This document shows, piece by piece, positions 1 to 64,000 of a DNA stretch of 64,000 nt; positions within the stretch are counted from its first letter, which is position 1; the number at the start of each line of letters is the position of its first letter. The translations under genes were made by a program, and so were the position numbers. Under the pieces are notes generated by a model. The model ran no database searches. It had not been told where the DNA came from and saw nothing but the letters and a program-made list of their open reading frames with translations. The stretch lies in NCBI GenBank assembly GCA_009015555.1, contig GCA_009015555.1_3613.1, one strand, 5' to 3'. The stretch comes from a phage.

Positions 1-196
1 GCCGGAGATCATCGACATGCTTCCCTTGGTCACTCACCTCCGTGTGGTTGAGAACCAGGGTTACCCATTCGGTTTCAACGGTGACGCACAGGCATTTGGG
101 TTCGCATCGGTTTATGACTCAGAGCGTACCGGGGCAGGTGGCATGTCCACCCTAATTTATGTATCGGACGACGAGGAAGACTGGTCGTTCACGTGA
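1..196 (+). CDS. 3' end of an upstream gene truncated by the window edge (probably structural)
   Basis: Open frame from position 2 to TGA at 194-196, then GAGGAG RBS and ATG of the fibre gene at 207. Confidence 0.35.
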   Translation, partial: PEIIDMLPLVTHLRVVENQGYPFGFNGDAQAFGFASVYDSERTGAGGMSTLIYVSDDEEDWSFT

Positions 197-206
197 GGAG
201 ATTTTC

Positions 207-1862
207 ATGGCTAAACCAAAGGACCCTATTTACGTTTGGGCTGCTGCCGACGTAAACCTTCCAGGCACGGGTCGTCCTAACAAATCAAAACCTATTGACG
301 ACTTGCTCGCCAAGGGTTACGATAAAGGACAAAAGCCAGCAGCAGAAGAGTTCAACTATATCCTGAATATGTCCTCTGCCTGGGTTAACTGGATCGTCAA
401 CGAGAAGTTTCCAGAGCTTGAGGCAGAAATCGCCCGGCTCTTGGCAGAACTTGAAAACCGCATCAACCAGCAGTTGGCTGTTATCCGTCAGGATATTGCC
501 CAACTGAAGCAAGATGTCGCAGACCTTCGTCGGTATGTCGATCAGAAGGTTCAAGAACTGAAGCAAGAAATCCAAGGCGTCCGAAACGACCTGAACAAAC
601 TGCGTCAAGACTTTGATGCTGCGATTGCTCAAGTCAACGGACGAATTGATGACCTTGAGCCACGCCTTGTTCCAATCGGTGCCGTTATCCCTTGGCCTGG
701 GGCTACAGTCCCTAACGGCTGGTTGGAGTGTAACGGCCAGGTGTTTAATACCGGGACAAACCCTAAGCTGTATGGAGTCTTGGGGCGTAACGTTGTTCCT
801 GACTACCGTGGTCTCTTCCTGCGCGGCTGGGCACACGGCTCCGGTGCTAACGATCCTGATGCTGGTCGTGCTCTCGGTTCTGTTCAGGGTGACGCCATCC
901 GTAACATCACGGGTTACTTCCCTGCGGATATCGGTCAGTCAGGCTGGATCGGTCGTTACGTTGGTGGTGTGTTCCGGGACGATGGCGCACTGACCTCTGG
1001 TGACCAAGGATCTCGTAGTGGTGAAGTACGTAAGTATAGCCTCGATGCTTCCCGCCAGGTCCCAACGGCCCCGGAAAACCGTCCGAAGAACGTCGCGGTT
1101 ATGTACATCATCAAGACTGACCAGGCACAATCCTCCGGAGGCAACTCACCAACGGCGATCGTCGTCTCTCCAGACACAATCACCAACCGTGTAGGATACA
1201 CCGTCAAAGCGACTGCGAGTGTACTCCCTGCTTCCATCGCAGGTCAATACCCTGTAACATGGTCTACTCAAAATGCTGCGGTGGCAACGGTTGATGGTTC
1301 TGGCAACATCCGCCTTGTAGGGCCGGGTGAAACCAACATCATCGCTTCCATCTCTACCGGGATGAACGTAGCGATCCGTGTGACGAGCTATTCTGTTCTG
1401 ACCAGCATCTCCATTGCTGATCCGGGCCAGATTCCGGTCACAGAATCGAAGATGCTGGTTGTTACCAAAAACCCGGGGAGCGCGAACGAACCTCTGCAAT
1501 TCCTGTCAAATAACTCCGGTGTTGCGACTGTGAACGACGCAGGTTACGTAACTGGTGTTTCCCCGGGAAGTGCCACAATCACGGTTCGTGGTACTCTTTC
1601 CGGAGTGTCATCAACTCGTTCAGTGACTATTATCCCTGAGCAAGTGGAGGAGAGCGTACAGGACAACCGTCTCGGTGCGGTAGGATCTTACATCCCACCC
1701 GGCAACGAAATCAGTTGGACTTTCCAAGCCCCTCAAGGTTGTGCTCTGACAGGTATCATCGTACAAGACGTCGGGTCCAACTCCGCCGACAACATCGGTG
1801 GTGTTTATTACAAACCGATCCAGAAGAAAGTTAACGGCGTCTGGGTCACGATCACGGGGTAA
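207..1862 (+). CDS. tail fibre protein (tail-collar domain, coiled coil, Ig-like repeats)
   Basis: GAGGAG RBS 6 nt before ATG 207. Heptad-like coiled coil (LAELENRINQQLAVIRQDIAQLKQDV), tail-collar-like signature IGAVIPWPG..VPNGWLECNGQ..YP.L...LG..VPDYRGLFLRG, then two Big_2-like Ig segments. Confidence 0.8.
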   Translation: MAKPKDPIYVWAAADVNLPGTGRPNKSKPIDDLLAKGYDKGQKPAAEEFNYILNMSSAWVNWIVNEKFPELEAEIARLLAELENRINQQLAVIRQDIAQLKQDVADLRRYVDQKVQELKQEIQGVRNDLNKLRQDFDAAIAQVNGRIDDLEPRLVPIGAVIPWPGATVPNGWLECNGQVFNTGTNPKLYGVLGRNVVPDYRGLFLRGWAHGSGANDPDAGRALGSVQGDAIRNITGYFPADIGQSGWIGRYVGGVFRDDGALTSGDQGSRSGEVRKYSLDASRQVPTAPENRPKNVAVMYIIKTDQAQSSGGNSPTAIVVSPDTITNRVGYTVKATASVLPASIAGQYPVTWSTQNAAVATVDGSGNIRLVGPGETNIIASISTGMNVAIRVTSYSVLTSISIADPGQIPVTESKMLVVTKNPGSANEPLQFLSNNSGVATVNDAGYVTGVSPGSATITVRGTLSGVSSTRSVTIIPEQVEESVQDNRLGAVGSYIPPGNEISWTFQAPQGCALTGIIVQDVGSNSADNIGGVYYKPIQKKVNGVWVTITG

Positions 1863-1867
1863 TTAAC

Positions 1868-2383
1868 ATGCGTATGAATAACTTCAAACACTACAACCCG
1901 AAGGCGAAAGCCTTCGGGGACGGTGTTCAATATTTTTCTGATGACAAGGGCCGTGATTTTTACGAGAGTCTCGGCCTGTTTACCAAGAAATATGCGGTCC
2001 TTTTCGATGAGTTCGGAATGGTCCGCTTCTTGGTCAAGTCTGTGGATATTTCTATGACTTATCCATTGGGCCTGTCTATTTCTGACCTGAACAGCATCCC
2101 AAAGGACTTCGACATCATGAAGGGGCCTTGGATGTTCGATGGGAAGAAAATTACCAAGGTGGACTTCGACTTGGCTATCGGAACTGCCAAGCGTAAGAAA
2201 GCCATCATGGGGTCTCTGTCCAGCCAGATCACACCATTGGCTGATGCAGTGGGACTGGGTGAAGCAACAGAAGAGGAGATTGAGAAATATAATGCTCTTC
2301 TGAAACTTCGTGTTAAGCTAAATCGGATCTCTGATGACACTCCCGCGAGTGAAATTGATTGGTCTGAGTTCACCGCTGCATAA
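1868..2383 (+). CDS. putative tail fibre assembly chaperone
   Basis: Starts 6 nt after the fibre stop; size and position typical of fibre chaperones; no diagnostic motif. Confidence 0.45.
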   Translation: MRMNNFKHYNPKAKAFGDGVQYFSDDKGRDFYESLGLFTKKYAVLFDEFGMVRFLVKSVDISMTYPLGLSISDLNSIPKDFDIMKGPWMFDGKKITKVDFDLAIGTAKRKKAIMGSLSSQITPLADAVGLGEATEEEIEKYNALLKLRVKLNRISDDTPASEIDWSEFTAA

Positions 2384-2424
2384 CCTTTCAGGCCGGGTAT
2401 TTGCCCGGCCCCAGGAGAACACAC

Positions 2425-2763
2425 ATGGCTCTTGATATTATGTTGATTCTGAAGTCTCTTTGGGGTTTGGTGACTTTCCTTCTGTTGGGGGTACTCAAAA
2501 TCTTTTATTCCGACTTCAAGAAAATGCAGGAGAAGCAGGACGCTCTTGAAAAAGATCTGATTCGGCTTCGTGGTGAGATGGTCAGCAAAGATAGTATTGA
2601 TGACATCCTGGATCGTAAGATCAAGCATATCACCGACACTATTGGCGACATTCGTGCCGACATCACTGACATGCGGAAAGAGGCCAAAGAAGAGACTAAC
2701 GCTCTTCAGAAGGACATCCGCTCCGTACTTAACGTCATGTTGGAGAGTCGTCGCAACAAATGA
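2425..2763 (+). CDS. membrane-anchored coiled-coil protein
   Basis: AGGAGA RBS before ATG 2425; N-terminal TM segment then charged coiled coil. Track start 2401 is TTG inside a GC hairpin. Confidence 0.5.
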   Translation: MALDIMLILKSLWGLVTFLLLGVLKIFYSDFKKMQEKQDALEKDLIRLRGEMVSKDSIDDILDRKIKHITDTIGDIRADITDMRKEAKEETNALQKDIRSVLNVMLESRRNK

Positions 2764-3218
2764 TCACGTCCATTATTTTTGGACTCTGCTTCGTCATCCT
2801 GGCAACTCGCCCGGATGCCGGGGCCAAGATTATGGCGGGGCTTGGCCTCGCCTATCTTGTTCTCGAAAACCTGATGTTTTGGTTTTTCAGCGGGGCCGAG
2901 TTCTTCGACATCACGCTGTACTTTACCACAGCTTGGGCATTGGATTCAATACTTTTATTTGCCGTGGCACTCTTTGTCCGAGGGTATCGTCAGGTCGCTG
3001 TTTTGGCGCTGGCCCTGCCTCTGATGCTGGTACAAGTATTCGCAATCCAATATCCAATCTTATTCCCCGATTGGGTTTATTCCTTCGCCGTACAGGATGC
3101 ACACAGGTATTTCATCGAGGTGTTTATCTTCGTCTATTCCTGGAAGGACAATACAGTCTCCGAGTGGCTCAGAACAGGAACCGTTCTGGCACTTGTTATT
3201 GTTGCCCATCTGGTGTGA
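2760..3218 (+). CDS. multi-pass membrane protein
   Basis: ATGA overlap with upstream stop; four or more hydrophobic segments. Confidence 0.5.
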   Translation: MITSIIFGLCFVILATRPDAGAKIMAGLGLAYLVLENLMFWFFSGAEFFDITLYFTTAWALDSILLFAVALFVRGYRQVAVLALALPLMLVQVFAIQYPILFPDWVYSFAVQDAHRYFIEVFIFVYSWKDNTVSEWLRTGTVLALVIVAHLV

Positions 3219-3241
3219 CGCATTGATAATGAAGGTGTTCT

Positions 3242-3505
3242 ATGCTAAAATTCTTCAAAGACCTCGTAACTTCCCCCATCGAACCTGACAAGGCTTCCCA
3301 CACGAAGTTCTGGTCAAACGTGGGTATGGCGGCTATGACGGCAGTTTTCCTCTGGTACGGCTTCAACAACACCCTCCCGGAGTGGTATGTTTGGGTTTAT
3401 GCACCCACAGTAGTAGCACCTCACCTTCTGAGTGACCTCATCAATCTTCGTTGGGGTATTGCCAAGAAAGAGTCGGAAGTTTCCAACAACGAAGAATCCA
3501 AATAA
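3242..3505 (+). CDS. small membrane protein (one TM)
   Basis: ORF with a central hydrophobic helix (MAAMTAVFLWYGF), same strand as the fibre genes. Confidence 0.45.
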   Translation: MLKFFKDLVTSPIEPDKASHTKFWSNVGMAAMTAVFLWYGFNNTLPEWYVWVYAPTVVAPHLLSDLINLRWGIAKKESEVSNNEESK

Positions 3506-3517
3506 GAGGAGATTCGC

Positions 3518-6500
3518 GTGTCATCCAATACTGATATCATTGCCCTGTTGAGCAGCGATGCTGACAAGGCAGTTGACCAGATCATCGAAGACTCCAAACG
3601 TCTTCACATCGTGGTCAACGGGACGGGCACCGAGCAGGCTGTTGCAGAGGATGGGAGCTTGCTCCCGTCTGTTCGCAAAGCGCTGATCGACAACCTGTAT
3701 TTCAAAACCCCACCTCTTCCCTGGAGAAACGGTGGGTCTGTCAACGAGTTCAACCAGCTTTACTCCTTCACCGACGTAAGCGGGAACACCACTTGGTGGT
3801 ATGCGCCCGGAGCTACGGTATCAAACCCGGTTGTGATGCGTGACAGCCCGATCAATGACGGCAAGTTCAAGGTTTTCTTGGACAAAACCAACATCGCCGA
3901 TATCTATGCCCCTCTGAACTCTCCGAACTTCGTCGGTAACCCCCGTGTGCCTACCCCGGCCCCTGGCGACAACAGCCAAACCGTCCCGACAACCGGGTGG
4001 GTTCAGTCAGAGATGCAGGACCTGGAAGACCAGATCATTGCCTCTATGAAGGGTGATTTCGAAAACATCACCGTCCGTAACGATGCCGTTCTCAAAGACA
4101 CGTATATCAGCGGTGAGTTCATTGTCACCAGTGATAAGTTGTCCGCTGCCAGCGCCGAAGCAACCTTCCGTCGTATTCGTGTGGTCGGCACCGCAGACAA
4201 TACTGAGATCGCTTTTGAGCAGAACACCGCACCTCCAGCGGGGGCGAGCACAAAGACTAACATCAAGCCGTACACGATGTCAACAGGCATCTTGACGATT
4301 GACCAGTTGAAAGGAAAATCTGCCCAGATTGGTGATGTTGCTGTTGCCACGGACTCCCTGAATGTCGATGGGTACATGCGTGGGGATTACCTGCATCTGG
4401 AAGGTAACAACCGAAACAGCACAACCCGCCCTCAGTTGATCGTTGATGGTATTGCAGAGATCAATACGCTGCGGGTGACTGGAACCATCGAGGGTGTAAA
4501 AGCTGATGTTGATGGCTTGGATATTCATCCTCGTAGTGTTATCATCGACGAAGGTTTGACGGTTGGCAAAGATACCTCCCTGACAGGAAAGCTGACTGTC
4601 GGCGGTACAACCAAGGTGAATAACCTGGAGGTTACTGGAACCCTGTCTGGTGTTGCTATCAGTGTTGACGGTAAAGACATCAAGCCCCGCTCTGTTAACA
4701 CCGGGAACTTGGTTGCTACTGGCAACGTGCAGATCAGTGGGACGACCACTGCAACCGGGAAGATCACAACTCAAGATCTTGAAGTGCTTGGCACACTGAC
4801 AGCTAACCTCGACCTGTCCGGGTCGGATCTGAGTGTTGATAATATCAACGTTGCAGAAACCGCGACAATAAAGGATTTGGTGGTTACCGGAAAAACAACC
4901 GGGGTCAAAGGTGACGTTGATGGAACCTTGATCAAGCCTTCTTCTGTTCAGGCAACGGGCCTTGTGTCAGCAGGTTCATTGTCTACCAATGCAAATGCCT
5001 CTATCGGGGGTAACCTGACGGTGACTGGAGAGTTCCGTCCCGCCAGCATGGAAACAGGTGCAGTTGAGGCAGATAGTCTGGTTGTTAATGGTAACATTTC
5101 CCAGACGACAGGAACAACCTCTGTAGTCAACCTGGTTGTCACAGGAACGACAACTGGCGTAACAGCCGATGTCAATGGTGACGACATTTTGCCTCGCTCC
5201 GTGACTACTACTGCGGGGGTTAAAGTCGGAACCACCCTCGACGTAACTGGAAAGACTACCCTCGGAGATGTTGATTTCACTGGGGTTGTTACCGGGCTTG
5301 AACTTGATCTTTCTCAAAAGAACGTGACAGTTAAGTCAATTGCTGCTGTAGATCCTTCTGCATTTGGGGATGTGACGACAGATAATCTGACCAACAGCGA
5401 GAAGATCATCACTCAAGACATCCAAGTTCTGGGTGATATTCTGGATGCTGCGGGGAATCCTGTCAACACCTTTGATGTTACAGGCAAAGATATTCTGCCA
5501 AACAGTGTTCAATCTGCGACGTTTATTCGCGGAAAAACTCTGGACATCAGTGACGGTTCCACCCTCCGTGGCCCTGTCGAGTTCCGTAACGGGCTGACAG
5601 TAACTCTTGGAGACATCATGTCGCCCCAAGGGAAGGCAACGTTCAACGATGTACAGGTCAATGGTGCATTGACGGACGCTAACGGCAACGTCATCGGCTC
5701 CGTTGAAAGCATCAAGGGCAAGGACATTGAACCACGCTCCGTTGTGGCTACCGTGTCTGTACAGGCCCCTCGTCTCCAATCAACTGGGGATATTTTGGGC
5801 CAGAGCGCGACAATCACCAATAACGTCTCTGCGGGGACCTTGGGTGTTTCCGGGTTGACAAACCTGGCAGAAACTCGTGTGAATGCGAAGCTAACAGGGC
5901 AATCCACAGAGTTCGAAACTCTGCTCCTGAAGCGCGTTGCTGGTCAAGATACACCTCGCTTGGTTGTGCAGGGGGATTCAGATCTCCAGGGGGACCTGAA
6001 CGTCTCGGGGACCATTACCGGGATTGTTGACCTGACGGCTCAAGATATCCGTATGAACAGCCTTGTGCTCGCCGAGGATCTTTCTGCAAGGAATATTACA
6101 GGATCAGGCACGGTTCAGGGCGCTAATGGAATTTTCGGCCAGTCTTCCCAGCCCACCACCCAGTACGGTTTGCAGTCTCTTTCCAGCGCTAAGGTAGATA
6201 AAAACCTCGATGTTGGAGGAAACTTGCGGGTAACTGGGGCCATTACCGGAAGTATGGACTTCACAGGGAAGGATATTACCCCACGGAGTGTCGCGGCGTC
6301 AGCCGGAATCGGGGCCGTGGATATCACGGCATCCGGCACGACAACGACGAAGGACCTTGTGGTCACCGGGACGACAAGTTTTGCGGGAGACAGCGTTTTC
6401 AATGCAGGCCAGGTTAAGTCCAAGTTGTTCACCGTTGACATTGGTACTGATATCACTTCAGGATCGGGGTCTTGGATTCCAGACGGGCTTCAGTCCGTTT

Positions 6501-6742
6501 ATAACGTGACGGTTACCGCCGATACCGTTATCGGTTCCATTGCTCAGTTGCCGGGCGCGGGGACTTACTTCTTCTATATCGAGCAGGATGCTGTTGGGGG
6601 CCACACTGTGACCTTTGACCCAGCTTACCTCAAGATTGGTGATGGAGAAGTGGCTACAGCGCCAAACGCAATCTCTCTGGTCCAAGTAATCTACCGTGGT
6701 AAAGGTTCAATCTTCGACTACGTGATTCTTAACCGAGGTTAA
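3518..6742 (+). CDS. large tail fibre / adhesin with tandem ~30-aa repeats (1074 aa)
   Basis: GTG start after a purine-rich RBS. About 8 copies of TGx(T/S)GVxADVDGxDIxPRSV. Followed by a terminator. Confidence 0.8.
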   Translation: MSSNTDIIALLSSDADKAVDQIIEDSKRLHIVVNGTGTEQAVAEDGSLLPSVRKALIDNLYFKTPPLPWRNGGSVNEFNQLYSFTDVSGNTTWWYAPGATVSNPVVMRDSPINDGKFKVFLDKTNIADIYAPLNSPNFVGNPRVPTPAPGDNSQTVPTTGWVQSEMQDLEDQIIASMKGDFENITVRNDAVLKDTYISGEFIVTSDKLSAASAEATFRRIRVVGTADNTEIAFEQNTAPPAGASTKTNIKPYTMSTGILTIDQLKGKSAQIGDVAVATDSLNVDGYMRGDYLHLEGNNRNSTTRPQLIVDGIAEINTLRVTGTIEGVKADVDGLDIHPRSVIIDEGLTVGKDTSLTGKLTVGGTTKVNNLEVTGTLSGVAISVDGKDIKPRSVNTGNLVATGNVQISGTTTATGKITTQDLEVLGTLTANLDLSGSDLSVDNINVAETATIKDLVVTGKTTGVKGDVDGTLIKPSSVQATGLVSAGSLSTNANASIGGNLTVTGEFRPASMETGAVEADSLVVNGNISQTTGTTSVVNLVVTGTTTGVTADVNGDDILPRSVTTTAGVKVGTTLDVTGKTTLGDVDFTGVVTGLELDLSQKNVTVKSIAAVDPSAFGDVTTDNLTNSEKIITQDIQVLGDILDAAGNPVNTFDVTGKDILPNSVQSATFIRGKTLDISDGSTLRGPVEFRNGLTVTLGDIMSPQGKATFNDVQVNGALTDANGNVIGSVESIKGKDIEPRSVVATVSVQAPRLQSTGDILGQSATITNNVSAGTLGVSGLTNLAETRVNAKLTGQSTEFETLLLKRVAGQDTPRLVVQGDSDLQGDLNVSGTITGIVDLTAQDIRMNSLVLAEDLSARNITGSGTVQGANGIFGQSSQPTTQYGLQSLSSAKVDKNLDVGGNLRVTGAITGSMDFTGKDITPRSVAASAGIGAVDITASGTTTTKDLVVTGTTSFAGDSVFNAGQVKSKLFTVDIGTDITSGSGSWIPDGLQSVYNVTVTADTVIGSIAQLPGAGTYFFYIEQDAVGGHTVTFDPAYLKIGDGEVATAPNAISLVQVIYRGKGSIFDYVILNRG
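4440..6330 (+). repeat. in-frame tandem coding repeats inside the fibre gene
   Basis: Repeated protein motif V(T/D)G(K/D)DI(x)PRSV at irregular spacing; DNA copies are diverged. Confidence 0.6.
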
Positions 6743-6745
6743 TAC

Positions 6746-6771
6746 AGCCGCCTTCGGGCGGCTTTTATTTT
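6746..6771 (+). terminator. rho-independent terminator
   Basis: AGCCGCC-TTCG-GGCGGCT hairpin followed by TTTTATTTT, directly after the fibre stop. Confidence 0.8.
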
Positions 6772-6780
6772 GGAGGTATT

Positions 6781-7977
6781 ATGTTTCCTTTTGCTATTAT
6801 TCCACCGTTTGTTCTTTCAGGCAAGGAAAAAATCAAGCAGTTTTCGGTTACGTCTTACGACAGTATGGTCCTGACTGATAAGGGGAACCTGTATGTTACA
6901 GGATTCAACCGGGTGGGTGAGCTTGGTGTTGGGGACACAACTAACCGAAATAACCAATGGGTTTTGGTAATGCAGGACGTAAACTGGATTGCAAGCAACC
7001 GTGAGAAGCTGTGGGCAATTAAGAACGACGGTTCCATTTACACCCCGGATCTTCGGTCATCCAGTACAACTGCATATACTTGGCAAATCGACACGGTAGC
7101 ACCTGGAAGTATTGGGGATTTGTCTGGGGATAATATCAAGGAGATTTACAGCGACACAGAGAGCGTATATATCCTCAAAAAGGATGGTTCACTGTGGTAT
7201 CTGGGAAATAACTCTAAAGGCCAAGCTGGAAACGGGGGAACTTCCTTAACCACACGCTTTGTGAAGGTTTCAGATGGTGTGGTATCTTGGTCATCCAGTG
7301 GACCCACTGTTGTTTTCGTGAAAACAGACGGATACTTCTGGGGCTGCGGATCAAATTCCCGAAATATCATTTCCTCTGCTGGCAGCAGTATCACAACCCC
7401 TACCCGGATGTTTAGCACCACCCACGCTGACGGAGGTGTTGTAACAGATTACACGCTGGCCTCTGACCAAGCGTTTTTGATCAGATATAGTAATGGTAAA
7501 TATCGTACCAAAGGTCTCAATATCGGACAACTTCCTTCAGGGGATGCAAGTCCATACAATACCCTTACGGACGTTCCTGACGGATACACCCCCGGTGATG
7601 GAACGGAGCCTCTGGTAAGCAAAACAGGAGGGGTGTCGGCCTCTGGAACTTGGCCTAACTATAGTGGTCTTTTCTTCTACCATACGGGAGGGAAATTCAT
7701 AGTCACTGGTCAAGCAAGCGGGAGAATTTCCGGGACCAGCCAAACCAGCGGTACACTCTCAAACTGGACCAATGTCGATGCGGCAAGTGACGAGATCCCA
7801 TCTATCAAGGGAATGACCTTCGGACTGGGTTGGGTTGCTGCCTACAACGATACGCAGATTCTGTACTGGGGGTATACGGGAAACTCCTCTGCATATCCGG
7901 TTGTGGGATACCTAATGCCCGGACCTTCAAGGCTTGAATATGTGGCACGTTTTGCAACCCCGCCGATCGAGGCATAA
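6781..7977 (+). CDS. RCC1-repeat (beta-propeller-like) protein, probably fibre-associated
   Basis: GGAGG RBS. Repeated G-x-N-x-x-G-x-L/A-G-x-G motifs (GFNRVGELGVGD, GNNSKGQAGNGG, GLNIGQLPSGD). Confidence 0.65.
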   Translation: MFPFAIIPPFVLSGKEKIKQFSVTSYDSMVLTDKGNLYVTGFNRVGELGVGDTTNRNNQWVLVMQDVNWIASNREKLWAIKNDGSIYTPDLRSSSTTAYTWQIDTVAPGSIGDLSGDNIKEIYSDTESVYILKKDGSLWYLGNNSKGQAGNGGTSLTTRFVKVSDGVVSWSSSGPTVVFVKTDGYFWGCGSNSRNIISSAGSSITTPTRMFSTTHADGGVVTDYTLASDQAFLIRYSNGKYRTKGLNIGQLPSGDASPYNTLTDVPDGYTPGDGTEPLVSKTGGVSASGTWPNYSGLFFYHTGGKFIVTGQASGRISGTSQTSGTLSNWTNVDAASDEIPSIKGMTFGLGWVAAYNDTQILYWGYTGNSSAYPVVGYLMPGPSRLEYVARFATPPIEA

Positions 7978-8010
7978 TAAAAAGGCACCCTAACGGGTGC
8001 CTTTCTTTTT
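7978..8010. terminator. bidirectional rho-independent terminator between convergent blocks
   Basis: AAAAA-GGCACCC-TAAC-GGGTGCC-TTTCTTTTT: A-tract on one side and T-tract on the other. Confidence 0.8.
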
Positions 8011-8021
8011 ATCATGACAAC

Positions 8022-9254
8022 TTAGAAGGGGATGTCATCGTCGAAATCAACTTCCGGCGGAGTCATGTCGATATGACCGTTGCTGCTTGTCGCAGGAGTC
8101 GATTGTAGAGTCTCCGGTTTAGGGTCCACCTTAGGGTCAGGCTGGGACTGTGCAGTTTGTGCCACAGAGCCACCAGAACTTTGCTCACCCTTGACGTATG
8201 CAGATACGCCCGGGACAACCTCGCTCATGAGACCACGAGCATAAGCCAACAGCTTACCAGTGATCTCTTCTGGATTGTCGTTCTCACCAACCTGGATATC
8301 ACGGGTGGCGTTCAGAACAGCATGGCCCACCATCGCACCCAGATCGTAATCAGACATACCCTTGTTAGCCGGATCATTTGCAGCGTCCAGCTTCAGATGT
8401 TTGGTGACATCATGAACAACCTTGGCTACTTCCACCACCGGAGGGATAGTCAGACCGCTACGACGCAGGTTCAGGGCACCGTTCAGTGCATGGCCCGTTT
8501 CCATACCGGAGTTGTCCTTCTTGAAACCACCTTTGGAACCGCCCGCACCTGCACCAGCAGAACCTTTTGGACCGTAGGCTTTGAAACCTGACAATGTACC
8601 ATCCTCAGCACGTTGCCCTGCCAGGCGACCACCCACCTGAACTTGGGCGATCTGCTCTTTGTTCAGAACCACAGAGACTTCATTACCGTTCTCATCCTTC
8701 ACCACAGCGCCTGTATCGCTCAGGGAGAGGATTTCTCCGTAAACCTTAGTGGTTTTGCCACCTGGGGCGTTGGACGACGCAGAGGACGTCTGAGAGCCTC
8801 CTGCATTGCCTGCCGGGGCGGCATCACGGGCACCGGATTTGTCGGTAATAACGATCTTGGATTTCTTACCCTCCGGGGCAGAGCGTTCGTTGCCGTCACT
8901 ATCAGTCCACTTACGGATCTGGACAGGAACACGAATTGCCATACCCGGCTTCAGGTCAACCCATACTTCGCCTTCTTTTACCTGATACTGGCTTTCGTAT
9001 TTCATGTTCTTCACTTCGTGAGTTCCGAAGCTGATCCACACCTGATCTTCACCGTTTTTAACCAGCAGAGATGCACGGTGAGTGGCAACGATAGTCTTAC
9101 CCTTGTTCGGACCCTTGTTAATGGGGGTAATTTTCGGACTGCCGTCCTCGTTGATGCGTTTAATGTTGATACGTTCGATAGTACCAACAGCCAGGCTTAC
9201 CGTAGAGTTGTCGATCGGGTTAACTACTTCGGTAATTACTTTAACATCAGACAT
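8022..9254 (-). CDS. ssb: single-stranded DNA-binding protein
   Basis: C-terminus DFDDDIPF (bacterial SSB-type acidic tail); Gly/Ser/Ala-rich linker; N-terminal beta-rich region. Confidence 0.75.
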   Translation of the reverse strand: MSDVKVITEVVNPIDNSTVSLAVGTIERINIKRINEDGSPKITPINKGPNKGKTIVATHRASLLVKNGEDQVWISFGTHEVKNMKYESQYQVKEGEVWVDLKPGMAIRVPVQIRKWTDSDGNERSAPEGKKSKIVITDKSGARDAAPAGNAGGSQTSSASSNAPGGKTTKVYGEILSLSDTGAVVKDENGNEVSVVLNKEQIAQVQVGGRLAGQRAEDGTLSGFKAYGPKGSAGAGAGGSKGGFKKDNSGMETGHALNGALNLRRSGLTIPPVVEVAKVVHDVTKHLKLDAANDPANKGMSDYDLGAMVGHAVLNATRDIQVGENDNPEEITGKLLAYARGLMSEVVPGVSAYVKGEQSSGGSVAQTAQSQPDPKVDPKPETLQSTPATSSNGHIDMTPPEVDFDDDIPF

Positions 9255-9339
9255 TCACTTCTCCTTCGAGGATAAACAAGGCCCCAGAATTGAGGCCAGG
9301 ACAACAGGTTACCACATTTACTCAGAATTGCAAGGTGCC

Positions 9340-9525
9340 TTACCAGACACCGAACCAAACGCCGACCCCGTGGATAACACCGACCGGGGCGAAGATAGCA
9401 CCCGCAATCAGGAACAGCCACGACGCAGTTTTGATACACACCACAACGTGGGTGATCCATGCGACGATGGATGCGATTACGATTGCCAGCCAACCCAGAC
9501 CTAAACCTGCCAGTAACTTGTTCAT
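9340..9525 (-). CDS. small membrane protein (two TM)
   Basis: 61-aa ORF, almost entirely hydrophobic. Confidence 0.4.
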   Translation of the reverse strand: MNKLLAGLGLGWLAIVIASIVAWITHVVVCIKTASWLFLIAGAIFAPVGVIHGVGVWFGVW

Positions 9526-9537
9526 TTCCTCTCCTTT

Positions 9538-9915
9538 TTACAAATAGACGCGCTGCACCTCTTTGTCTGCTTGATCAAACATCAAGTTTGCAGCATTAAT
9601 GTCCTTAATCATCTCCTCCGTCATCTGATCCGGGCGCAATGCCCGCAGTGAACGTTTGAAGAGGACTTTCGGATCTTCAGTTACATCTCCCGACACATCG
9701 AACATCTTGATGATCATCTTCACCGGAACCTCACGAGAAATCTGTCCGCCGACGTTGATGGCGTATGTAGCCCCTACTTCAACTTGACGGTGGTCCAGTT
9801 CGTACATCAGATTCAGGTTAACGTATTTGTATTCGTCGCAGCGAGTAATGTTCTTCTGTGCCTGAACACAAACCCAGCCCGGCTCAACAAAAGTGTTATC
9901 GAAAATGCTCATCAT
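9538..9915 (-). CDS. hypothetical protein
   Basis: Track ORF in operon orientation; no motif recognised. Confidence 0.5.
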   Translation of the reverse strand: MMSIFDNTFVEPGWVCVQAQKNITRCDEYKYVNLNLMYELDHRQVEVGATYAINVGGQISREVPVKMIIKMFDVSGDVTEDPKVLFKRSLRALRPDQMTEEMIKDINAANLMFDQADKEVQRVYL

Positions 9916-9967
9916 GTCTTCCTCATCAGTTAATGTTGTGACCAGTATACCTACATTCCCGTAGAAG

Positions 9968-10621
9968 TCAACTTACTTTTGAAATTACCAGTTTTTGAAC
10001 GTAGCCCTGCAACAGGGCGTAAGTTACACCACCCACATAACTACCGCCGACAGAGAGTCTCTCTCCGGCACCGAACCAGTTGGGAACAGAAAAGTTCTGA
10101 ACTTCCCCGCTCACCATATTTCTCACACGGATCTGCCGAGAGTCCGGGTAAGTTTCGATCCGCAGATTAAAAACTTGGCCCTGATTACCATTGATCGAGC
10201 AACGAACATAATTTCCGCTGTTGTCTGTTGGGAACAATTGGTGCCCTCCAACCCCAACCATGCCATAATGCGCCAGTCCGGCGACGATCCTTGTGACGTA
10301 ATCGCCAGAACACCACACCATCTGGGTTGCAGAAGGACTAAGGCTTTGGAAAACAACCTCAATCACCATAGGATCTGTGGATAGATCCACTGAATACTGA
10401 GTTTGGAAATACCCTTGGCCTTGGGCAGGTATGAACTGCATGACCCTTCCAATCCCTGCAACATCGACTATCCTTGGGCCTGTGCCGACCAAAGAGAAGG
10501 TGTGGTTTTCAGACCAGTCCTTCAAAACAGTCTCGCCGAGAGATTGCCGTGTGGCATCCACGTAGAGAATGGCATCCTCTTTGCGAGATGACTTCCCTAT
10601 AATCATTATCTCGTTCATCAA
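9968..10621 (-). CDS. hypothetical protein
   Basis: 217-aa ORF; 4-nt overlap with the downstream gene. Confidence 0.55.
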   Translation of the reverse strand: MMNEIMIIGKSSRKEDAILYVDATRQSLGETVLKDWSENHTFSLVGTGPRIVDVAGIGRVMQFIPAQGQGYFQTQYSVDLSTDPMVIEVVFQSLSPSATQMVWCSGDYVTRIVAGLAHYGMVGVGGHQLFPTDNSGNYVRCSINGNQGQVFNLRIETYPDSRQIRVRNMVSGEVQNFSVPNWFGAGERLSVGGSYVGGVTYALLQGYVQKLVISKVS

Positions 10622-10989
10622 TTTCTCCGAGGTTTTAAAACACCTGATTTTGAAAGAGGGATCTCATCGGCATCTCTGCCTTTCTCTCCATCTTTCCCGT
10701 CCTTCCCGGCCTTTCCTGGTTTGCCCTCCGGGCCTGCCGGACCCGCTGGACCTGGCACATAAACATACTGCGGTTCAGTAAACGCTGCAATAAACAGCAG
10801 TATTGCCCAAGCAACACCATTCACCCACAGTGCAGGCCACATTGAAAAGAATACCGACAGCGCCAGAATCAACATCGTATTCCGATGTTCTCTCTTGCGG
10901 GCCACGAAGTAAGGGACCAGCCAGAACAGTACAAATACCCAGGCCGAGCCTGAGAACAACGACCACATCACATCGACAAACTCTGTCAT
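10618..10989 (-). CDS. membrane protein with collagen-like Gly-X-Y repeat
   Basis: Three hydrophobic helices, then GPAGPAGPEGKPGKAGKDGKDGEKG (8 G-X-Y triplets). Confidence 0.5.
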   Translation of the reverse strand: MTEFVDVMWSLFSGSAWVFVLFWLVPYFVARKREHRNTMLILALSVFFSMWPALWVNGVAWAILLFIAAFTEPQYVYVPGPAGPAGPEGKPGKAGKDGKDGEKGRDADEIPLSKSGVLKPRRN

Positions 10990-11282
10990 TTGATCAGCCC
11001 CTCTTGGATTTTAATTTGGAGGATCTCCGCATCGATCGAGTAGGTATTGCTGGTTCGGGTGTAATCTGCATCCCGGTATCGACACATCACACCTTTGGCC
11101 TCGCCGTCTCGCTGGACCACCCAGCTTGTGTCATAATTGGGTTGGCTCTTACACACCTTGTGTAATGCCACTACCTCGGTCGGCATCAGCGATTTCTTCG
11201 ACTCATAATGATCTGGTTTCCCGTCATCGAAAGGATTGCATCCCGAAAGCAGGAGCGCCGTTAATAAAATCAGTTTCTTCAC
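10986..11282 (-). CDS. lipoprotein
   Basis: GTG start giving KKLILLTALLLSGC (signal peptide plus lipobox). Track ORF begins 26 codons further upstream at a TTG. Confidence 0.5.
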   Translation of the reverse strand: MKKLILLTALLLSGCNPFDDGKPDHYESKKSLMPTEVVALHKVCKSQPNYDTSWVVQRDGEAKGVMCRYRDADYTRTSNTYSIDAEILQIKIQEGLIK

Positions 11283-11431
11283 ATCCACCCCCAGTATTTC
11301 GAAAGTTCTGTGGAGATCATGATCCCCACGACATAAGTCATTGAGAAAACCACGGTCCAATACATGAACCGGGTCCCAGCCATCGCTACCATAATGAACA
11401 ATATAACAAAAGTTTCAGGCGCGATCAACAT
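11279..11431 (-). CDS. small hydrophobic protein (50 aa)
   Basis: Hand-translated MLIAPETFVILFIMVAMAGTRFMYWTVVFSMTYVVGIMISTELSKYWGWM; stop overlaps the lipoprotein GTG (GTGA). Confidence 0.35.
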   Translation of the reverse strand: MLIAPETFVILFIMVAMAGTRFMYWTVVFSMTYVVGIMISTELSKYWGWM

Positions 11432-11844
11432 TTTGTTGCTCCCTTGCGACGTTTATCTTCATCTTCAATAGCCTCGTCTTCTGCCCGGGCCAAGATCTGA
11501 TAGATTGTCTCTGGATTGTCGAGGAACTCTGTATACTTCTTGATCCTCACTGCCAACTTGCCACGGATCTTACGCTCCTGCATCTGCTGGTTCTGCATGA
11601 AACCACGCTGGTACAGGATGAAATAGTATACCTGCTTTGCTCGATTACGATCGCAACCCAGTGCATGGGCGAAGTCATTGAAGCAGTCGCTGTCGTGTTT
11701 GACCATGAAAATGTCCCAGAACACCTCACGCGCTTTTGCAAGCTCCTCGGGAGTCACTTTTGGGAACTCCGGGTCGCCATAGCGTGGATGCTTTTTGCCA
11801 GCCCACTCGGGTTTTGCCGGATAAACTTTTCTTGTATTGCTCAT
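11425..11844 (-). CDS. hypothetical protein
   Basis: GAGGAG RBS before ATG at 11844; track start is an upstream TTG. Confidence 0.55.
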   Translation of the reverse strand: MSNTRKVYPAKPEWAGKKHPRYGDPEFPKVTPEELAKAREVFWDIFMVKHDSDCFNDFAHALGCDRNRAKQVYYFILYQRGFMQNQQMQERKIRGKLAVRIKKYTEFLDNPETIYQILARAEDEAIEDEDKRRKGATKC

Positions 11845-11910
11845 TTCATCACTCCTCAAGGTAAAACGTTATTCCACAGGATGGGGGCCGAAGCCCCCGA
11901 TATTACTTAC

Positions 11911-12603
11911 TTAATCACAGGACGAGGAACTTGAACCGCTGTCATACGAACTGGAGTCGTAAGAACTGCTGGAAGAAGAACCATAGCTCGAACTGCTGTA
12001 GCTGTCGTCAGAAGACGAGTAGCTTGAACTGTACGTTGAGGTCGCAGAGGAACTGCGGCACTCTTCCACCGGGGCAGGCTGCGCCGCCGGGGTGTCGTCA
12101 CTCAGGATCGCTCCGGCTGCATAGCCGTACATCGCCGCGTTTACGGGATCAATACCGTGAGAAACGACATGACCACCTGTGCTGTGCGGGGTATCGTCAA
12201 GACGTCGGCTTGGGGCCGGAGAACCGGACATCTTAGCCTGCTTGATGAACTGACGCTTCGCCTTCGGCGGTAGAGTCTTACCCTTCGCATACGCTGGCAG
12301 TTCCACACCTTTAAGCTGCTCGTTCAGAGGCTTTGGTGGGGTCTTTTCCACCGGGGCCTCACGAACAGTCTGGCGAGTTTCTACTGTCACCACGCGCTTG
12401 GTGTTTTCTGCTACATTTGCACTTACCAAGACTTGGTTCTTTTCCAGAGGCTCGTCCAGCGGACGGGTTTCAGCCTTGGTAAAGCGTACCTGACTTACGG
12501 TCTGGGCCTGAGATTGTTTGGCGATATACTCGTCAACCTTTGCGTCTTCGATCTTCGCCGGGGCGAACAGGGCTTTGATCCACGCCACAAATTTCTTGAT
12601 CAT
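11911..12603 (-). CDS. hypothetical protein with Ser/Tyr-rich low-complexity C-terminus
   Basis: 230-aa ORF; C-terminal SSYSSSDDSYSSSSYGSSSSSSYDSSSY. Confidence 0.5.
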   Translation of the reverse strand: MIKKFVAWIKALFAPAKIEDAKVDEYIAKQSQAQTVSQVRFTKAETRPLDEPLEKNQVLVSANVAENTKRVVTVETRQTVREAPVEKTPPKPLNEQLKGVELPAYAKGKTLPPKAKRQFIKQAKMSGSPAPSRRLDDTPHSTGGHVVSHGIDPVNAAMYGYAAGAILSDDTPAAQPAPVEECRSSSATSTYSSSYSSSDDSYSSSSYGSSSSSSYDSSSYDSGSSSSSCD

Positions 12604-12815
12604 ACTTTCTCTCCTTTCTCGTTGAGAACAGTTAGGTAATTGGTGCCCAGCAAGCCAGCGGAGATCAGATCATCAATACCCGCCTGCCCGGTAAGGCCGT
12701 CTTCGAAACAATCCTTCAGATTGTCGTTGTTGAGCATCCAGTTATTGGCGGCTTCCTCTGAAGTAAACAGAACGCCCTCCTGACCAACATCCCATTCGCA
12801 GAAAATCTCAAACAT
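12600..12815 (-). CDS. hypothetical protein
   Basis: 71-aa acidic ORF; ATGA overlap. Confidence 0.45.
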   Translation of the reverse strand: MFEIFCEWDVGQEGVLFTSEEAANNWMLNNDNLKDCFEDGLTGQAGIDDLISAGLLGTNYLTVLNEKGEKV

Positions 12816-12816
12816 C

Positions 12817-13146
12817 TCACTTCCTCCTCTTATTGTAAACTTCCCTCGCCCATTTCACAGCCGCTTCAAGTACGTCTCCGTGACATGGGTGGGGATGACA
12901 AAAGCATACCAGATCTTTACCTTCCAAATCAAGAAGATCTTCAATGGTAATTTTCCCGGTACGAATCTGTTCCCACAACCAAACACGGTAGCGTTCGATA
13001 GTGGCCCCTCTCGGCTCGTCTTTCGACAGCTTGAAGGGGTTTGCAAACTTAGACTGCTGTAGCCCGAAGTGGGGCATCCTGCGTCCTATGTATACAGCAT
13101 TATCCGGGATTACTTTACTCAGGTGGTAAAAGTTAAGGACCGCCAT
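12817..13146 (-). CDS. DUF4326-like protein
   Basis: Motif NPF...GK.L.CFCHP.PCHGD typical of a widespread phage domain of unknown function. Confidence 0.45.
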   Translation of the reverse strand: MAVLNFYHLSKVIPDNAVYIGRRMPHFGLQQSKFANPFKLSKDEPRGATIERYRVWLWEQIRTGKITIEDLLDLEGKDLVCFCHPHPCHGDVLEAAVKWAREVYNKRRK

Positions 13147-13436
13147 TATCGGTCGGCCTTTAACTTCTTGTCAACCTCCGCCACCATACGGTTCAGTTCA
13201 GCCATTTCTTCGTCCAGCTTCTTGTTGATAGGTTTCCCAAACAACCAGAATTTATCCTTCGCAAAGTCCACCTTGTCGGCTGTCCACTGGCAAAGGTCTT
13301 CCAACTTTCCCGCCAGGAAACTGCCAAAGGCAGCGAGCAGGCTGAACGGAATCAGTACCGCACGATGTGGGTTAAGCACAATGAGCGCCGTCAGCAGAAG
13401 AATGACTTTAGCAAACTTCGACAATACCTTCAACAT
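13146..13436 (-). CDS. membrane protein
   Basis: Two hydrophobic segments; start moved to an internal ATG to avoid overlap. Confidence 0.4.
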   Translation of the reverse strand: MLKVLSKFAKVILLLTALIVLNPHRAVLIPFSLLAAFGSFLAGKLEDLCQWTADKVDFAKDKFWLFGKPINKKLDEEMAELNRMVAEVDKKLKADR

Positions 13437-13437
13437 T

Positions 13438-13671
13438 TTATCGCTCCAAAAGTTCAACAGCTTGATTCACCAACGCTTGCAGTTTGAGAAGGCCCGCTTT
13501 GTCGAGGAGTATGATATCGCAGCCTTCATCATCCCCTCCTTGGTTCAACCCGAAAGATGAGGATGTTTTGCACACCCACACTTCGGTTTCCCCACCAAGA
13601 TCCCCGCCATCAATTTTGGCATGGTAGGTCTCAAACTCCGGACGGATACTTGGGTCAAGTACCAGCTTCAT
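13438..13671 (-). CDS. hypothetical protein
   Basis: 77-aa ORF, operon context. Confidence 0.4.
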   Translation of the reverse strand: MKLVLDPSIRPEFETYHAKIDGGDLGGETEVWVCKTSSSFGLNQGGDDEGCDIILLDKAGLLKLQALVNQAVELLER

Positions 13672-14072
13672 CAGTTCCCCTCCAAACGAACATGTGGGTC
13701 AGCAAGATCATCCAACCCGTAATCCCAGAGGTCCATCCCGAAGTGACGAACGCCATCCTCTGGCTCGTAGCCCGGTCGGGTGCATGGAGACACCCAAATA
13801 CCTTCGACATTTGCTTCGATAAGCCCCTCGACACCAATACGGCTGTATGTCAGATAAGGGACCAACACCGGGTCTTTTTCGCCGCAGCCGCAGTCACAGA
13901 CCCATGCTTTTCCTTCCCCGATATACGGAAGTTTCTCTGCCGGGATGAAATTTAACTGTGCCAGAGGGAATCTTTGGATCATCGCCGCCTGGTAGTCCGG
14001 GCCTACCAACCCGGATACGAAAGCATTGACTTCTTCAGATTGCTTCTCAACGAGTTCGCCGTTATTTAGCAT
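13671..14072 (-). CDS. hypothetical Cys-rich protein
   Basis: 133 aa; CDCGCG cluster. Confidence 0.5.
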   Translation of the reverse strand: MLNNGELVEKQSEEVNAFVSGLVGPDYQAAMIQRFPLAQLNFIPAEKLPYIGEGKAWVCDCGCGEKDPVLVPYLTYSRIGVEGLIEANVEGIWVSPCTRPGYEPEDGVRHFGMDLWDYGLDDLADPHVRLEGN

Positions 14073-14409
14073 CCAAAAGCTCCTTCTTGGTTTTGATTTC
14101 CTGATTAACTTTCACGTAAACATCCTTGGCGATCGGCTTGTAACAGCGGTTGTCAGAGAAGATGTACCCGGCCTGTTTGGCTTCGTACTTCTCACACGTT
14201 GCATAGTGACGCTTGTAATCACCGTAGTCCATACGAATGACCAGGGGAGACAAGATGAACCCCCAAAAAATAACCCCAACCCCCACACCTGCCAGTTTAT
14301 ATTTCCATGACTCACCGAGGCCCTGTACAAATCCAAAAAGTGCGCCTGCAATCACGAACACCAGGATAACTTCAGCGTTTTGCATCAAAAACTCAAAGAA
14401 ACCAATCAT
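14062..14409 (-). CDS. membrane protein
   Basis: Three hydrophobic segments. Confidence 0.45.
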   Translation of the reverse strand: MIGFFEFLMQNAEVILVFVIAGALFGFVQGLGESWKYKLAGVGVGVIFWGFILSPLVIRMDYGDYKRHYATCEKYEAKQAGYIFSDNRCYKPIAKDVYVKVNQEIKTKKELLDAK

Positions 14410-14419
14410 CTACTTCTCC

Positions 14420-14641
14420 TTAAAAATCAAACTGTTTAGTTAACTTTTTCATCGTGCCCTGATAAGACGGGTGTAGTTTGTAATTACACCCCTTCTCAAC
14501 ACACCAATCCGAAGCGGGGTTACGAAGCGCCACCAAACCACACCAGGCGCAGACTTGCTTGCCTGCGTGTTTGTCCAGATAGAAGTGGTGACGCTCATAA
14601 TGGTACTCTTCTTTCTGGCCCTTGTCTACCTTTTTCACCAT
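14420..14641 (-). CDS. zinc-ribbon-like small protein
   Basis: CAWCG ... CNYKLH spacing. Confidence 0.45.
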   Translation of the reverse strand: MVKKVDKGQKEEYHYERHHFYLDKHAGKQVCAWCGLVALRNPASDWCVEKGCNYKLHPSYQGTMKKLTKQFDF

Positions 14642-15309
14642 CCGAATTTCTCCGTTGGGAGGTAAACTTGCTGCTGATTACGCAGAACCAGCCGCAGATC
14701 TTTTTGTGGCTCAAGATAGTCAGTCTCGGTCACACGAATAAGGTATCGCCAGCCCGGCGCACGGGCCTGCTGTGCGGTGTGAAGTTCCCACCAGTCCCAT
14801 TCCACCACCTGCCCATCCGGTGCGTCGTAGGTGTCGAGAAGGCCCTTATTGTCCATCTCACAAACCTGACTGGAGATTCCGGCGTACAGGTTCGGGAGGT
14901 TCTCCGTCACGAGGTTGATGTTTCGTGAGGCAATGAACTTCGTCGGGCAATCTCCGCCGACAACCAGCAGGTGGTAACGAGGTGAGTCGGAACCGATCTG
15001 CATGTGGATGTGCGGAGCGCCGGAGGCCGGAGACAGAGACTTCCCGCCACGAGGAACGCCGTCCGTGTGCCAACCAGGGATCGCAGGGATCATACCCGGC
15101 ATTAGCATGTGGGTCTTCACGTCAACCACGATATGCTTTTTGTCGCCACGGATGTTCATCGCTTGCAGGGCGGCGCGGGTCACGTCCCCACCGAAGCGGA
15201 AAGCATCATCGAACGATGCGTTCCACAGGCCCTGTGTGTTCTTGATGTCGTCCTGAGACGGCTTCTCGATCTTATTGCCAAACTGTACTTCGCCACGGTT
15301 AAATTTCAT
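14635..15309 (-). CDS. hypothetical protein, possibly cupin / 2OG-Fe(II)-oxygenase-like
   Basis: H-x-D ... H spacing (WHTDG ... HIHMQ); weak, by eye only. Confidence 0.5.
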   Translation of the reverse strand: MKFNRGEVQFGNKIEKPSQDDIKNTQGLWNASFDDAFRFGGDVTRAALQAMNIRGDKKHIVVDVKTHMLMPGMIPAIPGWHTDGVPRGGKSLSPASGAPHIHMQIGSDSPRYHLLVVGGDCPTKFIASRNINLVTENLPNLYAGISSQVCEMDNKGLLDTYDAPDGQVVEWDWWELHTAQQARAPGWRYLIRVTETDYLEPQKDLRLVLRNQQQVYLPTEKFGW

Positions 15310-15318
15310 TTCGTCACC

Positions 15319-15567
15319 TCATTGATATTGGGCTTTCCAGGTAATTCGTCCGGTCTTGCATACAAACTTGTCTTCAACAACCAAGCCGCTGAAGGCACCG
15401 TCCGGGGCGTTGACCACGGAGTTGACCATCCGCTGCTCCCCAGTCTTTACACATCCGTCCTTGAAGTCTTGGTATTCCTGCATCAGGTAACCAACGAGAC
15501 CAAGTATAATCAAACCGCCGATGAAAGTAAACCACAATTTGAACCAAAAGTTACTATTTTTACGCAT
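15319..15567 (-). CDS. small membrane protein
   Basis: Start re-chosen at MRKNSNFWF..; one TM segment. Confidence 0.4.
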   Translation of the reverse strand: MRKNSNFWFKLWFTFIGGLIILGLVGYLMQEYQDFKDGCVKTGEQRMVNSVVNAPDGAFSGLVVEDKFVCKTGRITWKAQYQ

Positions 15568-15796
15568 CCGAACCCCCGAAGATCTTGTACGCCTTGCTGT
15601 AATCAATGTGCCCTTCCACAACGTGAGTCTCTTTCTTCAGGCACTTGCAGCAGATCCGGTACACATTCGTCTGCTTCGACTCCGGGACAACGTATGCCGG
15701 AGTGTCGTGGTGCCGAGTGACGTGCAGGTTCTGGGTTATTTCCCAAGTGTGGTCGCAGGTACGCTCTTTCTTTCTCTTTTTGCTGAACCAACCCAT
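15560..15796 (-). CDS. Cys-rich small protein
   Basis: CDH ... CCKC pattern. Confidence 0.4.
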   Translation of the reverse strand: MGWFSKKRKKERTCDHTWEITQNLHVTRHHDTPAYVVPESKQTNVYRICCKCLKKETHVVEGHIDYSKAYKIFGGSDA

Positions 15797-15797
15797 C

Positions 15798-16016
15798 TTA
15801 CACCCCCGGTGGTAAAGTTACGCCGCCGACGCTACGGCAGGCTGACAGGTACTGGGCTTGCGCCCGTCCGGCGTGAGCACGAAGCTCCTCATTCTCAATG
15901 TTCTGGCACTCAATGAACTGGAGCATTTCCCACAGTTTGTCGATAAGGACATCTTTCTTCAGGGATTTCCAGTGTTTGCGGAAGGCAACCTCATCTTCAC
16001 TCATCAGTCTTTTCAT
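15798..16016 (-). CDS. hypothetical protein
   Basis: Start re-chosen at an internal ATG abutting the upstream stop. Confidence 0.4.
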   Translation of the reverse strand: MKRLMSEDEVAFRKHWKSLKKDVLIDKLWEMLQFIECQNIENEELRAHAGRAQAQYLSACRSVGGVTLPPGV

Positions 16017-16384
16017 TACATCTTCCTCATTTTCTTGATGTTTTTTGGGGACACGTAAGAGATATTGTTGAAAATCTTCATCTCTTCGGTGGAAACGCAC
16101 ACATTGTCTGTTTCTGCACAGAACGTACTGCCGAGCCACACGTACATGCAGCGCTCATCGCCGATGCCGAAGCATGGCTTGTCCCGGAGGTCACCGAAGA
16201 TAAAGTTTTCATCCTTGTCCATCGGTTTCCCGTCAATAAAGATAATATACCCCTCGTCCTTTAGTTGCTGAATCTCAAAGGCCCGGTCAAAACCCTTCAT
16301 GAAGCGACGGTATGAAGACTTATTCATGAAATCACTTTCGTGGATGATTGCAGAACTTACCTGCGTGATTTTGGTGTTGGTCAT
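16016..16384 (-). CDS. hypothetical protein
   Basis: 122-aa ORF. Confidence 0.5.
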   Translation of the reverse strand: MTNTKITQVSSAIIHESDFMNKSSYRRFMKGFDRAFEIQQLKDEGYIIFIDGKPMDKDENFIFGDLRDKPCFGIGDERCMYVWLGSTFCAETDNVCVSTEEMKIFNNISYVSPKNIKKMRKM

Positions 16385-16452
16385 GTCTTTTCCTCTTTGT
16401 TGTCGATGAGAGGATTATGCGGGAAATCAGGAAGGAAGTCAACAATTTTGTG

Positions 16453-16481
16453 CAAATAAAAAGGCCACCCGAAGGTGGCCT
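16453..16481 (-). terminator. rho-independent terminator (minus strand)
   Basis: On minus strand GGCCACC-TTCG-GGTGGCC followed by TTTTTATTT. Confidence 0.75.
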
Positions 16482-16486
16482 TAATC

Positions 16487-16885
16487 TTATTCAGCGTCCA
16501 GCGCCGCCAGTTCCGCACGAAGCTCTTCTGGGGTCTTGGACTGAACTTCACGCTGCTCGGCTTCCGCCAGGGCGTTGATCAGTTTCTGACGCTGCGCCGC
16601 CTTGTTCTGCGCTGCAACGCGCTCTGCCGCTTCGGTCTCTTTCACGCCGATCACGTGCTTAACGATCTCCAGCTTCAGTTCCAGATCTTTACGCACGGCG
16701 TTTTTGTTCTGGGACAGGAAGGACTCTTCCTTCTCTGCATTGATCTGGCGGTTGATACCCTTCGCCACTTCATCCAGTTGGGTCAGAGACAGATCGAACA
16801 GGTCTTCAGTCGCCAGTGACGCGAAGCGTGGGGAAGCGAAACGGATTTTTGCACGTGCTGCGATTTCAAAGATGTTGGTAGACAT
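16487..16885 (-). CDS. hypothetical coiled-coil protein
   Basis: GAGGAG RBS; own promoter upstream and terminator downstream. Confidence 0.6.
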   Translation of the reverse strand: MSTNIFEIAARAKIRFASPRFASLATEDLFDLSLTQLDEVAKGINRQINAEKEESFLSQNKNAVRKDLELKLEIVKHVIGVKETEAAERVAAQNKAAQRQKLINALAEAEQREVQSKTPEELRAELAALDAE

Positions 16886-16917
16886 TGTATTTCTCCTCAG
16901 TAATTAAGTTCGGGTTC

Positions 16918-16946
16918 ATTATGGGGCCTTTCGGCCCCGCTGTCAA
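16918..16946 (-). promoter_or_regulatory. sigma70-type promoter with GC hairpin in spacer (minus strand)
   Basis: Minus strand TTGACA-gcGGGGCCgaaaGGCCC-CATAAT. Confidence 0.7.
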
Positions 16947-18956
16947 TTAAAAAATCACTTTCAGTGTGCGGGTGAATGCACCAGTCACTTTCACCGTCAG
17001 TTCGTTGCGCTGGGTATCAGAGAAGCCCAGGCCAGACAGTTGTTCGTCAGAGGCCGGAACCTTCATCTTACCTGCCAGATGCTCGAACACTTTACGGTGC
17101 TCGTTCAGTTCGTTACGCAGATACTCGTTGTAGAAACCGCGAGTAGTGCCCGGCTGTTTTGCGCCTTCCAGCATGAAGAAGTAATGCTTGTTACCAATCG
17201 CCTGACCGTCCCAGTGGTTCGGAGAGTTCATGATTACAGACACCTTCTGGAACTGCTCGGTAGCCATTCCCCACACATCTTTAGACTGCTTGCTGTGTGG
17301 CAGTGATTCAATGACCTCCACGCCACCTTTACGGGTGTAACGGAAGGTGATTACATCAACATCGCTACCGCGAGACATCGCCTGTGGACGACTAAACTCC
17401 AGCGTTGTATTGCCATGCTCCAGTTCAAGAGTGAAGCCAACACGGTCACGAGAACGAACATTGTACTGGTTCACCCACACCTTATAAATACCTTCTTCGA
17501 TCTGACTCTCGCGTTCGAAGATGATGTTCTCAACAGGGTTCAGATCATCATGCTTATCCATGCCGTTCATATCCAGGTCCAGATACGCACCGCCACCACG
17601 ACGATTACCGTAATACAGGTGCTCACCGCGAGGGGTACGCATATGCAGGTCAAGGTCATCGCCATTGTTCCACGCCAGAGAGATACGCAGGGCACCCTCC
17701 ACTTTACCACCCGCTGCTTTCACACGCTCTTTAATAGAGTCAGTAACTTCACCATTGTAAGACCAGGAGAAGTTGTTGTCCCACTTCAGCATGTTCGGAG
17801 CGTCCGGATATACCGGGGCCACCAGAGACACCAGGTTGCCAGTGTGGCGGTTCTCAACCAGCGCTTCGATGCTTGTTGCCGTCGGCAGAACTTCACGGAT
17901 GAATTTCTCGATGGAGATCTCTTCCACGTTAGCCGGGCCTTTAACAGGCTTCTTCGCCCCTTTCAGCAGGTCACCGAACACATCTGTGGCCTTCTGGGTG
18001 TTGCGGTCAGCAAACAGCACGTTGTTAACGGTCAGGTCTTCCAGTACAGCGTAGCGGCGAGGCAGAGAGTCCATCAGACCCAGTTGCTGAACCTTCTCCT
18101 GTGCTTTCTTGATCATCGCTTCGGTAACCAGCGCAGTCGGGCGCTTGTAGTTTGCCGGGGCCATAACCTTTTCCCAGCGCTTAACCGCAGATTCGATATC
18201 CATACCGCCGGACAGATCTTCCAGCAGGTTGCCGATCGCAGTATTACGGAACTTACCGCGCTCACCCAGCTTCAGGCCGTTTGTCCACACGAACGCTTCT
18301 TTACCTGCGGTATCCAGAGCATCGTATTTGTTCTTCAGGTCGAGGAACAGGTTGACGCTGGCGATCTGCTCGTTACCACGGTACAGGGAACCCTGTGCGT
18401 TCAGTTCGATGATCGTTTCTGCTGCGTCGGCAGTCAGTTCAATCAGGCTACGCTCCAGAACCTGCACGTTGCTACGAGAGCGGCTCAGGGCAGTTGCGAT
18501 ATCTGAGTTTGGCTTCACGAAGTTCTGCGGCAGAACGGCGTGGAAGTGGTTATACGTCACGACCTGATCGTTTTCCAGAACGTTGCTTTGTGCCGTACCC
18601 ACCTTAGTGGTGAAGTGCAGGAACTCGTCAGCGATCGGTGCTGCATGGATCAGCTTGGACAGCGAGTCAACCACCGCCTGGTAGTAACCCGGCACCTTGA
18701 TGTCCCAGATGGAGACACGCTTACCGTCAACGAAGGTCACCACACGACCAACATCACGGATGAATTGCTTACAGCAGTTGCAGTCGTACTCACGGCGCTC
18801 ACGGAACATCAGGTTGGTGCCCGCCGGGAATGAATCGAGATAATGGTTCCACACGACGTCTTTGTCAGCAGCCACTTCAAACAGGCCAGTTTTAGCCATC
18901 TTGGTCAGTTGTTTCTGGATAGCCAGTACGAAGTTATGATAGTTGTTAGTGCTCAT
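16947..18956 (-). CDS. large hypothetical protein (669 aa)
   Basis: Long uninterrupted ORF; N-terminal CNCC cluster; C-terminal Gly/Asp-rich region (WNNGDDLDLHMRTP ... LDLDMNG). No family recognised. Confidence 0.7.
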   Translation of the reverse strand: MSTNNYHNFVLAIQKQLTKMAKTGLFEVAADKDVVWNHYLDSFPAGTNLMFRERREYDCNCCKQFIRDVGRVVTFVDGKRVSIWDIKVPGYYQAVVDSLSKLIHAAPIADEFLHFTTKVGTAQSNVLENDQVVTYNHFHAVLPQNFVKPNSDIATALSRSRSNVQVLERSLIELTADAAETIIELNAQGSLYRGNEQIASVNLFLDLKNKYDALDTAGKEAFVWTNGLKLGERGKFRNTAIGNLLEDLSGGMDIESAVKRWEKVMAPANYKRPTALVTEAMIKKAQEKVQQLGLMDSLPRRYAVLEDLTVNNVLFADRNTQKATDVFGDLLKGAKKPVKGPANVEEISIEKFIREVLPTATSIEALVENRHTGNLVSLVAPVYPDAPNMLKWDNNFSWSYNGEVTDSIKERVKAAGGKVEGALRISLAWNNGDDLDLHMRTPRGEHLYYGNRRGGGAYLDLDMNGMDKHDDLNPVENIIFERESQIEEGIYKVWVNQYNVRSRDRVGFTLELEHGNTTLEFSRPQAMSRGSDVDVITFRYTRKGGVEVIESLPHSKQSKDVWGMATEQFQKVSVIMNSPNHWDGQAIGNKHYFFMLEGAKQPGTTRGFYNEYLRNELNEHRKVFEHLAGKMKVPASDEQLSGLGFSDTQRNELTVKVTGAFTRTLKVIF

Positions 18957-18989
18957 ATTTGAATCTCCTCAGTGAATGAAATGGGTTGC

Positions 18990-19274
18990 TTACTTAACTG
19001 TTACGAAGTTTACACCAGCTTGCTCAAGGATGTCAATACGCAATTGACGTTCTTTTCCACGGTAAATGTTTTTCAGGGCTTGACGCTGCTTTTCGAGGCT
19101 CTCGTACTCTCCTTCTGGGAAGATACGGATTACCGAATCAGCAGAGTAAATTCCAACACCCACGGCGTTGATCCCGCCCGTTTTTGTTAGCTTACCCTTT
19201 GTCACCAGGTAATAAGGATACAGGTCATACCCCACAATCGCCGTGACTGTCGGCAGCAGATCATCAGGATTCAT
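18990..19274 (-). CDS. hypothetical protein
   Basis: Start at internal ATG (MNPDDLL). Confidence 0.45.
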   Translation of the reverse strand: MNPDDLLPTVTAIVGYDLYPYYLVTKGKLTKTGGINAVGVGIYSADSVIRIFPEGEYESLEKQRQALKNIYRGKERQLRIDILEQAGVNFVTVK

Positions 19275-19455
19275 CAGCCTTACCCTCCACTTTTCCAATA
19301 TATGTCATATCCAGCTTGCTGCTGAATGTTTCGAGTCCGAGTTCATAAACCCCGTTCTCAACCAGACCAACACCCGGGATTTCGTGATTAATAACTTTTC
19401 CAGTGATGGTCCCGTCAGGGTGAACAGTCACCTGAGCCAGTGCTTTAAATGACAT
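19264..19455 (-). CDS. hypothetical protein
   Basis: 63-aa ORF. Confidence 0.4.
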   Translation of the reverse strand: MSFKALAQVTVHPDGTITGKVINHEIPGVGLVENGVYELGLETFSSKLDMTYIGKVEGKADES

Positions 19456-19612
19456 AATCCGTCTCCTTTATCTTCGTCAGATCTTTTATCAGTTGTGCCA
19501 GAGAATAATTCTTTGCCACCCACGTGTTGTCTTTGCCAACTCGTTCCGGGTCACCAAGATATTGCACTATTTCTTCCAGCGTGTCAAACGATTTGTTGTC
19601 ACGGGTTTTCAT
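19445..19612 (-). CDS. hypothetical protein
   Basis: Start at internal ATG (MKTRDNK). Confidence 0.35.
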   Translation of the reverse strand: MKTRDNKSFDTLEEIVQYLGDPERVGKDNTWVAKNYSLAQLIKDLTKIKETDYVI

Positions 19613-19895
19613 TTTTCCACTCCTGAAACTCTTCCCACTCATCGAACCAACGCTTGTACTTGGCGAAAGCGGCATTCGCCCGGTCCTCAGTCTTGAACTT
19701 TCCTTTCACCGGGTAAATGTCCAGTGCCATCACCAAGGTCGGGTCGATGCTGCTCGGCCCGGCGACCCAGATCTTCCAGTTGATGTCGAAAGGATCGTTA
19801 GAGTAATTCAGGCGGAGACCGTGTGGCTTCCAGTTTCGCCGGGCGAAGTATTCAACCGACTTGTCCAGAACGTCGAAGAAATCGTCTTTAGTCAT
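19599..19895 (-). CDS. hypothetical protein
   Basis: 98-aa Trp-rich ORF. Confidence 0.5.
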   Translation of the reverse strand: MTKDDFFDVLDKSVEYFARRNWKPHGLRLNYSNDPFDINWKIWVAGPSSIDPTLVMALDIYPVKGKFKTEDRANAAFAKYKRWFDEWEEFQEWKNENP

Positions 19896-20089
19896 TAGTC
19901 CTCCGCCGGGGCAGTTAACCCCGCCATGTATCGCCGGGCAACTTGGAGTCCCAACCTCTCCTGTGGGGTGGCCTCATTGAAACCCTCCCCCATCATCTGT
20001 CTCAGTTGGTACTGTGTCACGGCAGACTTGATAGTCTCCTCGTAGCACTCAATCTCAACTGTGAACTTCACAATTTTCTTCTCGGTCAT
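19895..20089 (-). CDS. hypothetical protein
   Basis: AAAGGAGG RBS; promoter just upstream. Confidence 0.5.
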   Translation of the reverse strand: MTEKKIVKFTVEIECYEETIKSAVTQYQLRQMMGEGFNEATPQERLGLQVARRYMAGLTAPAED

Positions 20090-20116
20090 GATGACCTCCT
20101 TTGTTTCGATGGGGCC

Positions 20117-20144
20117 ATATTACCAGAATGAATCTGGACGTCAA
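20117..20144 (-). promoter_or_regulatory. sigma70-type promoter (minus strand)
   Basis: Minus strand TTGACG-16-TAATAT followed by GGCCCC. Confidence 0.55.
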
Positions 20145-20159
20145 CACTTTTCTTCAGGT

Positions 20160-20187
20160 AATAAAAAACCGCCCCGAAGGGCGGTTA
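20160..20187 (-). terminator. rho-independent terminator (minus strand)
   Basis: Minus strand AACCGCCC-TTCG-GGGCGGTT followed by TTTTTATT. Confidence 0.75.
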
Positions 20188-20811
20188 TCTTTTCTTGGTT
20201 TCAATCTTGATTGAGCGCATCAAGCACCGGGAATGATACAGAGCTTGGTCTTGAGAACCGCCGATCATGAGATTAAAACTTGTCCCGTCTGCAAGATCTG
20301 GGATGGCTTTGTTGTTTATCGTTGGCGATCCATCAACAGTTACAGTGAGGCTCTTGTTAATAGACTCGAAGATTATCTCGTGATAAACACCTTTTGTCAC
20401 GGCGGGGCCTGCATTGACCCTGCTGGAATTATACCACCAGTCAAGGTATCCGTTACTCAGCATGTTGGCGATCCAAGTGCCAGACCCGTTTCCTTGAATA
20501 GATCTCCCCACAAATATCATTGGGTTTGTTGCCGCTGCCTTAACCTTCAGATTCATGGTGATCTTCCAGTCATTGTTTAGCAGCTTGTCTGGGGTGGTCC
20601 CTCCGCTCAATGCCCCATCTCCAACAAAATCCATCGCTGGCAGGCCCTCGTCGAGAACCGTCGCGGATGTTCCGGCGGTCCTGTTGAACGTTATCCCGCG
20701 ATCAGTGAATCCTGAGAATGTGCCCAAGGGATACTTGGTGAAGTCCAACTCGAACCAAGTGCTGTACTTTTTCGGATCTCCGCCCCCCGGCAGTACCAAC
20801 ATCTCTTGCAT
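20185..20811 (-). CDS. MQEML-family paralog 1; concanavalin-A/LamG-like lectin fold suspected
   Basis: N-terminus MQEMLVLPGGGD shared with three other genes; beta-rich with a LamG-like segment (LTVTVDGSPTINN). Confidence 0.6.
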   Translation of the reverse strand: MQEMLVLPGGGDPKKYSTWFELDFTKYPLGTFSGFTDRGITFNRTAGTSATVLDEGLPAMDFVGDGALSGGTTPDKLLNNDWKITMNLKVKAAATNPMIFVGRSIQGNGSGTWIANMLSNGYLDWWYNSSRVNAGPAVTKGVYHEIIFESINKSLTVTVDGSPTINNKAIPDLADGTSFNLMIGGSQDQALYHSRCLMRSIKIETKKR

Positions 20812-20825
20812 ATTGCCCCCTAAAA

Positions 20826-20851
20826 GAAAAGGGGCCGAAGCCCCCGGAATA
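20826..20851 (-). terminator. rho-independent terminator after the DNA polymerase gene (minus strand)
   Basis: Minus strand GGGGGCTTCGGCCCC followed by TTTTCTTTT. Confidence 0.7.
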
Positions 20852-20885
20852 CAAGCATTTTACCACAAATGTGTAAAAATAGCCA

Positions 20886-23522
20886 TTAGTGACAATCTCC
20901 CCAGCTTGTGCCCGTCAGGTATTCACCTGTGATGTGGACTGGAGATTTCATCATCTTAGCCGCCTGCTCCACGCACTTAACGACCATCTGCCCGACCGGG
21001 CAATGAATAATCGTGTACACGCCGTTCTCGTCCGGATCACACTTGAACTTACCTTCTTTCACACAGTGACCATCCAGAACCAGACCTTTCGCCAGGCACT
21101 GCTCAACAAAGGCTTTTGCGGTTGCCTCGTCGTTGAACTTCCATTCTTTCTTGAACTTGTGCGGCACTTCAAGCTGGTATTCATCGTGGTAGTAGATGAT
21201 ACGGCGGACGCCTTCATCATACCAGCCACGCTTAACCAACTGCCAGTGCAGCAGGATACCGACCAGATCGAACAGTGCAGCACCGCCGTTCTGCTGGTAT
21301 GCGTTCAGCAAGGAGTGTTTGGAGCGGGTGTAGATCTTACGACCATCGAGGCCGTAGATAAAGCGTTTCCCGGTCAACTCCCAGAACTTCTCAAGTGCTT
21401 CTTTACGACCTTTCAGACCGATGTTGCTATCCCAGAATGCGTCGATTACCGCCTGAGCCTTGTCGAGGGAAATACCCAACATGGAGGCGATCTTCGCGGC
21501 CTGGGCACCGTACATGATGCCGTATGTCACACCCTTACCTTCACCACGGGAAACCTTCTTACCCGCCGCTTTGGTATACGCTTCAGCGTTTCGGCTGTGG
21601 GCGTCACCTGATTCCATGATCCGGAGATATGCCCCGCCGTCGAACTCGTAGGCACCCCATGCTGCGATCATACCTTCGAGGTTTGAGCCGTCGATACCAA
21701 CCTGATATTTCCCTTCAGATGCCCGGAATAAGCCACGCATCTCTTTACCCAGTAAAACCTTCTCGTCTGGTTTAGGGACGTTAGCCACGATTGTGTGCTT
21801 ACGTCGCCCGGTGTTGGTGATCCCAGAATAACGCGCCGGGAGTTTACCGTCAATACGCAGTCGTGGGTGGTTCAGCCATCCTGTGTCAACCTTGTCTTCC
21901 TTGAGCGGGTCAAGTACAGAACGACGGTTACGCAGAGACAGCCACTTCACGATCTGCTTTGCCATATGACCGTCAACCTTCTCCAAGTTCGGACACAGGC
22001 CGCTCATATCTTTCAACTGCGGAGACGTAGGCAGGCCACGGGCCTTACGTCGCAACAGCTTGTACATCTTCTCTTTGTCCTGCCACGCCTTCGGGGTGAT
22101 GCCGAGGTATTCCAGAATAAGATCCCGGTATTCAACTTGGTCCAACTGCTCAATGTACTCACGGACAAGCCCATCGACCTCGTTATCGGGGCGTTGTTTC
22201 TTAAACTGGTCCTTCGTCACATCCTTACTGCGCCACAGGGTTGGCTTCCAGCCTGCATCACGGATAAGGAACTTCTTCACGTCATCTTGGTTACCGATAC
22301 GCATCGGAATCATAATGTCCGGCATGGTTTGGTTCTTCAGATCCAACATTGCCCGTGCCATGTCCTCTGGTGAGAGAGGGATCAGGGTCGTTTGCTTGTT
22401 GTTCTGGTCCCGGATAAACTGCGGCATCGCTGCCTCATCCTCGACACCATGCTCATTGCAATACTTGATTGCTGCCGCCGTCAGGCTACCATCGGCCTTG
22501 AAAGACTTCGCCGGGGGACCCTTAAAGTCGAGTGCCTCCCAGTTGACATTATACCCCAACTTCTCCAGCCACTTCCACCCAGTCCCGGACAAAGATCCAT
22601 CGCCCTTGAACGGCTTAGAAGGGAAGGTCGGTTGTGCTGACTTCGCCATCTCTTTCTTCGGGAGATGGGGTTCAACATCTCCCTCGATCTCTCGCATCAT
22701 TTGATCGATACGGTCACGAAGTTTAAGTGCCGCCTCTTCGTCGAAAGATACGCCCTGAATCTCCTGCTCAATCATCAGGTAGTCTGTCAGCATACCACGA
22801 CGCATGGCATTCTTCCAGTTGATCAGCTTGTACTTCTTGGCGTCCTTATCCTTATCTTCATCCTTGTACATGAAGCGTTTGTCATCTACCAGCTTGCCGT
22901 CGCAGGCGATCTCCTCCATGAGGGCCGTCCACACCATTTCGTTGATGATAACGTCTTCGATGATACGATCACAATACTTCCACAGCGGCAGGCCACGCCA
23001 GTCTTCGATTGCCACTTTCTGGTTGGCAACACGCATACCCCACGCCTCTAAGCCGTGAGGGCCGACAGGTTTCATCTTCCCGGTGACCGGGTTCTTTACC
23101 ATCTCCGGACACCCACGAGGAAGCGGTCGGTCTGGATAAAGAGTTCGAGACATTGACAGAGTGTCGAACAGGTTAACCTGCTTGCCGTTCAGGGTGCCCA
23201 TGCACTTAGGGTCGCCGAACATATCATACTGTGTTCCCAACATCTTTTTAAACAGACGAAGGTCGTAGCCGAACAGGTTGTGGATCGCGATGGATTTAGG
23301 CTCCGTCTTGAACCAATCGTTCAACTCCTCAAAGGTACGAATTTTGAAATTCTTGCCCTTCGATTGGATAAATTTCAACGCCTGATCGTACCCTTCCCGG
23401 TTGGGGTCGAGGAAGATATTCCAGTTATCGACCTTATACTCCTTGAACAGGATCACGTGAAGCTGGTCTACTTCTTCGAGCAGACCATTGGCTTCAGCAT
23501 CCCCTACAAACAACCCTTTCAT
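20886..23522 (-). CDS. family-A DNA polymerase with 3'-5' exonuclease domain
   Basis: Exo motif FVGDAEANG; motif A IDGSNLEGM; motif B R...KGVTYGIMYGA; motif C YYHDEYQLE. AGGAGA RBS before ATG at 23522. Confidence 0.9.
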   Translation of the reverse strand: MKGLFVGDAEANGLLEEVDQLHVILFKEYKVDNWNIFLDPNREGYDQALKFIQSKGKNFKIRTFEELNDWFKTEPKSIAIHNLFGYDLRLFKKMLGTQYDMFGDPKCMGTLNGKQVNLFDTLSMSRTLYPDRPLPRGCPEMVKNPVTGKMKPVGPHGLEAWGMRVANQKVAIEDWRGLPLWKYCDRIIEDVIINEMVWTALMEEIACDGKLVDDKRFMYKDEDKDKDAKKYKLINWKNAMRRGMLTDYLMIEQEIQGVSFDEEAALKLRDRIDQMMREIEGDVEPHLPKKEMAKSAQPTFPSKPFKGDGSLSGTGWKWLEKLGYNVNWEALDFKGPPAKSFKADGSLTAAAIKYCNEHGVEDEAAMPQFIRDQNNKQTTLIPLSPEDMARAMLDLKNQTMPDIMIPMRIGNQDDVKKFLIRDAGWKPTLWRSKDVTKDQFKKQRPDNEVDGLVREYIEQLDQVEYRDLILEYLGITPKAWQDKEKMYKLLRRKARGLPTSPQLKDMSGLCPNLEKVDGHMAKQIVKWLSLRNRRSVLDPLKEDKVDTGWLNHPRLRIDGKLPARYSGITNTGRRKHTIVANVPKPDEKVLLGKEMRGLFRASEGKYQVGIDGSNLEGMIAAWGAYEFDGGAYLRIMESGDAHSRNAEAYTKAAGKKVSRGEGKGVTYGIMYGAQAAKIASMLGISLDKAQAVIDAFWDSNIGLKGRKEALEKFWELTGKRFIYGLDGRKIYTRSKHSLLNAYQQNGGAALFDLVGILLHWQLVKRGWYDEGVRRIIYYHDEYQLEVPHKFKKEWKFNDEATAKAFVEQCLAKGLVLDGHCVKEGKFKCDPDENGVYTIIHCPVGQMVVKCVEQAAKMMKSPVHITGEYLTGTSWGDCH

Positions 23523-23611
23523 ACTCTCTCCTTTTTGGCATACCTCCACTCAGGATAGCCCAATGCCTCGTAAAGATCAACCTATCAATACCCGTCCTTG
23601 GGTGAATAATC

Positions 23612-24328
23612 CTAAAGTTTTTCGAACACGGGCCACCAGATCCCGTTGTTTACCGTCGTCTGCAAGTAGGTGTTGTCGAACTGCACATACTTAAAGGGGT
23701 ACGTTGCCGAGTCCGGGTAGTTAGTGTCAAACCTACCACGAATGAATGCCTTGGTGGTCAGGTTTCCTTTCACCATTGCCCCGCTTCTCGTAGACCCGGT
23801 GTAGTTAGGCTTCGTGACCTTCACCGACTCCGGGACAAAAAGATCATGAAAGTTGATGACCGCCTTTACCTGATCTGACAATGCCCACATATTGGGCACA
23901 AAAAGATCGTATTCCTGAACCGGAGTGAAGTCAGGAACATTTATGGTGGCAGAGGCTCCATAAACATCGTTGGGCACACCTGACATCAAGCGGACCCGGT
24001 AGGTATCCTGCCCAATGGTGATCTTTCTGTCCTGTGCTGTTGCTGCCACCCCTGGTGGGGTTATTCCAACACCGTCACTACCGAATACCGCCCCTTTGAG
24101 ATAAACAGCCTGGTAATTGTCCCGTCCGATGGGATGGGAGGGGACAATAATGGTCTTGCCTCCCTTTGTGTAAATGAAATATTTAAAGGAAGCCGCCTTG
24201 GCAAGTATATTCGCCGGGGCAAGATCTGCAACAAGGTCAGCGTGTGATATGAAGGAACCTTCTGAGAGAATCCCTACATACGTAGCCTCCGCGCCGGGCT
24301 TAGAGGCAACAATCAACATTTCCTGCAT
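23612..24328 (-). CDS. MQEML-family paralog 2
   Basis: N-terminus MQEMLIVASKPG; beta-rich. Confidence 0.55.
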   Translation of the reverse strand: MQEMLIVASKPGAEATYVGILSEGSFISHADLVADLAPANILAKAASFKYFIYTKGGKTIIVPSHPIGRDNYQAVYLKGAVFGSDGVGITPPGVAATAQDRKITIGQDTYRVRLMSGVPNDVYGASATINVPDFTPVQEYDLFVPNMWALSDQVKAVINFHDLFVPESVKVTKPNYTGSTRSGAMVKGNLTTKAFIRGRFDTNYPDSATYPFKYVQFDNTYLQTTVNNGIWWPVFEKL

Positions 24329-24507
24329 CAGCCCTCCAGTTTAACCATGCACGAACCGCTTTTCCATTTGCTTACGGTGCCCAGAACTTCGACCTTGGCC
24401 TTGTTCCCTTTGATCTGGCGGATGATCCCACCCTGAAGCTCATTGTAGCCCCAATAAATAGCCACCTTGTCGCCCTCTTTAAGAGGGGTCCCACGATAAT
24501 CAGTCAT
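24328..24507 (-). CDS. small hypothetical protein (59 aa)
   Basis: Hand-translated MTDYRGTPLKEGDKVAIYWGYNELQGGIIRQIKGNKAKVEVLGTVSKWKSGSCMVKLEG; AAGGA RBS; stop overlaps the next ATG. Confidence 0.35.
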   Translation of the reverse strand: MTDYRGTPLKEGDKVAIYWGYNELQGGIIRQIKGNKAKVEVLGTVSKWKSGSCMVKLEG

Positions 24508-24591
24508 TATGGTTCCTTATGTCCATGATGTACATGACAACACAAAGGAGGCCCACGGCCCCCAAGAAAACTAAACCAAACCAATCCGGCA

Positions 24592-25062
24592 TCAGTCCAC
24601 CTCAACAGGCTCGATGAAGTAGTTCTGGCCCTTCTTGACTTGCATGAAGGTCCCCTCTACCCAAGTACCTGAACCTTGAATACGTGTTTCCGAGATGTCA
24701 TACTTCGTGTTTGGATCACGTTTTCTGTGAAGCAGTTGGAGAATCAACTCCAGACTACTGAAGGAGATCTTGTATTCAAATCCCTCTTTGTCTTCAAAGA
24801 CCGCCACCGCAGAACTCCTTCCTTTCTCTGTGTGAGAAAACTGGAGAGACATCTTGCGGGTTTCGTGCTCTATCTCTTCTACACGTTTGTTTTCCGAACC
24901 GGGCCGGAACATATGAACAAAGTCACAGAGTGGGAATCGGGCAGCATACACCTCTTCTGCTTTTGGTGTAAAAGCAAATCCCTCCCATCCTGTGAACCAC
25001 TTCCCGCCTGACCCGGCTTCCGCCAAGGCAGGGTATGAACGTTTACGAAGTTTTCCCATCAC
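24592..25062 (-). CDS. hypothetical protein
   Basis: 156-aa ORF. Confidence 0.5.
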   Translation of the reverse strand: MMGKLRKRSYPALAEAGSGGKWFTGWEGFAFTPKAEEVYAARFPLCDFVHMFRPGSENKRVEEIEHETRKMSLQFSHTEKGRSSAVAVFEDKEGFEYKISFSSLELILQLLHRKRDPNTKYDISETRIQGSGTWVEGTFMQVKKGQNYFIEPVEVD

Positions 25063-26012
25063 AAACCTCCCGGTAATTTGTATTGATAGATCGTCTTCGA
25101 ACTATAACCAGATAGCCAGAAGAACAAGTCGCCCACCCTTAAACATGGGCAGTGGAACTGGTTTGTTGGGACAGAAGCTGTTGTTTTACTACCTGTCAAG
25201 ATATCGAACTGGTTAAGTACCGTACTGCTTTGTTGGACTGTATATATAACCCCTTTCCATACGCAAGACGGCATATCATAAGGGGTAAATCCCGGGCTTG
25301 TAACTTGTACTGTTGAGATCTGAAGGTTTGTCAAATCCACACGGAGGACATCCAGATATGGAGAGCCGTCACCCTCGCTTGTGTTCTTTATTGAACCCCC
25401 TCCGGTTATATAAACAAACCCGCCCATCAAAGTGGCGTCCCCACCAGACACCCCGTGAGAAAAAGCACCGGAAAGAACTACGTCTTCCCAAGCCAAGCCA
25501 TCTATCCGGCACCTGCGGATTGCATTGGATGAAAACCCGGTGGACTTGTAGACATTGGCAATAGAGTACACGTAATCGTCATCTACGTAAATAGCTCCAT
25601 AATCATAAGGCAAGGCGGGATAAGTTTTGTACACACCCGTCTCCAAGTTCAGGGATTCGATTACCCCTGTCTTTGTCCTGCCTTGTCCGAAGTAAAGAAC
25701 TCCCTTATGGAGATAACTGGCGGTATTCAACGGTATGGTTCTTCCAGCCACACCAGGGACCATACCTGAGTATGCCATGTCGCTCACATTGAAGGTGTGC
25801 AAACCATCTGCTTTCAGGACATAGATTTTTCCATTCCAATACCCGATCGCGACGGCTGCTGTGCTGGTAGGAGAAGAGCCTCCCAAAGTTCCACCACGGG
25901 ATTGGCCCGGCATCATGGCGGCTGATGCCGACACTAATGCCTCGTCAGCATTAACGTCATCCATGTCCACAGGCACCCCTTTCTTCCCTCCTGCCATTAA
26001 TAACTCGATCAT
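25059..26012 (-). CDS. MQEML-family-related protein (beta-rich, Gly-rich)
   Basis: N-terminus MIELLMAGGKKG resembles the MQEML..GG family. Confidence 0.55.
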   Translation of the reverse strand: MIELLMAGGKKGVPVDMDDVNADEALVSASAAMMPGQSRGGTLGGSSPTSTAAVAIGYWNGKIYVLKADGLHTFNVSDMAYSGMVPGVAGRTIPLNTASYLHKGVLYFGQGRTKTGVIESLNLETGVYKTYPALPYDYGAIYVDDDYVYSIANVYKSTGFSSNAIRRCRIDGLAWEDVVLSGAFSHGVSGGDATLMGGFVYITGGGSIKNTSEGDGSPYLDVLRVDLTNLQISTVQVTSPGFTPYDMPSCVWKGVIYTVQQSSTVLNQFDILTGSKTTASVPTNQFHCPCLRVGDLFFWLSGYSSKTIYQYKLPGGL

Positions 26013-26203
26013 TATTCCTCCACCAACTCGCCCGCGCCGTTGTACCGAGTGTTCCAGTCCCTCAGCACGGAATCGTACCCGTACTCAGATCTCTTTTCTG
26101 CCCCGCACCAGCCGCAGGTTATTACGTGCCTGTCTTGATAATGGGTATCTTCCCAGTAATCAGGTTGCTTACCACAGAAAGGGCATGGTTTAATATCAGT
26201 CAT
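26012..26203 (-). CDS. Lar-family restriction-alleviation-like zinc ribbon
   Basis: MTDIKPCPFCG ... CGWCG matches the Lar family signature (KPCPFCG). Confidence 0.5.
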   Translation of the reverse strand: MTDIKPCPFCGKQPDYWEDTHYQDRHVITCGWCGAEKRSEYGYDSVLRDWNTRYNGAGELVEE

Positions 26204-26570
26204 CGGACCACTCCTTGTCGTACCCGGCATCTTCACGGGTCATAGCGATATGCGGGGCATCGCACCCGTCATACCAGTTATCGACAAACATTTTCTCGGA
26301 CCCTTCTACGATGAACAGGCCCGCCTGCCGTAATTCCTCTTGCAGGTTGCCAAACATATTATCGTTCTGGTCGAAGATCACCAGGCCTGCATCATACGAC
26401 GGTCCGTCTTCATGACGGTAAACGACCATATCACCACTGTAAGTGATCTTCAGCTTGGAATCGATCTCGTCAAGCCTGTCGGAAACCTCTTGCCAAGAAT
26501 CCGTGTGCAGATTGCCCAGCGGAGGGTCTAACAGTGCAATGACGCCCACGGTTACACGTTGCTCGCTCAT
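26196..26570 (-). CDS. hypothetical acidic protein
   Basis: 124-aa ORF. Confidence 0.5.
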   Translation of the reverse strand: MSEQRVTVGVIALLDPPLGNLHTDSWQEVSDRLDEIDSKLKITYSGDMVVYRHEDGPSYDAGLVIFDQNDNMFGNLQEELRQAGLFIVEGSEKMFVDNWYDGCDAPHIAMTREDAGYDKEWSDD

Positions 26571-26585
26571 GAATACTCCTCTCTA

Positions 26586-27239
26586 TTAATCAAGAACAAA
26601 TGGTGCCGTCGGCACTGAGAAATTACCGTCGTAACGGGCCACCTTGCTGATACGGAATTGGTCAAGCCCACCAAACATAGTTTGTTCGCCGAAGCCGATT
26701 CTTGCAAAACGGCTTACGTCACTCCACCCTCCGGAAGCAAAGGACGTGGTGGTTGGTGCCACTTTACCGTTCAGATATAACTTCGTGACTCCCCCTTTGC
26801 TCACAATAGCCACATGTGTCCAGTTGGAAAGAGGCCAGTAGTTGGTACTAAAGCTCAAATAATTCTTCTGGTCCTGAAGATAAACCACACTTTGGTAAAC
26901 CTTGAGGCAACTCTGAGTACCTGTCCCAAAATACATCCACCAGGAAGAGGCAACTGAAGAGTTTCTTGACCAAAATTCGATAGTGAACTCGTCCTCTGGT
27001 TTGAAGACGAGATCTGTTTTCTCTGTCGCCATCATCTCAAAATAGCTGGCAGTGTTAGTACAGTCAAAGTATTTGTTGTTGAATTTTCCGTAACTTCCGG
27101 TGCCTACTGTTGCTACTTTTGAAAATTGCCGGGTAGGCTTGGCAACATCAATACCTCCCTTGTCTGCTTGCAGGAGAAGGAGAGTTTTATCTCCCTTCAT
27201 GCCGCCGCCTGCACCAGCCGCCAATAGGATTTCCTGCAC
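26586..27239 (-). CDS. MQEML-family paralog 3; LamG/concanavalin-A-like
   Basis: N-terminus MQEILLAAGAGGG; LamG-like segment SNWTHVAIVSKGGVTKLYLNG. Confidence 0.6.
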   Translation of the reverse strand: MQEILLAAGAGGGMKGDKTLLLLQADKGGIDVAKPTRQFSKVATVGTGSYGKFNNKYFDCTNTASYFEMMATEKTDLVFKPEDEFTIEFWSRNSSVASSWWMYFGTGTQSCLKVYQSVVYLQDQKNYLSFSTNYWPLSNWTHVAIVSKGGVTKLYLNGKVAPTTTSFASGGWSDVSRFARIGFGEQTMFGGLDQFRISKVARYDGNFSVPTAPFVLD

Positions 27240-27249
27240 TTTTTACTCC

Positions 27250-27921
27250 TTAATGATTGAAGTGGTAAACAGCCCGGGCAAACCCCTCTGGGGTCAGCGA
27301 TCGTAGCTGTTTGGTCCTCTCCGACTTACCACCTAAAAACTTCCAGCCCCAGAAGCAGCCTATATGAGGCACAGGCTTCTTGTCAGGCATCACAAAGCCA
27401 TTCCCTACCCAGAGGCAAGTTTTCTTTGTGTAGGCGTTCCTGTACGGCATTTTTGGGTGGTACGAGCCTTCAATCTGACTCAAGTACCCTCCATACTCGT
27501 AAGGGTCGAAATAATGATCCGGCTTGCGCCACAGCGTACTCATCTTACCCACCGGGTTCTCGACCATCCAAGGACAGCCAAAAACGTTAGCAACACGCTC
27601 TACCATTTTAGCATTATCTATCGACTCCATCAACTCCGATTTCGTCCGGGTATGCTTGGCCCCGGCTACAGACAGGTTGGTGCAGCTTGGAAATGCAAAG
27701 ATAATGTCCGGCTTCGGAATACCCGCTTTGGCAACGAAGGCTTCGAAGTCTTCATCGATCCAACAATTCACATACTGGATGTTGGGGTGCTCCCGGCGCA
27801 GTTCATACTGACCATGATCAGCGGTGTCTGCATTAAAGCAGAACACCTTCCAACCATTCAGGGCGTACTCATACCCCATGAAACCAGACCCATCAAACAG
27901 GCTCCAGACGACTTTAGACAT
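27250..27921 (-). CDS. putative divergent DNA (cytosine-5) methyltransferase-like protein
   Basis: Motif I-like LFDGSGFMG, PSC in place of PCQ (motif IV), ENPVG (motif VI). By-eye only. Confidence 0.45.
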   Translation of the reverse strand: MSKVVWSLFDGSGFMGYEYALNGWKVFCFNADTADHGQYELRREHPNIQYVNCWIDEDFEAFVAKAGIPKPDIIFAFPSCTNLSVAGAKHTRTKSELMESIDNAKMVERVANVFGCPWMVENPVGKMSTLWRKPDHYFDPYEYGGYLSQIEGSYHPKMPYRNAYTKKTCLWVGNGFVMPDKKPVPHIGCFWGWKFLGGKSERTKQLRSLTPEGFARAVYHFNH

Positions 27922-28168
27922 TACCAACCTCGCCGTGAATTGTGCAAGGGACAAATACATCACGTCCGAAACCATCGCGCATCTTAACTTTTTGGTAAGG
28001 GAACAGGATGTCGTCTTCATCTGCCGCGATCATGTTTTCGCCGTGTTCGATGTAAAAACGAAGCTGCCGGATCAGATAGATGGAATCTATACCGGAAGAG
28101 TCCAGCAGGTCCTCTTCGTCGTAATCTGCCATGATGCGCTGCTTATCCAGACGGACCCAATATTTCAT
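27914..28168 (-). CDS. hypothetical protein
   Basis: 84-aa acidic ORF. Confidence 0.45.
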   Translation of the reverse strand: MKYWVRLDKQRIMADYDEEDLLDSSGIDSIYLIRQLRFYIEHGENMIAADEDDILFPYQKVKMRDGFGRDVFVPCTIHGEVGNV

Positions 28169-28515
28169 TGCATTCTCTCCAAAATGATCCCTGCCTCTTT
28201 GGCCTCTTTCACAGGCACATATCCACCATGCCAGTCAAGGATGAACTCCTTGCCCTGGCGCACGAAGATTTGGTAGCGTCCGTTAACCGTCAACGCCGGA
28301 ACCTTGCGAGTTGTGCTGACCACTCTTACTGTACCACCCATCATAGCGTACCCCTCGCAATAAGTCCACCAAAAGACATCAGAACGGCGATAAAGTTGGT
28401 GGTAAACACCACCCGGCTCCAGATGCCGTCGCCATAAATCTTGGGCCAGTACACCGCAGTTAACATGAAAAACCCATTGGTAATCAGGAAGATCAGGTCT
28501 AAAATATCGCGGCAA
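28165..28515 (-). CDS. hypothetical protein
   Basis: 116-aa ORF. Confidence 0.45.
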   Translation of the reverse strand: MPRYFRPDLPDYQWVFHVNCGVLAQDLWRRHLEPGGVYHQLYRRSDVFWWTYCEGYAMMGGTVRVVSTTRKVPALTVNGRYQIFVRQGKEFILDWHGGYVPVKEAKEAGIILERMQ

Positions 28516-28516
28516 C

Positions 28517-28858
28517 TCATCGTTTAGCTCCTTTCACAGACACAACAACCAAGAACTGGAATACCGCCAAGACGCCCATCAAGAATAACCCTGCGATAGT
28601 GGCAAAAAATATGAACGGTAAACCGTATACCGATGCCAAAACGCAACCACCGATAAACCCAGCCACAATCACCTCAATGCCCTCCAAGATGAACATGGCT
28701 TCACATTTCTTGTACTGATCTCGTAAGATAAAGAACAGCGCCACTGCCGAGAAGGCTATGAGGTAAATAATTAGGGTTGTCGGTGAAGTGATGGGTTTCA
28801 GGATTTCCCACCACCAATCCTGTGCCGCCGTCATCAGCCCAATAATCCTGTCAATCAT
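28517..28858 (-). CDS. membrane protein
   Basis: Three hydrophobic helices. Confidence 0.5.
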   Translation of the reverse strand: MIDRIIGLMTAAQDWWWEILKPITSPTTLIIYLIAFSAVALFFILRDQYKKCEAMFILEGIEVIVAGFIGGCVLASVYGLPFIFFATIAGLFLMGVLAVFQFLVVVSVKGAKR

Positions 28859-29127
28859 GATCCATACCTCGCTTCATAAAGGAAAGTGTCCAAATCTGTT
28901 TTGTTGTCCCAGCCCGGCTCGGAGACAGGCATCAGCCAATCTACGTTGAGGATCAGCATATCCCCTTTGCGGTCGAAGGACTCCCACCAACCGAACTCGT
29001 CGGCCTTGCTCAGGAAGACCATCTTCCCGTGGAACTCTTTTGGCCCGGCGTAGACCAAGGCATACCCGCCGGAGAACAACGTCCCCTCGTGCAGGTTGCA
29101 AGGGTCTTTGCGTGAATCGTCAATCAT
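28855..29127 (-). CDS. hypothetical protein
   Basis: 90-aa ORF. Confidence 0.45.
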   Translation of the reverse strand: MIDDSRKDPCNLHEGTLFSGGYALVYAGPKEFHGKMVFLSKADEFGWWESFDRKGDMLILNVDWLMPVSEPGWDNKTDLDTFLYEARYGS

Positions 29128-29333
29128 TTACGTGGTTTCCTCTTTGAGGGTTGTGGTTCACAGACCCGCGCCCGGTAGCAACTGTACTCAACGTAGCGCC
29201 AGGTTTTCTTTAAGTGCTCGATCAGTTCTTTGAGATGTTCCTCGGTCCGGGCATAGCCGCACACATGATAACAGTCCCCGACTGACATCCGGCACTTCAC
29301 ACTGTAGTGTGTTTCGAAGTTCTTGTCAATCAC
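29124..29333 (-). CDS. Cys-rich small protein
   Basis: GTG start overlapping the upstream stop (GTGA); CYHVCGY ... CYRARVC. Confidence 0.3.
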   Translation of the reverse strand: MIDKNFETHYSVKCRMSVGDCYHVCGYARTEEHLKELIEHLKKTWRYVEYSCYRARVCEPQPSKRKPRK

Positions 29334-29470
29334 TTCAACAACTCCCCTATCGCCAGCCCGGCGATCAGAAGCTCCAGCATACCAACCATCATTGCAATCA
29401 CCCAAATCACCTCATCCACAGGTCGGCGACCAAAACAGTGTGCCAGCAGCGTCATGAAAAATGTGATCAT
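29330..29470 (-). CDS. tiny membrane protein (46 aa)
   Basis: Hand-translated MITFFMTLLAHCFGRRPVDEVIWVIAMMVGMLELLIAGLAIGELLK; ATGA overlap. Confidence 0.3.
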   Translation of the reverse strand: MITFFMTLLAHCFGRRPVDEVIWVIAMMVGMLELLIAGLAIGELLK

Positions 29471-29763
29471 AATCCAAGTTCCTCCGCAGAATAAATGTCG
29501 TTGCCCTCATAACCACGGAACAGTACCATCACTGGGTCACAGCGGCCCTTGGTAGACATGAAACGCGACTTCTCGGCATTCACCAAGTAAACATCTTTGT
29601 TCACCGGAAATGTCTTTGGCTGACCCATACCGGGCGTTGCCACCGTGATACGGCTGTGCTTAGGGATCTTCTTGACGACTTCGACCTGCTTGCCGACCAG
29701 CGACTCGATCCCTTCACGTTCTGCGACCATATCCCGCACTACCGGGACCAGTAACTTAATCAT
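29467..29763 (-). CDS. hypothetical protein
   Basis: Start at internal ATG (MIKLLVPV). Confidence 0.4.
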   Translation of the reverse strand: MIKLLVPVVRDMVAEREGIESLVGKQVEVVKKIPKHSRITVATPGMGQPKTFPVNKDVYLVNAEKSRFMSTKGRCDPVMVLFRGYEGNDIYSAEELGL

Positions 29764-29971
29764 CCACAACCTCCACTTCATCTTCAAACAGGCAAACCGA
29801 CAATCCATCGGTGTTCTTCACCACATAGTACACCGGGGTTCCATCGTAGCCACCATAGGGTACACCTTGAACTTCCAGAATATCCCCGACCTTAGTCCGA
29901 GTGAACAGGGCCGGGTGCGACCAGCAACGGTTCATGCTGGCTACCTTGACCTTGACTTTAGTCACAATCAT
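29756..29971 (-). CDS. hypothetical protein
   Basis: 71-aa ORF. Confidence 0.45.
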   Translation of the reverse strand: MIVTKVKVKVASMNRCWSHPALFTRTKVGDILEVQGVPYGGYDGTPVYYVVKNTDGLSVCLFEDEVEVVDD

Positions 29972-30057
29972 ATAACCTCCTACTGGTTGATAAGGGGAGT
30001 TTACAGGGGTTTTATCGGGGAGTCAAACGAAAAAAGGCCCCCGAAGGGACCTTTTTA

Positions 30058-30576
30058 TTATTCTGCCGCTGCTTCAGGCATTGCCTCAGCAACTTCCGGC
30101 TCCGGAGTGAATACACGGAAAGAGGTTTCTGTCTCGATAGAGAAACGGTCATTGTGCCGACGCAGAAATGCGTATACCGAACGGGCCTGCGTGTTTGCGT
30201 ACATGATCATATCTGCCGGGTGGAACTCCAAACAGGAGTGGCCTGACGCCTGCACACGCTGAATAACATTATTCGCCTGCACGGTGATCACTTGGGCGAT
30301 AAAGTTACGCAGTTCGGTAGATGCCGTTCCAGTACGAACAAACTCCGACAGGTGCGGATAAAGATATTGCGGCACATTCCGATCCAGCGGATAGAACTGA
30401 GAGTCGTTCGGCACAGACGTCGAGAAGGTCACCTTCACAGAGTTACCAAGATTCTGCAAGATCGCATTCTCAAAAGCGGTTGTCACAATATCGGTGATGT
30501 CCACAACCGCACCATTTTTCATCGGCGGGATGTCAAAATCGTTACGTTCGCCACCACGTTGACGTTCAATAATCAT
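30058..30576 (-). CDS. hypothetical protein
   Basis: GAGGTGA RBS before ATG at 30576; follows the primase-helicase after a GC hairpin. Confidence 0.55.
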   Translation of the reverse strand: MIIERQRGGERNDFDIPPMKNGAVVDITDIVTTAFENAILQNLGNSVKVTFSTSVPNDSQFYPLDRNVPQYLYPHLSEFVRTGTASTELRNFIAQVITVQANNVIQRVQASGHSCLEFHPADMIMYANTQARSVYAFLRRHNDRFSIETETSFRVFTPEPEVAEAMPEAAAE

Positions 30577-30613
30577 AATCACCTCGAAGTAAATGGGGCC
30601 GAAGCCCCGTTAA

Positions 30614-32686
30614 TTAAAATGGGCAGTCATCATCCATTTCATCAGGCATGTCCGGGACTTCCGGGATGTCTGGGATAACGACAGGTTTTGTTTGAACAGG
30701 CTCCGGAGTTTCCTCCTTCGTCTGTTCCTCTTCCGGAACTTCCAGGCCCAGATCCTGCTGTTCAACCTGCTGTTCCTTGGCCTCTTCCTGTGCTGCCAGG
30801 AACTGCTCGTCCGCCGGAGGGATGTCATCATCCGTCAGGTCAGATCCGGTCTTATCTTGGTTCTCCGGAGACAGAGGTTGTGCTGCACTTCCCGTCGGCT
30901 CCTGATAAGAATCGTTGCTCGGATCATGTTCCGGGTGGACCGCATACCACTCACGGAGAGTTTCGTATGGACTGTCCAAGAACCCCTCTGGCGGTTCCAG
31001 ATAATCACCTGTGTCGATGTCGTAGAACACCGGGAACTTACCAGCACGACCGTGCTTACGGTCATCCAACAGCACAAACCAAGAGGTGTTGCGCTGCTTC
31101 ATTGGAAGCTCCGGGTCCTTATTACGCTCAATACCTACCATGTAGTAGGTGTTACGCATCATTGCACGGGAACCAGCAAACTGTGCCGACTGAACCTGAC
31201 CACCGAACTCGTGAGGCTTACCAGTCTCCGGCTTGTTCAGGTGACAGAAGCAACAATACCAGAAGCCCAGTTCCTTCGCAAGTTTGGAGATTTCATCAGA
31301 GAAACGCTCCAACTCCACGTTCGCTTCGGATGCAGACATACCCTGCACCAGACGAGTGATCGGGTCAATGAAGATGTCCTCACAACCCTCTACGATAACC
31401 GCATGGCGGATAGCGCCCTTAACCTCGTCCCATACTGCACGACCGTAGTTGTTGTAGTAGATGATGTTGTCACCTACCTTGTCGGTAGCCTCAATCAGTT
31501 CTTCCTGTTTGAAGTAACCACGCTGACCCTCGAAGACTTCCTCACCCCAGATGTCCCGGTAAGTTCCGTCCTCTTGTGGGATCATCACCTTCTCTGCGTT
31601 CACGAAATCCTTGTGGTACAGCTTACCAGCGACCTTCTTACACGTGATCTCGTTCTCTTCCTCGAACTTGAACACTGCGGCCTTACGGCCCTCTGTACCG
31701 ATGATGTGCTCCACAAGCTGGTTAAGCCACTCGGACTTACCCATCTTAACCCCGGCACCGACGAACATACCTTCCCCGAGACGACGGCCCAACGTCAGGC
31801 GCGTCATTGTAGGCCAAGGCCATTTCTTCCCGAGTTTAGGGATCTCGTGTGCCTTCTCACGGAACTGAGAGTAGGTCGCAAAGCCGTCCGGCACGTACTC
31901 TTTAGGCTTCATCGCTGCCCAGAAAAGCTGCTGCGCCAAGCCCTTATTGTACATGTCACAAGGGTCCATGTCTTCAGGGATATCGACGACTTTCATCTGT
32001 GGGATGACAGAATACACTGCCGCCACGGCATCTTTACCCTTCATGATACCCTTGGCTTTCTCAGTTTCGTTCGCCCGGTCGGCGTCGAAAGCCACAATGA
32101 TCTCTTCGAACTTACTCAGGAGCTTATAGTTGTTCTTCTGAGACAGGTTCTGTACTGCGTTGGATGTGCCGTTGGAGATTGACACAACCGTGAAGTTAGG
32201 CTTACGGGCATTGCCGTCCTTCGATTTGTAGTTCTCGCGGAGAACCTGCCACAAAATCGCTGCATCGTACTCACCTTCGGTGATGAAGATCATACGCTTG
32301 GACGACTTGTTGGCACCTTCCAGGCCAAACAGATCACAGGCTACTGACTGGAAGCCGATGGTGCTGAAGTGGCCCTTCTGCTGCTTAGGGATGGTCAGGT
32401 CGCGCTTCTTAAAACCAACGATCTTTCCTTCCAAAGTATATGGAAAATAATGCGCTTCCGGCGTCATACCGTCCTTAGCAGACAGTTTTGTGCGAATACC
32501 GAAGCGTTCAGCCGTCTTCTCATCAATCCCGCGCTCTGGGATCGCCTTGAAGGGATACGTCTTTACATCTTCAACTGTCTCTTCAACTCGCTGCACTCCG
32601 CCTCCAAAACCACGGGTGGTTGACGCCTTCGGGTTGGTGTACCCCGTCTTATATCCACCGAACAACCCTTCACCAAATGTGCTCAC
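30614..32686 (-). CDS. bifunctional primase-helicase (T7 gp4-like: TOPRIM + DnaB-type helicase)
   Basis: GTG start. TOPRIM-like FITEGEYDA ... VAFDAD; Walker A GAGVKMGKSEW; acidic C-terminal tail. Confidence 0.85.
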   Translation of the reverse strand: MSTFGEGLFGGYKTGYTNPKASTTRGFGGGVQRVEETVEDVKTYPFKAIPERGIDEKTAERFGIRTKLSAKDGMTPEAHYFPYTLEGKIVGFKKRDLTIPKQQKGHFSTIGFQSVACDLFGLEGANKSSKRMIFITEGEYDAAILWQVLRENYKSKDGNARKPNFTVVSISNGTSNAVQNLSQKNNYKLLSKFEEIIVAFDADRANETEKAKGIMKGKDAVAAVYSVIPQMKVVDIPEDMDPCDMYNKGLAQQLFWAAMKPKEYVPDGFATYSQFREKAHEIPKLGKKWPWPTMTRLTLGRRLGEGMFVGAGVKMGKSEWLNQLVEHIIGTEGRKAAVFKFEEENEITCKKVAGKLYHKDFVNAEKVMIPQEDGTYRDIWGEEVFEGQRGYFKQEELIEATDKVGDNIIYYNNYGRAVWDEVKGAIRHAVIVEGCEDIFIDPITRLVQGMSASEANVELERFSDEISKLAKELGFWYCCFCHLNKPETGKPHEFGGQVQSAQFAGSRAMMRNTYYMVGIERNKDPELPMKQRNTSWFVLLDDRKHGRAGKFPVFYDIDTGDYLEPPEGFLDSPYETLREWYAVHPEHDPSNDSYQEPTGSAAQPLSPENQDKTGSDLTDDDIPPADEQFLAAQEEAKEQQVEQQDLGLEVPEEEQTKEETPEPVQTKPVVIPDIPEVPDMPDEMDDDCPF

Positions 32687-32862
32687 TTCTTACCTCCCTC
32701 TTTCGGAGATTCAACCATTGTGGCAACATAAATCGTACTGCCATTGGGGTTAGTTCCCACAGAAACAGACCCTTGCAAGGTGTAACCGTAATCCCTGATC
32801 CATTTTCGGATCTGGCGCTCTAACTCCACCGGGTGAGTATACACCAACAGTTTAACTTCCAT
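32683..32862 (-). CDS. small hypothetical protein (59 aa)
   Basis: Hand-translated MEVKLLVYTHPVELERQIRKWIRDYGYTLQGSVSVGTNPNGSTIYVATMVESPKEGGKK; stop overlaps the primase GTG. Confidence 0.4.
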   Translation of the reverse strand: MEVKLLVYTHPVELERQIRKWIRDYGYTLQGSVSVGTNPNGSTIYVATMVESPKEGGKK

Positions 32863-33137
32863 TAAAAACCCCCGTCTTCTTCCAAAAACGCACGTGACAT
32901 TTCGGCATCACGAATTTGAGCCGAGATCTCAGCATAAATCACTTGACGGGGAATGTCAATGTCCAGCACATCACCTTCGAAGTAGACGGAAACCGAAATG
33001 ATGTCGAGGTAATCCTCTGCATCCCAGTCGCTTGCGGCGTTGGGAATGCCCTTATACAGCATCACTTCGGCTTCGACTACAACTTCCTGTCCGAAATCCT
33101 TGTGAAAATATGGGAACTCTACAGTTGTGCTACGCAT
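32862..33137 (-). CDS. hypothetical acidic protein
   Basis: 91-aa ORF. Confidence 0.5.
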   Translation of the reverse strand: MRSTTVEFPYFHKDFGQEVVVEAEVMLYKGIPNAASDWDAEDYLDIISVSVYFEGDVLDIDIPRQVIYAEISAQIRDAEMSRAFLEEDGGF

Positions 33138-33172
33138 GATAACTCCTTATTGATGATTTCTTAACTGATCTG

Positions 33173-33364
33173 TTACTTCTTACCGGAAATTTGGTCTTCT
33201 CTGACCTGTGTCTTGACTCCATCCGGCATTTCGACCAGATAAGCATTGCAGGTCAGGTATTCCTGTTGAAGCAGGACCTTACCTTCCCCGCGATAATCCC
33301 AGCGCTGATTGCCCTGGTCAAAGAGAACAACGTCGTTGATCTCATAAGCAAAAACAGGTTTCAT
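33173..33364 (-). CDS. hypothetical protein
   Basis: 63-aa ORF. Confidence 0.4.
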   Translation of the reverse strand: MKPVFAYEINDVVLFDQGNQRWDYRGEGKVLLQQEYLTCNAYLVEMPDGVKTQVREDQISGKK

Positions 33365-33576
33365 CGGAACTCCACCGCAGATACCTTTTCGAAACCATCC
33401 TCTGCGAGGTGCTTTTCGAACAGCTTTAGTAAACGTTCAGGGGTCGTACAGGCGCTCCCCGGGTAAATCAACCACATATAACCCTCAGCGCAGTTCAGGT
33501 TGATGGCGTATCCCAGCCCTGCGGCCCGATCAAAATCCCCTTCACCCTTCTTCACCAAACAACGGACATCTTTCAT
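33361..33576 (-). CDS. hypothetical protein
   Basis: Start at internal ATG; ATGA overlap. Confidence 0.4.
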   Translation of the reverse strand: MKDVRCLVKKGEGDFDRAAGLGYAINLNCAEGYMWLIYPGSACTTPERLLKLFEKHLAEDGFEKVSAVEFR

Positions 33577-33842
33577 CTTGGCCTCGTATGTGAATGGTCC
33601 GGCACAACGTACTTGGAGATAACTCCGACCAGCTTGGTCCGGCACTGCTGGGTCGCACCATAGGTCTTAACGGTATCCATGATGTCGATCACCAGCTTGT
33701 TGAACAAATCCGGGCGGATTCGAGGAGTTTCACGCTCACGCTGTAAAAGCTCCTCAATCGCGCTCTCAGCGATTTCTGCCATTTGCTGGGCGTTTCCATG
33801 ACATGCCTCGTCAAAACGCTCCCAGTGGCGTTCTGCGGTCAT
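33573..33842 (-). CDS. hypothetical protein
   Basis: Start at internal ATG. Confidence 0.4.
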   Translation of the reverse strand: MTAERHWERFDEACHGNAQQMAEIAESAIEELLQRERETPRIRPDLFNKLVIDIMDTVKTYGATQQCRTKLVGVISKYVVPDHSHTRPR

Positions 33843-33849
33843 TCTGACC

Positions 33850-34014
33850 CTATTCTGCTGCTCGGTTTCCACGGACTTCGATCTCCAGCTTAATTGCCGC
33901 CAACATTTCTTCCAGTTCTGCTTTGTTCTTCTCCACACGGCGAAGATCATCACGGCCCAGATCACGCAGGGCCAGAAGGTGACTCATGGACAGATTGCTC
34001 AGGTCTTTAGTCAT
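33850..34014 (-). CDS. small coiled-coil protein
   Basis: Start at internal ATG with 8-nt overlap on the upstream stop. Confidence 0.3.
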   Translation of the reverse strand: MTKDLSNLSMSHLLALRDLGRDDLRRVEKNKAELEEMLAAIKLEIEVRGNRAAE

Positions 34015-34435
34015 TGAGAGACTCCTCATATTTTTCCACCAGAGCATCAACAAAGTACGCATGGTGAACCCACGCAGATGCACATCCGTCTTTGTGAAGC
34101 TCTTCGGAGATTTCTCTACGAAGTTCTGCCGCAGGACCAACAATATTGCGGACGTGTTTGTCAAACGACTCCCAAGCGTTGGCCCGGCCCTCTTTGCCGG
34201 GGTCTCGTTTCGTCGTGTCAATTACGAAACAACCCTCTCCCCGGCGAAGCTCGTCGGAAGCAGAACGGTACATGGACCCGGTTTTACCGGAGAAGAAAAC
34301 GGATTTCTCCGTCATCTTCGTGATCACTGCCATCTCGAATGGCTTGGCCCCGGCATTTCCCCGGGAAAAGGCGATGTGGTCACCCACACGCGCCTCGATT
34401 CCGAAACAGTCCTTAATCACCACACACCTCAACAT
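34007..34435 (-). CDS. hypothetical protein (start uncertain)
   Basis: Frame open 34007-34519; start placed at an internal ATG to limit overlap. Confidence 0.4.
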   Translation of the reverse strand: MLRCVVIKDCFGIEARVGDHIAFSRGNAGAKPFEMAVITKMTEKSVFFSGKTGSMYRSASDELRRGEGCFVIDTTKRDPGKEGRANAWESFDKHVRNIVGPAAELRREISEELHKDGCASAWVHHAYFVDALVEKYEESLND

Positions 34436-34631
34436 CAGTTTCGAAACAGTAGAAGCCCTCGCATACCGTGCCGTCTTGGCGGGTAAAGTTGACGATGACC
34501 TCATCGTCATCGGCGTCAACAGAGACTACGACGCCCTTATCCCCCGGACTAACCCCGTCGAGGCTATAATCTTCCAGATTTTCCGGATTGAAGATAACCT
34601 TTTCGCCTACCGCTACCAGTTTGTTGCTCAT
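34413..34631 (-). CDS. hypothetical acidic protein
   Basis: 72-aa ORF; ATGA overlap with the helicase stop. Confidence 0.45.
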   Translation of the reverse strand: MSNKLVAVGEKVIFNPENLEDYSLDGVSPGDKGVVVSVDADDDEVIVNFTRQDGTVCEGFYCFETDVEVCGD

Positions 34632-35989
34632 ACCTCACCTCCAAAAATTTCAGGGAATGTCTCATGATAGAACTTACGGACACCTTGGTCAACAATAATG
34701 TCCTTCACACGTAGGCGCTTCATCAGGCGAAGACCTTCGGTGCTCGTCGCTCGGGACAGCATAACATAGGCTTGGCCCGGCGTGAAGGTGCCGAAACCTA
34801 AATCAATGTTCACTTTACCCAGCGTCAGGCCCTGTGCTTTGTGTCCGGTGATAGCATAGCCCAATTTGAACGGGAACTGCAAGTATTTCCCGATCTCTTT
34901 GTCAACCAGTACGGTCTGCTTCTCCATCACCTTGACAGTCTGCTTGGTGCCGTCTTCCAGTTCGATCTCCTTTTCAACCTGGACCATCTTTTCTTCCGGG
35001 ACCTGTGTCACGTTGGTCCACTCGTACTTGCCGATGTGGATCGGCTTTCCGTCAATGTCCACGATGACAAAAGTCTTGGCGATTTTCTTGATGATCCCCA
35101 CCGTACCGTTGACGTAATCTGGCTCCTTTTTCTTCTGGTCGTTGTCGTTAACAACAATCATGACCTTCAGACCTTCTTTCAGGTTCAGAACTTCGTTGAC
35201 CGGACGCTCCGGGAACTCGCCCGAGATCTTGGCTTCGAACACATGAGGCTGGGCCTTGATCTTCTCAAACTCCCGCTGGTTGATTTCCTCTGCGAGTTTG
35301 TTGGTGGTCGTTAAAGTCACCGCCCCTGGCAGGGCCGGGCCGAAACAGTGTTGGTTGAAGTAATCAACCGCCGCCCCGACGTTATTACCCACACGGATGT
35401 TGTTCAGGTGTTGAGCGAACACAGGATCAGACTGGCGGTGTACCTTCGGAAGATACGCATTGGTAAAATCCAGTTGGTTCCAAATATCCGAACCGAACGG
35501 GATTTCATTGCCGTGCAGTTCACGGAACATCGCCGTCTCTTCGCGCTTCAGAACAGGCTTGATCTGGAAACCGTCGCCAAACATGATGACCTGAAGGCCA
35601 CCGAAAGGCTTGTTTACCTTGCGGTGATAACGCAGCTTCATGTCGATCTCCCGCAGCTTGTCGCTACGAATCATGGAGATTTCGTCGAACACGATAGCGT
35701 CCAGCGCATTAGATGCCATCAGCATCGCAGGCTTCTTGGACTTCGCTTTGTAATCTTCCTTGGTGGTAACACCAAACGTCAGACCAAAAGCCTTGTGAGC
35801 GGTGATCCCTGAAATGTTCAGCGCCGCAATCCCTGTCGGTGCAACGAACAGGAAACTGTCAGCGAAGAACTCACGCAGAGTGGCAATCATCAAGCTCTTG
35901 CCAGATCCACCTGGCCCGGTGATGAACACGTTATCACCCGCCATGATGGCTCGCATTGCTTCTTCGTTACCAATTACTGTTTTACCCAT
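34628..35989 (-). CDS. SF1 DNA helicase (Dda/RecD/Pif1-like)
   Basis: Walker A GPGGSGKS; Walker B VFDEISM; further helicase-like motifs toward the C-terminus. Confidence 0.85.
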   Translation of the reverse strand: MGKTVIGNEEAMRAIMAGDNVFITGPGGSGKSLMIATLREFFADSFLFVAPTGIAALNISGITAHKAFGLTFGVTTKEDYKAKSKKPAMLMASNALDAIVFDEISMIRSDKLREIDMKLRYHRKVNKPFGGLQVIMFGDGFQIKPVLKREETAMFRELHGNEIPFGSDIWNQLDFTNAYLPKVHRQSDPVFAQHLNNIRVGNNVGAAVDYFNQHCFGPALPGAVTLTTTNKLAEEINQREFEKIKAQPHVFEAKISGEFPERPVNEVLNLKEGLKVMIVVNDNDQKKKEPDYVNGTVGIIKKIAKTFVIVDIDGKPIHIGKYEWTNVTQVPEEKMVQVEKEIELEDGTKQTVKVMEKQTVLVDKEIGKYLQFPFKLGYAITGHKAQGLTLGKVNIDLGFGTFTPGQAYVMLSRATSTEGLRLMKRLRVKDIIVDQGVRKFYHETFPEIFGGEV

Positions 35990-36174
35990 TACGCCTCTGC
36001 CTCAAATTTGGTGGTGCCAATGATTTTGGCCTCACTGATTTCAATATTCGTGTGGCCTTTCTTTGCCAAACGGCTGGCCTTCAGTGTTGCCGCCTGCGGA
36101 TCGTCAACTTTGGCGCGAACGCTTTGACCATAACCCGCATCGGATGATACCAGAAAAACAGACTTCTCTTCCAT
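35989..36174 (-). CDS. hypothetical protein
   Basis: 61-aa ORF. Confidence 0.4.
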   Translation of the reverse strand: MEEKSVFLVSSDAGYGQSVRAKVDDPQAATLKASRLAKKGHTNIEISEAKIIGTTKFEAEA

Positions 36175-36183
36175 ACACTCCCC

Positions 36184-36372
36184 TTAATCGTGAGCCAAAC
36201 AAGCAGTGATTACAGTTGCCAAGAGGAACATCAAGGCTCCCCACCCCATCAAATACGGGACCTGGGATGAGAACTGTGCCATCATCTCAGGGAAAAAGAA
36301 CTGTGCGCCCCAGCGGGCCGGGAATATCCAAACCAGCATGAATGTAATGAACAGAATGATAAGATTTCTCAT
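36184..36372 (-). CDS. small membrane protein (two TM)
   Basis: 62 aa, two hydrophobic helices; immediately downstream of the wall hydrolase. Confidence 0.4.
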   Translation of the reverse strand: MRNLIILFITFMLVWIFPARWGAQFFFPEMMAQFSSQVPYLMGWGALMFLLATVITACLAHD

Positions 36373-36902
36373 GTCGCCTTTTCCTCTTTTGGTTTATAAA
36401 ACACATGGTAGCCGATAGTGGCTGTTTTCGTAAAGAACTTTCTCCAGTATGGCTTGACCTTCTTCGTGTGGAAGTGAGTCGCACCATGTGTTGGGTCCAG
36501 CTTGTTGTACAATACCTCATTATTCCGGATCTTGTAAAGGAATCTCGCAATATCTTGTGCGACCATCCAAGACTCCCGATCCCTGACTGCATAGCCGTTT
36601 CTTGCCATTGTCCAGGAAAATTGTGCAGATTGATACACAACCTTCCTGACTGACCCGGGATACCCGTCGTGCTTTAGCCTGTTCAGAGTAACAAATCCAA
36701 CCGCCATCTGTCCACTGATATTTTCCCCACGCGACTCGAAATAAATATTGCAGGCCAGTGCGTTGACCGACGAGTCATTGTTTTTGCACACATGAACAAC
36801 CGGGGCGAGCTTTTTCTTCGGTGCGTTATCTTTTGCCAAAGCAGATACTGGGGCGAAAGATAAAGCGCTGGCTGCGAATAGTGCAGCGATGCTCTTTTTC
36901 AT
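36369..36902 (-). CDS. secreted cell-wall hydrolase (SleB/CwlJ Hydrolase_2 family)
   Basis: Signal peptide MKKSIAALFAASALSFAPVSALA; NIYFESRGE ... GQMAVGFVTLNR ... YQSAQFSW conserved block. Confidence 0.75.
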   Translation of the reverse strand: MKKSIAALFAASALSFAPVSALAKDNAPKKKLAPVVHVCKNNDSSVNALACNIYFESRGENISGQMAVGFVTLNRLKHDGYPGSVRKVVYQSAQFSWTMARNGYAVRDRESWMVAQDIARFLYKIRNNEVLYNKLDPTHGATHFHTKKVKPYWRKFFTKTATIGYHVFYKPKEEKAT

Positions 36903-36951
36903 CCAAACTCCTAAATGAGAAAGGCCCAGTTTATCACTGAGCCTTTAGAAG

Positions 36952-37332
36952 TCAAGCCTTTTTGGAGGCTTGAGCGAGAACTCCCTTCTTAACATCTTCC
37001 CAAAGAGAATTGAGGAAAGGGTCGTTGGTGATCACGTCGGCATACCAAGGGCCGTAGATACGGTACACGGAATCGACGGTGATCGCGTACAAATGCCCAG
37101 AATGGACGGCAAGGCCAGTCACGTAGCCAGTACGCACTTGGGTCCCATCCTTACCTGTCTTCCGGCGCTTCGCCTCATTGAACTCGATATAACCTGTCAA
37201 TGTGACAATCTTCTCCGGGACCTGAAGATCCGGGAGTTTTTCGTGGCTAAGGACCTGATTCCCAGATTTACATCCCTCCAGGCACAGATTTCCGCCGTAC
37301 TTCTTCCCGTACTTACGGGCAAACTCAGCCAT
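36952..37332 (-). CDS. hypothetical protein
   Basis: Start at internal ATG (MAEFARK). Confidence 0.45.
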   Translation of the reverse strand: MAEFARKYGKKYGGNLCLEGCKSGNQVLSHEKLPDLQVPEKIVTLTGYIEFNEAKRRKTGKDGTQVRTGYVTGLAVHSGHLYAITVDSVYRIYGPWYADVITNDPFLNSLWEDVKKGVLAQASKKA

Positions 37333-37855
37333 TTTGATCGTGGACAATTTCACTCTCCTTCAGAACATAAATGGTCACATCGAAGTCTCTCAGGCGACCT
37401 TCAATCATCCGAGATATGATACCCCAATCGCCACCTGCGAGTCCAGCCCCTATTTTTGGTAGCCCGATACGAAGGTCTTGGGTACTCATATCCAGAGTAC
37501 GACACTTGGCATGGAGAGATACCGCCATTGCAGACAGGGCCGAACGCAATGCCCAGTAATCGAGGTCCATCTTACCCTCTCTGCGCCCGGTGAAGGTGTA
37601 TTGACCGTACAGATTGTAAACCAGTAAACCATTTTTGCAGAAGGCCGACGACAAAGTTCCCAGTTTAGCCCGATCACCACGGGTGGTCATTTGGTCTGCC
37701 GTCCACGCTTCCGGAAAAGCTGACGCAATCTTTGGGGCAATACCAGACTTCATGGTATTCATGCAGTTACAGCAGTGGGCTATCACGTTTACCTCTCCAG
37801 CCTGCGCCGCAGAGATCAGATCGCCCACACGGTATGTCATTTTACCACAAGGCAT
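37325..37855 (-). CDS. macro-domain protein (ADP-ribose binding / ADP-ribosyl hydrolase-like)
   Basis: VNVIAHCCNCMNTMKSGIAPKIA resembles the macro vvNAAN..l.gGgGva.aI block; later GLPKIGAGLAGG resembles fPaIstGiyG. Start chosen at MPCGK. Confidence 0.65.
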   Translation of the reverse strand: MPCGKMTYRVGDLISAAQAGEVNVIAHCCNCMNTMKSGIAPKIASAFPEAWTADQMTTRGDRAKLGTLSSAFCKNGLLVYNLYGQYTFTGRREGKMDLDYWALRSALSAMAVSLHAKCRTLDMSTQDLRIGLPKIGAGLAGGDWGIISRMIEGRLRDFDVTIYVLKESEIVHDQNG

Positions 37856-37856
37856 A

Positions 37857-38069
37857 TTAAAGTTCACCCCGCTTCGCCTTCTGGCACATCTGGAGAACGT
37901 CATAGCAAGACTGCTTGACGATCCACGGCTCGCCACGGTACAGGGTAATCAGGGTTCCCTTGCGGTCTTTCCCTTCTACTTCGGTCACCTGCGGGTGAAA
38001 CTCCCGGATATTTGCAACATCGAGGCAGATTGGTTCTTCAGACGCTAGTTGGTTCAGGTATACGAACAT
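37857..38069 (-). CDS. hypothetical protein
   Basis: 70-aa ORF. Confidence 0.4.
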   Translation of the reverse strand: MFVYLNQLASEEPICLDVANIREFHPQVTEVEGKDRKGTLITLYRGEPWIVKQSCYDVLQMCQKAKRGEL

Positions 38070-38077
38070 AAACCCTC

Positions 38078-38344
38078 CTACAGGTATTGATTTTCAAGCC
38101 ACTGCGCCGCCTCATCAGGGGACTTGCAGTCTCGCTTTTCGTTGATGGTGAACCAGCCGTCAACACAATGACACGCCCAGTCCTCTTCATCCTCTTCCTC
38201 AGCACGTTCTTGAACCTCAACGTGCCAAGTGCCGTCCCAGTTCTGGTCGATAATTACCTGAACCTCATTGTGGAGTTCTTTTTCCACACGGTCAGCAACT
38301 TCATTGAACTGATCCATAATATCAATTTCATTTTCCACTTTCAA
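38078..38344 (-). CDS. hypothetical acidic protein
   Basis: 88-aa ORF; acidic stretch EEEDEEDW. Confidence 0.45.
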   Translation of the reverse strand: MKVENEIDIMDQFNEVADRVEKELHNEVQVIIDQNWDGTWHVEVQERAEEEDEEDWACHCVDGWFTINEKRDCKSPDEAAQWLENQYL

Positions 38345-38705
38345 TCTCCTTCAGTTTGAGAGACAGAGCTTCAACTTCCCTCTTGAGGTCCTCAGCCAAC
38401 AGCGTTGTCCGGGACCACTCTCGGGCTTTCTCCATGAGTTGGCGACCAATAGCGAGCGCCTCAGTGGCGCACACAATTTCACCTTTGCTGTAACGAACTT
38501 TCACAGTGCTGTTGTATGGAACATCACACCAACCGACCGCCCCAAGGTTAGTGTAGTGGCTGAATTTGTACGGCCCCCACACCTTCCCCGTCTTTTGGTT
38601 AAAGACCCAGAAGTCATCACCCCGTTTCAGTTGCGGGTTCCAACTTTTGTCGATCTCTTCCTGATAGCGATAATCGGTCGGTTTGTATTCAGGACGTCTT
38701 GACAT
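38328..38705 (-). CDS. hypothetical protein
   Basis: 125-aa ORF. Confidence 0.5.
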   Translation of the reverse strand: MSRRPEYKPTDYRYQEEIDKSWNPQLKRGDDFWVFNQKTGKVWGPYKFSHYTNLGAVGWCDVPYNSTVKVRYSKGEIVCATEALAIGRQLMEKAREWSRTTLLAEDLKREVEALSLKLKEIESGK

Positions 38706-39150
38706 GTTTGCCTTCTCCGGTCCCCATGCAATTCAGTTCTCGGCCTGTACGCATCTCTAAAAATGCCTTCAGGTCCCCAAACTTCCCTGTTGCCACCGCT
38801 CCTGCTGGCGCTCGGTTGTAGTCCCAAGTGTCCTTCGCCTCCTCGATATCACCAACCCGAGTTTCGACCTGCTTACGGAATTTGTATGCAGAGAACTTCG
38901 ACTTGATTTTTCTGGGCGGTACATAACGCATCGTATCACAGAACCCACCGTGCAGACGGACCTTGTTCTGGTGCAACTTAATGCAGCGTTTTGTGTACTC
39001 TTCGAACTCCACTTTGAACGCCGGGTGAATCAATTCTTCAGGGGCCGTAATCGTCACTTCACGGTAATTGCCGTTACCGTCATTGTGGTAAACGATCTCG
39101 GGCTTACCCGCCAGAACTGTCACCTCAAAATCTTCAATCGTAAATTTCAT
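38689..39150 (-). CDS. hypothetical protein
   Basis: 153-aa ORF. Confidence 0.5.
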   Translation of the reverse strand: MKFTIEDFEVTVLAGKPEIVYHNDGNGNYREVTITAPEELIHPAFKVEFEEYTKRCIKLHQNKVRLHGGFCDTMRYVPPRKIKSKFSAYKFRKQVETRVGDIEEAKDTWDYNRAPAGAVATGKFGDLKAFLEMRTGRELNCMGTGEGKHVKTS

Positions 39151-39193
39151 CTAAAAAGCCCTCTCTGTTTCCAATGAGGGCAGATTACATGAC

Positions 39194-39382
39194 TTACTGG
39201 TCGGTGTCAACCTTTTCGATAAACACAATGTCGCCATACTTCAATTTACGACGTTTGTCTTCGTCCTGCTCTTGGTTCAGGTTGAATGAACCCTTACCAT
39301 TAGAACGACGCCAGCCAGATGCTCCCGTGAACTGCTTCAACAGGGCCGCAAAGTCTTCTTTCGTCACTTCAACCTTGTGCAT
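39194..39382 (-). CDS. hypothetical protein
   Basis: 62-aa ORF. Confidence 0.4.
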   Translation of the reverse strand: MHKVEVTKEDFAALLKQFTGASGWRRSNGKGSFNLNQEQDEDKRRKLKYGDIVFIEKVDTDQ

Positions 39383-39705
39383 TACAGGCTCCCCGGCAGT
39401 ACCAGTTTAGGACCCTCGCCCTTCTTAGATTCACGGATACGCTCACGAACGTATACCTCGATGTCCGTCGGACGCCACAGTTCAACAGCGACAACCTGGA
39501 ATCGACCAATGTGGGCACCCGGTTGTTTGTCCATGTGGTTAGCCATCAGTTTGGCGCTGTCTTCGTCAGCAAACACAGCTTTCACCACAATCGGATGACC
39601 GTCATCGGTCTGCCCGAGGCTCATGGAAGGCACATTGTGCCCGGCGGCGGTGTCGTCGATTGCATACATCAGGGTGGTGCCGCCAACGTTATTAGTCAGT
39701 TCCAT
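39382..39705 (-). CDS. hypothetical protein
   Basis: GGAGA RBS before internal ATG (MELTNNV). Confidence 0.4.
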   Translation of the reverse strand: MELTNNVGGTTLMYAIDDTAAGHNVPSMSLGQTDDGHPIVVKAVFADEDSAKLMANHMDKQPGAHIGRFQVVAVELWRPTDIEVYVRERIRESKKGEGPKLVLPGSL

Positions 39706-39910
39706 CAATTTTCTCCACTTTGCTACCAAAAGAGGCCATAAAACAACGGCCCTCGTCTCCACCGAACGGGATCATCACGGTCCCGCCGATGATAATTGCA
39801 TCATCACTTGCCAGGATCGGCTGGCTCATGATCGGCTTGCCGAACAGGTCGCAATCACACACGTATTTGAACGTGTCGCCAACCTTGATGTCTTGTGCCA
39901 ACACTTGCAT
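39692..39910 (-). CDS. hypothetical protein
   Basis: Start at internal ATG (MQVLAQD). Confidence 0.4.
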   Translation of the reverse strand: MQVLAQDIKVGDTFKYVCDCDLFGKPIMSQPILASDDAIIIGGTVMIPFGGDEGRCFMASFGSKVEKIDGTD

Positions 39911-39914
39911 CCGA

Positions 39915-40034
39915 TTACCCCACGCAGACTTCGTACCAGCCGCATTTTGTGCATTCACGAACAAAAGCGTGTACGCTGCCCTTGGTAATGAACTTATGCT
40001 CACAATTTTGCTGCTTCACAGATTTTACTGTCAT
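39915..40034 (-). CDS. tiny zinc-ribbon-like protein (39 aa)
   Basis: MTVKSVKQQNCEHKF ... CTKCGWYEVCVG; ATGA overlap with the upstream stop. Confidence 0.3.
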   Translation of the reverse strand: MTVKSVKQQNCEHKFITKGSVHAFVRECTKCGWYEVCVG

Positions 40035-40375
40035 ACAACACCCCTCGGTTTTACCAGTTCCAGATCTGATTGCGGGATGAAGTAGAACCCGCTGCGATAG
40101 AACCATTCGTACCCGTCGCTACCTTCCTGTACCTCGGCATCGCTCACATAAAACGACTTGCCGTTGAACTTGTCACGAACAAAGTCGCCACGGGTAAAGC
40201 CCGGGATGCCACACTTACGAACGTGATAAAGCTCATGACGAACTCCCTCGAACGCCCCACGCAGATCCATAACCTCACGAAGCTCGAACTCTACGTCCTC
40301 TTCGTCGTTACCGATCCCGTGGATTTTGGCATCAATCCGGGTCAGCAGGTCCTCTACTGTAGCCCAATCTGTCAT
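40031..40375 (-). CDS. hypothetical protein
   Basis: 114-aa ORF. Confidence 0.5.
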   Translation of the reverse strand: MTDWATVEDLLTRIDAKIHGIGNDEEDVEFELREVMDLRGAFEGVRHELYHVRKCGIPGFTRGDFVRDKFNGKSFYVSDAEVQEGSDGYEWFYRSGFYFIPQSDLELVKPRGVV

Positions 40376-41103
40376 CCTTTGTCCTCCAACTCCAGAGGCT
40401 TCATGCCCAGCGCCTTGATCCCGGTGCGGGTGATCAGGCTGTTGAGGGACGCTTCAATCTCTGCATTGGCACGGGCCATGACCGTCTCCGAGTGCTCAGT
40501 GAAGGTATGGAGTGCATATGCCGTTACTTCTGGCAGCTTGGCATGAATGGTCTGGAACTTCTCCATCGCCGCCTGCAACTCTCCCTTGTTGGCCTTGCCT
40601 TTGGCAATCAATGCCGACAGCGCTTCCAGACCCTCTGCATGGCGTTTCATCATGATCTTGAGGGATGCCTCAATCTCACGGTTGGCCTGCTCGGTACTGG
40701 TGTTCTGCCCATCAATCAGAGGAAGGTTACCCTGCCCATGAGGGGTAATGTAACGCAAGGTACACGGTACACCATTCCCGCTGTGGGATGCAACCAAACC
40801 TGCCCACTGGTAAGCTGTCAGTTCCAGTTCCAGCACACGCCCTCCACGGCTCTGTGGCTGGCTGCGGTAATTAGGAATACCGTAGGCCGTCTCTTCATAC
40901 GCCAGGTCGATACGCAGCGCTATGCGCTCATTGTGGATGATGTCCGAACCAAACATCTCCGTATTGCCACCGGACGGGTGGGTCAGGGTGATGCGACCAT
41001 ACGCCGGGTGCTCTTGGATAATACGATCACAACCTGAACCCGTCATTTCAGAACGGATCGTTGGTCGTTCCTTCGGGTAAGGTTTGAACTCCTCTTTACT
41101 CAT
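40372..41103 (-). CDS. hypothetical protein
   Basis: 243-aa ORF; ATGA overlaps on both sides. Confidence 0.55.
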   Translation of the reverse strand: MSKEEFKPYPKERPTIRSEMTGSGCDRIIQEHPAYGRITLTHPSGGNTEMFGSDIIHNERIALRIDLAYEETAYGIPNYRSQPQSRGGRVLELELTAYQWAGLVASHSGNGVPCTLRYITPHGQGNLPLIDGQNTSTEQANREIEASLKIMMKRHAEGLEALSALIAKGKANKGELQAAMEKFQTIHAKLPEVTAYALHTFTEHSETVMARANAEIEASLNSLITRTGIKALGMKPLELEDKG

Positions 41104-41303
41104 TTCGCCACCTTAATTACATAGTCGGAAGTTTTCTTGGTGGTTTTCGTCTCACCGTAATGGGAATACTCTACGATGACCATCCCCATACCTTTAGAAA
41201 ACCCTTTCACGGTGCCACGGGTCAAGGCGTGGCGGTTATATTCGGTGAAGGCGACATCATCACCCTCTTTCAGTTCATTGCCCACAAAATCACGCATTTG
41301 CAT
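41100..41303 (-). CDS. hypothetical protein
   Basis: GAGGAG RBS before internal ATG (MQMRDF). Confidence 0.4.
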   Translation of the reverse strand: MQMRDFVGNELKEGDDVAFTEYNRHALTRGTVKGFSKGMGMVIVEYSHYGETKTTKKTSDYVIKVAK

Positions 41304-41535
41304 TGGCTCGTTGCTCCTCAAAGAACAGTTGGTCTGCCAGTGCATTAAGGTGATCCGCCATCTGGCGGGCCTGCTCACGGGTAAGTCGGATACCTGCACT
41401 ATCACGGTCCCCGTTTTCAATGTCTTTCATCCAGAGTTGGATGAGAATCATACCAGGGTTCGCTTTTGATTCCATCACCTCGATGTCACCACGATAGAAA
41501 CGAGTATCTTCTTTCAAATTCAGGTACTTTTCCAT
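41290..41535 (-). CDS. hypothetical protein
   Basis: 81-aa ORF. Confidence 0.45.
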   Translation of the reverse strand: MEKYLNLKEDTRFYRGDIEVMESKANPGMILIQLWMKDIENGDRDSAGIRLTREQARQMADHLNALADQLFFEEQRANANA

Positions 41536-42731
41536 TATTTCTTCCCCTTACGTTTAAATTTATTGTGGCCCTTACCACGGCGGAGTCGCCCCTGCTCCCA
41601 GTCACGTGCTGGCTTGTCCAGCTTCGCAATGTTGGCGAAGTCTTTGAAGTTCCACGTGTCGAAAGAGTCAACACATACAGACAGGCCATGCTGATCTGCG
41701 ATAATCCGCTTCACCATCCCGCTGATTCCGCCGCCACCGACAATTGCGACCCTGCGGAGCTTGCTTTCGTACATCTCGATGGCTTTCTCCACAGAGATCT
41801 CGTCAAGCTGCGACATGTCGAGGTCTTCCTTCTTGGCACCGTACATCAAAGAGTACAAAGCAGTCTTCAATGCAGGCTTGGTGCCGAAGTAGATCTGCAC
41901 TTTATACTTTCTTGCGAGCGCTGTCAACTGAGACATTACGTCTGCCGCCGCACGGGCCACAATGTTGGCATCGGGGATTGCTTCGATGAACATAGGTGGC
42001 GCAGGCCAGCCGATCATCTCTTCAATTTCTTTGTTGCGCTCCAGAGTCTCTTGCAGGCGCTTCATCTCTTGTGCCTCTTCCACCAGGTCGGTGATCTTGA
42101 AGATCATCGGATGCTTACGGACCTTCAGCGCCGGGTCATCGCCGGAGATGTGCAGGTCCGGGCGAGGCAGGTCGGCCTTGCAGAGTTCTTCCAGACGAGA
42201 CCAATCCATCTCGCTCTCCATGCAGATAAAGGCATCACCATCTTTAGGTGGCATGTACGTCTTGTTCAGGCGTGGCATGTGGTGCATGTCCGGCAGGAAC
42301 GGATAATCGAAACGCCCGGTAGAGCTACGGCCCTTGAGGATCTCGAAGGTTACAAATTCCTCTTTCGGTGCATTGACCTCATCAAAACAAACCAAGTTGA
42401 TGTCACGAACTTCCGGCATGTTGGCAATCTTGTCCTTGAGAGCTTCACGCTGCTCGGCGGTCTCGACCCCGTGCGCCGCACAAACCTGGTCAATGTCGAT
42501 AACCAAAGTGCGATTACGGATATCCTTCGGCAGGTCAGAATAGTCGATGCCAGACACGGCGTCTTCGACAACCTTTTTCGCCTTCTCCATATCAAATCCC
42601 AAGCCCAACTCACGTTGCTTACGGATGTTTTCCATGTGGTTCTTGAAGAACGGATCTTCAACGAAGACATCATCTGCCAGCGCGGAACGAACTTCTTCGA
42701 AAGTCTGACCTTGGGATTTGTAATTGTTCAT
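41535..42731 (-). CDS. hypothetical protein (398 aa) with Gly-rich GGGGISG loop
   Basis: Start MNNYKSQ with GAGGAAA RBS and own promoter; track start lies inside the promoter. VAIVGGGGISGMV near the C-terminus. Confidence 0.6.
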   Translation of the reverse strand: MNNYKSQGQTFEEVRSALADDVFVEDPFFKNHMENIRKQRELGLGFDMEKAKKVVEDAVSGIDYSDLPKDIRNRTLVIDIDQVCAAHGVETAEQREALKDKIANMPEVRDINLVCFDEVNAPKEEFVTFEILKGRSSTGRFDYPFLPDMHHMPRLNKTYMPPKDGDAFICMESEMDWSRLEELCKADLPRPDLHISGDDPALKVRKHPMIFKITDLVEEAQEMKRLQETLERNKEIEEMIGWPAPPMFIEAIPDANIVARAAADVMSQLTALARKYKVQIYFGTKPALKTALYSLMYGAKKEDLDMSQLDEISVEKAIEMYESKLRRVAIVGGGGISGMVKRIIADQHGLSVCVDSFDTWNFKDFANIAKLDKPARDWEQGRLRRGKGHNKFKRKGKK

Positions 42732-42763
42732 CGGTGTTTCCTCATTTGTGTTGGTATGGGGCC

Positions 42764-42792
42764 ATAATACAGGCCCCATTTATTACTGTCAA
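42764..42792 (-). promoter_or_regulatory. sigma70-type promoter with -10 inside a hairpin loop (minus strand)
   Basis: Minus strand TTGACA-17-TATTAT; -10 flanked by GGGGCC / GGCCCC inverted repeat. Confidence 0.65.
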
Positions 42793-43052
42793 CCGAATTT
42801 AATGATTTCGGTAAACAAAATGTACACGATCTGCGGGATGAGGATCACAACATAGATTCGGATTGGCATCCAAGCCACAGTTTTCCACGTGTAACCTTGT
42901 CGCAGGCCCTTATTGAACAGGGCGCGGACGCGCTCATAGATGCAATAGACTTCCACACAGAACAGCCATAATACCCCGATCAGTCCGAAGGTCAGCAGGG
43001 TAATCAGTGCGCCAGCAGGTTCAGCGGTGAAAAACGCGATTACAGCTTCCAT
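42789..43052 (-). CDS. membrane protein
   Basis: Three hydrophobic helices. Confidence 0.45.
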   Translation of the reverse strand: MEAVIAFFTAEPAGALITLLTFGLIGVLWLFCVEVYCIYERVRALFNKGLRQGYTWKTVAWMPIRIYVVILIPQIVYILFTEIIKFG

Positions 43053-43327
43053 TATTTAATCTCCTCAAGATTGGATTCACATTGGTAAAAATTAAAAGCC
43101 GGGACGTAATACACCCAAGAGTGCAGTAAGTCCGACCAAAACATCCCTTCAACTACGAACTGATGCCCGGCGTACCCGGCACCTGAACTCCCATCAAGCC
43201 GCAGGATGTCCCCACAGCAATACTTCGGCATCCCGTACAAGGAGATGCTCTGGCGGTCATGCCCATACAGTTCACGACCGAAGAACTTTTCCAGGAGGTC
43301 TGGCCCAGTCTCTACGATCTCACCCAT
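43052..43327 (-). CDS. hypothetical protein
   Basis: Start at internal ATG. Confidence 0.4.
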   Translation of the reverse strand: MGEIVETGPDLLEKFFGRELYGHDRQSISLYGMPKYCCGDILRLDGSSGAGYAGHQFVVEGMFWSDLLHSWVYYVPAFNFYQCESNLEEIK

Positions 43328-43586
43328 GATACACCCCGTCAATGGTGGTAACAGACTGCTGCGGTGACTTACCTGCCTTAGTGCGGGATGTCACCTGTGC
43401 GTTCGGGCAGTACACCACATCGAGGGAGTTCTCATACTTCCCTTCCATGTGGTAGATCTTGCAGCCCTTTTCCAGCAGGTCCTTCGGGAGGACATAGCTG
43501 TCAGTGGATTCACGGGTGCTGGCGTCGCAACCAGCCAGGACGAAGCCCATCAGTGCAGCCATCAGAATCAGTCGTGTACGTTTCAT
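43320..43586 (-). CDS. lipoprotein
   Basis: MKRTRLILMAALMGFVLAGC: signal peptide plus lipobox. Confidence 0.55.
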   Translation of the reverse strand: MKRTRLILMAALMGFVLAGCDASTRESTDSYVLPKDLLEKGCKIYHMEGKYENSLDVVYCPNAQVTSRTKAGKSPQQSVTTIDGVYHG

Positions 43587-43816
43587 GCTCTTTCCTCCAA
43601 GGTTAGGCGGTCGTTAACAGGTTTCTTGATCACATCGTACCCTTTAGTTTTCAGGTACAGGGCGCAGTATTGCTCCAGCAGCGGGGAGAACCAACCCATC
43701 CCATGCTCCAGTTCATCCACGCCTACCACAAAGCCAATGAGGCGTTTGTCCGGCTCGTTAGTCTTTGGTGCATTCGACAGGCGCAGGTTAATCTGTCCAG
43801 TCAGATCTTCTTTCAT
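43583..43816 (-). CDS. hypothetical protein
   Basis: 77-aa ORF. Confidence 0.45.
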   Translation of the reverse strand: MKEDLTGQINLRLSNAPKTNEPDKRLIGFVVGVDELEHGMGWFSPLLEQYCALYLKTKGYDVIKKPVNDRLTLEERA

Positions 43817-44109
43817 GATGCCTCCGGAAACGAATAAAAGGTTCTCACAACCACAATCTCAAGGTTAATACCCGGATTGTCTCTTGTCAAGGCTTCTTTT
43901 TTCCTTTCTGCATTTTTCAGTTTGGAGAAAACTTGGAACTTCTTGTTGATGACCGGAAGGGTGTCAGACCCAACCATCTTTATCGCAAAGTACACATCTC
44001 CGCCACGCAACCCTTGGCCCAGCTTATGCTGGAACCAGGCGTTGAACTCATCAGGCGTGGTGTCAATACCTGCGAATCTTTTCAGCCACAGCCTCAGCTT
44101 ATTCATCAT
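43813..44109 (-). CDS. hypothetical basic protein
   Basis: Start at internal ATG. Confidence 0.45.
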   Translation of the reverse strand: MMNKLRLWLKRFAGIDTTPDEFNAWFQHKLGQGLRGGDVYFAIKMVGSDTLPVINKKFQVFSKLKNAERKKEALTRDNPGINLEIVVVRTFYSFPEAS

Positions 44110-44626
44110 AGTCCCCTTTCGCATAACGTGGGCCACGAAGTTCAAGGCCCGTCTTATCCAGTGAATGTGGGGATATCATGCCATTACTGTTCCAGAACTT
44201 CAAGTCTTTTTTCACCTGCTCCGCCTTTCGGTCCACGAAAGCCGCAACGATGTCGGGGTTTGTCTTCGGCATTGCCCGGTACACAGCACTGCGGGCATTT
44301 TCAAACTGGTCCTCGATAATCTTCAACTGATCCATCATTTCCAGTTCGTCCATTGCCTCTTTACACACGCAGCAATGACCTTTGGAGAAATACTCCCGGC
44401 TATCCTTGAAGTGGTCCCAACGCTCACCTTGGATAGGGAGGGCCATACGCCCACAGTAAGCACAGACGTGGGTAGATTTGTCAGACAGGACGGTGGTAGG
44501 GCGGATGCCTTCCTTTGTACTGTTCCAGCCGTAATGGTGACCTTCCCTGCCATACATATAAGAGAAGAATTTATAGGCGCGTTCATCGACGTGCTCTTCG
44601 TCACGATTTTTGGTACGTTCGAACAT
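44099..44626 (-). CDS. Cys-rich hypothetical protein (first gene of the leftward block)
   Basis: AAGAGGAA RBS; promoter upstream; CAYCG ... HCCVCK. Confidence 0.55.
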   Translation of the reverse strand: MFERTKNRDEEHVDERAYKFFSYMYGREGHHYGWNSTKEGIRPTTVLSDKSTHVCAYCGRMALPIQGERWDHFKDSREYFSKGHCCVCKEAMDELEMMDQLKIIEDQFENARSAVYRAMPKTNPDIVAAFVDRKAEQVKKDLKFWNSNGMISPHSLDKTGLELRGPRYAKGDYDE

Positions 44627-44658
44627 ATTTTCGTTCCTCTTTTGTGTTTGATGGTGGG

Positions 44659-44687
44659 ACTATACCGAGTCTCGATCGGGAAATCAA
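44659..44687 (-). promoter_or_regulatory. sigma70-type promoter heading the leftward block
   Basis: Minus strand TTGATT-17-TATAGT; spacer contains CGATCGAGAC, the motif repeated at 55.5-55.7 kb. Confidence 0.6.
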
Positions 44688-44750
44688 CCCTTGCATCGTG
44701 TTTTTGTTCATGGTACTTTATTGTTCACTCAACATGAACAGGAGATTACT

Positions 44751-45314
44751 ATGAACAAAGTATTATCCCCGGCAGAGCAGCTTGCCATGATGATTAAGTT
44801 GGCTGCAACACACCACATGCAACAGTTTGATAAGGGCGGGCGTCCTTATGTTCTGCACGTCCTGAAGGTAATGCACTACCTTAAGGTAAAGGATGACGAC
44901 GAACTGAACTGTATTGCCGTGGGCCACGACATCGTTGAAGATACCCCGGTACAACCCTGCGATTTGGAACGGCTGGGTATGTCCAACAGGGTTATCTCTG
45001 GGATCGCTCGGCTGACCAAGGTAGAAGGTCAGACCCACGGCGAATACCTCAAAGGTGTCCTGGAGAGTTATGATGCCTGCCGTGTTAAGCTGGCAGACCT
45101 GCGTCACAACACCGATATCCGCCGTCTGAAAGGACTGCGTAAAAAGGACTTGCAGCGAATCCAGAAATATCATAAAATGCACATGCAGATTAAAGACATG
45201 ATCGCATGGTACGAAAACAACCATTTGAGCATGTTCTCTTTCCCGGGCGATTATTTTTCTGCCCGTGATGAGCAGGTGAAATCAATCATGGAGAAAGAAT
45301 ACGATGCGGATTAA
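44751..45314 (+). CDS. HD-domain phosphohydrolase, (p)ppGpp-hydrolase (SpoT/RelA HD)-like
   Basis: AGGAG RBS. H..H ... GHDIVEDT, resembling the HD motif of alarmone hydrolases. Confidence 0.65.
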   Translation: MNKVLSPAEQLAMMIKLAATHHMQQFDKGGRPYVLHVLKVMHYLKVKDDDELNCIAVGHDIVEDTPVQPCDLERLGMSNRVISGIARLTKVEGQTHGEYLKGVLESYDACRVKLADLRHNTDIRRLKGLRKKDLQRIQKYHKMHMQIKDMIAWYENNHLSMFSFPGDYFSARDEQVKSIMEKEYDAD

Positions 45315-45465
45315 GGTTTTAGATGCCCCTCTGGGGCATAAATTCGACCCGGACAAGCACTATCTGGTTTACGGGACACACGGCTATGCCTTCGTTTTTG
45401 ATGACGACTGTGAATCTTGCTTTTTGAGCGATATGGAATGGGAGGAAGTGACAAGTGAAAGTTGA
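45304..45465 (+). CDS. small hypothetical protein (53 aa)
   Basis: Hand-translated MRIKVLDAPLGHKFDPDKHY..; overlaps both neighbours. Confidence 0.3.
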   Translation: MRIKVLDAPLGHKFDPDKHYLVYGTHGYAFVFDDDCESCFLSDMEWEEVTSES

Positions 45466-45661
45466 AATCATTGAGCGCGGTACTGAGGTGATCTTGGTAA
45501 GCCGAGATACTGCGGTCAACCCGGGGTTTATCGTCCCCCGCAAAAACGAGCGAATCTGCGCCCACGGAGATAACTATTTTGTCCGTGAGGTTAACCATTA
45601 CTACTACCGTGCCATCCCTGGTGAAGATGATTTCATTGAGATTTTGGTGGAGGCAGAATGA
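45455..45661 (+). CDS. hypothetical protein
   Basis: GTG start 7 nt after GGAGGAAG. Confidence 0.45.
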   Translation: MKVEIIERGTEVILVSRDTAVNPGFIVPRKNERICAHGDNYFVREVNHYYYRAIPGEDDFIEILVEAE

Positions 45662-46188
45662 AAAAGACACTAAGCATTAAACCTGTTATCTCCACATACC
45701 TCGGTTGTCCTGACCGATACGGGAGTGCCGAGGTTATGGACGATGGTGATTGGTTGGACCTCGAAGAGGACAAGCAATACCCTATCACTCGTTTGGGTTG
45801 CCTGATCAACGGCAAAGAGCCGGAGGAGACGTACTGCATGTACTACTTCCTCCAAGCAATGAAGCCCGGCTATAAGGGCGATTATCAGGACGGTTGGACG
45901 TGGAACACGTTCTTTACCTGTTCCTGCGGTCACGGCGGTTGCGCCGGGTATCACGAGAACGTCCGTATCCACCGTAAAAAGGCTACCGTCCGGGTCATGG
46001 GTAAGGTATCCGACGGTTATAAAAACGGCGTGGTGGGCACTGGGGAGGCCGTGGTGTACTTCGATAAGAAGGAGTGGGATGCGGTCCGTGATTACTACAT
46101 GGACCTGTTCCGCAAGAACCCGGATGGCATCTTCCAGGATAACGAAATCTTCTTTACCGGGCGTTACGGCCTGAAAGCATGGGGTTGA
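45658..46188 (+). CDS. hypothetical Cys/His-rich protein
   Basis: 176 aa; CSCGHGGCAGYH. Confidence 0.55.
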   Translation: MKKTLSIKPVISTYLGCPDRYGSAEVMDDGDWLDLEEDKQYPITRLGCLINGKEPEETYCMYYFLQAMKPGYKGDYQDGWTWNTFFTCSCGHGGCAGYHENVRIHRKKATVRVMGKVSDGYKNGVVGTGEAVVYFDKKEWDAVRDYYMDLFRKNPDGIFQDNEIFFTGRYGLKAWG

Positions 46189-46190
46189 GA

Positions 46191-46805
46191 ATGAAGCGTA
46201 CCAAAGTAATCAACAAGGCGCGATTCCGTAAATCCTTTCTGGGGTTTGCTGTCGCGGCTGTTGTAACCTTCACCCTGTCCGGCTGTGAGCAAGCTGACGA
46301 AACGGTGAAACTGTACATGAACTCTGAGCAGTGTGCCAAAGAAAGCGGAAATACGCTCGAACAGTGCCAAACTGCGGAGAAAGAGGCCCAGAAGGTTGCC
46401 GCAGAAACGGCACCGAAATTTGGGACGTATGCCGAGTGTTACGAAGAGTTTGGCAGTATGTGCCAACATAACTCGGCGGCTGCTGCCAGTACGGGCGGGG
46501 AATCCCCGTGGATGCCTCTGATGATGGGTTACATGCTGGGCAATATGATGGGGTCAAGTAACTCCTATCACGCAGCACCGATGTACCAGAGCCGTTCTGG
46601 TCAGTGGGTTGACAACAAGGCCCGGTCTTACGACGTGAAGCCGGGGAAATCGTTCAAAGTAACGAAGTCTGCCATTAAGCCAAAGGTTGAGGCACCGCGA
46701 TCCACTTGGTCCGGTTCCAAATCCGGCTTCTCCTCGTCAAAGACAACCACCCGTGGCGGGTTCGGTTCCTCTGTGGGGCGTAGTAGCAGTTCTTTTGGTG
46801 GATAA
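46191..46805 (+). CDS. lipoprotein
   Basis: MKRTKVINKARFRKSFLGFAVAAVVTFTLSGC signal plus lipobox; Gly/Ser-rich C-terminus. Confidence 0.55.
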   Translation: MKRTKVINKARFRKSFLGFAVAAVVTFTLSGCEQADETVKLYMNSEQCAKESGNTLEQCQTAEKEAQKVAAETAPKFGTYAECYEEFGSMCQHNSAAAASTGGESPWMPLMMGYMLGNMMGSSNSYHAAPMYQSRSGQWVDNKARSYDVKPGKSFKVTKSAIKPKVEAPRSTWSGSKSGFSSSKTTTRGGFGSSVGRSSSSFGG

Positions 46806-46810
46806 AAGTA

Positions 46811-46838
46811 TTGACTTATCAGATGGCCCATATATAAT
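46811..46838 (+). promoter_or_regulatory. sigma70-type promoter with -10 inside a palindrome
   Basis: TTGACT-16-TATAAT; the -10 sits in the loop of GGCCCAT...ATGGGCC. Confidence 0.65.
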
Positions 46839-46870
46839 GGGCCTCATTGACAACAAAGAGGAGAAATTCA

Positions 46871-48109
46871 ATGCAGCAGACTTACAAACGTACTGACCAA
46901 ACCATGTTTAAGAAACGAATCAGTATCCGACAGATGGAAGATCTGATCCGCCTTGGTGCCCGTATCGGTAAAACCACTTTCTTCTTCGGTGGTGCAGGTC
47001 TCGGTAAGTCCCAAAAAGTGTTGCAGGTAGCCAACAACATGTTCCCCCACCGCATCGGGGACAACCTGTGTGACGTTCGCCTGTCCGACAAAGAGCCGCA
47101 GGATATTGCAGGTATCCCGGTCCCGGTAACCTATTTCGATCCGGTTCAGGGCAAAGAAGTTACCCGTACTGTGTACGCATGTCCGAGCTTCTGGCCTACA
47201 GACCCGAACTGGGAAGGTATCGTATTCCTGGATGAACTGCCGAACGCAATGCTGGGCACTCAGCACTCTGCGTATCAGGTTATTCTGGACCACGTTGCAG
47301 GTGACCACCGCTTCCCGAAAGGTTGTGTGTTCGTTGGTGCAGGTAACCGTGACACCGATAACGCAGGCACCACCGAAATGCCTGGGCCGCTGGTTAACCG
47401 TATGATCATGGCAGAGGTTGAATACAATCTGGATGTGTGGATTGAGGACTTCGCAGTCCCATTCAAACTGCACCCACACGTAATCGGCTTCCTGAAGCAG
47501 TTCCCGGAGCATTTCTACACTGGTGACGTAGAGAAGCGCTCTACTCCGGTGTTCGCATCACCTCGTCAGTGGAAAACTGTTTCTGACATTCTGTACGATT
47601 ACGAAGTACAGAAGAATGAGTACATCACCGAGATCGCTATCGCGGGTTCTGTTGGTGAAGGTCTGGAAACTGCGGTTCTTGCGTACCACTTACGTGCCGC
47701 TGAACTGCCGAAAGTTGAAGACATCTTCTCCGGTAAGGTGAAAAAGCACGAACTGTCTCGTGAGAAGAACGACCTGGTTTACGTACTGGCACAGACCTGC
47801 TTACGTCAACTGGAGAAAGAAGTGATGGACAATGGCATGAATGATGAGATCTTCATCGAACGTGCTTCTAACTTCCTAAACTTCATGTTCAACAACTATT
47901 ACAAGGCGAACAAAGACACCATGATCGCGCTGATGATTGGTATCTTCCGTGCATCCAATACGGATCAACAGGCGATCCTGAGCCTGAACCCGAAACGTAC
48001 CAAGATGATCCCGGCGCTGCGTAAGAACTGCGAAGCTGTTATGACTATCGTAATGGAGTATCAGACTCGTTATGGTAAAATCATGGAGGATTTCAACGTT
48101 AAAGGTTGA
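46871..48109 (+). CDS. MoxR-type AAA+ ATPase
   Basis: GAGGAG RBS. Walker A GGAGLGKSQ; Walker B VFLDELPNA. Confidence 0.8.
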   Translation: MQQTYKRTDQTMFKKRISIRQMEDLIRLGARIGKTTFFFGGAGLGKSQKVLQVANNMFPHRIGDNLCDVRLSDKEPQDIAGIPVPVTYFDPVQGKEVTRTVYACPSFWPTDPNWEGIVFLDELPNAMLGTQHSAYQVILDHVAGDHRFPKGCVFVGAGNRDTDNAGTTEMPGPLVNRMIMAEVEYNLDVWIEDFAVPFKLHPHVIGFLKQFPEHFYTGDVEKRSTPVFASPRQWKTVSDILYDYEVQKNEYITEIAIAGSVGEGLETAVLAYHLRAAELPKVEDIFSGKVKKHELSREKNDLVYVLAQTCLRQLEKEVMDNGMNDEIFIERASNFLNFMFNNYYKANKDTMIALMIGIFRASNTDQQAILSLNPKRTKMIPALRKNCEAVMTIVMEYQTRYGKIMEDFNVKG

Positions 48110-48133
48110 CATCACAATATAAGCTGATAGAAT
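48106..48133 (+). promoter_or_regulatory. candidate promoter ahead of the VWA gene
   Basis: TTGACA-16-TAGAAT overlapping the MoxR stop codon. Confidence 0.4.
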
Positions 48134-48167
48134 GGGGTCATCTTTCGAGATGGCCCCTTTTTCTTTT
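48134..48167 (+). terminator. terminator-like hairpin / leader stem-loop
   Basis: GGGGTCATC-TTTCGA-GATGGCCCC followed by TTTTTCTTTT, between the MoxR stop and the VWA RBS. Confidence 0.6.
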
Positions 48168-48176
48168 GGAGGAAAT

Positions 48177-49733
48177 ATGTTCGACAATATCATGAGTGCC
48201 GAGGAGCTTGAGCTTGCCAACGCCAATACAGAAGAGGCAGAGAAACTCCTTGAGGCTGCAAGTCTTCAACTGATGCGCTACAAACCTTTCTATGGTGTTA
48301 TGTTGGCGTCAATGCCGATTATCCGTGCCACAGAGACCATCAACACGATGGCTACCAATGGGCGCGACCTGTTCTATTCTCCGGAATTTGTTGCCGGGAT
48401 GTGCGATAAGCGCAAGGCGCTGGTAAAACAGCGCATTGACCAGCAAATCACCGACAAGAAGAAGAATGCTGAGATGAAGTTGATGATCGATGTGTTCTAT
48501 CGTAGAAAGACTGCCCGTGAGGTGGCCTTGGTGTTGGAGCACGAGTGTGATCACGTGGTTTCTGAGCACATGTACCGTGGAAAGGGTTACAACTTCGCGC
48601 TGTTCAACATTGCTGCCGACCACCGTATCAATACGAACGCTGTTCTTAACCACACAACGAATAATGAAATGGGGACAGCGTGGTTCCCTCTGGGTGCCAA
48701 AACAGTGTTCGACCCAGGCAAAGAGTTCGGCTTCATGAAGTGGGCATACTGTGACTTCCAGTATGCAGATATGTATGCCGAGCAGATCTATGAGCTTCTC
48801 GTTAAGCAGACCCCTCCCCCTCCGCCGAGCGGTGGTGGCGGTGGTGAATCGGGAAGCGGAGAGGAAGGTCAAGGTGATTCCGGTGGTCAGGGTAATGGCC
48901 CAATGGGTACTGACCAACACCCGAATGCAGACGGGACCTTCAGTGAGCAAGATGGGGAAGACGATCTGTCCAAAGCAATGGGCACTGACCCGGGGGCTAT
49001 GAAGCCGCTGACCCAGGATCAAAAGAACTATAACGACACGGTAATGCGTCGGGCAATCGAGAACGCTGTTCAGGCAGCGGGCAAGGGAGCGCCAGCGGAT
49101 GCTCGTAAGTTTGTGGAGGAGGCAGGAAAGCCGAAGGTTAACTACCTGCGACTGTTACGTCGGACAATTGAGCGGCTGTTCAAAGACAACGTTTCATACC
49201 GTCGTTTAAACCGCCGTAGCTACTCCCTGACGCGATCTTTACGTCAAGCAGGGCATCTTACTTCCCGGCAGACGATCGGCCTTCCTTCGTACACTAAGGC
49301 TAAGACAATCCGTGCTCACGTATTCTTCGACGTGTCTGGATCTTTTACTGATGATTTGCTGGCTCCGACCAAACGTGAGATCAAGGGCCTGTGCAACCAG
49401 TACGAGGACTTTGAGGTCACTATGGCGGCATGGTCCACAAAGGTTGGTAATATCTGTACTTACACGAAGAAGAACCTGAAGGAGATTGATAACTACAAGA
49501 TCAAGACTACCTACGGGACCGATGTACAGTGCGTGTTCGAATGTCTTGATAATCTTGACAAAGAACCCGATCAGATTGTAATCTATACAGATGGTTACTT
49601 CTCTGATGTGTCCAATGTTAAAAACTGGGCCGAGAAGTATGGCAAGAAGACGCTGTGGATCATCCTGGGCCGTCACGGACCGGAATGGACCCCTCCGTTC
49701 GGCACTGCCATCGACTTCGACAAATATCTGTAA
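48177..49733 (+). CDS. von Willebrand factor A (VWA) domain protein with MIDAS motif
   Basis: GGAGG RBS. MIDAS D-x-S-x-S (VFFDVSGSF) and TDG (IYTDGYF); Pro/Gly-rich linker. Confidence 0.8.
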   Translation: MFDNIMSAEELELANANTEEAEKLLEAASLQLMRYKPFYGVMLASMPIIRATETINTMATNGRDLFYSPEFVAGMCDKRKALVKQRIDQQITDKKKNAEMKLMIDVFYRRKTAREVALVLEHECDHVVSEHMYRGKGYNFALFNIAADHRINTNAVLNHTTNNEMGTAWFPLGAKTVFDPGKEFGFMKWAYCDFQYADMYAEQIYELLVKQTPPPPPSGGGGGESGSGEEGQGDSGGQGNGPMGTDQHPNADGTFSEQDGEDDLSKAMGTDPGAMKPLTQDQKNYNDTVMRRAIENAVQAAGKGAPADARKFVEEAGKPKVNYLRLLRRTIERLFKDNVSYRRLNRRSYSLTRSLRQAGHLTSRQTIGLPSYTKAKTIRAHVFFDVSGSFTDDLLAPTKREIKGLCNQYEDFEVTMAAWSTKVGNICTYTKKNLKEIDNYKIKTTYGTDVQCVFECLDNLDKEPDQIVIYTDGYFSDVSNVKNWAEKYGKKTLWIILGRHGPEWTPPFGTAIDFDKYL

Positions 49734-49741
49734 GGAGAATT

Positions 49742-50119
49742 ATGTCACAGTATGGTTATCAATTAGAGTGTGGTCGCCGGGGGGCGACCCTCTCTGTGTT
49801 CCGTTTGGATAAGGCTGGGCAGGTAGAATACACCTGGCGATCGATGTTCAACAGCCGGGGTATGGAAGTTGTCAGGGCCAATGCCGAGGGTATCGAGACA
49901 GAACTTGCCCATTTTGAGACATTCCTTTACCCGGATCGTGTAGACGAGGATGAACTTGCCTTTGTGGATCTTCTGTCGATGTCTCCGGTAAAAGAGGATC
50001 ATGATTTCATTATGCTGTGCTCTTTCTTGGTTGCCAAGTGGGCAGCGGGACATAACGAAGAGATGTTGCATGATGCTATTCGCCCGACCCTGAAAAAGTG
50101 GGCAGAAAAGACAACATAG
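49742..50119 (+). CDS. hypothetical protein
   Basis: AAGGAG RBS before ATG 49742. Confidence 0.55.
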   Translation: MSQYGYQLECGRRGATLSVFRLDKAGQVEYTWRSMFNSRGMEVVRANAEGIETELAHFETFLYPDRVDEDELAFVDLLSMSPVKEDHDFIMLCSFLVAKWAAGHNEEMLHDAIRPTLKKWAEKTT

Positions 50120-50359
50120 TATGTAGCCCTGAAAGGCACACGAAGTAATAATAGATCTAACACCTTCGCTACGCTCACCCATCCGGGCCTACGGGGTGTT
50201 GATCTGATCTTATAATAAAACTTCCCCACTCACATTCGTTCGGAGTCAGTTTTATTAAATTTCTTCGAAATTGTATTGACACCAACATTTCTCTCATGTA
50301 TCTTTGTGTTCAAGGGAGAGAACTCCCACACACAACAAACAACATGAAGGAGAGATAAT

Positions 50360-50602
50360 ATGAGAGTTCGACAGCATCGCGGTTCACTGGTGGAAAGCCT
50401 GAAGACTGTGAAACAGATCCCAGCCACCAAAGAGGCTCTGGCAGATCATATCAACATGGTGATGGACTTCCCGGTGAAGTTTGGACCAGGCTCGATCAGC
50501 CTGATCTACCAGGGTGTTGATGATCGTATTGGGTGGAAGACCTATATGATCACGGTTGCAGGTCTGGGTGTGTTTGGATATTGTGATGAGGAGGTCAAAT
50601 GA
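50360..50602 (+). CDS. hypothetical protein
   Basis: GAAGGAGAG RBS. Confidence 0.55.
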   Translation: MRVRQHRGSLVESLKTVKQIPATKEALADHINMVMDFPVKFGPGSISLIYQGVDDRIGWKTYMITVAGLGVFGYCDEEVK

Positions 50603-50908
50603 CCGTACTGATTGCAGGTATTGCTTTGACACTTGTTGTGGATTTCTTCTACTCAAAATATCGAAGGAATCCATATGGAACTTGGGGATAAGATCTATAA
50701 GGGTCTTGTAATCCTCGGTGGGTCTATGCTACTGTTAGGCGTGATCGGAAAGATCATTGTGTTTGTTATCCAAATCTGTGGAGGTTATAATGGGTAATAT
50801 CAAATGGTGGGCACTTATGCCTGCGGCAAACGAAGATAAGGGTGGCGACGGTAAACGTGCCCCGGCACAGCAGTATTTCTGGTGGCCTTCCAACATTCAG
50901 CCGGGGGC

Positions 50909-51262
50909 ATGATGGAGCACATTTACTTCTATCTCCTCTGGGTACTGTTCTCAGTGGTCGGCATCTGGCGTATGTTGTCCCTGATGTCCGTTTCTGGTCG
51001 TGTAGGCAATGATGACCGGGTAATGCTCTTTTTTATGCTTACCCCGGCTTGCTTTTTGATGACACCCGTGCTACTGTTCGTAGAGTTGATGTTCTGGGTC
51101 GGCAGGAAGATCGATAAGTTCAGAGAGTCCCCTCGTTACGTGACGTGGAAGATCCAACGCCAAATCCGTAAGCGCCGCCGGGGGCCGCTGGTCCGTGTTG
51201 TTGAGCACCTGCACAATAAACGTAAGGAGAAGACACGTGAAGAAGACGTACCTGAAGTATAA
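50909..51262 (+). CDS. membrane protein with basic C-terminus
   Basis: Start at ATGATG; three hydrophobic helices then RQIRKRRRGPLVR. Confidence 0.45.
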   Translation: MMEHIYFYLLWVLFSVVGIWRMLSLMSVSGRVGNDDRVMLFFMLTPACFLMTPVLLFVELMFWVGRKIDKFRESPRYVTWKIQRQIRKRRRGPLVRVVEHLHNKRKEKTREEDVPEV

Positions 51263-51395
51263 GTGGCGGTTCTGGGAGCATACCCTTGTCTTTACCGGGT
51301 GGTTGTTCGGTTACGGGCATGATGCCTATTACGGCGTGAAAAATAGCCGCAATAAAGCATACTTTGCCTATGCTTTCTACAAGGAACGGGTATGA
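51237..51395 (+). CDS. small aromatic-rich protein
   Basis: GTG start 5 nt after AAGGAGAAG. Confidence 0.4.
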   Translation: MKKTYLKYKWRFWEHTLVFTGWLFGYGHDAYYGVKNSRNKAYFAYAFYKERV

Positions 51396-51634
51396 ACCTT
51401 GGGAAAAACCAAATCGGGGTCCTGAAGTGTCTCAGCGACGGTCGTTACGGCTATATCGCCTTCCCCTGGGGCTGTGGGTGGGTGTGGAACACACGCCAGG
51501 GAACCATCAAGATCCTTGAGACCCTTGTCAAAAAGGGTCTGGTGGAGAAAGGGACATATACAACCGAAGAGGGTAAAACTTACCCTCAATATACCATCTC
51601 CCGCACCGGGAAAGTGTATATTCTCGGCAGATAA
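51392..51634 (+). CDS. hypothetical protein
   Basis: 80 aa; ATGA overlap. Confidence 0.5.
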   Translation: MNLGKNQIGVLKCLSDGRYGYIAFPWGCGWVWNTRQGTIKILETLVKKGLVEKGTYTTEEGKTYPQYTISRTGKVYILGR

Positions 51635-51665
51635 CAGCACAATCCTATTGATAAAGGAAGAAATA

Positions 51666-51863
51666 ATGGCTAAACTAACTAAACCCCAGCAAAAATTCCT
51701 GCTGGCTGCACTCGGTGGTGACCACAATCGTGACCTGAAGGGAAAGGTTCAGGACAACCTGGCTTCCCAAGGACTGATCCGTTATCTCCCGCCGTTTGGC
51801 TGGGTACTCACCGCAGAAGGCGGGGAAATTGCCCGTGAACTGGAGGCCCGCCGTGCAGATTAA
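51666..51863 (+). CDS. hypothetical protein
   Basis: AAAGGAAG RBS before ATG 51666. Confidence 0.5.
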   Translation: MAKLTKPQQKFLLAALGGDHNRDLKGKVQDNLASQGLIRYLPPFGWVLTAEGGEIARELEARRAD

Positions 51864-52392
51864 ACGTTCCACAATCGAAAAGATCCGTATCGAAGACATT
51901 CAGGATTCCCACCGTCTCGACCCGGTTGAGGTTATTGTGGAAAACTTTGAACCGGGCACTGGCAAGATTACCATCTCTTGCTACGGGCAGGTCTGGACAG
52001 GCTTCTGGGGCAGCATGGGCGGCACAGTGGAGGAGTTCTTCCAGCGTGTGTCCAATGACTACCTGATCGACAAGATGTCTGATTACCGAGCCACTGAGCC
52101 GGACCCGGACAGAGACCCGGACTACCTGAAGTCTTTAATTCTGAAACACCGCCGTTCCGGAGACATCACCAAAGACCAAGCCAAACAGGCGTGGTACTAC
52201 GTTGATAGCTACGGCCCGGATCGTAACTCTTTGTGTTACGGTCATGTGCCGGAGGAGTTGCGGGTCATCGAGGGGATGTGTGAGCCGTGGCACATTGACT
52301 GGCCTAAAATGCCAAGCCACCAATACGCATACCTGGAGCGTATTCTTGATCTCGTTCGTGAAGTTATAAAACCCGGAGGAAACAATGAATAA
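51853..52392 (+). CDS. hypothetical protein
   Basis: GTG start after GGAGG, overlapping the upstream stop. Confidence 0.5.
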   Translation: MQIKRSTIEKIRIEDIQDSHRLDPVEVIVENFEPGTGKITISCYGQVWTGFWGSMGGTVEEFFQRVSNDYLIDKMSDYRATEPDPDRDPDYLKSLILKHRRSGDITKDQAKQAWYYVDSYGPDRNSLCYGHVPEELRVIEGMCEPWHIDWPKMPSHQYAYLERILDLVREVIKPGGNNE

Positions 52393-52594
52393 GGTACGCT
52401 GTACGTATGTCGAAGAGGATATGGAATGCCACTTCACCGTAGGTAAAGAATATGCCTGCAAGGTTGACGAGTCAGCGGCAGATCCTAACTCAATGATCGT
52501 TGTTGGGGAGGATAAAGAGCGGTGGTATGCGGAGCGTCTCGACGACAAAAACGCCGCTTTGCTGGGGATGTTTGTAAAATTTGAATTTATTTAA
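52385..52594 (+). CDS. hypothetical protein
   Basis: 69 aa; overlap with upstream stop. Confidence 0.5.
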   Translation: MNKVRCTYVEEDMECHFTVGKEYACKVDESAADPNSMIVVGEDKERWYAERLDDKNAALLGMFVKFEFI

Positions 52595-52597
52595 TTA

Positions 52598-52625
52598 AAG
52601 GGGTTGACTTCGGTCAACCCCTTTT
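52598..52625 (+). terminator. rho-independent terminator
   Basis: AAAGGGGTTGAC-TTCG-GTCAACCCCTTTT. Confidence 0.8.
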
Positions 52626-52671
52626 GCTATTCTTAGTCCATCGAAACGAAACAGAGAAAAGGAACGACAAG

Positions 52672-52902
52672 ATGAGCATGAAGAAAAAAGCAAATGACCT
52701 GGCTCGTGTCGCAGTACAGAAAGGCCACATCGAGGCAGTTCGCCGCTTGCAGCAGGCTTTCGAACTGGAACTCCGCGCCGCAGGTGTGAAGGGAGAGGAA
52801 GTGAACAAGGCACTGGCAATCATCAATGCCAACATCGGGTTCTACGAAGACAAGATCGGCGGCGAGTATGACAACGCACTGTTCGAGATGGAGGATCTGT
52901 AA
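52672..52902 (+). CDS. hypothetical protein
   Basis: AAAAGGAA RBS before ATG 52672. Confidence 0.55.
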   Translation: MSMKKKANDLARVAVQKGHIEAVRRLQQAFELELRAAGVKGEEVNKALAIINANIGFYEDKIGGEYDNALFEMEDL

Positions 52903-53264
52903 TGGATATTCGTAAAATCGTCCCGCAGTTCATGGTTCGCCAGGGCCTCGGCGACTGCGAGTGCCACATCAACGACTCCTGTGACTGTATGCCGGAACTG
53001 ATCCTAACCCGCAACGGCCTGTCCGGGTTCGGTGTGGCTCACTGGACGTACACCGACGAGACCTGCCCGAAGTCCATCGACTCATGGGGAAAGGCGTACT
53101 GGTGTGAGTTCCTCGGCCTGCCCGGCTTCTGGGCTATGGGTGAGGATGATGCAGCAGAAACTCTGCTGGAACGTCTTGACATGATGGGGCAGAGTGCTAC
53201 AATCAACTTCCGAAATACAAAACAGGCGTCCGCCGTGATTGCCGAACTGGAGAAGAACAAATGA
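52902..53264 (+). CDS. Cys-rich hypothetical protein
   Basis: 120 aa; CECHINDSCDC. Confidence 0.55.
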   Translation: MDIRKIVPQFMVRQGLGDCECHINDSCDCMPELILTRNGLSGFGVAHWTYTDETCPKSIDSWGKAYWCEFLGLPGFWAMGEDDAAETLLERLDMMGQSATINFRNTKQASAVIAELEKNK

Positions 53265-53602
53265 GCCACATTTTCGACAATATCCGCAACATCGAAGCCC
53301 AAGCAGAGATCTGCGAGAAAGACCAGCGCCAGTACATGGCGATGCGTTCCGGCGGTGCGGAGCGCTGGGAACTGGATGCGTTCATCCCCCGCATGGATGA
53401 TAACGATCACCACTTCACCCAAACGGTGCGGGAACTGAGTCTCGACAACCCGGCGCAGATGGTTCGCTTCATCAAGGCCATCAAGGCCCTCGGTGCCGTT
53501 GAAGCACTGGAGCGCATCCAAGAGGGCCAAGAGTTCTCCAACTGGGTAAACCTGGGTCTGGAGTCATGGGTAAACCGTATCACTGCGGAGGCACACGAAT
53601 GA
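53261..53602 (+). CDS. hypothetical protein
   Basis: 113 aa; ATGA overlap. Confidence 0.55.
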   Translation: MSHIFDNIRNIEAQAEICEKDQRQYMAMRSGGAERWELDAFIPRMDDNDHHFTQTVRELSLDNPAQMVRFIKAIKALGAVEALERIQEGQEFSNWVNLGLESWVNRITAEAHE

Positions 53603-53823
53603 AGTTGATTAGTCAGAAGAATGCGTGTAAACTCATTGACAGGGCCTATGCTCTTAACCGGGCACACCCTCAGTTACGAGTAGGCCAGAACCTGTGGAAC
53701 TACGTCAACGAAGATTTTCCTGACGTGGCTAATATGTTCCACGGGACGGTGAACGATTTCTTTTATCAAACCAACGCCGCATTGGCGGTAGAAACTTTCC
53801 TTACCCATTACGTGGAGAAATAA
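53599..53823 (+). CDS. hypothetical protein
   Basis: Start MKLISQK; ATGA overlap. Confidence 0.5.
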   Translation: MKLISQKNACKLIDRAYALNRAHPQLRVGQNLWNYVNEDFPDVANMFHGTVNDFFYQTNAALAVETFLTHYVEK

Positions 53824-53824
53824 C

Positions 53825-54097
53825 ATGAAAGACCTGAAGATCACACGCACTATCAGCACCGGGGTAATGTTCTTCGTTCCTCATGACGAAGACCGTTATG
53901 ATGAAATTGAAACCACGATCCTGAATGAGTTTATCGATCTGGATTGCGGGTCTGTCGCGCTTCACACCGATGATGCCGAGTTCTGTCAGTATTACCTAAC
54001 TGCCGACATCGGGGATGAGGAAGAGTTCCACAAGGTGTGCCAGTGGCTTCTGAAGCGTATGGAAGAACTGGGCACCACATTGGACTTCGTATCATGA
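53825..54097 (+). CDS. hypothetical acidic protein
   Basis: 90-aa ORF. Confidence 0.55.
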   Translation: MKDLKITRTISTGVMFFVPHDEDRYDEIETTILNEFIDLDCGSVALHTDDAEFCQYYLTADIGDEEEFHKVCQWLLKRMEELGTTLDFVS

Positions 54098-54366
54098 TCG
54101 CCTACGACAAGTACGGTAAGATGACGCCGGAGTTCCAGGCTTACCAACAAGAGGCTTGGGACAAGCTGCGGGCCATTGCCGGGCAACTGACGAAGCAAGC
54201 CATTGCCAGTGGTGTTTGTCCTAATGCAATGCGGGATACAATGACCAAGGCCATCGAATGCGGCTGTGTTGTTGCAAGCGCAGAGGTCTTCGTCGAAGAC
54301 AATAAGAAGGAAGTGCCTCACAGAGGCTCTCCTGACTGGCACATGGGTCTCGTGAAGGGTCTTTGA
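54094..54366 (+). CDS. hypothetical protein
   Basis: Start MIAYDKY; ATGA overlap. Confidence 0.5.
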   Translation: MIAYDKYGKMTPEFQAYQQEAWDKLRAIAGQLTKQAIASGVCPNAMRDTMTKAIECGCVVASAEVFVEDNKKEVPHRGSPDWHMGLVKGL

Positions 54367-54424
54367 TAAATCATACCGGGAGAGGCTTGCGCCTCTCCTG
54401 ATGCGTTACAGGAGCTTTTAGAGC

Positions 54425-55264
54425 ATGTCCTCATTTGATGCAGCTTTTCTACACGGTGTCGCTGATTATTCCAAGGGCACCAGTCCAACGCCCGAGATCC
54501 CCGATTGGAAAAATTTACAGCGGCGGCTGTCTGATGTCCAAGATACTTTGCTGAAGGAATGGCAGAGCAATGATTCTGTAGCTTCCGACATCAAAGACAT
54601 AGCCAGTGATTTTGACTTTGATTCTTCTCTTGAGGATTTTGTTTACAGGGCCAACGAAAAGATAGATACTTTGCACCGCGCTGTGCGTGATTCGTGTTAC
54701 GATCTGAAGATGAACTGGGACCCGGATGGAATGACCCGTGACCAGATGGTGACCTTTGTCGAAAACTTGAAGGACCAACTTGAAGAGTACCTACCACAAT
54801 CCCACATAATGAAAGATGTGGTTATGGGTTGGTACGGGTACAATGTGGCCCGGTTTGTTCAGGATTACCATGCACTGGGTCAAGCCTGGTTGTCATATAC
54901 CCACGATGATACGTACATGGGGGATCTGGAAGATTCCAAACTTGGAGACTTGACCATCAAGGCGTGTTCGAACGGCATCCTCCGATTATCCACCCAGTGG
55001 GTGCCAGGCTACCTGTACTTTACCAGTGATAATAAGATTATCCTTGGGGGTGAGAAGCACAGTCTTGCCATGAAAGTAGAAGAGTTCAGGACTTTCTTTG
55101 ATGACTGGAAGCGACCAACGGAAGAAGAGATTGCCCTGTTTGATGTCCTCAACCCTGGGGCCAACTGGTCTGTGTTCAGATACTTGAGGGATTACGAAGG
55201 GAAGAACTACATCTCGAACGTGAAACCGATCACATTGCAGGTGTCGGTTAGCACCAAGCTGTGA
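54425..55264 (+). CDS. hypothetical protein (279 aa), last gene before the repeat region
   Basis: Long ORF; no motif recognised. Confidence 0.6.
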   Translation: MSSFDAAFLHGVADYSKGTSPTPEIPDWKNLQRRLSDVQDTLLKEWQSNDSVASDIKDIASDFDFDSSLEDFVYRANEKIDTLHRAVRDSCYDLKMNWDPDGMTRDQMVTFVENLKDQLEEYLPQSHIMKDVVMGWYGYNVARFVQDYHALGQAWLSYTHDDTYMGDLEDSKLGDLTIKACSNGILRLSTQWVPGYLYFTSDNKIILGGEKHSLAMKVEEFRTFFDDWKRPTEEEIALFDVLNPGANWSVFRYLRDYEGKNYISNVKPITLQVSVSTKL

Positions 55265-55440
55265 TATTTGTGGGCCAAGGACGGCTCAGTTTTCAGATCG
55301 GATTTCGATTTGATATTTGCCTGTGATATTTGCGCCGATATTTGAAATCAGATTTCAATTCGAAATTCAATTTGAGATTTTATTTGAGATGGCCCGCCGG
55401 GCCGGGACTCAGATCAGATTCCTTTTTCAGATTTACTCAA
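55263..55440. repeat. cluster of short A/T-rich direct repeats (GATATTTG / GATTTCGA / ATTTGAGAT)
   Basis: gtGATATTTGtg ... GATTTCGATTTGATATTTGcctgtGATATTTGcgccGATATTTGaaatcaGATTTCAATTCGAAATTCAATTTGAGATTTTATTTGAGAT. Confidence 0.7.
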
Positions 55441-55564
55441 CAATGTACCAGCACACCCGGCCCCGGTCAAGGGCTAATGTACCATAAATGTTACATTAAG
55501 GGGCTTATGCACCACTAACGGCACATATACGTTACAATACGGGAGTTATCTCTGGTCAAAAAAT

Positions 55565-55735
55565 TTGAGGGTCTCGATCGGTTTTTCGTTTTGCCGATCG
55601 TATTCTCTGCCCGCCGGGCCGGACTGGGGTCTCGGTACAGAAAGCAGGGTCTCGATCGAAAACTCAATTTCGAGATCGTATTCTCGATACAGGTACAGGT
55701 CTCCGCCCGGGGTCTCGATCGAGATTTCATTTTCA
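55565..55735. repeat. three ~45-bp direct repeats GGGTCTCGATCG-N-CGTATTCTC
   Basis: GGGTCTCGATCG at 55569, 55647 and 55710, each followed 14-18 nt later by CGTATTCTC; GCCCGCCGGGCCGG blocks in between. Confidence 0.75.
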
Positions 55736-55769
55736 AAAACGTATTCTCAAAATCTATACAGAGGTGAAA

Positions 55770-55895
55770 ATCGAAATGAGAATTTTTATCATTCACGTTA
55801 GGCCCGAGGCGAAATGAGAATCGTTCTCATTTGCAAATTGAAATGATAATTATTCGCATTTACGTAGTTGAATGAGAATCATTCTCATCTCCAGA
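55770..55895. repeat. four palindromic repeats GAAATGAGAAT-n-ATTCTCATTT
   Basis: Four copies, two of them perfect palindromes (AAATGAGAA-TCG-TTCTCATTT; ATGAGAAT-C-ATTCTCAT). Confidence 0.75.
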
Positions 55896-56164
55896 ATAGC
55901 GGGCACCCCCGGTGATTGTCTCCGGGTCATTTCTCCCCGCTATGTGTATAATATAGCCCAACCCCGGCCCGGTTGCAAGCGTCTTTACAGTTCTTTACAA
56001 AACTATTTTGGACGAACTACCGGCGATCCACCTTCCGACCTGGCCCCGGTGCCCGGTACGTTAGCCCCGCCTTTTCGCCGTGGGGTGGCGTCTCCTCTCC
56101 TGTATGTGTACATTATGGACTAGCCCCGCCGGGCCGTCAATACCAAAACGAAAATAAATTTTTC

Positions 56165-56193
56165 TTGACCTGCCAGGCAAGCCGGGCCACAAT
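56165..56193 (+). promoter_or_regulatory. sigma70-type promoter
   Basis: TTGACC-17-CACAAT ahead of ORF 56223. Confidence 0.55.
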
Positions 56194-56222
56194 GCAGGCA
56201 CACCAACAAAGGAGATCGACCG

Positions 56223-56555
56223 ATGCAACAGACGAAATATTTTATTGAAGGTAACGCCGCCGCCCACGCCGGGCAGATCCGCGCCTGCCGCTACAATAAA
56301 GAAGAGAACCGCCGCGAATGGTTCGCCGGGTTCGATAGTGTGGATCGTGGTTTCGCCGTGTTTAAGATCCTGCCTGGTCCCGGCGCTGTTAAGCTGGCGG
56401 ACCTGGACCCGGTTTATATTGGTGGCGTCAAGCAATGCCAGGATCGCGCCGTCACACTGCAACAGGCGGACCGCGCCGGGCAATATGTGATCTATGATAT
56501 GACAACGGGCAAGCCGTACCAGGAAAGCACAAAATTAAATTACAAAAAGATTTAA
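56223..56555 (+). CDS. small early-type protein (110 aa)
   Basis: AAGGAG RBS; own promoter; no homolog recognised. Confidence 0.6.
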   Translation: MQQTKYFIEGNAAAHAGQIRACRYNKEENRREWFAGFDSVDRGFAVFKILPGPGAVKLADLDPVYIGGVKQCQDRAVTLQQADRAGQYVIYDMTTGKPYQESTKLNYKKI

Positions 56556-56563
56556 AATAATGC

Positions 56564-56592
56564 TTGACGGGGCCAGCGATAGGCCCCATAAT
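56564..56592 (+). promoter_or_regulatory. sigma70 promoter with GGGGCC...GGCCCC spacer hairpin
   Basis: TTGACG-gGGGCCagcgataGGCCC-CATAAT. Confidence 0.75.
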
Positions 56593-56647
56593 TCACCACA
56601 TAGCGACGCACACCGCGCCGCGCTAACAGAAGAGAGAGACCGTTATC

Positions 56648-57088
56648 ATGTTACATTCAATCAATAAAGAACAACGCCTTTACGTTATGCCTTGCGGGAA
56701 TGGCTTTACCTGCTACGGGTTCGACGTGTTAGACAAACGCGCCCGCGCCTTGTCTGCCTGGTACTTTGAACAGAATCCGCAAGCTATCGCACAGATCCCC
56801 GCCCGGATTGGCACTAAAAAACATTTTAAAGCCTGCCAGGCAGTGATCCAGCAGGTGGGCCGCTATTGCACCCATAAGGGCATTAAATGCCCGGTTGAAT
56901 TGTCGCCACAATTAAAAGGCCTGGAGGGTCGCCGGGTTGAGGTTGTCACCATGTACGGCGAAAAGCGCCGCTTTATTGTGGGCCGTTCTACTGGCTGGCT
57001 GGTCACTCATCTGGAGATCCCCCGCGCCAACAGTAGCGGCGGTATGAGCGCCGAAAAACAATACAAATCTGTAACCGTCATAAAATAA
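56648..57088 (+). CDS. small early-type protein (146 aa)
   Basis: Own promoter and a conserved leader shared with ORFs 60528 and 63616. Confidence 0.6.
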   Translation: MLHSINKEQRLYVMPCGNGFTCYGFDVLDKRARALSAWYFEQNPQAIAQIPARIGTKKHFKACQAVIQQVGRYCTHKGIKCPVELSPQLKGLEGRRVEVVTMYGEKRRFIVGRSTGWLVTHLEIPRANSSGGMSAEKQYKSVTVIK

Positions 57089-57101
57089 TTTAAAAATAGT
57101 A

Positions 57102-57130
57102 TTGACACCGGGGCCACCTGGCCCCATACT
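57102..57130 (+). promoter_or_regulatory. sigma70 promoter with spacer hairpin
   Basis: TTGACA-ccGGGGCCacctGGCCC-CATACT. Confidence 0.7.
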
Positions 57131-57180
57131 ACAAACAAGCCCGGCAAATGGTGCCCGGCAAAATCAGAGAGTAAAAGAAA

Positions 57181-57402
57181 ATGGCTAAAGTAACCTATAA
57201 AAAATCACGTGGCATTTCCTCTGTTAACCTGGCGGCGGTTGTAACCCTGCCCGCATACCGTACCCGCGACGAGGCCCGCGCCGTTGCCAGTAAGATCCGC
57301 GCCGCTGGCGTGACCCCGACAACGCCAACCAAAACGGCGGACGGCTGGCGCGTTACCGCAAAGCATAACGGCGGCACACTTTCCCGCAACACTCACCGCT
57401 AA
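57181..57402 (+). CDS. small early-type protein (73 aa)
   Basis: Purine-rich RBS; own promoter. Confidence 0.55.
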   Translation: MAKVTYKKSRGISSVNLAAVVTLPAYRTRDEARAVASKIRAAGVTPTTPTKTADGWRVTAKHNGGTLSRNTHR

Positions 57403-57409
57403 CCAATTG

Positions 57410-57434
57410 CAGGCCCCCGCCGGGGGCCTTTCGT
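57410..57434 (+). terminator. GC hairpin with weak T-tract (possible terminator or processing site)
   Basis: GGCCCCC-GCCG-GGGGCC followed by TTTCGTGT. Confidence 0.4.
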
Positions 57435-57448
57435 GTGGAGTCAGTACC

Positions 57449-57793
57449 ATGACCAAACAGATCCCCGCTGTCCAGATCACGCCGCTTTTCCGTTGCCATA
57501 TCTTTTATGACTGTAATGATCTTGCGGGGCAATGGATCGGCGATACCGATCAACAATATGATTTCCCGGAATGGGACGAACTAAACCGCCGTGTAAGCAA
57601 CGCCGCACACAATGCCGATCCTGATAGCCTGGCGGACGTGGAACACTTCCCCGGCGGGGCCGCTTGCTTTCCTTATATTGAGATCACCGCGCCAACGTGG
57701 GCGCTATGTAAAGCGATGAGCGACGCCGTGATCCGTTGCATCCTGGACAATGGCGGGATCGTCGAACCAAAAGACAACGGAATAAATATTTAA
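57449..57793 (+). CDS. small early-type protein (114 aa)
   Basis: GGAG RBS; no promoter of its own. Confidence 0.5.
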   Translation: MTKQIPAVQITPLFRCHIFYDCNDLAGQWIGDTDQQYDFPEWDELNRRVSNAAHNADPDSLADVEHFPGGAACFPYIEITAPTWALCKAMSDAVIRCILDNGGIVEPKDNGINI

Positions 57794-57812
57794 ATTATTT
57801 TGCTTTTGGGGG

Positions 57813-57841
57813 TTGACGCCCGGCGGCGCTTCCCCCATAAT
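57813..57841 (+). promoter_or_regulatory. sigma70 promoter with GC-rich spacer
   Basis: TTGACG-17-CATAAT, flanked by GGGGG / CCCCC. Confidence 0.7.
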
Positions 57842-57894
57842 ACACCACATAGGGCGACGGAATAACCCGCCGCCAAAAACCAAAAGGTAACAGT

Positions 57895-58134
57895 ATGCAA
57901 ACCGTAATGATTAGCCACCCGGATCACGCTTCAGATTTCTACGCACCGATCTACGCCCCGCTTGAATGGCAACGCCAGGGCCTGCAAAAAACCGCCACGG
58001 GCTATGGCACCAAGATCCCCACGTCCTATATGTTGGACTATCAAGGCAAGCGCCGCCGGATCTATGTTGACCAGTACAGCAACGCCGGGCACACTTACAT
58101 AATGATCAAAGGCGAAAAAATTACAGTTTGCTAA
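57895..58134 (+). CDS. small early-type protein (79 aa)
   Basis: AAAAGG RBS; own promoter. Confidence 0.55.
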   Translation: MQTVMISHPDHASDFYAPIYAPLEWQRQGLQKTATGYGTKIPTSYMLDYQGKRRRIYVDQYSNAGHTYIMIKGEKITVC

Positions 58135-58143
58135 AAATAATTG

Positions 58144-58172
58144 TTGACCGGGGGCCGGGTAGGCCCCATAAT
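58144..58172 (+). promoter_or_regulatory. sigma70 promoter with spacer hairpin
   Basis: TTGACC-gGGGGCCgggtaGGCCC-CATAAT. Confidence 0.75.
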
Positions 58173-58212
58173 ACCAGACATACCAAACAGACAAGAAAAC
58201 GAGGCTTACAAA

Positions 58213-58443
58213 ATGAATCTGACTACTATCGGCGCTAACCAAACCATGATCACCCTGGCCGACGGCTCACAGGTTTTCTTTTCCTACAATACCCCGGTTG
58301 CGGCATACCTGCCCGGCGTGGGCTATGTAGTGACCGCCAAAAAGCACAGCGCCACCACGTCAAAACATGTTAATGCTTGGGCTGGCAAAGGTTGCGACAC
58401 CCGCCCACAGGAATTTTTTGATAATCTCATTAAATCCGCTTGA
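58213..58443 (+). CDS. small early-type protein (76 aa)
   Basis: GAGG RBS; track start 58141 lies inside the promoter. Confidence 0.55.
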   Translation: MNLTTIGANQTMITLADGSQVFFSYNTPVAAYLPGVGYVVTAKKHSATTSKHVNAWAGKGCDTRPQEFFDNLIKSA

Positions 58444-58469
58444 CGTTTGAATTATGCCGGGGTTATAAT
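58440..58469 (+). promoter_or_regulatory. sigma70 promoter with -10 in a hairpin loop
   Basis: TTGACG-18-TATAAT; GCCGGGG-ttataat-TCCCGGC. Confidence 0.7.
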
Positions 58470-58519
58470 TCCCGGCATAGACAAGCGAAAGCAAACAACC
58501 AAACCGAAAGGATCACACA

Positions 58520-58900
58520 ATGAACATTATCAACACTGTAAACGCCGCCGACATCAAAGAAATTTCCGTAACTGGTAAACGTTGGTTCCAGCGTAGCTAC
58601 GGCAACACTTATCACAGCGTAAGCCTGGGGGCGCTGGTATCCGTTGAAGTGGCGGACCGCTTAGGCGCTAACAAGTACGGCAACAAAAGCGGCGACGTGT
58701 GGATCGACCTGGCTTATGTTGGTTTCGCCTATGGTTATGATCGCGGGTTCGAACAAACCGCATTAAGCGCGATGATCGAGGCGGTGAAGGATGCCCCGGC
58801 GGCGTGGCGTGGTATGTCCTACGCTTGCCAGGCGGCGGCGGATCTCGGGGTTGTCTACACTGATAACGTTTATGATGTTAGCCGCAAAAAAGATTTATAA
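58520..58900 (+). CDS. small early-type protein (126 aa)
   Basis: AAAGGA RBS; GYDRGFEQTAL segment loosely resembles GYNREDAAFQEAI in ORF 59264. Confidence 0.6.
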   Translation: MNIINTVNAADIKEISVTGKRWFQRSYGNTYHSVSLGALVSVEVADRLGANKYGNKSGDVWIDLAYVGFAYGYDRGFEQTALSAMIEAVKDAPAAWRGMSYACQAAADLGVVYTDNVYDVSRKKDL

Positions 58901-58906
58901 TTTTGG

Positions 58907-58936
58907 TTGACACGGGGCCGGGTTAGGCCCCATAAT
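58907..58936 (+). promoter_or_regulatory. sigma70 promoter with spacer hairpin
   Basis: TTGACA-cGGGGCCgggttaGGCCC-CATAAT. Confidence 0.75.
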
Positions 58937-58968
58937 ACCCCCACACCAACAGAAAAGAGATTGACACC

Positions 58969-59178
58969 ATGATCAACGAACAGCAAGTAAACGACGTTAA
59001 ACATGAGGCTTACCAGGTGGCGATCCGTAGTGGTTCCCGCGCCGCCTTCAATCTGGTTATTGAGTTGTACCCTGAACAGGCGGAAAATATTTTAATGCAG
59101 GTTTCCGTATTACTGGAAGCAACAAAGCACACCAAATTAAGCGCCGGGATCGATAAGCTGGCAAAAAGTTTAAAATAG
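58969..59178 (+). CDS. small early-type protein (69 aa)
   Basis: AAGAGA RBS; own promoter. Confidence 0.55.
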   Translation: MINEQQVNDVKHEAYQVAIRSGSRAAFNLVIELYPEQAENILMQVSVLLEATKHTKLSAGIDKLAKSLK

Positions 59179-59181
59179 TTG

Positions 59182-59211
59182 TTGACTCTTACCCCGTCCC
59201 GCTGGCATAAT
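59182..59211 (+). promoter_or_regulatory. sigma70 promoter with -10 in a hairpin loop
   Basis: TTGACT-18-CATAAT; GTCCCGCT-ggcataat-AGCGGGAC. Confidence 0.7.
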
Positions 59212-59263
59212 AGCGGGACTGATTAAGAGAAACACCACAAACCAAACGAAGAGAGAAAACATT

Positions 59264-59650
59264 ATGAACGCTACTTACGATTTTTCCAACATGGTTGTAA
59301 CTTCTGGCGACCTGGGCAAGGCCCGTAACCAAAACAATTTTTACAAGGCCGTTCACCTGGTCGGGCTGGTAGACAATGAGATCAAAGATCTGGCGGAGGT
59401 CCGCTTCTACGGCACCGGGAAAACTAACACGGCGATCCTTTGGATTCACTCCCCGATCCTGGGTCTGTATGGTTCGGAGTTTGGCAAGGCTGGCGGCTAT
59501 GGCTATAATCGCGAAGATGCAGCATTTCAGGAGGCGATCCGCAAGATGGGGGTTAAGGGTGACGGATACCATACGCCCCGCGATTTTTTCGAGGCCCTTG
59601 CTAAATATCTTGGGGTTGCTGTATACTCTGTTATTGAATCCCATGCTTAA
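59264..59650 (+). CDS. small early-type protein (128 aa)
   Basis: AAGAGAGAAA RBS; own promoter. Confidence 0.6.
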   Translation: MNATYDFSNMVVTSGDLGKARNQNNFYKAVHLVGLVDNEIKDLAEVRFYGTGKTNTAILWIHSPILGLYGSEFGKAGGYGYNREDAAFQEAIRKMGVKGDGYHTPRDFFEALAKYLGVAVYSVIESHA

Positions 59651-59659
59651 TGGTGTATA

Positions 59660-59971
59660 ATGACAATCGTAACTCTGATTTGTTTAGCACTGGCGGCGCT
59701 TTATTGCGTCGCCACTCACAAAGCCGCACTATGGCGAAAGGGTCAAAAAATGTACGGTTATTTTGAATACGAGTACAAAGGGGAGAAGGGATCAAGCCGG
59801 GACTATGGCGCAATGTGTGAGATCGATATGGTTGGCGCTATGAACTACCGCCAGGAGTTGGGCGCGGTGATCACTTATGAGGTTTACGACTCCTCAGAAG
59901 AGAAGATCGGAGAAATAATCGATCAACGTTACTACATGGAACAACAGCAAAACAAACGCCGGAGAAGATGA
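59660..59971 (+). CDS. hypothetical protein with N-terminal hydrophobic segment (start uncertain)
   Basis: Track ORF; alternative start at MYGYFEYEY; no clear promoter. Confidence 0.4.
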   Translation: MTIVTLICLALAALYCVATHKAALWRKGQKMYGYFEYEYKGEKGSSRDYGAMCEIDMVGAMNYRQELGAVITYEVYDSSEEKIGEIIDQRYYMEQQQNKRRRR

Positions 59972-59973
59972 GA

Positions 59974-60108
59974 ATGATTCACACTAACATTAACCGCGAT
60001 AAACAACCGCGCCGCGCCCGTCTCTCATACGCTGAAGCAGGCGAGCGCCTGCAACGTGAGAAGGCCAACAAACAACAGCGCCGTAAAACGCGCTATAACT
60101 GGGAGTAA
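59974..60108 (+). CDS. tiny Arg/Lys-rich protein (44 aa)
   Basis: Hand-translated MIHTNINRDKQPRRARLSYAEAGERLQREKANKQQRRKTRYNWE; GGAGAAGATGAGA before the ATG. Confidence 0.35.
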   Translation: MIHTNINRDKQPRRARLSYAEAGERLQREKANKQQRRKTRYNWE

Positions 60109-60143
60109 GCGCCCCGGCATGGAAACACCAGGCCAAACAGTTT

Positions 60144-60170
60144 AAACCGCACAGGGGGCCGCTTAGGCCC
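60144..60170 (+). terminator. rho-independent terminator
   Basis: GGGGGCC-GCTTA-GGCCCC followed by TTATTTTTT. Confidence 0.75.
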
Positions 60171-60184
60171 CTTATTTTTTATCT

Positions 60185-60424
60185 ATGGGGTACACAATGC
60201 AAAACCTTTTAACCTTAACAGATTTTATCCGGGCTATGGGGTCCCGTCCGATGGGGTTTAGCGCCCTTTACCTGGTAACCGATGGCAAAGGATACCGCGC
60301 CACCTGCAAAGCGCTTGCCGCCGTTGCGGCCCGCGAAGGGGTCAAGATCTCCACGGGTCAAGCCTTGGTAGTTGACCCGGCGACATTGGCAACGGCGGAG
60401 GCGATCCGGGTCACTGTAAAATAA
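60185..60424 (+). CDS. small early-type protein (75-79 aa)
   Basis: ATG at 60185 or 60197; no promoter of its own. Confidence 0.5.
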   Translation: MGYTMQNLLTLTDFIRAMGSRPMGFSALYLVTDGKGYRATCKALAAVAAREGVKISTGQALVVDPATLATAEAIRVTVK

Positions 60425-60448
60425 TTTAAAATATTTTCATCCTGGGGC

Positions 60449-60477
60449 TTGACGTCCGGCCCCGGTTCCCCCATAAT
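60449..60477 (+). promoter_or_regulatory. sigma70 promoter with GC-rich spacer
   Basis: TTGACG-tccGGCCCCggttcccc-CATAAT. Confidence 0.75.
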
Positions 60478-60527
60478 CTAACCCATAGCGACGCACACCG
60501 CGCCGCACTAACAGAAGAGAGACCGTT

Positions 60528-60962
60528 ATGACTTCCCCAATTTTCCGTATCAAATCAGGTTTATCCGTTTACGCACTGGCTTGCGGCTATATCCAAGAGA
60601 TCGACACAAAGATCACCGGGAAAAATATCCGGGTACAGCTTTTAATGGAACACGGCGCTTTTCACGTCAAGGCACATGATTTTGATGACGTGGGCCGGAT
60701 CGAGTGGGTTGTTGAAGATCAGATCGGCGACGCCCGCACACAATGGAAAGCGCTTGTTAATCAGCTTTTCGGGGAAGTTATCCGCACAATCAAAAAAGAT
60801 AAGCGCTACACCGTAACCCGTGAATTTTCCGGCGACCCTTGCGGGGCCTTGTATGTTACCCGTTTTTGTGGGGAATTTGTAAGCCGTGCCGACACAATCC
60901 CCGGCGCATGGGTAAAAGCCGCCGAACACAACGCCGAAAGAATGAAAAATTATCAAAAATAA
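60528..60962 (+). CDS. small early-type protein (144 aa)
   Basis: Shares the conserved leader with ORFs 56648 and 63616. Confidence 0.6.
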   Translation: MTSPIFRIKSGLSVYALACGYIQEIDTKITGKNIRVQLLMEHGAFHVKAHDFDDVGRIEWVVEDQIGDARTQWKALVNQLFGEVIRTIKKDKRYTVTREFSGDPCGALYVTRFCGEFVSRADTIPGAWVKAAEHNAERMKNYQK

Positions 60963-60964
60963 TT

Positions 60965-60993
60965 GTTGACCGGGGCCGGGTTAGGCCCCATAA
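60965..60993 (+). promoter_or_regulatory. sigma70 promoter with spacer hairpin
   Basis: TTGACC-GGGGCCgggttaGGCCC-CATAAT. Confidence 0.75.
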
Positions 60994-61025
60994 TACCCCC
61001 AGACAAACAAACCGGAGTTAGACCA

Positions 61026-61178
61026 ATGAAACAATATCTTGTAAACATCCCTGGCGTGGCTGGCCCGTTGAAAGTTTATGGCTATGATGAGCAGGACGCA
61101 AGAAAGCGCCTACGTGATCGGGAAGGTTTCGGATCACGCCTCCCACGTGGCACAAAATTTTATTTGCAAAACGCTTGA
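61026..61178 (+). CDS. tiny basic protein (50 aa)
   Basis: GGAG RBS; track start 60963 lies inside the promoter. Confidence 0.45.
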   Translation: MKQYLVNIPGVAGPLKVYGYDEQDARKRLRDREGFGSRLPRGTKFYLQNA

Positions 61179-61203
61179 CGTGTGGTTATGCCGTCGCCTA
61201 TAA
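61174..61203 (+). promoter_or_regulatory. sigma70 promoter with -10 in a hairpin loop
   Basis: TTGACG-18-TATAAT; ATGCCGTC-gcctataat-GACGGCAT. Confidence 0.7.
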
Positions 61204-61257
61204 TGACGGCATAGACAAACGAAAGCAACACCAGACAACCAAACGAGGGTTAAAATT

Positions 61258-61515
61258 ATGTTTGAAGTATTCGCCGGAATGTGTTTTTATGCCGCCGCCG
61301 CTTTAAAACAGTGTGATGATTACACCGTTGAAGCATACGACGATCAGTTAACTTGCGAGATCGTCGCCAACGGCTACCGCCAGGACCCGCGCTGGATTAA
61401 TCCGGCTTGTATCCCTGGGCCGGAAGTTGAAGCAATGCCGGAAGGTGAGCCGCTATTAGAACCGATCCCGGCGGCTAATCACTTGAACGTAAACCCGGCG
61501 CAAAAAGAGTATTAA
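61258..61515 (+). CDS. small early-type acidic protein (85 aa)
   Basis: GAGGG RBS; own promoter. Confidence 0.55.
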   Translation: MFEVFAGMCFYAAAALKQCDDYTVEAYDDQLTCEIVANGYRQDPRWINPACIPGPEVEAMPEGEPLLEPIPAANHLNVNPAQKEY

Positions 61516-61521
61516 AAGCGC

Positions 61522-61551
61522 TTGACGCCGGGACGGTTCCCGGCTTATAAT
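61522..61551 (+). promoter_or_regulatory. sigma70 promoter, CCGGGA...TCCCGG spacer palindrome
   Basis: TTGACG-CCGGGAcggtTCCCGGC-TTATAAT. Confidence 0.8.
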
Positions 61552-61588
61552 CTCAGACATACCAAACAGGCAAATGAGGCCGCAAATC

Positions 61589-61795
61589 ATGACACGTTAT
61601 TTTGTTACTCGCAATGTTTACCGCTTAGAAAATGGCAACGTTTACCGCTGGAGTGGGGCGCGTGGTGGCTGGTTGCACCGTGACGGCTTTACCCCTTCAG
61701 ATCTCACCGATGGGACCGTGATCGGCGCGGTTGAGGTATCAGAAGAGGAAGCAAACCGCCGGATCTCTGAATTGTTAAAAGGCGGTGCAAAATGA
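61589..61795 (+). CDS. small early-type protein (68 aa)
   Basis: GAGG RBS; own promoter. Confidence 0.5.
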   Translation: MTRYFVTRNVYRLENGNVYRWSGARGGWLHRDGFTPSDLTDGTVIGAVEVSEEEANRRISELLKGGAK

Positions 61796-61971
61796 AATCA
61801 TCTTTACTTTTCGCCCTGGTTGACATCGTGATCGGCAATGGTTGCGGGCAACATACATTTATTGCTAACCGCCCCTATCCGCTAAAGTCATTGCAGGCTG
61901 ACGCCCGATTAACAGCGGCACAGATCCGCCGCTACTTTCGGGAACCACACCCGGCAAAGAATGCAAAATAA
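61792..61971 (+). CDS. small protein (59 aa), translationally coupled
   Basis: Hand-translated MKSSLLFALVDIVIGNGCGQHTF..; ATGA overlap. Confidence 0.4.
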   Translation: MKSSLLFALVDIVIGNGCGQHTFIANRPYPLKSLQADARLTAAQIRRYFREPHPAKNAK

Positions 61972-61974
61972 TTG

Positions 61975-62004
61975 TTGACGCCGGGCACCGTCCCGGCTTA
62001 CAAT
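61975..62004 (+). promoter_or_regulatory. sigma70 promoter, GCCGGG...CCCGGC spacer palindrome
   Basis: TTGACG-CCGGGCaccgTCCCGGC-TTACAAT. Confidence 0.75.
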
Positions 62005-62034
62005 GACCCCACACAAACAAACGAGGCTTTAAAC

Positions 62035-62340
62035 ATGCAACAGGCTAACACTCTTTTCATTCTGGCAAACGTAGCGGATCACGTCGTGGCGTCGCTGTCC
62101 AACGTAGCGGGCACCGTCCAGATCATTTGTCGTCATATGGATGACAAAGCGCCGAACCGCTTACAAATCAACGTAGACCGCGACGGGAAAGAATTTGTGA
62201 TCTCTTATGACGCTATCTATAATGGCAACCGGATCACGCAAGCCAAAAGCCAACCGATCCCCGCCGATTTTATCCAGCAAGTGATCGCCGAAATCGTAAA
62301 CGACACGATCCCAGCGGGGGCGCTGTATGAATCCGCATAA
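62035..62340 (+). CDS. small early-type protein (101 aa)
   Basis: GAGG RBS; track start 61972 lies inside the promoter. Confidence 0.55.
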   Translation: MQQANTLFILANVADHVVASLSNVAGTVQIICRHMDDKAPNRLQINVDRDGKEFVISYDAIYNGNRITQAKSQPIPADFIQQVIAEIVNDTIPAGALYESA

Positions 62341-62482
62341 ACTCTTAATCACCAGTTACCCCAGCAAGGCGGATCGCCGTGAAACTTTGGACCGCTTAAC
62401 GCGCTACTATCAGGAGGCCGGGCACAATAAGACAACCGCCCGCGCCCTGGCTAAAAAGCGTTTGCGATTTGGTAAAAATTAG
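62327..62482 (+). CDS. tiny basic protein (51 aa)
   Basis: Hand-translated MNPHKLLITSYPSKADRRETLDRLTRYYQEAGHNKTTARALAKKRLRFGKN; overlaps the upstream gene by 14 nt. Confidence 0.4.
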   Translation: MNPHKLLITSYPSKADRRETLDRLTRYYQEAGHNKTTARALAKKRLRFGKN

Positions 62483-62483
62483 C

Positions 62484-62513
62484 TTGACGCCGGGAACCGT
62501 CCCGGCTTATAAT
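62484..62513 (+). promoter_or_regulatory. sigma70 promoter, GCCGGG...CCCGGC spacer palindrome
   Basis: TTGACG-CCGGGAaccgTCCCGGC-TTATAAT. Confidence 0.8.
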
Positions 62514-62564
62514 CTCTCACATAGCGCGGGGGATGGTCCCCGCATTATCTAAGAGGTTATGAAT

Positions 62565-62717
62565 ATGTTTACTTTGATGACTTGGGAACACGAAACAAGC
62601 TCCCCGATCCGCCGCACTTTTGAAGACCTATGCGCCGCTTATCGCCTGGCGCAAGGCGGTTATTATAAGGCCCAAATCATTGATGAAAACAATGTGATCA
62701 TGTACGAATTTAAATGA
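62565..62717 (+). CDS. tiny protein (50 aa)
   Basis: Hand-translated MFTLMTWEHETSSPIRRTFEDLCAAYRLAQGGYYKAQIIDENNVIMYEFK; AAGAGG RBS 8 nt upstream. Confidence 0.45.
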   Translation: MFTLMTWEHETSSPIRRTFEDLCAAYRLAQGGYYKAQIIDENNVIMYEFK

Positions 62718-62746
62718 TTGACATCCGGCCCGAAAGGGCCGATAAT
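62718..62746 (+). promoter_or_regulatory. sigma70 promoter with spacer hairpin
   Basis: TTGACA-tccGGCCCgaaaGGGCC-GATAAT. Confidence 0.7.
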
Positions 62747-62777
62747 GACCCACACCAACAAAAGAGAGACCGTAAAA

Positions 62778-62984
62778 ATGATTACAATGATTCTGCAAAA
62801 GTCCCGCCTGATTGATGTTACTGTTACCCTGTCCGCTTGCGGTGAATCATCCCGCCGGGCCGATCATTACCAGGTTACCGCTGTAAGCGACAACGGCGCG
62901 ATCCTTCTCTCTGAAGCGACCCCCGCGCTACATGAGGCATTTTTGACCTATTCGAAGTGGAAAGGGCCGGAAGAAATAAAATAA
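62778..62984 (+). CDS. small early-type protein (68 aa)
   Basis: Track start 62718 lies inside the promoter; start taken at MITMILQ. Confidence 0.5.
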   Translation: MITMILQKSRLIDVTVTLSACGESSRRADHYQVTAVSDNGAILLSEATPALHEAFLTYSKWKGPEEIK

Positions 62985-62991
62985 AAAGTAG

Positions 62992-63020
62992 TTGACGGCG
63001 GGGCCGATAGGCCCCATAAT
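62992..63020 (+). promoter_or_regulatory. sigma70 promoter with spacer hairpin
   Basis: TTGACG-gcGGGGCCgataGGCCC-CATAAT. Confidence 0.75.
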
Positions 63021-63052
63021 ACCCCCACACCAAACGAAATAGGATTCACAAA

Positions 63053-63307
63053 ATGTTAAAATTCATCAAATCACTTTTCACCCGCACCGCCCCGGCTTGC
63101 AAGTTGCCACCGCTGGAGGCGCAAGGCGTGATCGCTCGCAAAGTCTCAGAACTGTTTATCATTTCATTGGTTCACAATGGCGGCGACTGTTACGAAATCA
63201 TCGAAATGGGCCGCTACACCAACACCGGATCAAGCCGTGTCCGCTACGGTGAACACCGCGCCCGGAATCATTTTGATTCTGTATGCTGTATGGTTGGTGC
63301 AAAATGA
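63053..63307 (+). CDS. small early-type protein (84 aa)
   Basis: AGGA RBS; own promoter. Confidence 0.55.
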   Translation: MLKFIKSLFTRTAPACKLPPLEAQGVIARKVSELFIISLVHNGGDCYEIIEMGRYTNTGSSRVRYGEHRARNHFDSVCCMVGAK

Positions 63308-63516
63308 TCGCGTTTACCTTTGAGCGCCTGCCGGACACCTCCCCCCGCTGGGGGGAGTGTGAAGAGGTTGTGATCCTTGCCCGCGATGAGGCGCAAGCCT
63401 GGCAGATGTTAGGGGAATATGTAGCGGCGCACACGTTGCCAGCCTGGAAGCTGGCAGAACAAAAGCCAGCCGCGCCCGGCGTGATCTTTTTCACGTCCTA
63501 CACGTTAGGCGTTTAA
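63304..63516 (+). CDS. small protein (70 aa), translationally coupled
   Basis: ATGA overlap with the upstream stop. Confidence 0.5.
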   Translation: MIAFTFERLPDTSPRWGECEEVVILARDEAQAWQMLGEYVAAHTLPAWKLAEQKPAAPGVIFFTSYTLGV

Positions 63517-63533
63517 TCTTTACAAAACTATTG

Positions 63534-63563
63534 TTGACGCCGGGCACCGTCCCGGCCTATAAT
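63534..63563 (+). promoter_or_regulatory. sigma70 promoter, GCCGGG...CCCGGC spacer palindrome
   Basis: TTGACG-CCGGGCaccgTCCCGGC-CTATAAT, followed by the conserved leader. Confidence 0.8.
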
Positions 63564-63615
63564 TCACCACATAGCGACGCACACCGCGCCGCGCTAACAG
63601 AAGAGAGATCGTAAA

Positions 63616-63984
63616 ATGAGCAAATACACCCCGTGGGAACCAATGTATAAAATCAGCCTGGTTGAGTGCAGCAAAAACGAACTGGATGGAATTGTCCGCG
63701 CCGCTACCGCCGTGATCCGGGGTCTTAACTTCAAACACCTGAGATTCAAAGAAGTAAAACAGATTTTCGAGATGCCGGATCACAAGGCCGCTTCCCGCTT
63801 GGGTCTTACTGTAACCTCGCAAGGGCTTTACAAAGATCACGACCTGAAAGGGCCGCATGTTTGGCTTTTGGCTTGCGCCGTGGGCCGTACCATCGCCGAC
63901 ACCATAAAGAGCATGAAAGCGTTACGCGATGCCGCAAAGGCCCGCCGGGCCGAACTGGAAACAATGATCAGCACTAAATGCTAA
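63616..63984 (+). CDS. small early-type protein (122 aa)
   Basis: Shares the conserved leader with ORFs 56648 and 60528. Confidence 0.6.
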   Translation: MSKYTPWEPMYKISLVECSKNELDGIVRAATAVIRGLNFKHLRFKEVKQIFEMPDHKAASRLGLTVTSQGLYKDHDLKGPHVWLLACAVGRTIADTIKSMKALRDAAKARRAELETMISTKC

Positions 63985-63991
63985 AAATAAA

Positions 63992-64000
63992 GTTGACGCC
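63992..64000 (+). promoter_or_regulatory. start of another promoter of the same family, cut by the window edge
   Basis: AAAATAAAGTTGACGCC at the last bases, matching the -35 context of the family. Confidence 0.4.

Follow-up and report, generated by a model that had tools for sequence, protein, structure and literature searches.

Promoter-early stem-loops (PeSLs) are known from the T4-type phages RB49/phi1, T4/PST and KVP40/nt-1 (Arbiol et al. 2010, PMC2839356; Comeau et al. 2014, PMC4122927). The RB49 PeSL211/210 stem-loop lowered lacZ as much as did rrnB T1, PeSL206/205 gave around 13,000 Miller units, and crossovers and mini-circles map to PeSLs (PMC2839356; PMC4122927). No PeSLs outside T4-like phages are reported in the searchable literature. 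For the genus Certrevirus a putative early promoter, AAAA(N3)TGTTGAC(N19)TATAAT, has been described, with 13 sites in CB7, 21 each in CR3 and CR8 and 13 in CR9, clustered among short hypothetical ORFs (Buttimer et al. 2020, PMC7344957); the text of that paper nowhere speaks of an inverted repeat, palindrome or hairpin.

The DNA studied here, a stretch of 64,000 nucleotides (the window), belongs to a Certrevirus (rV5-like myovirus, Vequintavirinae) and has 95.8% identity to Cronobacter phage PBES 02. Between 56.2 and 64 kb it contains 17 small-gene junctions with a near-consensus sigma-70 promoter. A scan of RB49 gave the same geometry for its PeSLs as for these window cassettes, and the two are identical in design.

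Cassettes of the small-gene array

The promoter set comprises 17 promoter-like sites on the plus strand, from 56165 to 63534, and cassettes occupy 17 of the 24 gene junctions of the array, flanked by ORFan genes. The positions given in an earlier note on this DNA are exact: 56564 marks TTGAC of the first promoter with a hairpin, and 63563 the final -10 base of the last complete promoter with one. In PBES 02 the array goes on beyond the window end (L001 19986 onward). The intergenic units are composite cassettes of PeSL type, each around 60-100 bp long. Their parts are, in order, an A/T-rich tract with the upstream stop codon, a promoter of the form TTGAC-N17/18-[C/T]ATAAT, a G-run/C-run stem-loop, a CA-rich leader, a Shine-Dalgarno sequence (SD) and ATG. 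The 25 nt upstream of the cassettes are 73% A+T, against 49% for the window. The median distance is 6 nt from stop codon to TTGAC and 45 nt, with an SD, from -10 to start codon. In cassettes 58440 and 61175 the upstream gene's stop codon TGA falls inside TTGAC, and in cassette 62718 TTGAC directly adjoins the upstream stop codon.

56165-56193, plus: first promoter of the array, TTGACC-17-CACAAT, without stem-loop; z -0.3 and -0.7
56564-56592, plus: cassette, spacer stem-loop GGGGCC-agcgata-GGCCCC at 56569-56587, last C opening CATAAT; -13.6 kcal/mol, z -2.5
57102-57130, plus: cassette, GGGGCC-acct-GGCCCC at 57110-57125, -10 CATACT; motif match, folding
57807-57841, plus: cassette, stem UGGGGG/CCCCCA at 57807-57837 enclosing -35 and spacer; -20.4 kcal/mol, z -2.6
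58144-58172, plus: cassette, GGGGCC-gggta-GGCCCC at 58151-58167; motif match, folding
58440-58479, plus: cassette, 9-bp arms TATGCCGGG/CCCGGCATA at 58453-58479 around -10; -17.2 kcal/mol, z -3.5
58907-58936, plus: cassette, GGGGCC-gggtta-GGCCCC at 58914-58931; motif match, folding
59182-59219, plus: cassette, 8-bp arms GTCCCGCT/AGCGGGAC at 59196-59219 around -10; -17.1 kcal/mol, z -4.0
60442-60477, plus: cassette, stem CUGGGGCU/GGCCCCGG at 60442-60465 overlapping -35; -14.6 kcal/mol, z -1.1
60966-60994, plus: cassette, GGGGCC-gggtta-GGCCCC at 60972-60989; motif match, folding
61175-61213, plus: cassette, 9-bp arms TATGCCGTC/GACGGCATA at 61187-61213 around -10; -16.1 kcal/mol, z -3.0
61522-61551, plus: cassette, GCCGGGA-cggt-TCCCGGC at 61527-61544, 2 nt short of TATAAT; motif match, folding
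61975-62004, plus: cassette, GCCGGG-caccgt-CCCGGC at 61980-61997; motif match, folding
62484-62513, plus: cassette before the DUF7170 gene (62559-62717), GCCGGGA-accg-TCCCGGC at 62489-62506; motif match, folding
62718-62746, plus: cassette, CGGCCC-gaaa-GGGCCG at 62726-62741, -10 GATAAT; -13.9 kcal/mol, z -3.9
62992-63020, plus: cassette, GGGGCC-gata-GGCCCC at 63000-63015; motif match, folding
63534-63563, plus: cassette, GCCGGG-caccgt-CCCGGC at 63539-63556; motif match, folding
63993-64000, plus: beginning of a further cassette, TTGACGCC, truncated where the window ends

The sole cassette without a stem-loop, 56165, is preceded by around 900 bp of non-coding DNA, and no gene reads into it.

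Inverted repeats and selection on base-pairing

Within the 38 nt after TTGAC, 14 of 17 promoters contain a perfect inverted repeat, 6 bp or longer, against 0.54 +/- 0.72 expected from composition-preserving shuffles (maximum 4 in 1000); 6.4% of random 38-mers of the window reach the same length. A stem-loop is folded by 16 of the 17, which confirms the GC-rich palindromes that had been noticed at the array promoters. The 14 spacer or -10 hairpins have folding energies of -11.9 to -17.2 kcal/mol, and two further stems enclose or overlap -35. Spacer GC is 59-88%, except for one spacer at 47%. The single-hairpin z-scores of the GGGGCC class are modest (-0.9 to -2.5) because GC-rich shuffles fold well too.

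The two arm motifs of the earlier note both lie far above chance in the window, with 8 matches to GGGGCC-N4-7-GGCCCC (0.01 expected) and 5 to GCCGGG-N4-6-CCCGGC (0.02 expected), but they account for only 10 of the 17 promoters. Further arms are CGGCCC/GGGCCG (62718), TATGCCGGG/CCCGGCATA (58440), TATGCCGTC/GACGGCATA (61175) and GTCCCGCT/AGCGGGAC (59182), so that there are at least eight arm sequences, with loops of 3-12 nt. Likewise, the palindrome sits between -35 and -10 in most units, but it surrounds -10 in three, with -10 in the loop, and encloses or overlaps -35 in two (57813 and 60449). Nor does the stem always stop just before -10: in the GGGGCC class its last base is also the first base of the hexamer, hence CATAAT or GATAAT in place of TATAAT. 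The tails behind promoter-embedded stems are poor U-tracts with 0-4 T in 8 nt, those behind the three stems around -10 being of the type GACAAGCG, and a terminator scanner called none of the promoter-embedded stems.

These stems are not confined to promoters. At 60153 and 57411 they precede a T-run, and at 2392 one stands bare; two cassettes lie outside the array.

57411-57429, plus: promoter-less stem-loop GGCCCCCG-ccg-GGGGGCC then TTTCGTG, in a 46-nt gene gap; -19.3 kcal/mol
60153-60173, plus: promoter-less stem-loop AGGGGGCC-gctta-GGCCCCTT then ATTTTTTAT; -16.2 kcal/mol, z -2.5
46811-46843, plus: cassette before a 420-aa ATPase-like gene, arms GGCCCAT/ATGGGCC at 46825-46843 overlapping -10; z -2.3
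16918-16946, minus: full cassette, TAATTGAC, GGGGCC-gaaa-GGCCCC (16923-16938), ATAAT, SD, ATG; z -2.7
2391-2410, plus: bare stem-loop GGCCGGG-tatttg-CCCGGCC, without promoter or T-run; -16.2 kcal/mol

The 57411 element looks like a conventional terminator, and that at 60153 is, judged by its sequence, a canonical intrinsic terminator sharing its stem with the promoter hairpins. The minus-strand cassette sits between 669-aa and 132-aa genes; the bare stem-loop has a stop codon on one side and the SD and ATG of the next gene on the other.

The earlier note had asked whether the arms covary or are strictly conserved, and they covary. In one family of cassettes with conserved flanks the arms are TATGCCGGG, TATGCCGTC, TATAGGTC and TCTGCCGGGT, joined by AATGTGTGG from another genus (PVP-SE1), and every one has its matching 3' arm. 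Both sides change in 8 of 10 pairs of this family, and 95.5% of cells are paired, a percentage (not the number of pair types) that is inflated in this arms-only alignment by choosing the 5' register for best pairing. None of 500 shuffles reached any of five measures, and slid registers were 31-47% paired. The 46811 cassette shows a compensatory change in CR9 (GGGCCAT/ATGGCCC). Among orthologues, substitutions per site amount to 0.024 in stems, 0.137 in loops and 0.075 in flanks, so that conservation of stems exceeds that of loops around 6-fold and that of flanks around 3-fold. Single-sided changes number about 6-7 G.T against 1-2 A.C, not all of them independent (2 against 0 under strict criteria), and are a weak test of sense-strand (RNA) folding. 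Since the changes in paralogues and orthologues are compensatory, it is pairing that is kept rather than sequence, and these data show selection acting on base-pairing.

Proposed role of the stem-loops and alternatives

We consider it probable that these are PeSL-type cassettes in which the stem-loops stop or attenuate transcripts that come in from the preceding unit, and which, being repeated, are points of recombination. The argument that sigma-70 spacers are normally free of constraint, and that a palindrome in one has to involve RNA polymerase, leaves out of account that the same spacer forms the 3' end of the transcript of the upstream gene. Because its start lies downstream of the stem or inside the 3' arm, a cassette promoter's own transcript would be without the hairpin, which would therefore be present only in RNA from promoters further upstream. 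In that RNA the most likely role of the hairpin, by analogy with RB49, is that of a terminator or attenuator, possibly doubling as a 3'-end stabiliser. The cassette promoters would, on the same analogy, be strongly active. Every small early gene would stay a separate unit with limited cumulative read-through, and the following promoter would be shielded from incoming polymerases. For stems whose final base is the first -10 base, we infer that the all-A/T ATAAT may act as a surrogate for the weak-hybrid U-tract found in ordinary terminators. Of the structure-dependent switch once suggested, the selected pairing survives; its best-supported target, by analogy with the tested RB49 element, would be the upstream transcripts and not the promoter itself.

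Breakpoints relative to six relatives are associated with the cassettes: 24 of 38 lie inside a zone that makes up 24.8% of the region (P = 6e-7), although common ancestry links these counts and the ends of BLAST blocks often fall where paralogous cassettes are conserved in sequence. After de-duplication, 15 of 23 lie in the cassette zone (P = 5e-5). The earlier suggestion of a duplicated promoter cassette was essentially right, the units being repeated and modular with breakpoints between related phages at them. Because they are repeated and alike, the cassettes would offer homology points for swap, insertion and deletion of ORFans, and by analogy they would also recombine into mini-circles.

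A possible though unlikely alternative is that the stem-loop is chiefly an element of mRNA stability or processing, the 3' hairpin blocking exonucleases on the upstream message after cleavage in the AU-rich tract. The poor U-tracts, the AU-rich tracts flanking the stems and the bare 2392 stem, between two cistrons and without a T-run, are all consistent with this, and the RB49 reporter output does not separate termination from RNA decay. However, a stabiliser alone would not cut a downstream reporter to the rrnB T1 level, as reported in RB49, and the strict abutment of stem and ATAAT in two unrelated phage groups suits the need of a terminator, not of a stabiliser.

It is rather doubtful that the stem-loop works in DNA, as a hairpin or cruciform extruded from supercoiled or replicating phage DNA that forms a promoter switch or a structure-specific recombination site. 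In the switch version an extruded spacer would destroy the -35/-10 spacing; in the recombination version the structure-specific site would serve cassette shuffling and mini-circle formation. With few exceptions the stems are perfect Watson-Crick palindromes, which would let either strand fold, and the stem is set precisely against the -12/-11 boundary of -10. Furthermore, breakpoints cluster at cassettes, and published RB49 crossovers map within PeSLs, one inside the loop, but cassette homology alone suffices for breakpoints. Against extrusion, 6-bp arms are short for spontaneous cruciform formation, the small number of one-sided changes consists mainly of G.T on the sense strand, the same stems lie away from promoters, both in ordinary terminators and, bare, between cistrons, and the first promoter of the array, with no upstream gene reading in, has no stem.

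The operator that the earlier note proposed, at which a dimeric phage or host regulator would occlude RNA polymerase and shut off the early promoters, is very improbable. Operators classically lie in the -35/-10 interval, the window has two recurrent arm classes (GGGGCC 8 times, GCCGGG 5 times), and early promoters need some shut-off; the rV5 and CB7 papers state that no phage RNA polymerase is encoded (CB7: PMC7344957). However, the half-sites vary in sequence (the unrelated arm sequences number at least eight and change in a compensatory way), and their spacing, 3 to 12 nt overall, is not fixed, since the loop is 4, 5, 6 or 7 nt within one arm class. There are three placements relative to the promoter, the arms are conserved while loops outpace flanks in evolution, and identical stems occur outside promoters. 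In tests of 20 array proteins, none showed a recognisable DNA-binding domain. Finally, that the palindromes are functionless, carried in copies of one duplicated promoter (several cassettes, e.g. 58907, 60966 and several relatives, are near-identical) or a mere effect of GC-rich spacers, is scarcely credible given 0.54 hairpins in shuffles of the same composition and not 14, unrelated arms that still pair, the slow evolution of stems relative to loops and flanks, and the same design in an independent phage family.

Comparison with known systems

The promoters described by Buttimer et al. are identical sites in the same genus, but there the spacer is given as N and terminators were predicted separately (PMC7344957). 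Intrinsic (Rho-independent) terminators share the GC-rich stem-loop directly behind a stop codon, and the array has two that look genuine (57411, 60153), with the same kind of stem; the promoter stems differ in being followed by ATAAT/TATAAT (2-4 T in 8 nt) or GACAAGCG, with no U-tract. The hairpin-form early promoters of phage N4, recognised by a virion RNA polymerase and with a fixed 3-nt loop, are also short GC-rich inverted repeats at phage early promoters. The window, in contrast, has full sigma-70 -35 and -10 boxes and loops of 3-12 nt, and the CB7 paper reports no RNA polymerase encoded in Certrevirus phages (PMC7344957).

The PeSLs have the same order of parts (AT-rich tract with stop codon, near-consensus sigma-70 promoter, stem-loop, leader, SD, ATG), the same subclasses (between -35 and -10, overlapping -10, overlapping -35) and the same G-run/C-run stems, the spacer-class stem ending on the first -10 base in RB49 and in the window. 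They also share dense intergenic sites between ORFans, with associated indels and replacements, and a CA-rich leader with a CAT(A/C) motif at the expected transcription start, the similarity of the leaders being approximate. A DUF7170 ORFan lies behind such a cassette in both the window and Krischvirus JSE. The differences are that the window phage is a Certrevirus and not T4-like, that its stems are GC-only (GGGGCC, GCCGGG, CGGCCC) where those of the PeSLs are of the type GGGGAT(C), and that its -10 is often CATAAT or GATAAT. The tested RB49 stem, at -9.3 kcal/mol and with the tail ATACTACA, has no U-tract and is weaker than the window stems. PeSL-type cassettes, known from T4-like phages, are now seen in an unrelated phage group.

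Promoters, stem-loops and leaders of the array

Over 8 kb around the array the window shares 95.8% identity with Cronobacter phage PBES 02, and other Certrevirus phages (Vequintavirinae, rV5-like myoviruses) match the same 8 kb at 84-97%. The PBES 02 annotation of the array region comprises about 25 small genes on one strand, all named 'hypothetical protein'. When 20 array proteins were searched against Pfam, 18 had no match, one gave a sub-threshold match and one matched DUF7170, the sole family above the cut-off; no DNA-binding domain was found among these 20. Rfam (E <= 1) and ARAGORN gave no matches in the region or the window.

The promoter AAAA(N3)TGTTGAC(N19)TATAAT has already been published for the Certrevirus phages CB7, CR3, CR8 and CR9, with its spacer given as N and a repeat or hairpin nowhere mentioned (Buttimer et al. 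2020, PMC7344957). We scanned for TTGAC, 17-19 nt and nA[T/C]A[A/C]T, a relaxed pattern chosen because the stricter -10 TAnAAT misses the CATAAT and GATAAT class. The coding strand carries 17 sites of the form TTGAC-N17/18-[C/T/G]A[T/C]A[A/C]T between 56165 and 63534, and an 18th is truncated by the window end. At 14 of the 17, the 38 nt 3' of TTGAC contain a perfect inverted repeat with arms of 6 bp or more, compared with 0.54 +/- 0.72 such sites in shuffled regions (maximum 4 in 1000 trials); of random 38-mers drawn from the window, 6.4% contain a repeat of this length. The inverted repeats that an earlier note had reported for most array promoters are thus real, and the interval it gave them, 56564-63563, runs from the first TTGAC to the last -10 among the promoters that have a hairpin.

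Its two arm motifs also lie far above chance, GGGGCC-N4-7-GGCCCC occurring 8 times (0.01 expected) and GCCGGG-N4-6-CCCGGC 5 times (0.02 expected), but together they account for just 10 of the 17 promoters. Further arms are CGGCCC/GGGCCG, TATGCCGGG/CCCGGCATA, TATGCCGTC/GACGGCATA and GTCCCGCT/AGCGGGAC. Counting all arm types, a stem-loop of -11.9 to -20.4 kcal/mol is present in 16 of the 17 cassettes, a cassette being the AT-rich tract, promoter, stem-loop, leader, Shine-Dalgarno (SD) sequence and ATG. The placement originally proposed, in the spacer, holds for 11 of the 17; three stems lie around the -10, with arms of 8-9 bp that leave the -10 within the loop, and two lie around the -35. Furthermore, in the GGGGCC class the final stem base is also the opening base of the -10 hexamer, so that these stems reach into the -10; hence the unusual boxes CATAAT and GATAAT. 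The two apparent exceptions around the -35 are:

57813: stem enclosing the -35, -20.4 kcal/mol
60449: stem overlapping the -35, -14.6 kcal/mol

Cassettes occupy 17 of the 24 gene junctions. Both sizeable cassette-free gaps contain a T-run terminator, and at the other cassette-free junctions the genes overlap or nearly abut. The upstream stop codon lies a median of 6 nt 5' of TTGAC (range -4 to 41), and the 25 nt upstream of TTGAC are 73% A+T, compared with 49% in the window. At 58440-58443 and 61175-61178 the stop codon TGA falls inside TTGAC, and in one further case, on the minus strand at 16949-16942, the stop TAA falls within TAATTGAC; these overlaps show the tight packing of coding sequence and signals. 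From -10 to start codon there are 29-55 nt, G-poor and with an SD-like motif in the final 16 nt of all leaders. The leaders are CA-rich with 16% G outside the SD (for example 58173-58212 and 61552-61588), and CATA(C/G) is found 6-8 nt past the -10, at the expected transcription start. A 5' leader of about 50 nt, CACATAGCGACGCACACCGCGCCGC[G/A]CTAACAGAAGAGAGA..., is almost identical in three cassettes (56593-56647, 60478-60527 and 63564-63615) and is a repeated leader module; leaders starting CACATAGGGCG are seen in many relatives.

Stems of the same kind also occur outside the array promoters:

57411: promoter-less stem followed by a T-run, a conventional terminator
60153: promoter-less stem followed by a T-run, a conventional terminator
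2391-2410: bare stem-loop GGCCGGG-tatttg-CCCGGCC that lacks both promoter and T-run, flanked by a stop codon on one side and the following SD and ATG on the other, -16.2 kcal/mol
16946, other strand: complete cassette
46811: complete cassette

One possibility for the stem at 2391-2410, which is of the same type as the promoter hairpins, is an intercistronic RNA element.

Further non-coding elements adjoin the array. On the minus strand, an element of about 125 nt (55982-56107) begins where transcription from a divergent promoter (TTGACgGCCCggcgGGGCtagtcCATAAT, TTGAC at 56140) is expected to start. It is kept in 236 phage records of Vequintavirinae and Stephanstirmvirinae (phi92, ESCO13), where it is almost never annotated, and its core CGCCACCCCACGGCGAAAAGGCGGGGCTAACGTACC...GGTCGGAAGGTGGATCGCCGGTAG is nearly invariant. 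Searches of this element gave neither an Rfam match nor a tRNA, and its single-sequence fold did not reach significance. RNAalifold predicts two hairpins with a variable tip and with compensatory changes in 2 pairs, and the element is a candidate small RNA. The roughly 900 bp of non-coding DNA upstream of the array (55265-55900) contains several iteron-like families of direct repeats and may be an origin or other protein-binding region:

55568, 55646 and 55709: three copies of a 40-nt repeat, AGGGTCTCGATCG...CGTATTCTC
55775-55893: four copies of a 23-nt repeat, reference copy AATGAGAATCGTTCTCATTTGCA
55285-55433: five copies of a 21-nt repeat

Just beyond the array end, about 1.5 kb is left without annotation in relatives (phiTE, locus L004, 21213-22681; CB7, locus L003, 20011-21539), and the window ends short of the equivalent position. 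The phiTE genome carries pseudo-ToxI repeats at some position.

Variation in the stem arms

In order to compare stems, sites were catalogued in six relatives (PBES 02, P7_Pc, CB7, phiTE, KaOmega and CR9), while PVP-SE1, from another genus, was scanned separately. Among orthologues of the window hairpins, substitutions per site were 0.024 in stems, 0.137 in loops and 0.075 in flanks. The most informative group is a cassette family with conserved flanks TTGACGt...GACAAgCGAAA, whose arms are TATGCCGGG, TATGCCGTC, TATAGGTC and TCTGCCGGGT and, in PVP-SE1, AATGTGTGG; every arm has a complementary 3' arm. MAFFT let the register slip for members with one extra pair, and its alignment was replaced by an arms-only pseudo-alignment of the 11 distinct members. 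Both sides change in 8 of its 10 pairs, and 95.5% of cells are paired, a percentage (unlike the diversity of pair types) inflated by picking the 5' register for best pairing. None of 500 shuffles reached any of five measures, and slid registers were 31-47% paired. Compensatory changes are also seen at the 46811 site (GGCCCAT/ATGGGCC versus GGGCCAT/ATGGCCC in CR9) and in P7_Pc (GGGCC/GGCCC versus GGGTC/GACCC). The question of whether the arms covary or are strictly conserved is answered by covariation, and this variation is the signature of a base-paired structure.

One alternative, which we consider unlikely, is that the hairpin acts at the DNA level, as a switch or recombination site. Most changes on one side of a pair are G.T when read on the sense strand (about 6-7, versus 1-2 A.C), but these events are few and partly shared. 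A strict count of interior single mismatches across 10 arrays, with F1M1E and POP15 included for this count only, gave 3 events, with G.T versus A.C at 2 versus 0, too few for a choice between RNA and DNA. Two other comparisons were set aside: folding whole segments in sense and antisense is confounded, because the CA-rich leader turns GU-rich on the antisense strand, and pairs just beyond the stem cores consist mainly of the fixed C...A that TTGAC and ATAAT supply, which makes their count uninformative.

An operator for a dimeric regulator, the leading proposal of the earlier note, would need conserved half-sites at fixed spacing and position. We find at least 8 arm sequences with compensatory changes, loops of 4, 5, 6 or 7 nt inside the GGGGCC class and 3-12 nt across all classes, and three placements; covariation together with variable spacing and placement does not fit a sequence-specific dimer, and the finding discloses no new regulator. 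The accompanying proposals of a structure-dependent switch and a duplicated promoter cassette were partly right, in that the pairing is conserved and the cassettes are repeated. Two facts bear on a comparison with the N4-type hairpin promoter, namely that the sites have full sigma-70 boxes and that Certrevirus is reported to encode no RNA polymerase (PMC7344957). Avoidance or methylation of restriction sites (GGCC, CCGG) was dropped, several stems containing neither site.

Upstream transcription and breakpoints

A transcript from the cassette's own promoter would begin downstream of the stem or inside its 3' arm, so that the hairpin could form only in RNA arriving from upstream. We infer, by analogy, that the stem-loop terminates or attenuates upstream transcripts, and it could perhaps also stabilise their 3' ends. 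Four observations fit a role on the incoming transcript: a stem is missing from the only cassette (56165) that no upstream gene reads into; at other places in the array such stems are ordinary terminators; the A/T-only ATAAT directly adjoins the stem; and there is experimental precedent in phage RB49. The promoter stems have the stem of a canonical terminator and not its U-rich tract, their tails holding 0-4 T per 8 nt, and a terminator scanner passes only 60153, where there is no promoter. By our own reading, the -10 might at the same time serve as a terminator's weak-hybrid tract. The 'terminator' annotations of phiTE and P7_Pc were tried as marks of promoter hairpins and do not coincide with them; they mark T-run terminators only.

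When the window was aligned with the six relatives, 24 of 38 alignment-block ends fell between -40 and +80 relative to a TTGAC, in a zone that makes up 24.8% of the region (P = 6e-7), and 15 of 23 did so after shared breakpoints were merged (P = 5e-5). Because of shared ancestry, and because alignments tend to end in the similarity between paralogous cassettes, this test is supportive rather than independent proof. Individual cases are clear: in P7_Pc the gene at 56648-57088, which lies between two cassettes, is replaced and an additional gene with its cassette is inserted at 61522, and in KaOmega the cassette type changes exactly at 59182.

If this account is correct, nearly each array gene would be its own insulated transcription unit, and the N17/N19 spacer of the Certrevirus consensus would not be free but half of a second, overlapping signal of the sort missed by separate promoter and terminator prediction pipelines. 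The cassettes would also offer natural promoter-plus-insulator parts of about 30 bp for synthetic biology, and a clean system in which to ask whether an A/T-only -10 hexamer replaces the terminator U-tract.

Distribution and comparison with T4-type phages

Within Vequintavirinae the cassettes are genus-wide in Certrevirus and present at least partly in Seunavirus PVP-SE1. The DUF7170 gene of the array (52 aa, 62559-62717) is found in 449 phage records from unrelated families, including Certrevirus, Krischvirus and the T1-like Webervirus. In the RB49-like Krischvirus JSE (locus L014, 633-856) it follows TTGAC GGGGATC-gcga-GATCCCC TATACT. Upstream of DUF7170 in Webervirus KpKT21phi1 (locus L015, 505-853) the boxes TTGTTA...TATTAT have the inverted repeat ACCCG...CGGGT between them and the leader catcgacaacgaa; the repeat is a weaker one between promoter-like boxes, and the arrangement hints at similar cassettes in Drexlerviridae. 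For a second gene of the array, homologues are known from T4-like cyanophages and from other families. These two examples are compatible with cross-family ORFan traffic behind a common cassette design, and are no proof of it.

Taken together, the DUF7170 cassettes here and in JSE, the Webervirus repeat, the homologues of the second gene and the PVP-SE1 cassettes are compatible with a tentative reading, possible rather than probable, in which cassettes of the type known as promoter-early stem-loops (PeSLs) are a shared, exchangeable regulatory module of virulent enterobacterial phages, with ORFan families travelling with them and the stem-loop perhaps aiding exchange. The module would span Straboviridae/Krischvirus, Vequintavirinae and possibly the T1-like Drexlerviridae, and would act as a common 'plug' with which a gene is expressed and insulated wherever it is inserted. 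If the cassettes of the array are of this type, PeSLs, described in the searchable literature for T4-like phages only, would reach beyond them, and compact promoter/terminator cassettes would gain support as a general route by which large virulent phages take up small accessory (anti-host) genes, express them and reshuffle them.

The complete cassette anatomy is that of the PeSLs of T4-type phages (Arbiol 2010, PMC2839356; Comeau 2014, PMC4122927). As in these, a sigma-70-like early promoter stands at an intergenic position (17 sites here), the AT-rich tract 5' of the -35 contains the stop codon of the upstream gene, a stable stem-loop lies between -35 and -10 or overlaps either, the SD and start codon of the downstream gene form the 3' end, the cassettes are concentrated in a variable region of small ORFan genes, and breakpoints of indels and replacements between close relatives fall at or beside them. 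PeSLs likewise concentrate among ORFans in hyperplastic regions, and PeSL-PeSL recombination gave mini-circles (RB49/phi1) and accounted for indels (PMC2839356; PMC4122927). The stem-loop of RB49 PeSL211/210 cut lacZ expression as much as rrnB T1, while an intact PeSL promoter gave, in one case, about 13,000 Miller units (PMC2839356; PMC4122927).

Our own scan of RB49 reproduced the geometry (aaaaaagttgTTGAC AGGGGATC-acc-GATCCCC Tatact), with stems that end on the first -10 base, a subclass overlapping the -10 (GGGGATATagcataATATCCCC), a CA-rich leader and CAT(A/C) at the expected transcription start. RB49 PeSL leaders resemble the array leaders (acacccataccgaaac versus accagacataccaaac) as an approximate match; the window lacks the exact RB49 leader motif CATACC[AG]AAAC, and we therefore make no claim of sequence homology. 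A lowering of downstream expression has been shown for PeSL211/210 only. The window stems are at least as stable (-10.8 to -16.2 kcal/mol, compared with -9.3 kcal/mol for the tested RB49 stem). The U-tract is absent from both, the tail of the tested RB49 stem being ATACTACA.

What the first reader, a model, noticed from the sequence alone, without database searches (positions are those of the whole stretch)
56592..56647. Near-identical ~45-nt 5' leader shared by three unrelated genes
The leader (A)TTCACCACATAGCGACGCACACCGCGCCGC(G/A)CTAACAGAAGAGAGA precedes ORFs 56648, 60528 and 63616 (copies at 56592-56647, 60478-60527, 63563-63615). The promoters upstream belong to different spacer families and the three proteins show no obvious similarity, so the leader itself appears to be the conserved unit: a possible riboregulatory element, protein-binding site or RNase target coordinating their translation.
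Basis: seen in the sequence. Interest (0 to 1): 0.6.

Follow-up and report, generated by a model that had tools for sequence, protein, structure and literature searches.

The report
Swappable hairpin leader on phage early genes
Three unrelated early genes of this rV5-like phage share a short leader with a small hairpin predicted to sit at the start of the mRNA; it is one version of an interchangeable promoter-leader cassette that related phages swap between genes, and it most likely stabilises the mRNA rather than forming a special three-gene control circuit.

Summary
The window is a Certrevirus (rV5-like myovirus, 96% identical to Cronobacter phage PBES 02). Copies 1 and 3 of the leader are identical over 45 nt. 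Copy 2 differs at 5 positions. Each copy follows a consensus sigma-70 promoter with a different spacer and precedes an unrelated ORFan.

The leader is modular: predicted start CA(+1)TAG, a 19-nt GC hairpin at about +4 to +22, a U-poor A/C-rich linker, a weak Shine-Dalgarno sequence, then ATG. The hairpin is supported by compensatory changes across alleles in 12 Certrevirus genomes, Salmonella phage SSBI34 and T1-like siphoviruses.

The same gene carries different hairpin alleles in sibling phages, and the same allele precedes unrelated genes. Window and PBES 02 differ at 17 positions in 63000-64000, and 11 of these fall in a 29-nt patch over the hairpin. This points to short-patch gene conversion. 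Gene replacements and deletions also break inside these cassettes, which match the PeSL cassettes of T4-like phages.

Most likely function, inferred and not shown: a 5'-terminal stem-loop that stabilises mRNA, like those of T7 gene 10 and ompA. A dedicated regulator binding site is not excluded. I rate it a new variant of a known kind, of moderate interest.

The parts
56564..56592 (+). Promoter of copy 1: -35 TTGACG (56564-56569), 17-nt GC-palindromic spacer GGGGCC..GGCCCC, -10 CATAAT (56587-56592). PeSL-type.
56599..56647 (+). Leader copy 1: CATAG with predicted start at A56600, hairpin, A/C-rich linker, SD-like AAGAGAGA (56630-56637), up to ATG 56648.
56603..56621 (+). Hairpin of copy 1 (allele A): GCG-A-CGC [ACACC] GCG-C-CGC. 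Six pairs plus one A.C opposition.
56648..57088 (+). ORF of 146 aa (phrog_10759, function unknown). Replaced by unrelated genes in CR3/CR8/CR9/DU_PP_I and P7_Pc, and absent in POP15/CB7.
60449..60477 (+). Promoter of copy 2 (TTGACG, spacer gtccggccccggttcccc, CATAAT).
60484..60527 (+). Leader copy 2. Hairpin at 60488-60506, G->A at 60507, SD-like sequence at 60515-60522.
60528..60962 (+). ORF of 144 aa (phrog_16510, function unknown).
63534..63563 (+). Promoter of copy 3 (TTGACG, spacer gccgggcaccgtcccggcc, TATAAT).
63570..63615 (+). Leader copy 3. Hairpin at 63574-63592, SD-like sequence at 63601-63608. The patch 63567-63595 holds 11 of the 17 differences from PBES 02 in 63000-64000.
63616..63984 (+). 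ORF of 122 aa (phrog_24107, function unknown).
57842..57894 (+). Fourth leader of the same build (allele B). CATAG at 57848-57852, hairpin GGCG-A-CGG [AATAAC] CCG-C-CGCC at 57853-57874, before ORF 57895. Promoter at 57813-57841.
62514..62558 (+). Fifth leader of the same build (allele E). CATAG at 62520-62524, hairpin GCGGGGG [ATGG] TCCCCGC at 62526-62543 with a + strand G.U pair, before the DUF7170 ORF. Promoter at 62484-62513.

Best explanation
The three copies are one allele of a modular transcribed leader. The leader belongs to PeSL-like promoter cassettes in the ORFan-rich early region of a Certrevirus.

Each cassette has this order:
- an AT-rich upstream stretch
- TTGAC (-35)
- a GC stem-loop in the spacer
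- (C/T)ATAAT (-10)
- a predicted start at the A of CATAG
- in a subset of gene positions, a 19-22-nt GC hairpin at about +4 to +22
- a U-poor A/C-rich linker, a weak SD and the ATG, 18-27 nt after the hairpin

Shown here:
- the anatomy
- conservation of the hairpin through compensatory changes
- its restriction to promoter-proximal, gene-sense positions
- its exchange between gene positions by short-patch recombination
- the location of gene replacement and deletion junctions inside the cassettes

Inferred: the hairpin sits at the 5' end of short early mRNAs. There it hinders 5'-end-dependent decay by RppH and RNase E, as the 5' stem-loops of T7 gene 10 and ompA do, and so raises the expression of whichever ORFan lies behind it.

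The near-identity of the three copies reflects recent gene conversion between cassettes. It does not indicate a shared regulatory need of these three genes.
For: Identity and context:
- The window is 96% identical to Cronobacter phage PBES 02/CR3.
- There are 30 promoter-like sites against 9.0 +/- 2.8 in shuffles, nearly all on the + strand. There are 16 promoter-leader units in 56165-63563.

Hairpin:
- The hairpin is predicted in all copies.
- On 19 distinct sequences, 86.5% of cells pair, against 68.8 +/- 2.5 in shuffles (0/500) and 16-56% when the partner is slid.
- Three of 7 pairs change on both sides (GC<->CG twice, GC<->AU). Pair 10-18 shows GC, AU, GU and A.C.
- Covariance model R1 finds 52 matches in 325 kb. 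All are on the + strand. The Certrevirus matches coincide with promoter-leader units; the weakest SSBI34 matches were not checked.
- The stem starts 10-11 nt after the -10 hexamer in 40 of 55 units, and ends 18-27 nt before the ATG.
- Leaders are 10% U against 21% for the region.

Modularity:
- The same gene carries alleles A, A', C or D in different phages. Allele A precedes at least six unrelated gene families.
- 11 of the 17 differences between window and PBES 02 in 63000-64000 lie in 63567-63595.
- Homology to CR3/CR8/CR9/DU_PP_I ends at 56661 and resumes at 57082. For P7_Pc it ends at 56637 and resumes at 57091.
- In DU_PP_I, leader A is fused to the next gene's RBS.

Breadth:
- The same module is present in SSBI34 (4 copies).
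- It occurs once per genome in roughly 95 T1-like phages, with a + strand G.U pair.

Precedent:
- PeSL description (PMC2839356).
- 5' secondary structures stabilise mRNA because RppH and RNase E need single-stranded 5' ends (PMC3997798).
- The T7 gene 10 5' stem-loop stabilises mRNA and raises expression (Mertens 1996, cited and tested in PMC6146998).
- The T7 phi10 transcript starts with GGGAGACC[ACAAC]GGUUUCCC. This is the same pentaloop as Certrevirus allele C.
Against: - No transcript data exist. The start site is predicted only from the -10 spacing and the CA rule, so '5'-terminal' is an inference.
- Three unpaired nucleotides may still admit RppH.
- The abundant alleles keep an A.C opposition on the mRNA strand. 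This makes the minus-strand version of the hairpin more stable (-11.4 against -6.9 kcal/mol). Simple selection for a stable mRNA hairpin does not predict that.
- The covariation rests on few independent events among related sequences, and the structure was derived from the same sequences.
- The constant position after CATAG could be shared descent of the cassette rather than selection.
- Only about a quarter to a third of early promoter units carry a hairpin, and nothing seen here explains which ones.
- Folding z-scores of whole leaders are modest (-0.6 to -2.6).
Confidence: 0.5

Rival explanations
1. The hairpin is an operator for a specific RNA-binding protein, phage or host. This could be a translational repressor, an antiterminator of the lambda N/boxB kind, or a stabilising binder. 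It would place a subset of early genes under common control.
For: - Stems covary while loops stay within A-Y-R-M-C for the main type.
- One non-Watson-Crick position is retained in most Certrevirus alleles.
- Gene positions with a hairpin keep a hairpin across 12 genomes, and positions without one stay without.
- The module is conserved in unrelated phage families that infect Enterobacteria.
- It shares the C[ACAAC]G loop with the T7 gene 10 stem-loop.
Against: - One genome carries three to four different hairpin types with unrelated stems and loops (ACACC, AATAAC, ACAAC, RTGG).
- Alleles A and C replace each other at the same gene between 96%-identical phages with no other change.
- Three of five loop positions vary.
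- I saw no boxA-like element, and the loop is not GNRA-like.
- T1-like phages have a single copy.
- No candidate binding protein was identified.
Confidence: 0.2
2. The inverted repeat matters at the DNA level, or not at all for expression. It would be a recombination-prone palindrome that travels with the cassette, like the GGGG..CCCC stem-loops of PeSLs. It would persist because cassettes that recombine spread.
For: - Breakpoints of replacements, deletions and an insertion lie in the cassettes.
- There is a sharp 29-nt conversion patch.
- The minus-strand hairpin is at least as stable as the plus-strand one.
- The PeSL authors proposed that stem-loops may be targets of recombination proteins (PMC2839356).
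Against: - The flanking conserved stretches (-10 to CATAG, and ACAAACAAAAGAGAG) suffice as homology. In DU_PP_I the junction lies in the linker, not in the hairpin.
- Compensatory changes, and G.U pairs on the mRNA strand in T1-like phages and in allele E, indicate selection on pairing.
- A GC-rich hairpin is kept inside the visibly AT-rich leader of the T1-like phages.
- The hairpin always lies between the start site and the RBS.
Confidence: 0.15
3. It is a transcription-level signal in the initially transcribed region: a pause or attenuation hairpin, or a palindromic DNA operator at +4 to +22 for a repressor that shuts off early promoters.
For: - The position just downstream of the start resembles that of lacO-type operators (my own knowledge).
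- Early promoters must be shut off later in infection.
Against: - No U-tract follows the hairpin. Terminator-like sites are not enriched (14 against 13.6 expected), and none coincides with a leader hairpin.
- The sequence after the hairpin lacks a pause consensus, by my reading of the sequence.
- Half-site sequences differ between alleles in one genome, while complementarity is what is kept. This argues against recognition of double-stranded DNA by one repressor.
Confidence: 0.08
4. The copies are remnants of a recent segmental duplication and have no significance of their own.
For: Copies 1 and 3 are 100% identical over 45 nt.
Against: - Similarity ends abruptly at the promoter spacer and a few bases past the shared SD-like AAGAGAGA.
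- Flanking genes are unrelated.
- The element is conserved with covariation across genera and families.
Confidence: 0.02

Closest known systems
PeSLs (promoter-early stem-loop cassettes) of T4-like phages RB49/phi1 (Arbiol et al. 2010, PMC2839356; Comeau et al. 2014, PMC4122927)
   Same: - Dense arrays of consensus sigma-70 early promoters with an AT-rich upstream stretch.
- A GC-rich stem-loop between -35 and -10, or straddling -10.
- An SD and start codon at the 3' end of the cassette.
- Location in an ORFan-rich variable region.
- Indel and replacement junctions between close relatives fall in the cassettes.
   Different: - The host phage is a Vequintavirinae member, not a T4-like phage. 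In the four papers that a full-text search for 'PeSL' with 'T4-type' and 'promoter' returned, none was about rV5-like phages.
- The feature under study is a second hairpin that lies after the predicted start site and is transcribed into the leader. That position is not among the five PeSL subclasses.
- Terminator activity and mini-circles were not tested here.
5'-terminal stem-loop mRNA stabilisers: T7 gene 10 leader stem-loop (Mertens et al. 1996) and ompA/papA 5' hairpins (Emory, Bouvet, Belasco 1992)
   Same: - A stable hairpin within a few nucleotides of the (predicted) 5' end.
- It lies upstream of the RBS and does not occlude it.
- Structure is kept while sequence changes.
- T7 phi10 RNA begins GGGAGACC[ACAAC]GGUUUCCC, with the same C[ACAAC]G loop as Certrevirus allele C and SSBI34.
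   Different: - The function is not demonstrated here and the start site is predicted only.
- The promoter is a host sigma-70 type rather than a T7 RNA polymerase type.
- About 3 unpaired 5' nucleotides precede the stem, where T7 has none.
- Most Certrevirus alleles carry an A.C opposition.
- The element is repeated and swapped among many genes.
Lambda-type nut sites (boxA + boxB) and other phage RNA hairpin operators
   Same: A small hairpin near the 5' end of phage early transcripts, with a covarying stem.
   Different: - No boxA-like sequence, and the loop is not GNRA-like.
- Each gene has its own promoter, so antitermination is not obviously needed.
- Several unrelated hairpin types coexist in one genome.
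- No N-like protein was identified (not searched).

Membership tests
PeSL mobile regulatory cassette | Consensus sigma-70 early promoter with an AT-rich region upstream of -35 | tested here: met
   TTGAC-N17/18-(C/T)ATAAT preceded by A/T-rich sequence at all three copies and at about 13 further units. Definition taken.
PeSL mobile regulatory cassette | G/C-rich stem-loop within or next to the promoter (between -35 and -10, overlapping a box, upstream, or just before the start site) | tested here: met
   Spacers GGGGCC..GGCCCC and GCCGGG..CCCGGC lie between -35 and -10. Other units have arms straddling -10.
PeSL mobile regulatory cassette | The repeated element in question (the leader hairpin) is itself the PeSL stem-loop | tested here: not met
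   The leader hairpin lies after the predicted start site (stem starts 10-11 nt after -10). It comes in addition to the spacer stem-loop. None of the five described PeSL subclasses has this position.
PeSL mobile regulatory cassette | Concentrated in a variable, ORFan-rich region, with indels and replacements between close relatives breaking in the cassettes | tested here: met
   All neighbouring CDSs are hypothetical. Junctions lie at 56637/56661 and 57082/57091. There is a CR8 insertion, POP15/CB7 and DU_PP_I deletions, and a 29-nt conversion patch.
PeSL mobile regulatory cassette | Stem-loop terminates upstream transcription; cassettes form mini-circles | not testable with these tools
   Needs reporter assays and inverse PCR on infected cells.
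5'-terminal stem-loop mRNA stabiliser (ompA / T7 gene 10 type) | Hairpin at or within a few nucleotides of the mRNA 5' end | tested here: inconclusive
   The stem starts 10-11 nt after the -10 hexamer in 40/55 units. That is +4 if transcription starts at the A of CATAG. No 5'-end data exist.
5'-terminal stem-loop mRNA stabiliser (ompA / T7 gene 10 type) | Structure rather than sequence is what is kept | tested here: met
   86.5% of cells paired against 68.8% in shuffles. Three pairs have changes on both sides. At least 7 hairpin alleles exist with different stems.
5'-terminal stem-loop mRNA stabiliser (ompA / T7 gene 10 type) | Does not sequester the ribosome binding site | tested here: met
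   The hairpin ends 18-27 nt before the start codon. Predicted folds leave the SD unpaired or only weakly paired.
5'-terminal stem-loop mRNA stabiliser (ompA / T7 gene 10 type) | Lengthens mRNA half-life in an RppH / RNase E 5'-end-dependent manner | not testable with these tools
   Needs rifampicin chase with hairpin mutants in wild-type, rppH and rne 5'-sensor mutant hosts.
Intrinsic terminator / attenuator | GC-rich hairpin followed directly by a U-tract | tested here: not met
   The hairpin is followed by ACAAACAAAAG or GCTAACAGAAG. No terminator-like site was called at any leader, and sites are not enriched overall (14 against 13.6).
Any Rfam family | Match to a curated covariance model | tested here: not met
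   cmscan of 55000-64000 up to E = 5 gave only a chance bantam hit at 55284-55379.
Lambda-type nut site | boxA consensus next to a boxB hairpin with a GNRA-like pentaloop | tested here: not met
   By reading the sequence. Loops are ACACC, ACAAC or AATAAC. No CGCTCTTA-like boxA is conserved on either side. The consensus is from my own knowledge.

The most novel reading that the evidence does not exclude
The hairpin leader (CATAG + 7-pair GC stem + A-Y-R-M-C pentaloop + A-rich linker) is a horizontally mobile RNA module. It is shared by unrelated virulent phages of Enterobacteria: several Vequintavirinae lineages and T1-like Drexlerviridae, and it is echoed by the T7 gene 10 stem-loop. In this reading it is recognised by one common host or phage factor. 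That would make it a new, undescribed class of phage 5'-UTR element that defines a co-regulated subset of early genes.
Probability: 0.15. Interest if true: 0.6.

Novelty: new variant of a known kind. Interest (0 to 1): 0.4.

Why it matters
If the reading is right, rV5-like phages build their early region from plug-in expression cassettes: promoter, embedded stem-loop and optional 5' hairpin leader. These cassettes both drive and shuffle ORFans. This extends the PeSL idea beyond T4-like phages.

It also adds a transcribed hairpin module that is exchanged in patches of about 30 nt, and that also occurs in T1-like phages.

Practical consequences:
- Several gene starts annotated across the leader look wrong.
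- The cassettes are compact natural parts (strong promoter plus stabilising leader) for expression in Enterobacteria.
- They give defined sites at which to look for recombination-driven gene turnover in therapeutic phage candidates against Cronobacter, Pectobacterium, Klebsiella and Enterobacter.

Tried and rejected
- Rfam scan of 55000-64000: no family.
- Pfam, PHROGs and PDB sequence searches of the three proteins: only function-unknown PHROGs, so no functional link between the genes.
- Terminator reading: rejected because no U-tract follows.
- Segmental duplication: rejected because the boundaries are sharp.
- Strand of function by the G.U against A.C test: inconclusive. Certrevirus alleles have A.C on the mRNA strand. 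T1-like copies and allele E have G.U on it.
- Degenerate scan of IMG/VR with ATAATNNNNNNCATAGGGCG: mostly chance matches. Model R1 confirmed only Certrevirus and three T1-like contigs.
- Exact scan for allele A in IMG/VR: Certrevirus-size contigs only.
- Search for cassettes on the minus strand of the loci: none with a hairpin leader.
- Literature: the rV5 paper and the phiTE paper list or mention promoters and terminators but say nothing on these leaders. A Vequintavirinae transcription-start search returned nothing relevant.
- ToxI / pseudo-ToxI link of phiTE: considered and dropped. I recall the 36-nt ToxI repeat as AU-rich and unrelated in sequence; this was not checked here.
- sigma-70 pause, NAD-capping consensus and boxA readings of CATAG and the linker: considered by reading the sequence against consensus sequences from memory, and dropped.

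Full report
**Observation.**

The 39-nt core CATAGCGACGCACACCGCGCCGC(G/A)CTAACAGAAGAGAGA occurs three times in the window, at 56599-56637, 60484-60522 and 63570-63608. All three are on the + strand. None was found in 100 shuffles even with three mismatches allowed.

Copies 1 and 3 are identical over 45 nt, from the first base after the -10 hexamer to the end of AAGAGAGA. Copy 2 differs at five positions, four of them between the -10 and CATAG.

Each copy starts directly after a TTGAC-N17/18-(C/T)ATAAT promoter, and the three spacers differ. Each runs to the ATG of ORFs 56648, 60528 and 63616.

The three proteins are unrelated. They fall in three function-unknown PHROGs and have no Pfam or PDB relatives.

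**What the window is.**

The region is 96% identical to Cronobacter phage PBES 02 and CR3, and 84-97% identical to other members of Certrevirus (Vequintavirinae, rV5-like myoviruses).

Positions 56165-63563 hold 16 promoter-leader-gene units, all on the + strand. Promoter-like sites number 30 against 9.0 +/- 2.8 in shuffles.

Nearly all promoters carry a GC-rich inverted repeat, either in the spacer (GGGGCC..GGCCCC, GCCGGG..CCCGGC) or straddling the -10. This matches the published description of PeSLs in the T4-like phages RB49 and phi1. PeSLs combine a sigma-70 consensus promoter, an AT-rich upstream region, and a stem-loop most often between -35 and -10 or overlapping -10, with an SD and start codon at the 3' end (PMC2839356).

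**Anatomy of the leader.**

CATAG sits six or seven bases after the -10, so the A is the expected start site. This is an inference from the usual 7-8-nt spacing and the pyrimidine-purine rule; no transcript data exist.

From the G of CATAG runs a 19-nt hairpin, GCG-A-CGC [ACACC] GCG-C-CGC. After it come a U-poor A/C-rich linker, AAGAGAGA and the ATG. Window leaders are 10% U against 21% for the region.

Two further window leaders have the same build with other hairpins:
- 57853-57874, GGCG-A-CGG [AATAAC] CCG-C-CGCC
- 62526-62543, GCGGGGG [ATGG] TCCCCGC

The remaining leaders lack a hairpin.

**Comparison across phages.**

I extracted every promoter-leader unit from the early regions of 11 other Certrevirus genomes and grouped them by downstream gene. 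Three points follow.

First, hairpin leaders occupy the same gene positions in all genomes, about a quarter to a third of units. The hairpin allele varies:
- A, as in the window
- A', with an A.A opposition
- A with loop ATACC or ACAAC
- B
- C, GGGCG-A-C [ACAAC/ACGAC] G-C-CGCCC
- D, GGG-C-GGC [ACACC] GCC-A-CCC
- a perfect GGGCGGC [AATGAC] GCCGCCC
- E

Second, the same gene has different alleles in sibling phages.
- The orthologue of 60528 carries A in the window, CR8, CR9, KaOmega, POP15 and P7_Pc. It carries C in PBES 02 and CR3, and D in phiTE and CB7.
- The orthologue of 63616 carries A only in the window and CR3, and C elsewhere.

Third, the same allele A precedes at least six unrelated gene families.

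**Structure support.**

In a gap-free alignment of 19 distinct sequences, the seven column pairs are standard pairs in 86.5% of cells. The figure is 68.8 +/- 2.5 in shuffles (0 of 500 reach it) and 16-56% when the partner is slid.

Three pairs change on both sides (GC<->CG twice, GC<->AU). One pair shows GC, AU, GU and A.C.

The caveats of that tool apply. The sequences are related, the independent events are few, and the structure came from the same sequences.

A covariance model built on the alignment found 52 matches in 325 kb of window plus loci. All are on the gene strand, and the Certrevirus matches coincide with the promoter-leader units. The weakest SSBI34 matches were not checked individually. 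In the window there are only the three copies (44-48 bits) and the allele-B leader (20 bits).

The stem begins 10-11 nt after the -10 in 40 of 55 units and ends 18-27 nt before the start codon. No U-tract follows the hairpin, and no terminator-like site is called there. Rfam has nothing.

**Why the copies are identical.**

Between the window and PBES 02, positions 63000-64000 differ at 17 sites. Eleven of these lie in 63567-63595, over the hairpin. The nearest other differences are 185 nt upstream and 290 nt downstream.

The window patch equals the leader of ORF 56648 base for base. This is the signature of short-patch gene conversion between cassettes, within a genome or between co-infecting phages.

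Larger events break in the same places:
- Homology to CR3, CR8, CR9 and DU_PP_I ends at 56661 and resumes at 57082, with an unrelated 147-aa gene in between.
- In P7_Pc, homology ends at 56637 and resumes at 57091, with a third gene in between.
- POP15 and CB7 lack the gene, and the promoter drives the next gene.
- CR8 has an extra ORF plus cassette, with the leader duplicated at the junction.
- DU_PP_I has leader A fused to the next gene's RBS inside ACAAACAAAAGAGAG.

This is what PeSLs are reported to do in T4-like phages (PMC2839356, PMC4122927).

It is not what the sequence shows.

**Wider distribution.**

Salmonella phage SSBI34, a lower-GC relative still unclassified below subfamily in Vequintavirinae, has four copies of CACATAG-GGCGAC[ACAAC]GTCGCCC-ACTAACAAAG before different genes. 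There the A.C of allele C is an A-U pair.

The model also hit three 48-53-kb contigs. These are T1-like siphoviruses (Shigella phage 2019SD1; Drexlerviridae, Tempevirinae).

About 95 such genomes carry one copy each of CATAAT, then 6-8 nt, then CACATAG-GGCGGC[ACGGC]GTCGCCC, an A-rich linker, AGGAG and ATG. It lies before a roughly 300-aa ORF near the polynucleotide kinase gene. BLAST joins it to Certrevirus allele C at 85-87% identity over 40 nt. In these phages the soft pair is G.U on the mRNA strand, and no consensus -35 is seen upstream.

The T7 phi10 transcript begins with GGGAGACC[ACAAC]GGUUUCCC, which has the same C[ACAAC]G loop. Whether that is coincidence I cannot tell.

**Mechanism.**

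The best-supported reading is a generic 5'-terminal stem-loop on short early mRNAs.

The supporting facts:
- Fixed proximity to the predicted 5' end.
- No overlap with the RBS.
- Conservation of pairing but not of sequence.
- Free exchange of alleles at one gene.
- Coexistence of several hairpin types in one genome.
- A U-poor single-stranded linker.

The precedents:
- RppH and RNase E need single-stranded 5' ends, which explains the known stabilising effect of 5' structures (PMC3997798; Emory 1992 and Bouvet and Belasco 1992 cited there).
- The T7 gene 10 5' stem-loop stabilises mRNA (Mertens 1996). It raised expression 1.5-3-fold and raised mRNA abundance when transplanted (PMC6146998).

Every functional step here is inferred, not shown.

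What does not fit:
- The commonest alleles keep an A.C opposition, which makes the minus-strand version of the hairpin more stable.
- Nothing seen here explains which genes have a hairpin.

Rivals are detailed in their own section: a specific RNA-binding regulator, a DNA-level recombination palindrome, a pause signal or DNA operator, and a plain duplication.

**Comparison with what is known, and novelty.**

The cassettes meet the sequence-level features of PeSLs. However, the repeated element itself, a transcribed hairpin after the start site, is not one of the described PeSL stem-loop positions.

It works most like the T7 gene 10 and ompA 5' stem-loops, but membership cannot be tested without 5' ends and half-lives.

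The rV5 and phiTE papers do not mention these leaders. A full-text search for 'PeSL' with 'T4-type' and 'promoter' returned four papers, none about rV5-like phages.

I file it as a new variant of a known kind. It is of moderate interest, mainly for the clean conversion patch and the unexpected sharing with T1-like phages.

Noticed in passing
L025 7590-7652 (Shigella phage 2019SD1); L135-L139 about 1500-1565: The same -10/CATAG/hairpin/A-rich/SD leader occurs once per genome in about 95 T1-like siphoviruses (Drexlerviridae, Tempevirinae). It lies before a roughly 300-aa ORF near pnk and has a G.U pair on the mRNA strand. No consensus -35 is seen upstream. It is shared with Certrevirus at 85-87% identity over 40 nt.
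   Followed up: partly
L140 35-55 (T7 phi10 transcript start): The T7 gene 10 5' stem-loop GGGAGACC[ACAAC]GGUUUCCC has the same C[ACAAC]G pentaloop as Certrevirus allele C and the SSBI34 hairpins. Coincidence or shared constraint is unknown.
   Followed up: partly
window 55265-56222: A non-coding region of about 950 nt. It holds iteron-like direct repeats (GGGTCTCGATCG.. at 55568, 55646 and 55709) and ATGAGAAT..ATTCTCAT palindromes (55772-55890). It is flanked by divergent promoters (minus strand 56140 to 56112; plus strand 56165-56193). It may be an origin or a regulatory region.
   Followed up: no
window 48106-48175: A promoter TTGACA-N16-TAGAAT is followed at once by GGGGTCATCTTTCGAGATGGCCCC and then TTTTTCTTTT. 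This is a promoter-proximal terminator-like hairpin before a gene starting MFDNIMSAEELE. It is conserved in CR3, CR8, KaOmega, F1M1E and P7_Pc.
   Followed up: no
window 56165-63563 (all early promoters): The promoters carry GC-rich inverted repeats between -35 and -10, or with arms straddling the -10 (for example 58457-58476 and 61192-61210). These are PeSL-type composite promoter / stem-loop motifs. The four papers returned by a full-text search for 'PeSL' do not describe them in rV5-like phages.
   Followed up: partly
window 56603-56621 and all allele A-D hairpins: Each Certrevirus allele keeps one A.C (or C.A, or A.A) opposition on the mRNA strand, so the minus-strand fold is more stable (-11.4 against -6.9 kcal/mol). 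This is unexplained.
   Followed up: partly
L005 9401-9919 (phiTE_081); L007 9062-9166 (F1M1E UNA02753): Annotated CDSs run across the promoter and leader hairpin. They are probably a mis-called start and a spurious small ORF.
   Followed up: no
window 60153-60182: The one canonical intrinsic terminator of the early region: AGGGGGCCGCTTAGGCCCCTT followed by ATTTTTTATC. It lies within the 59968-60108/60185 intergenic stretch.
   Followed up: no
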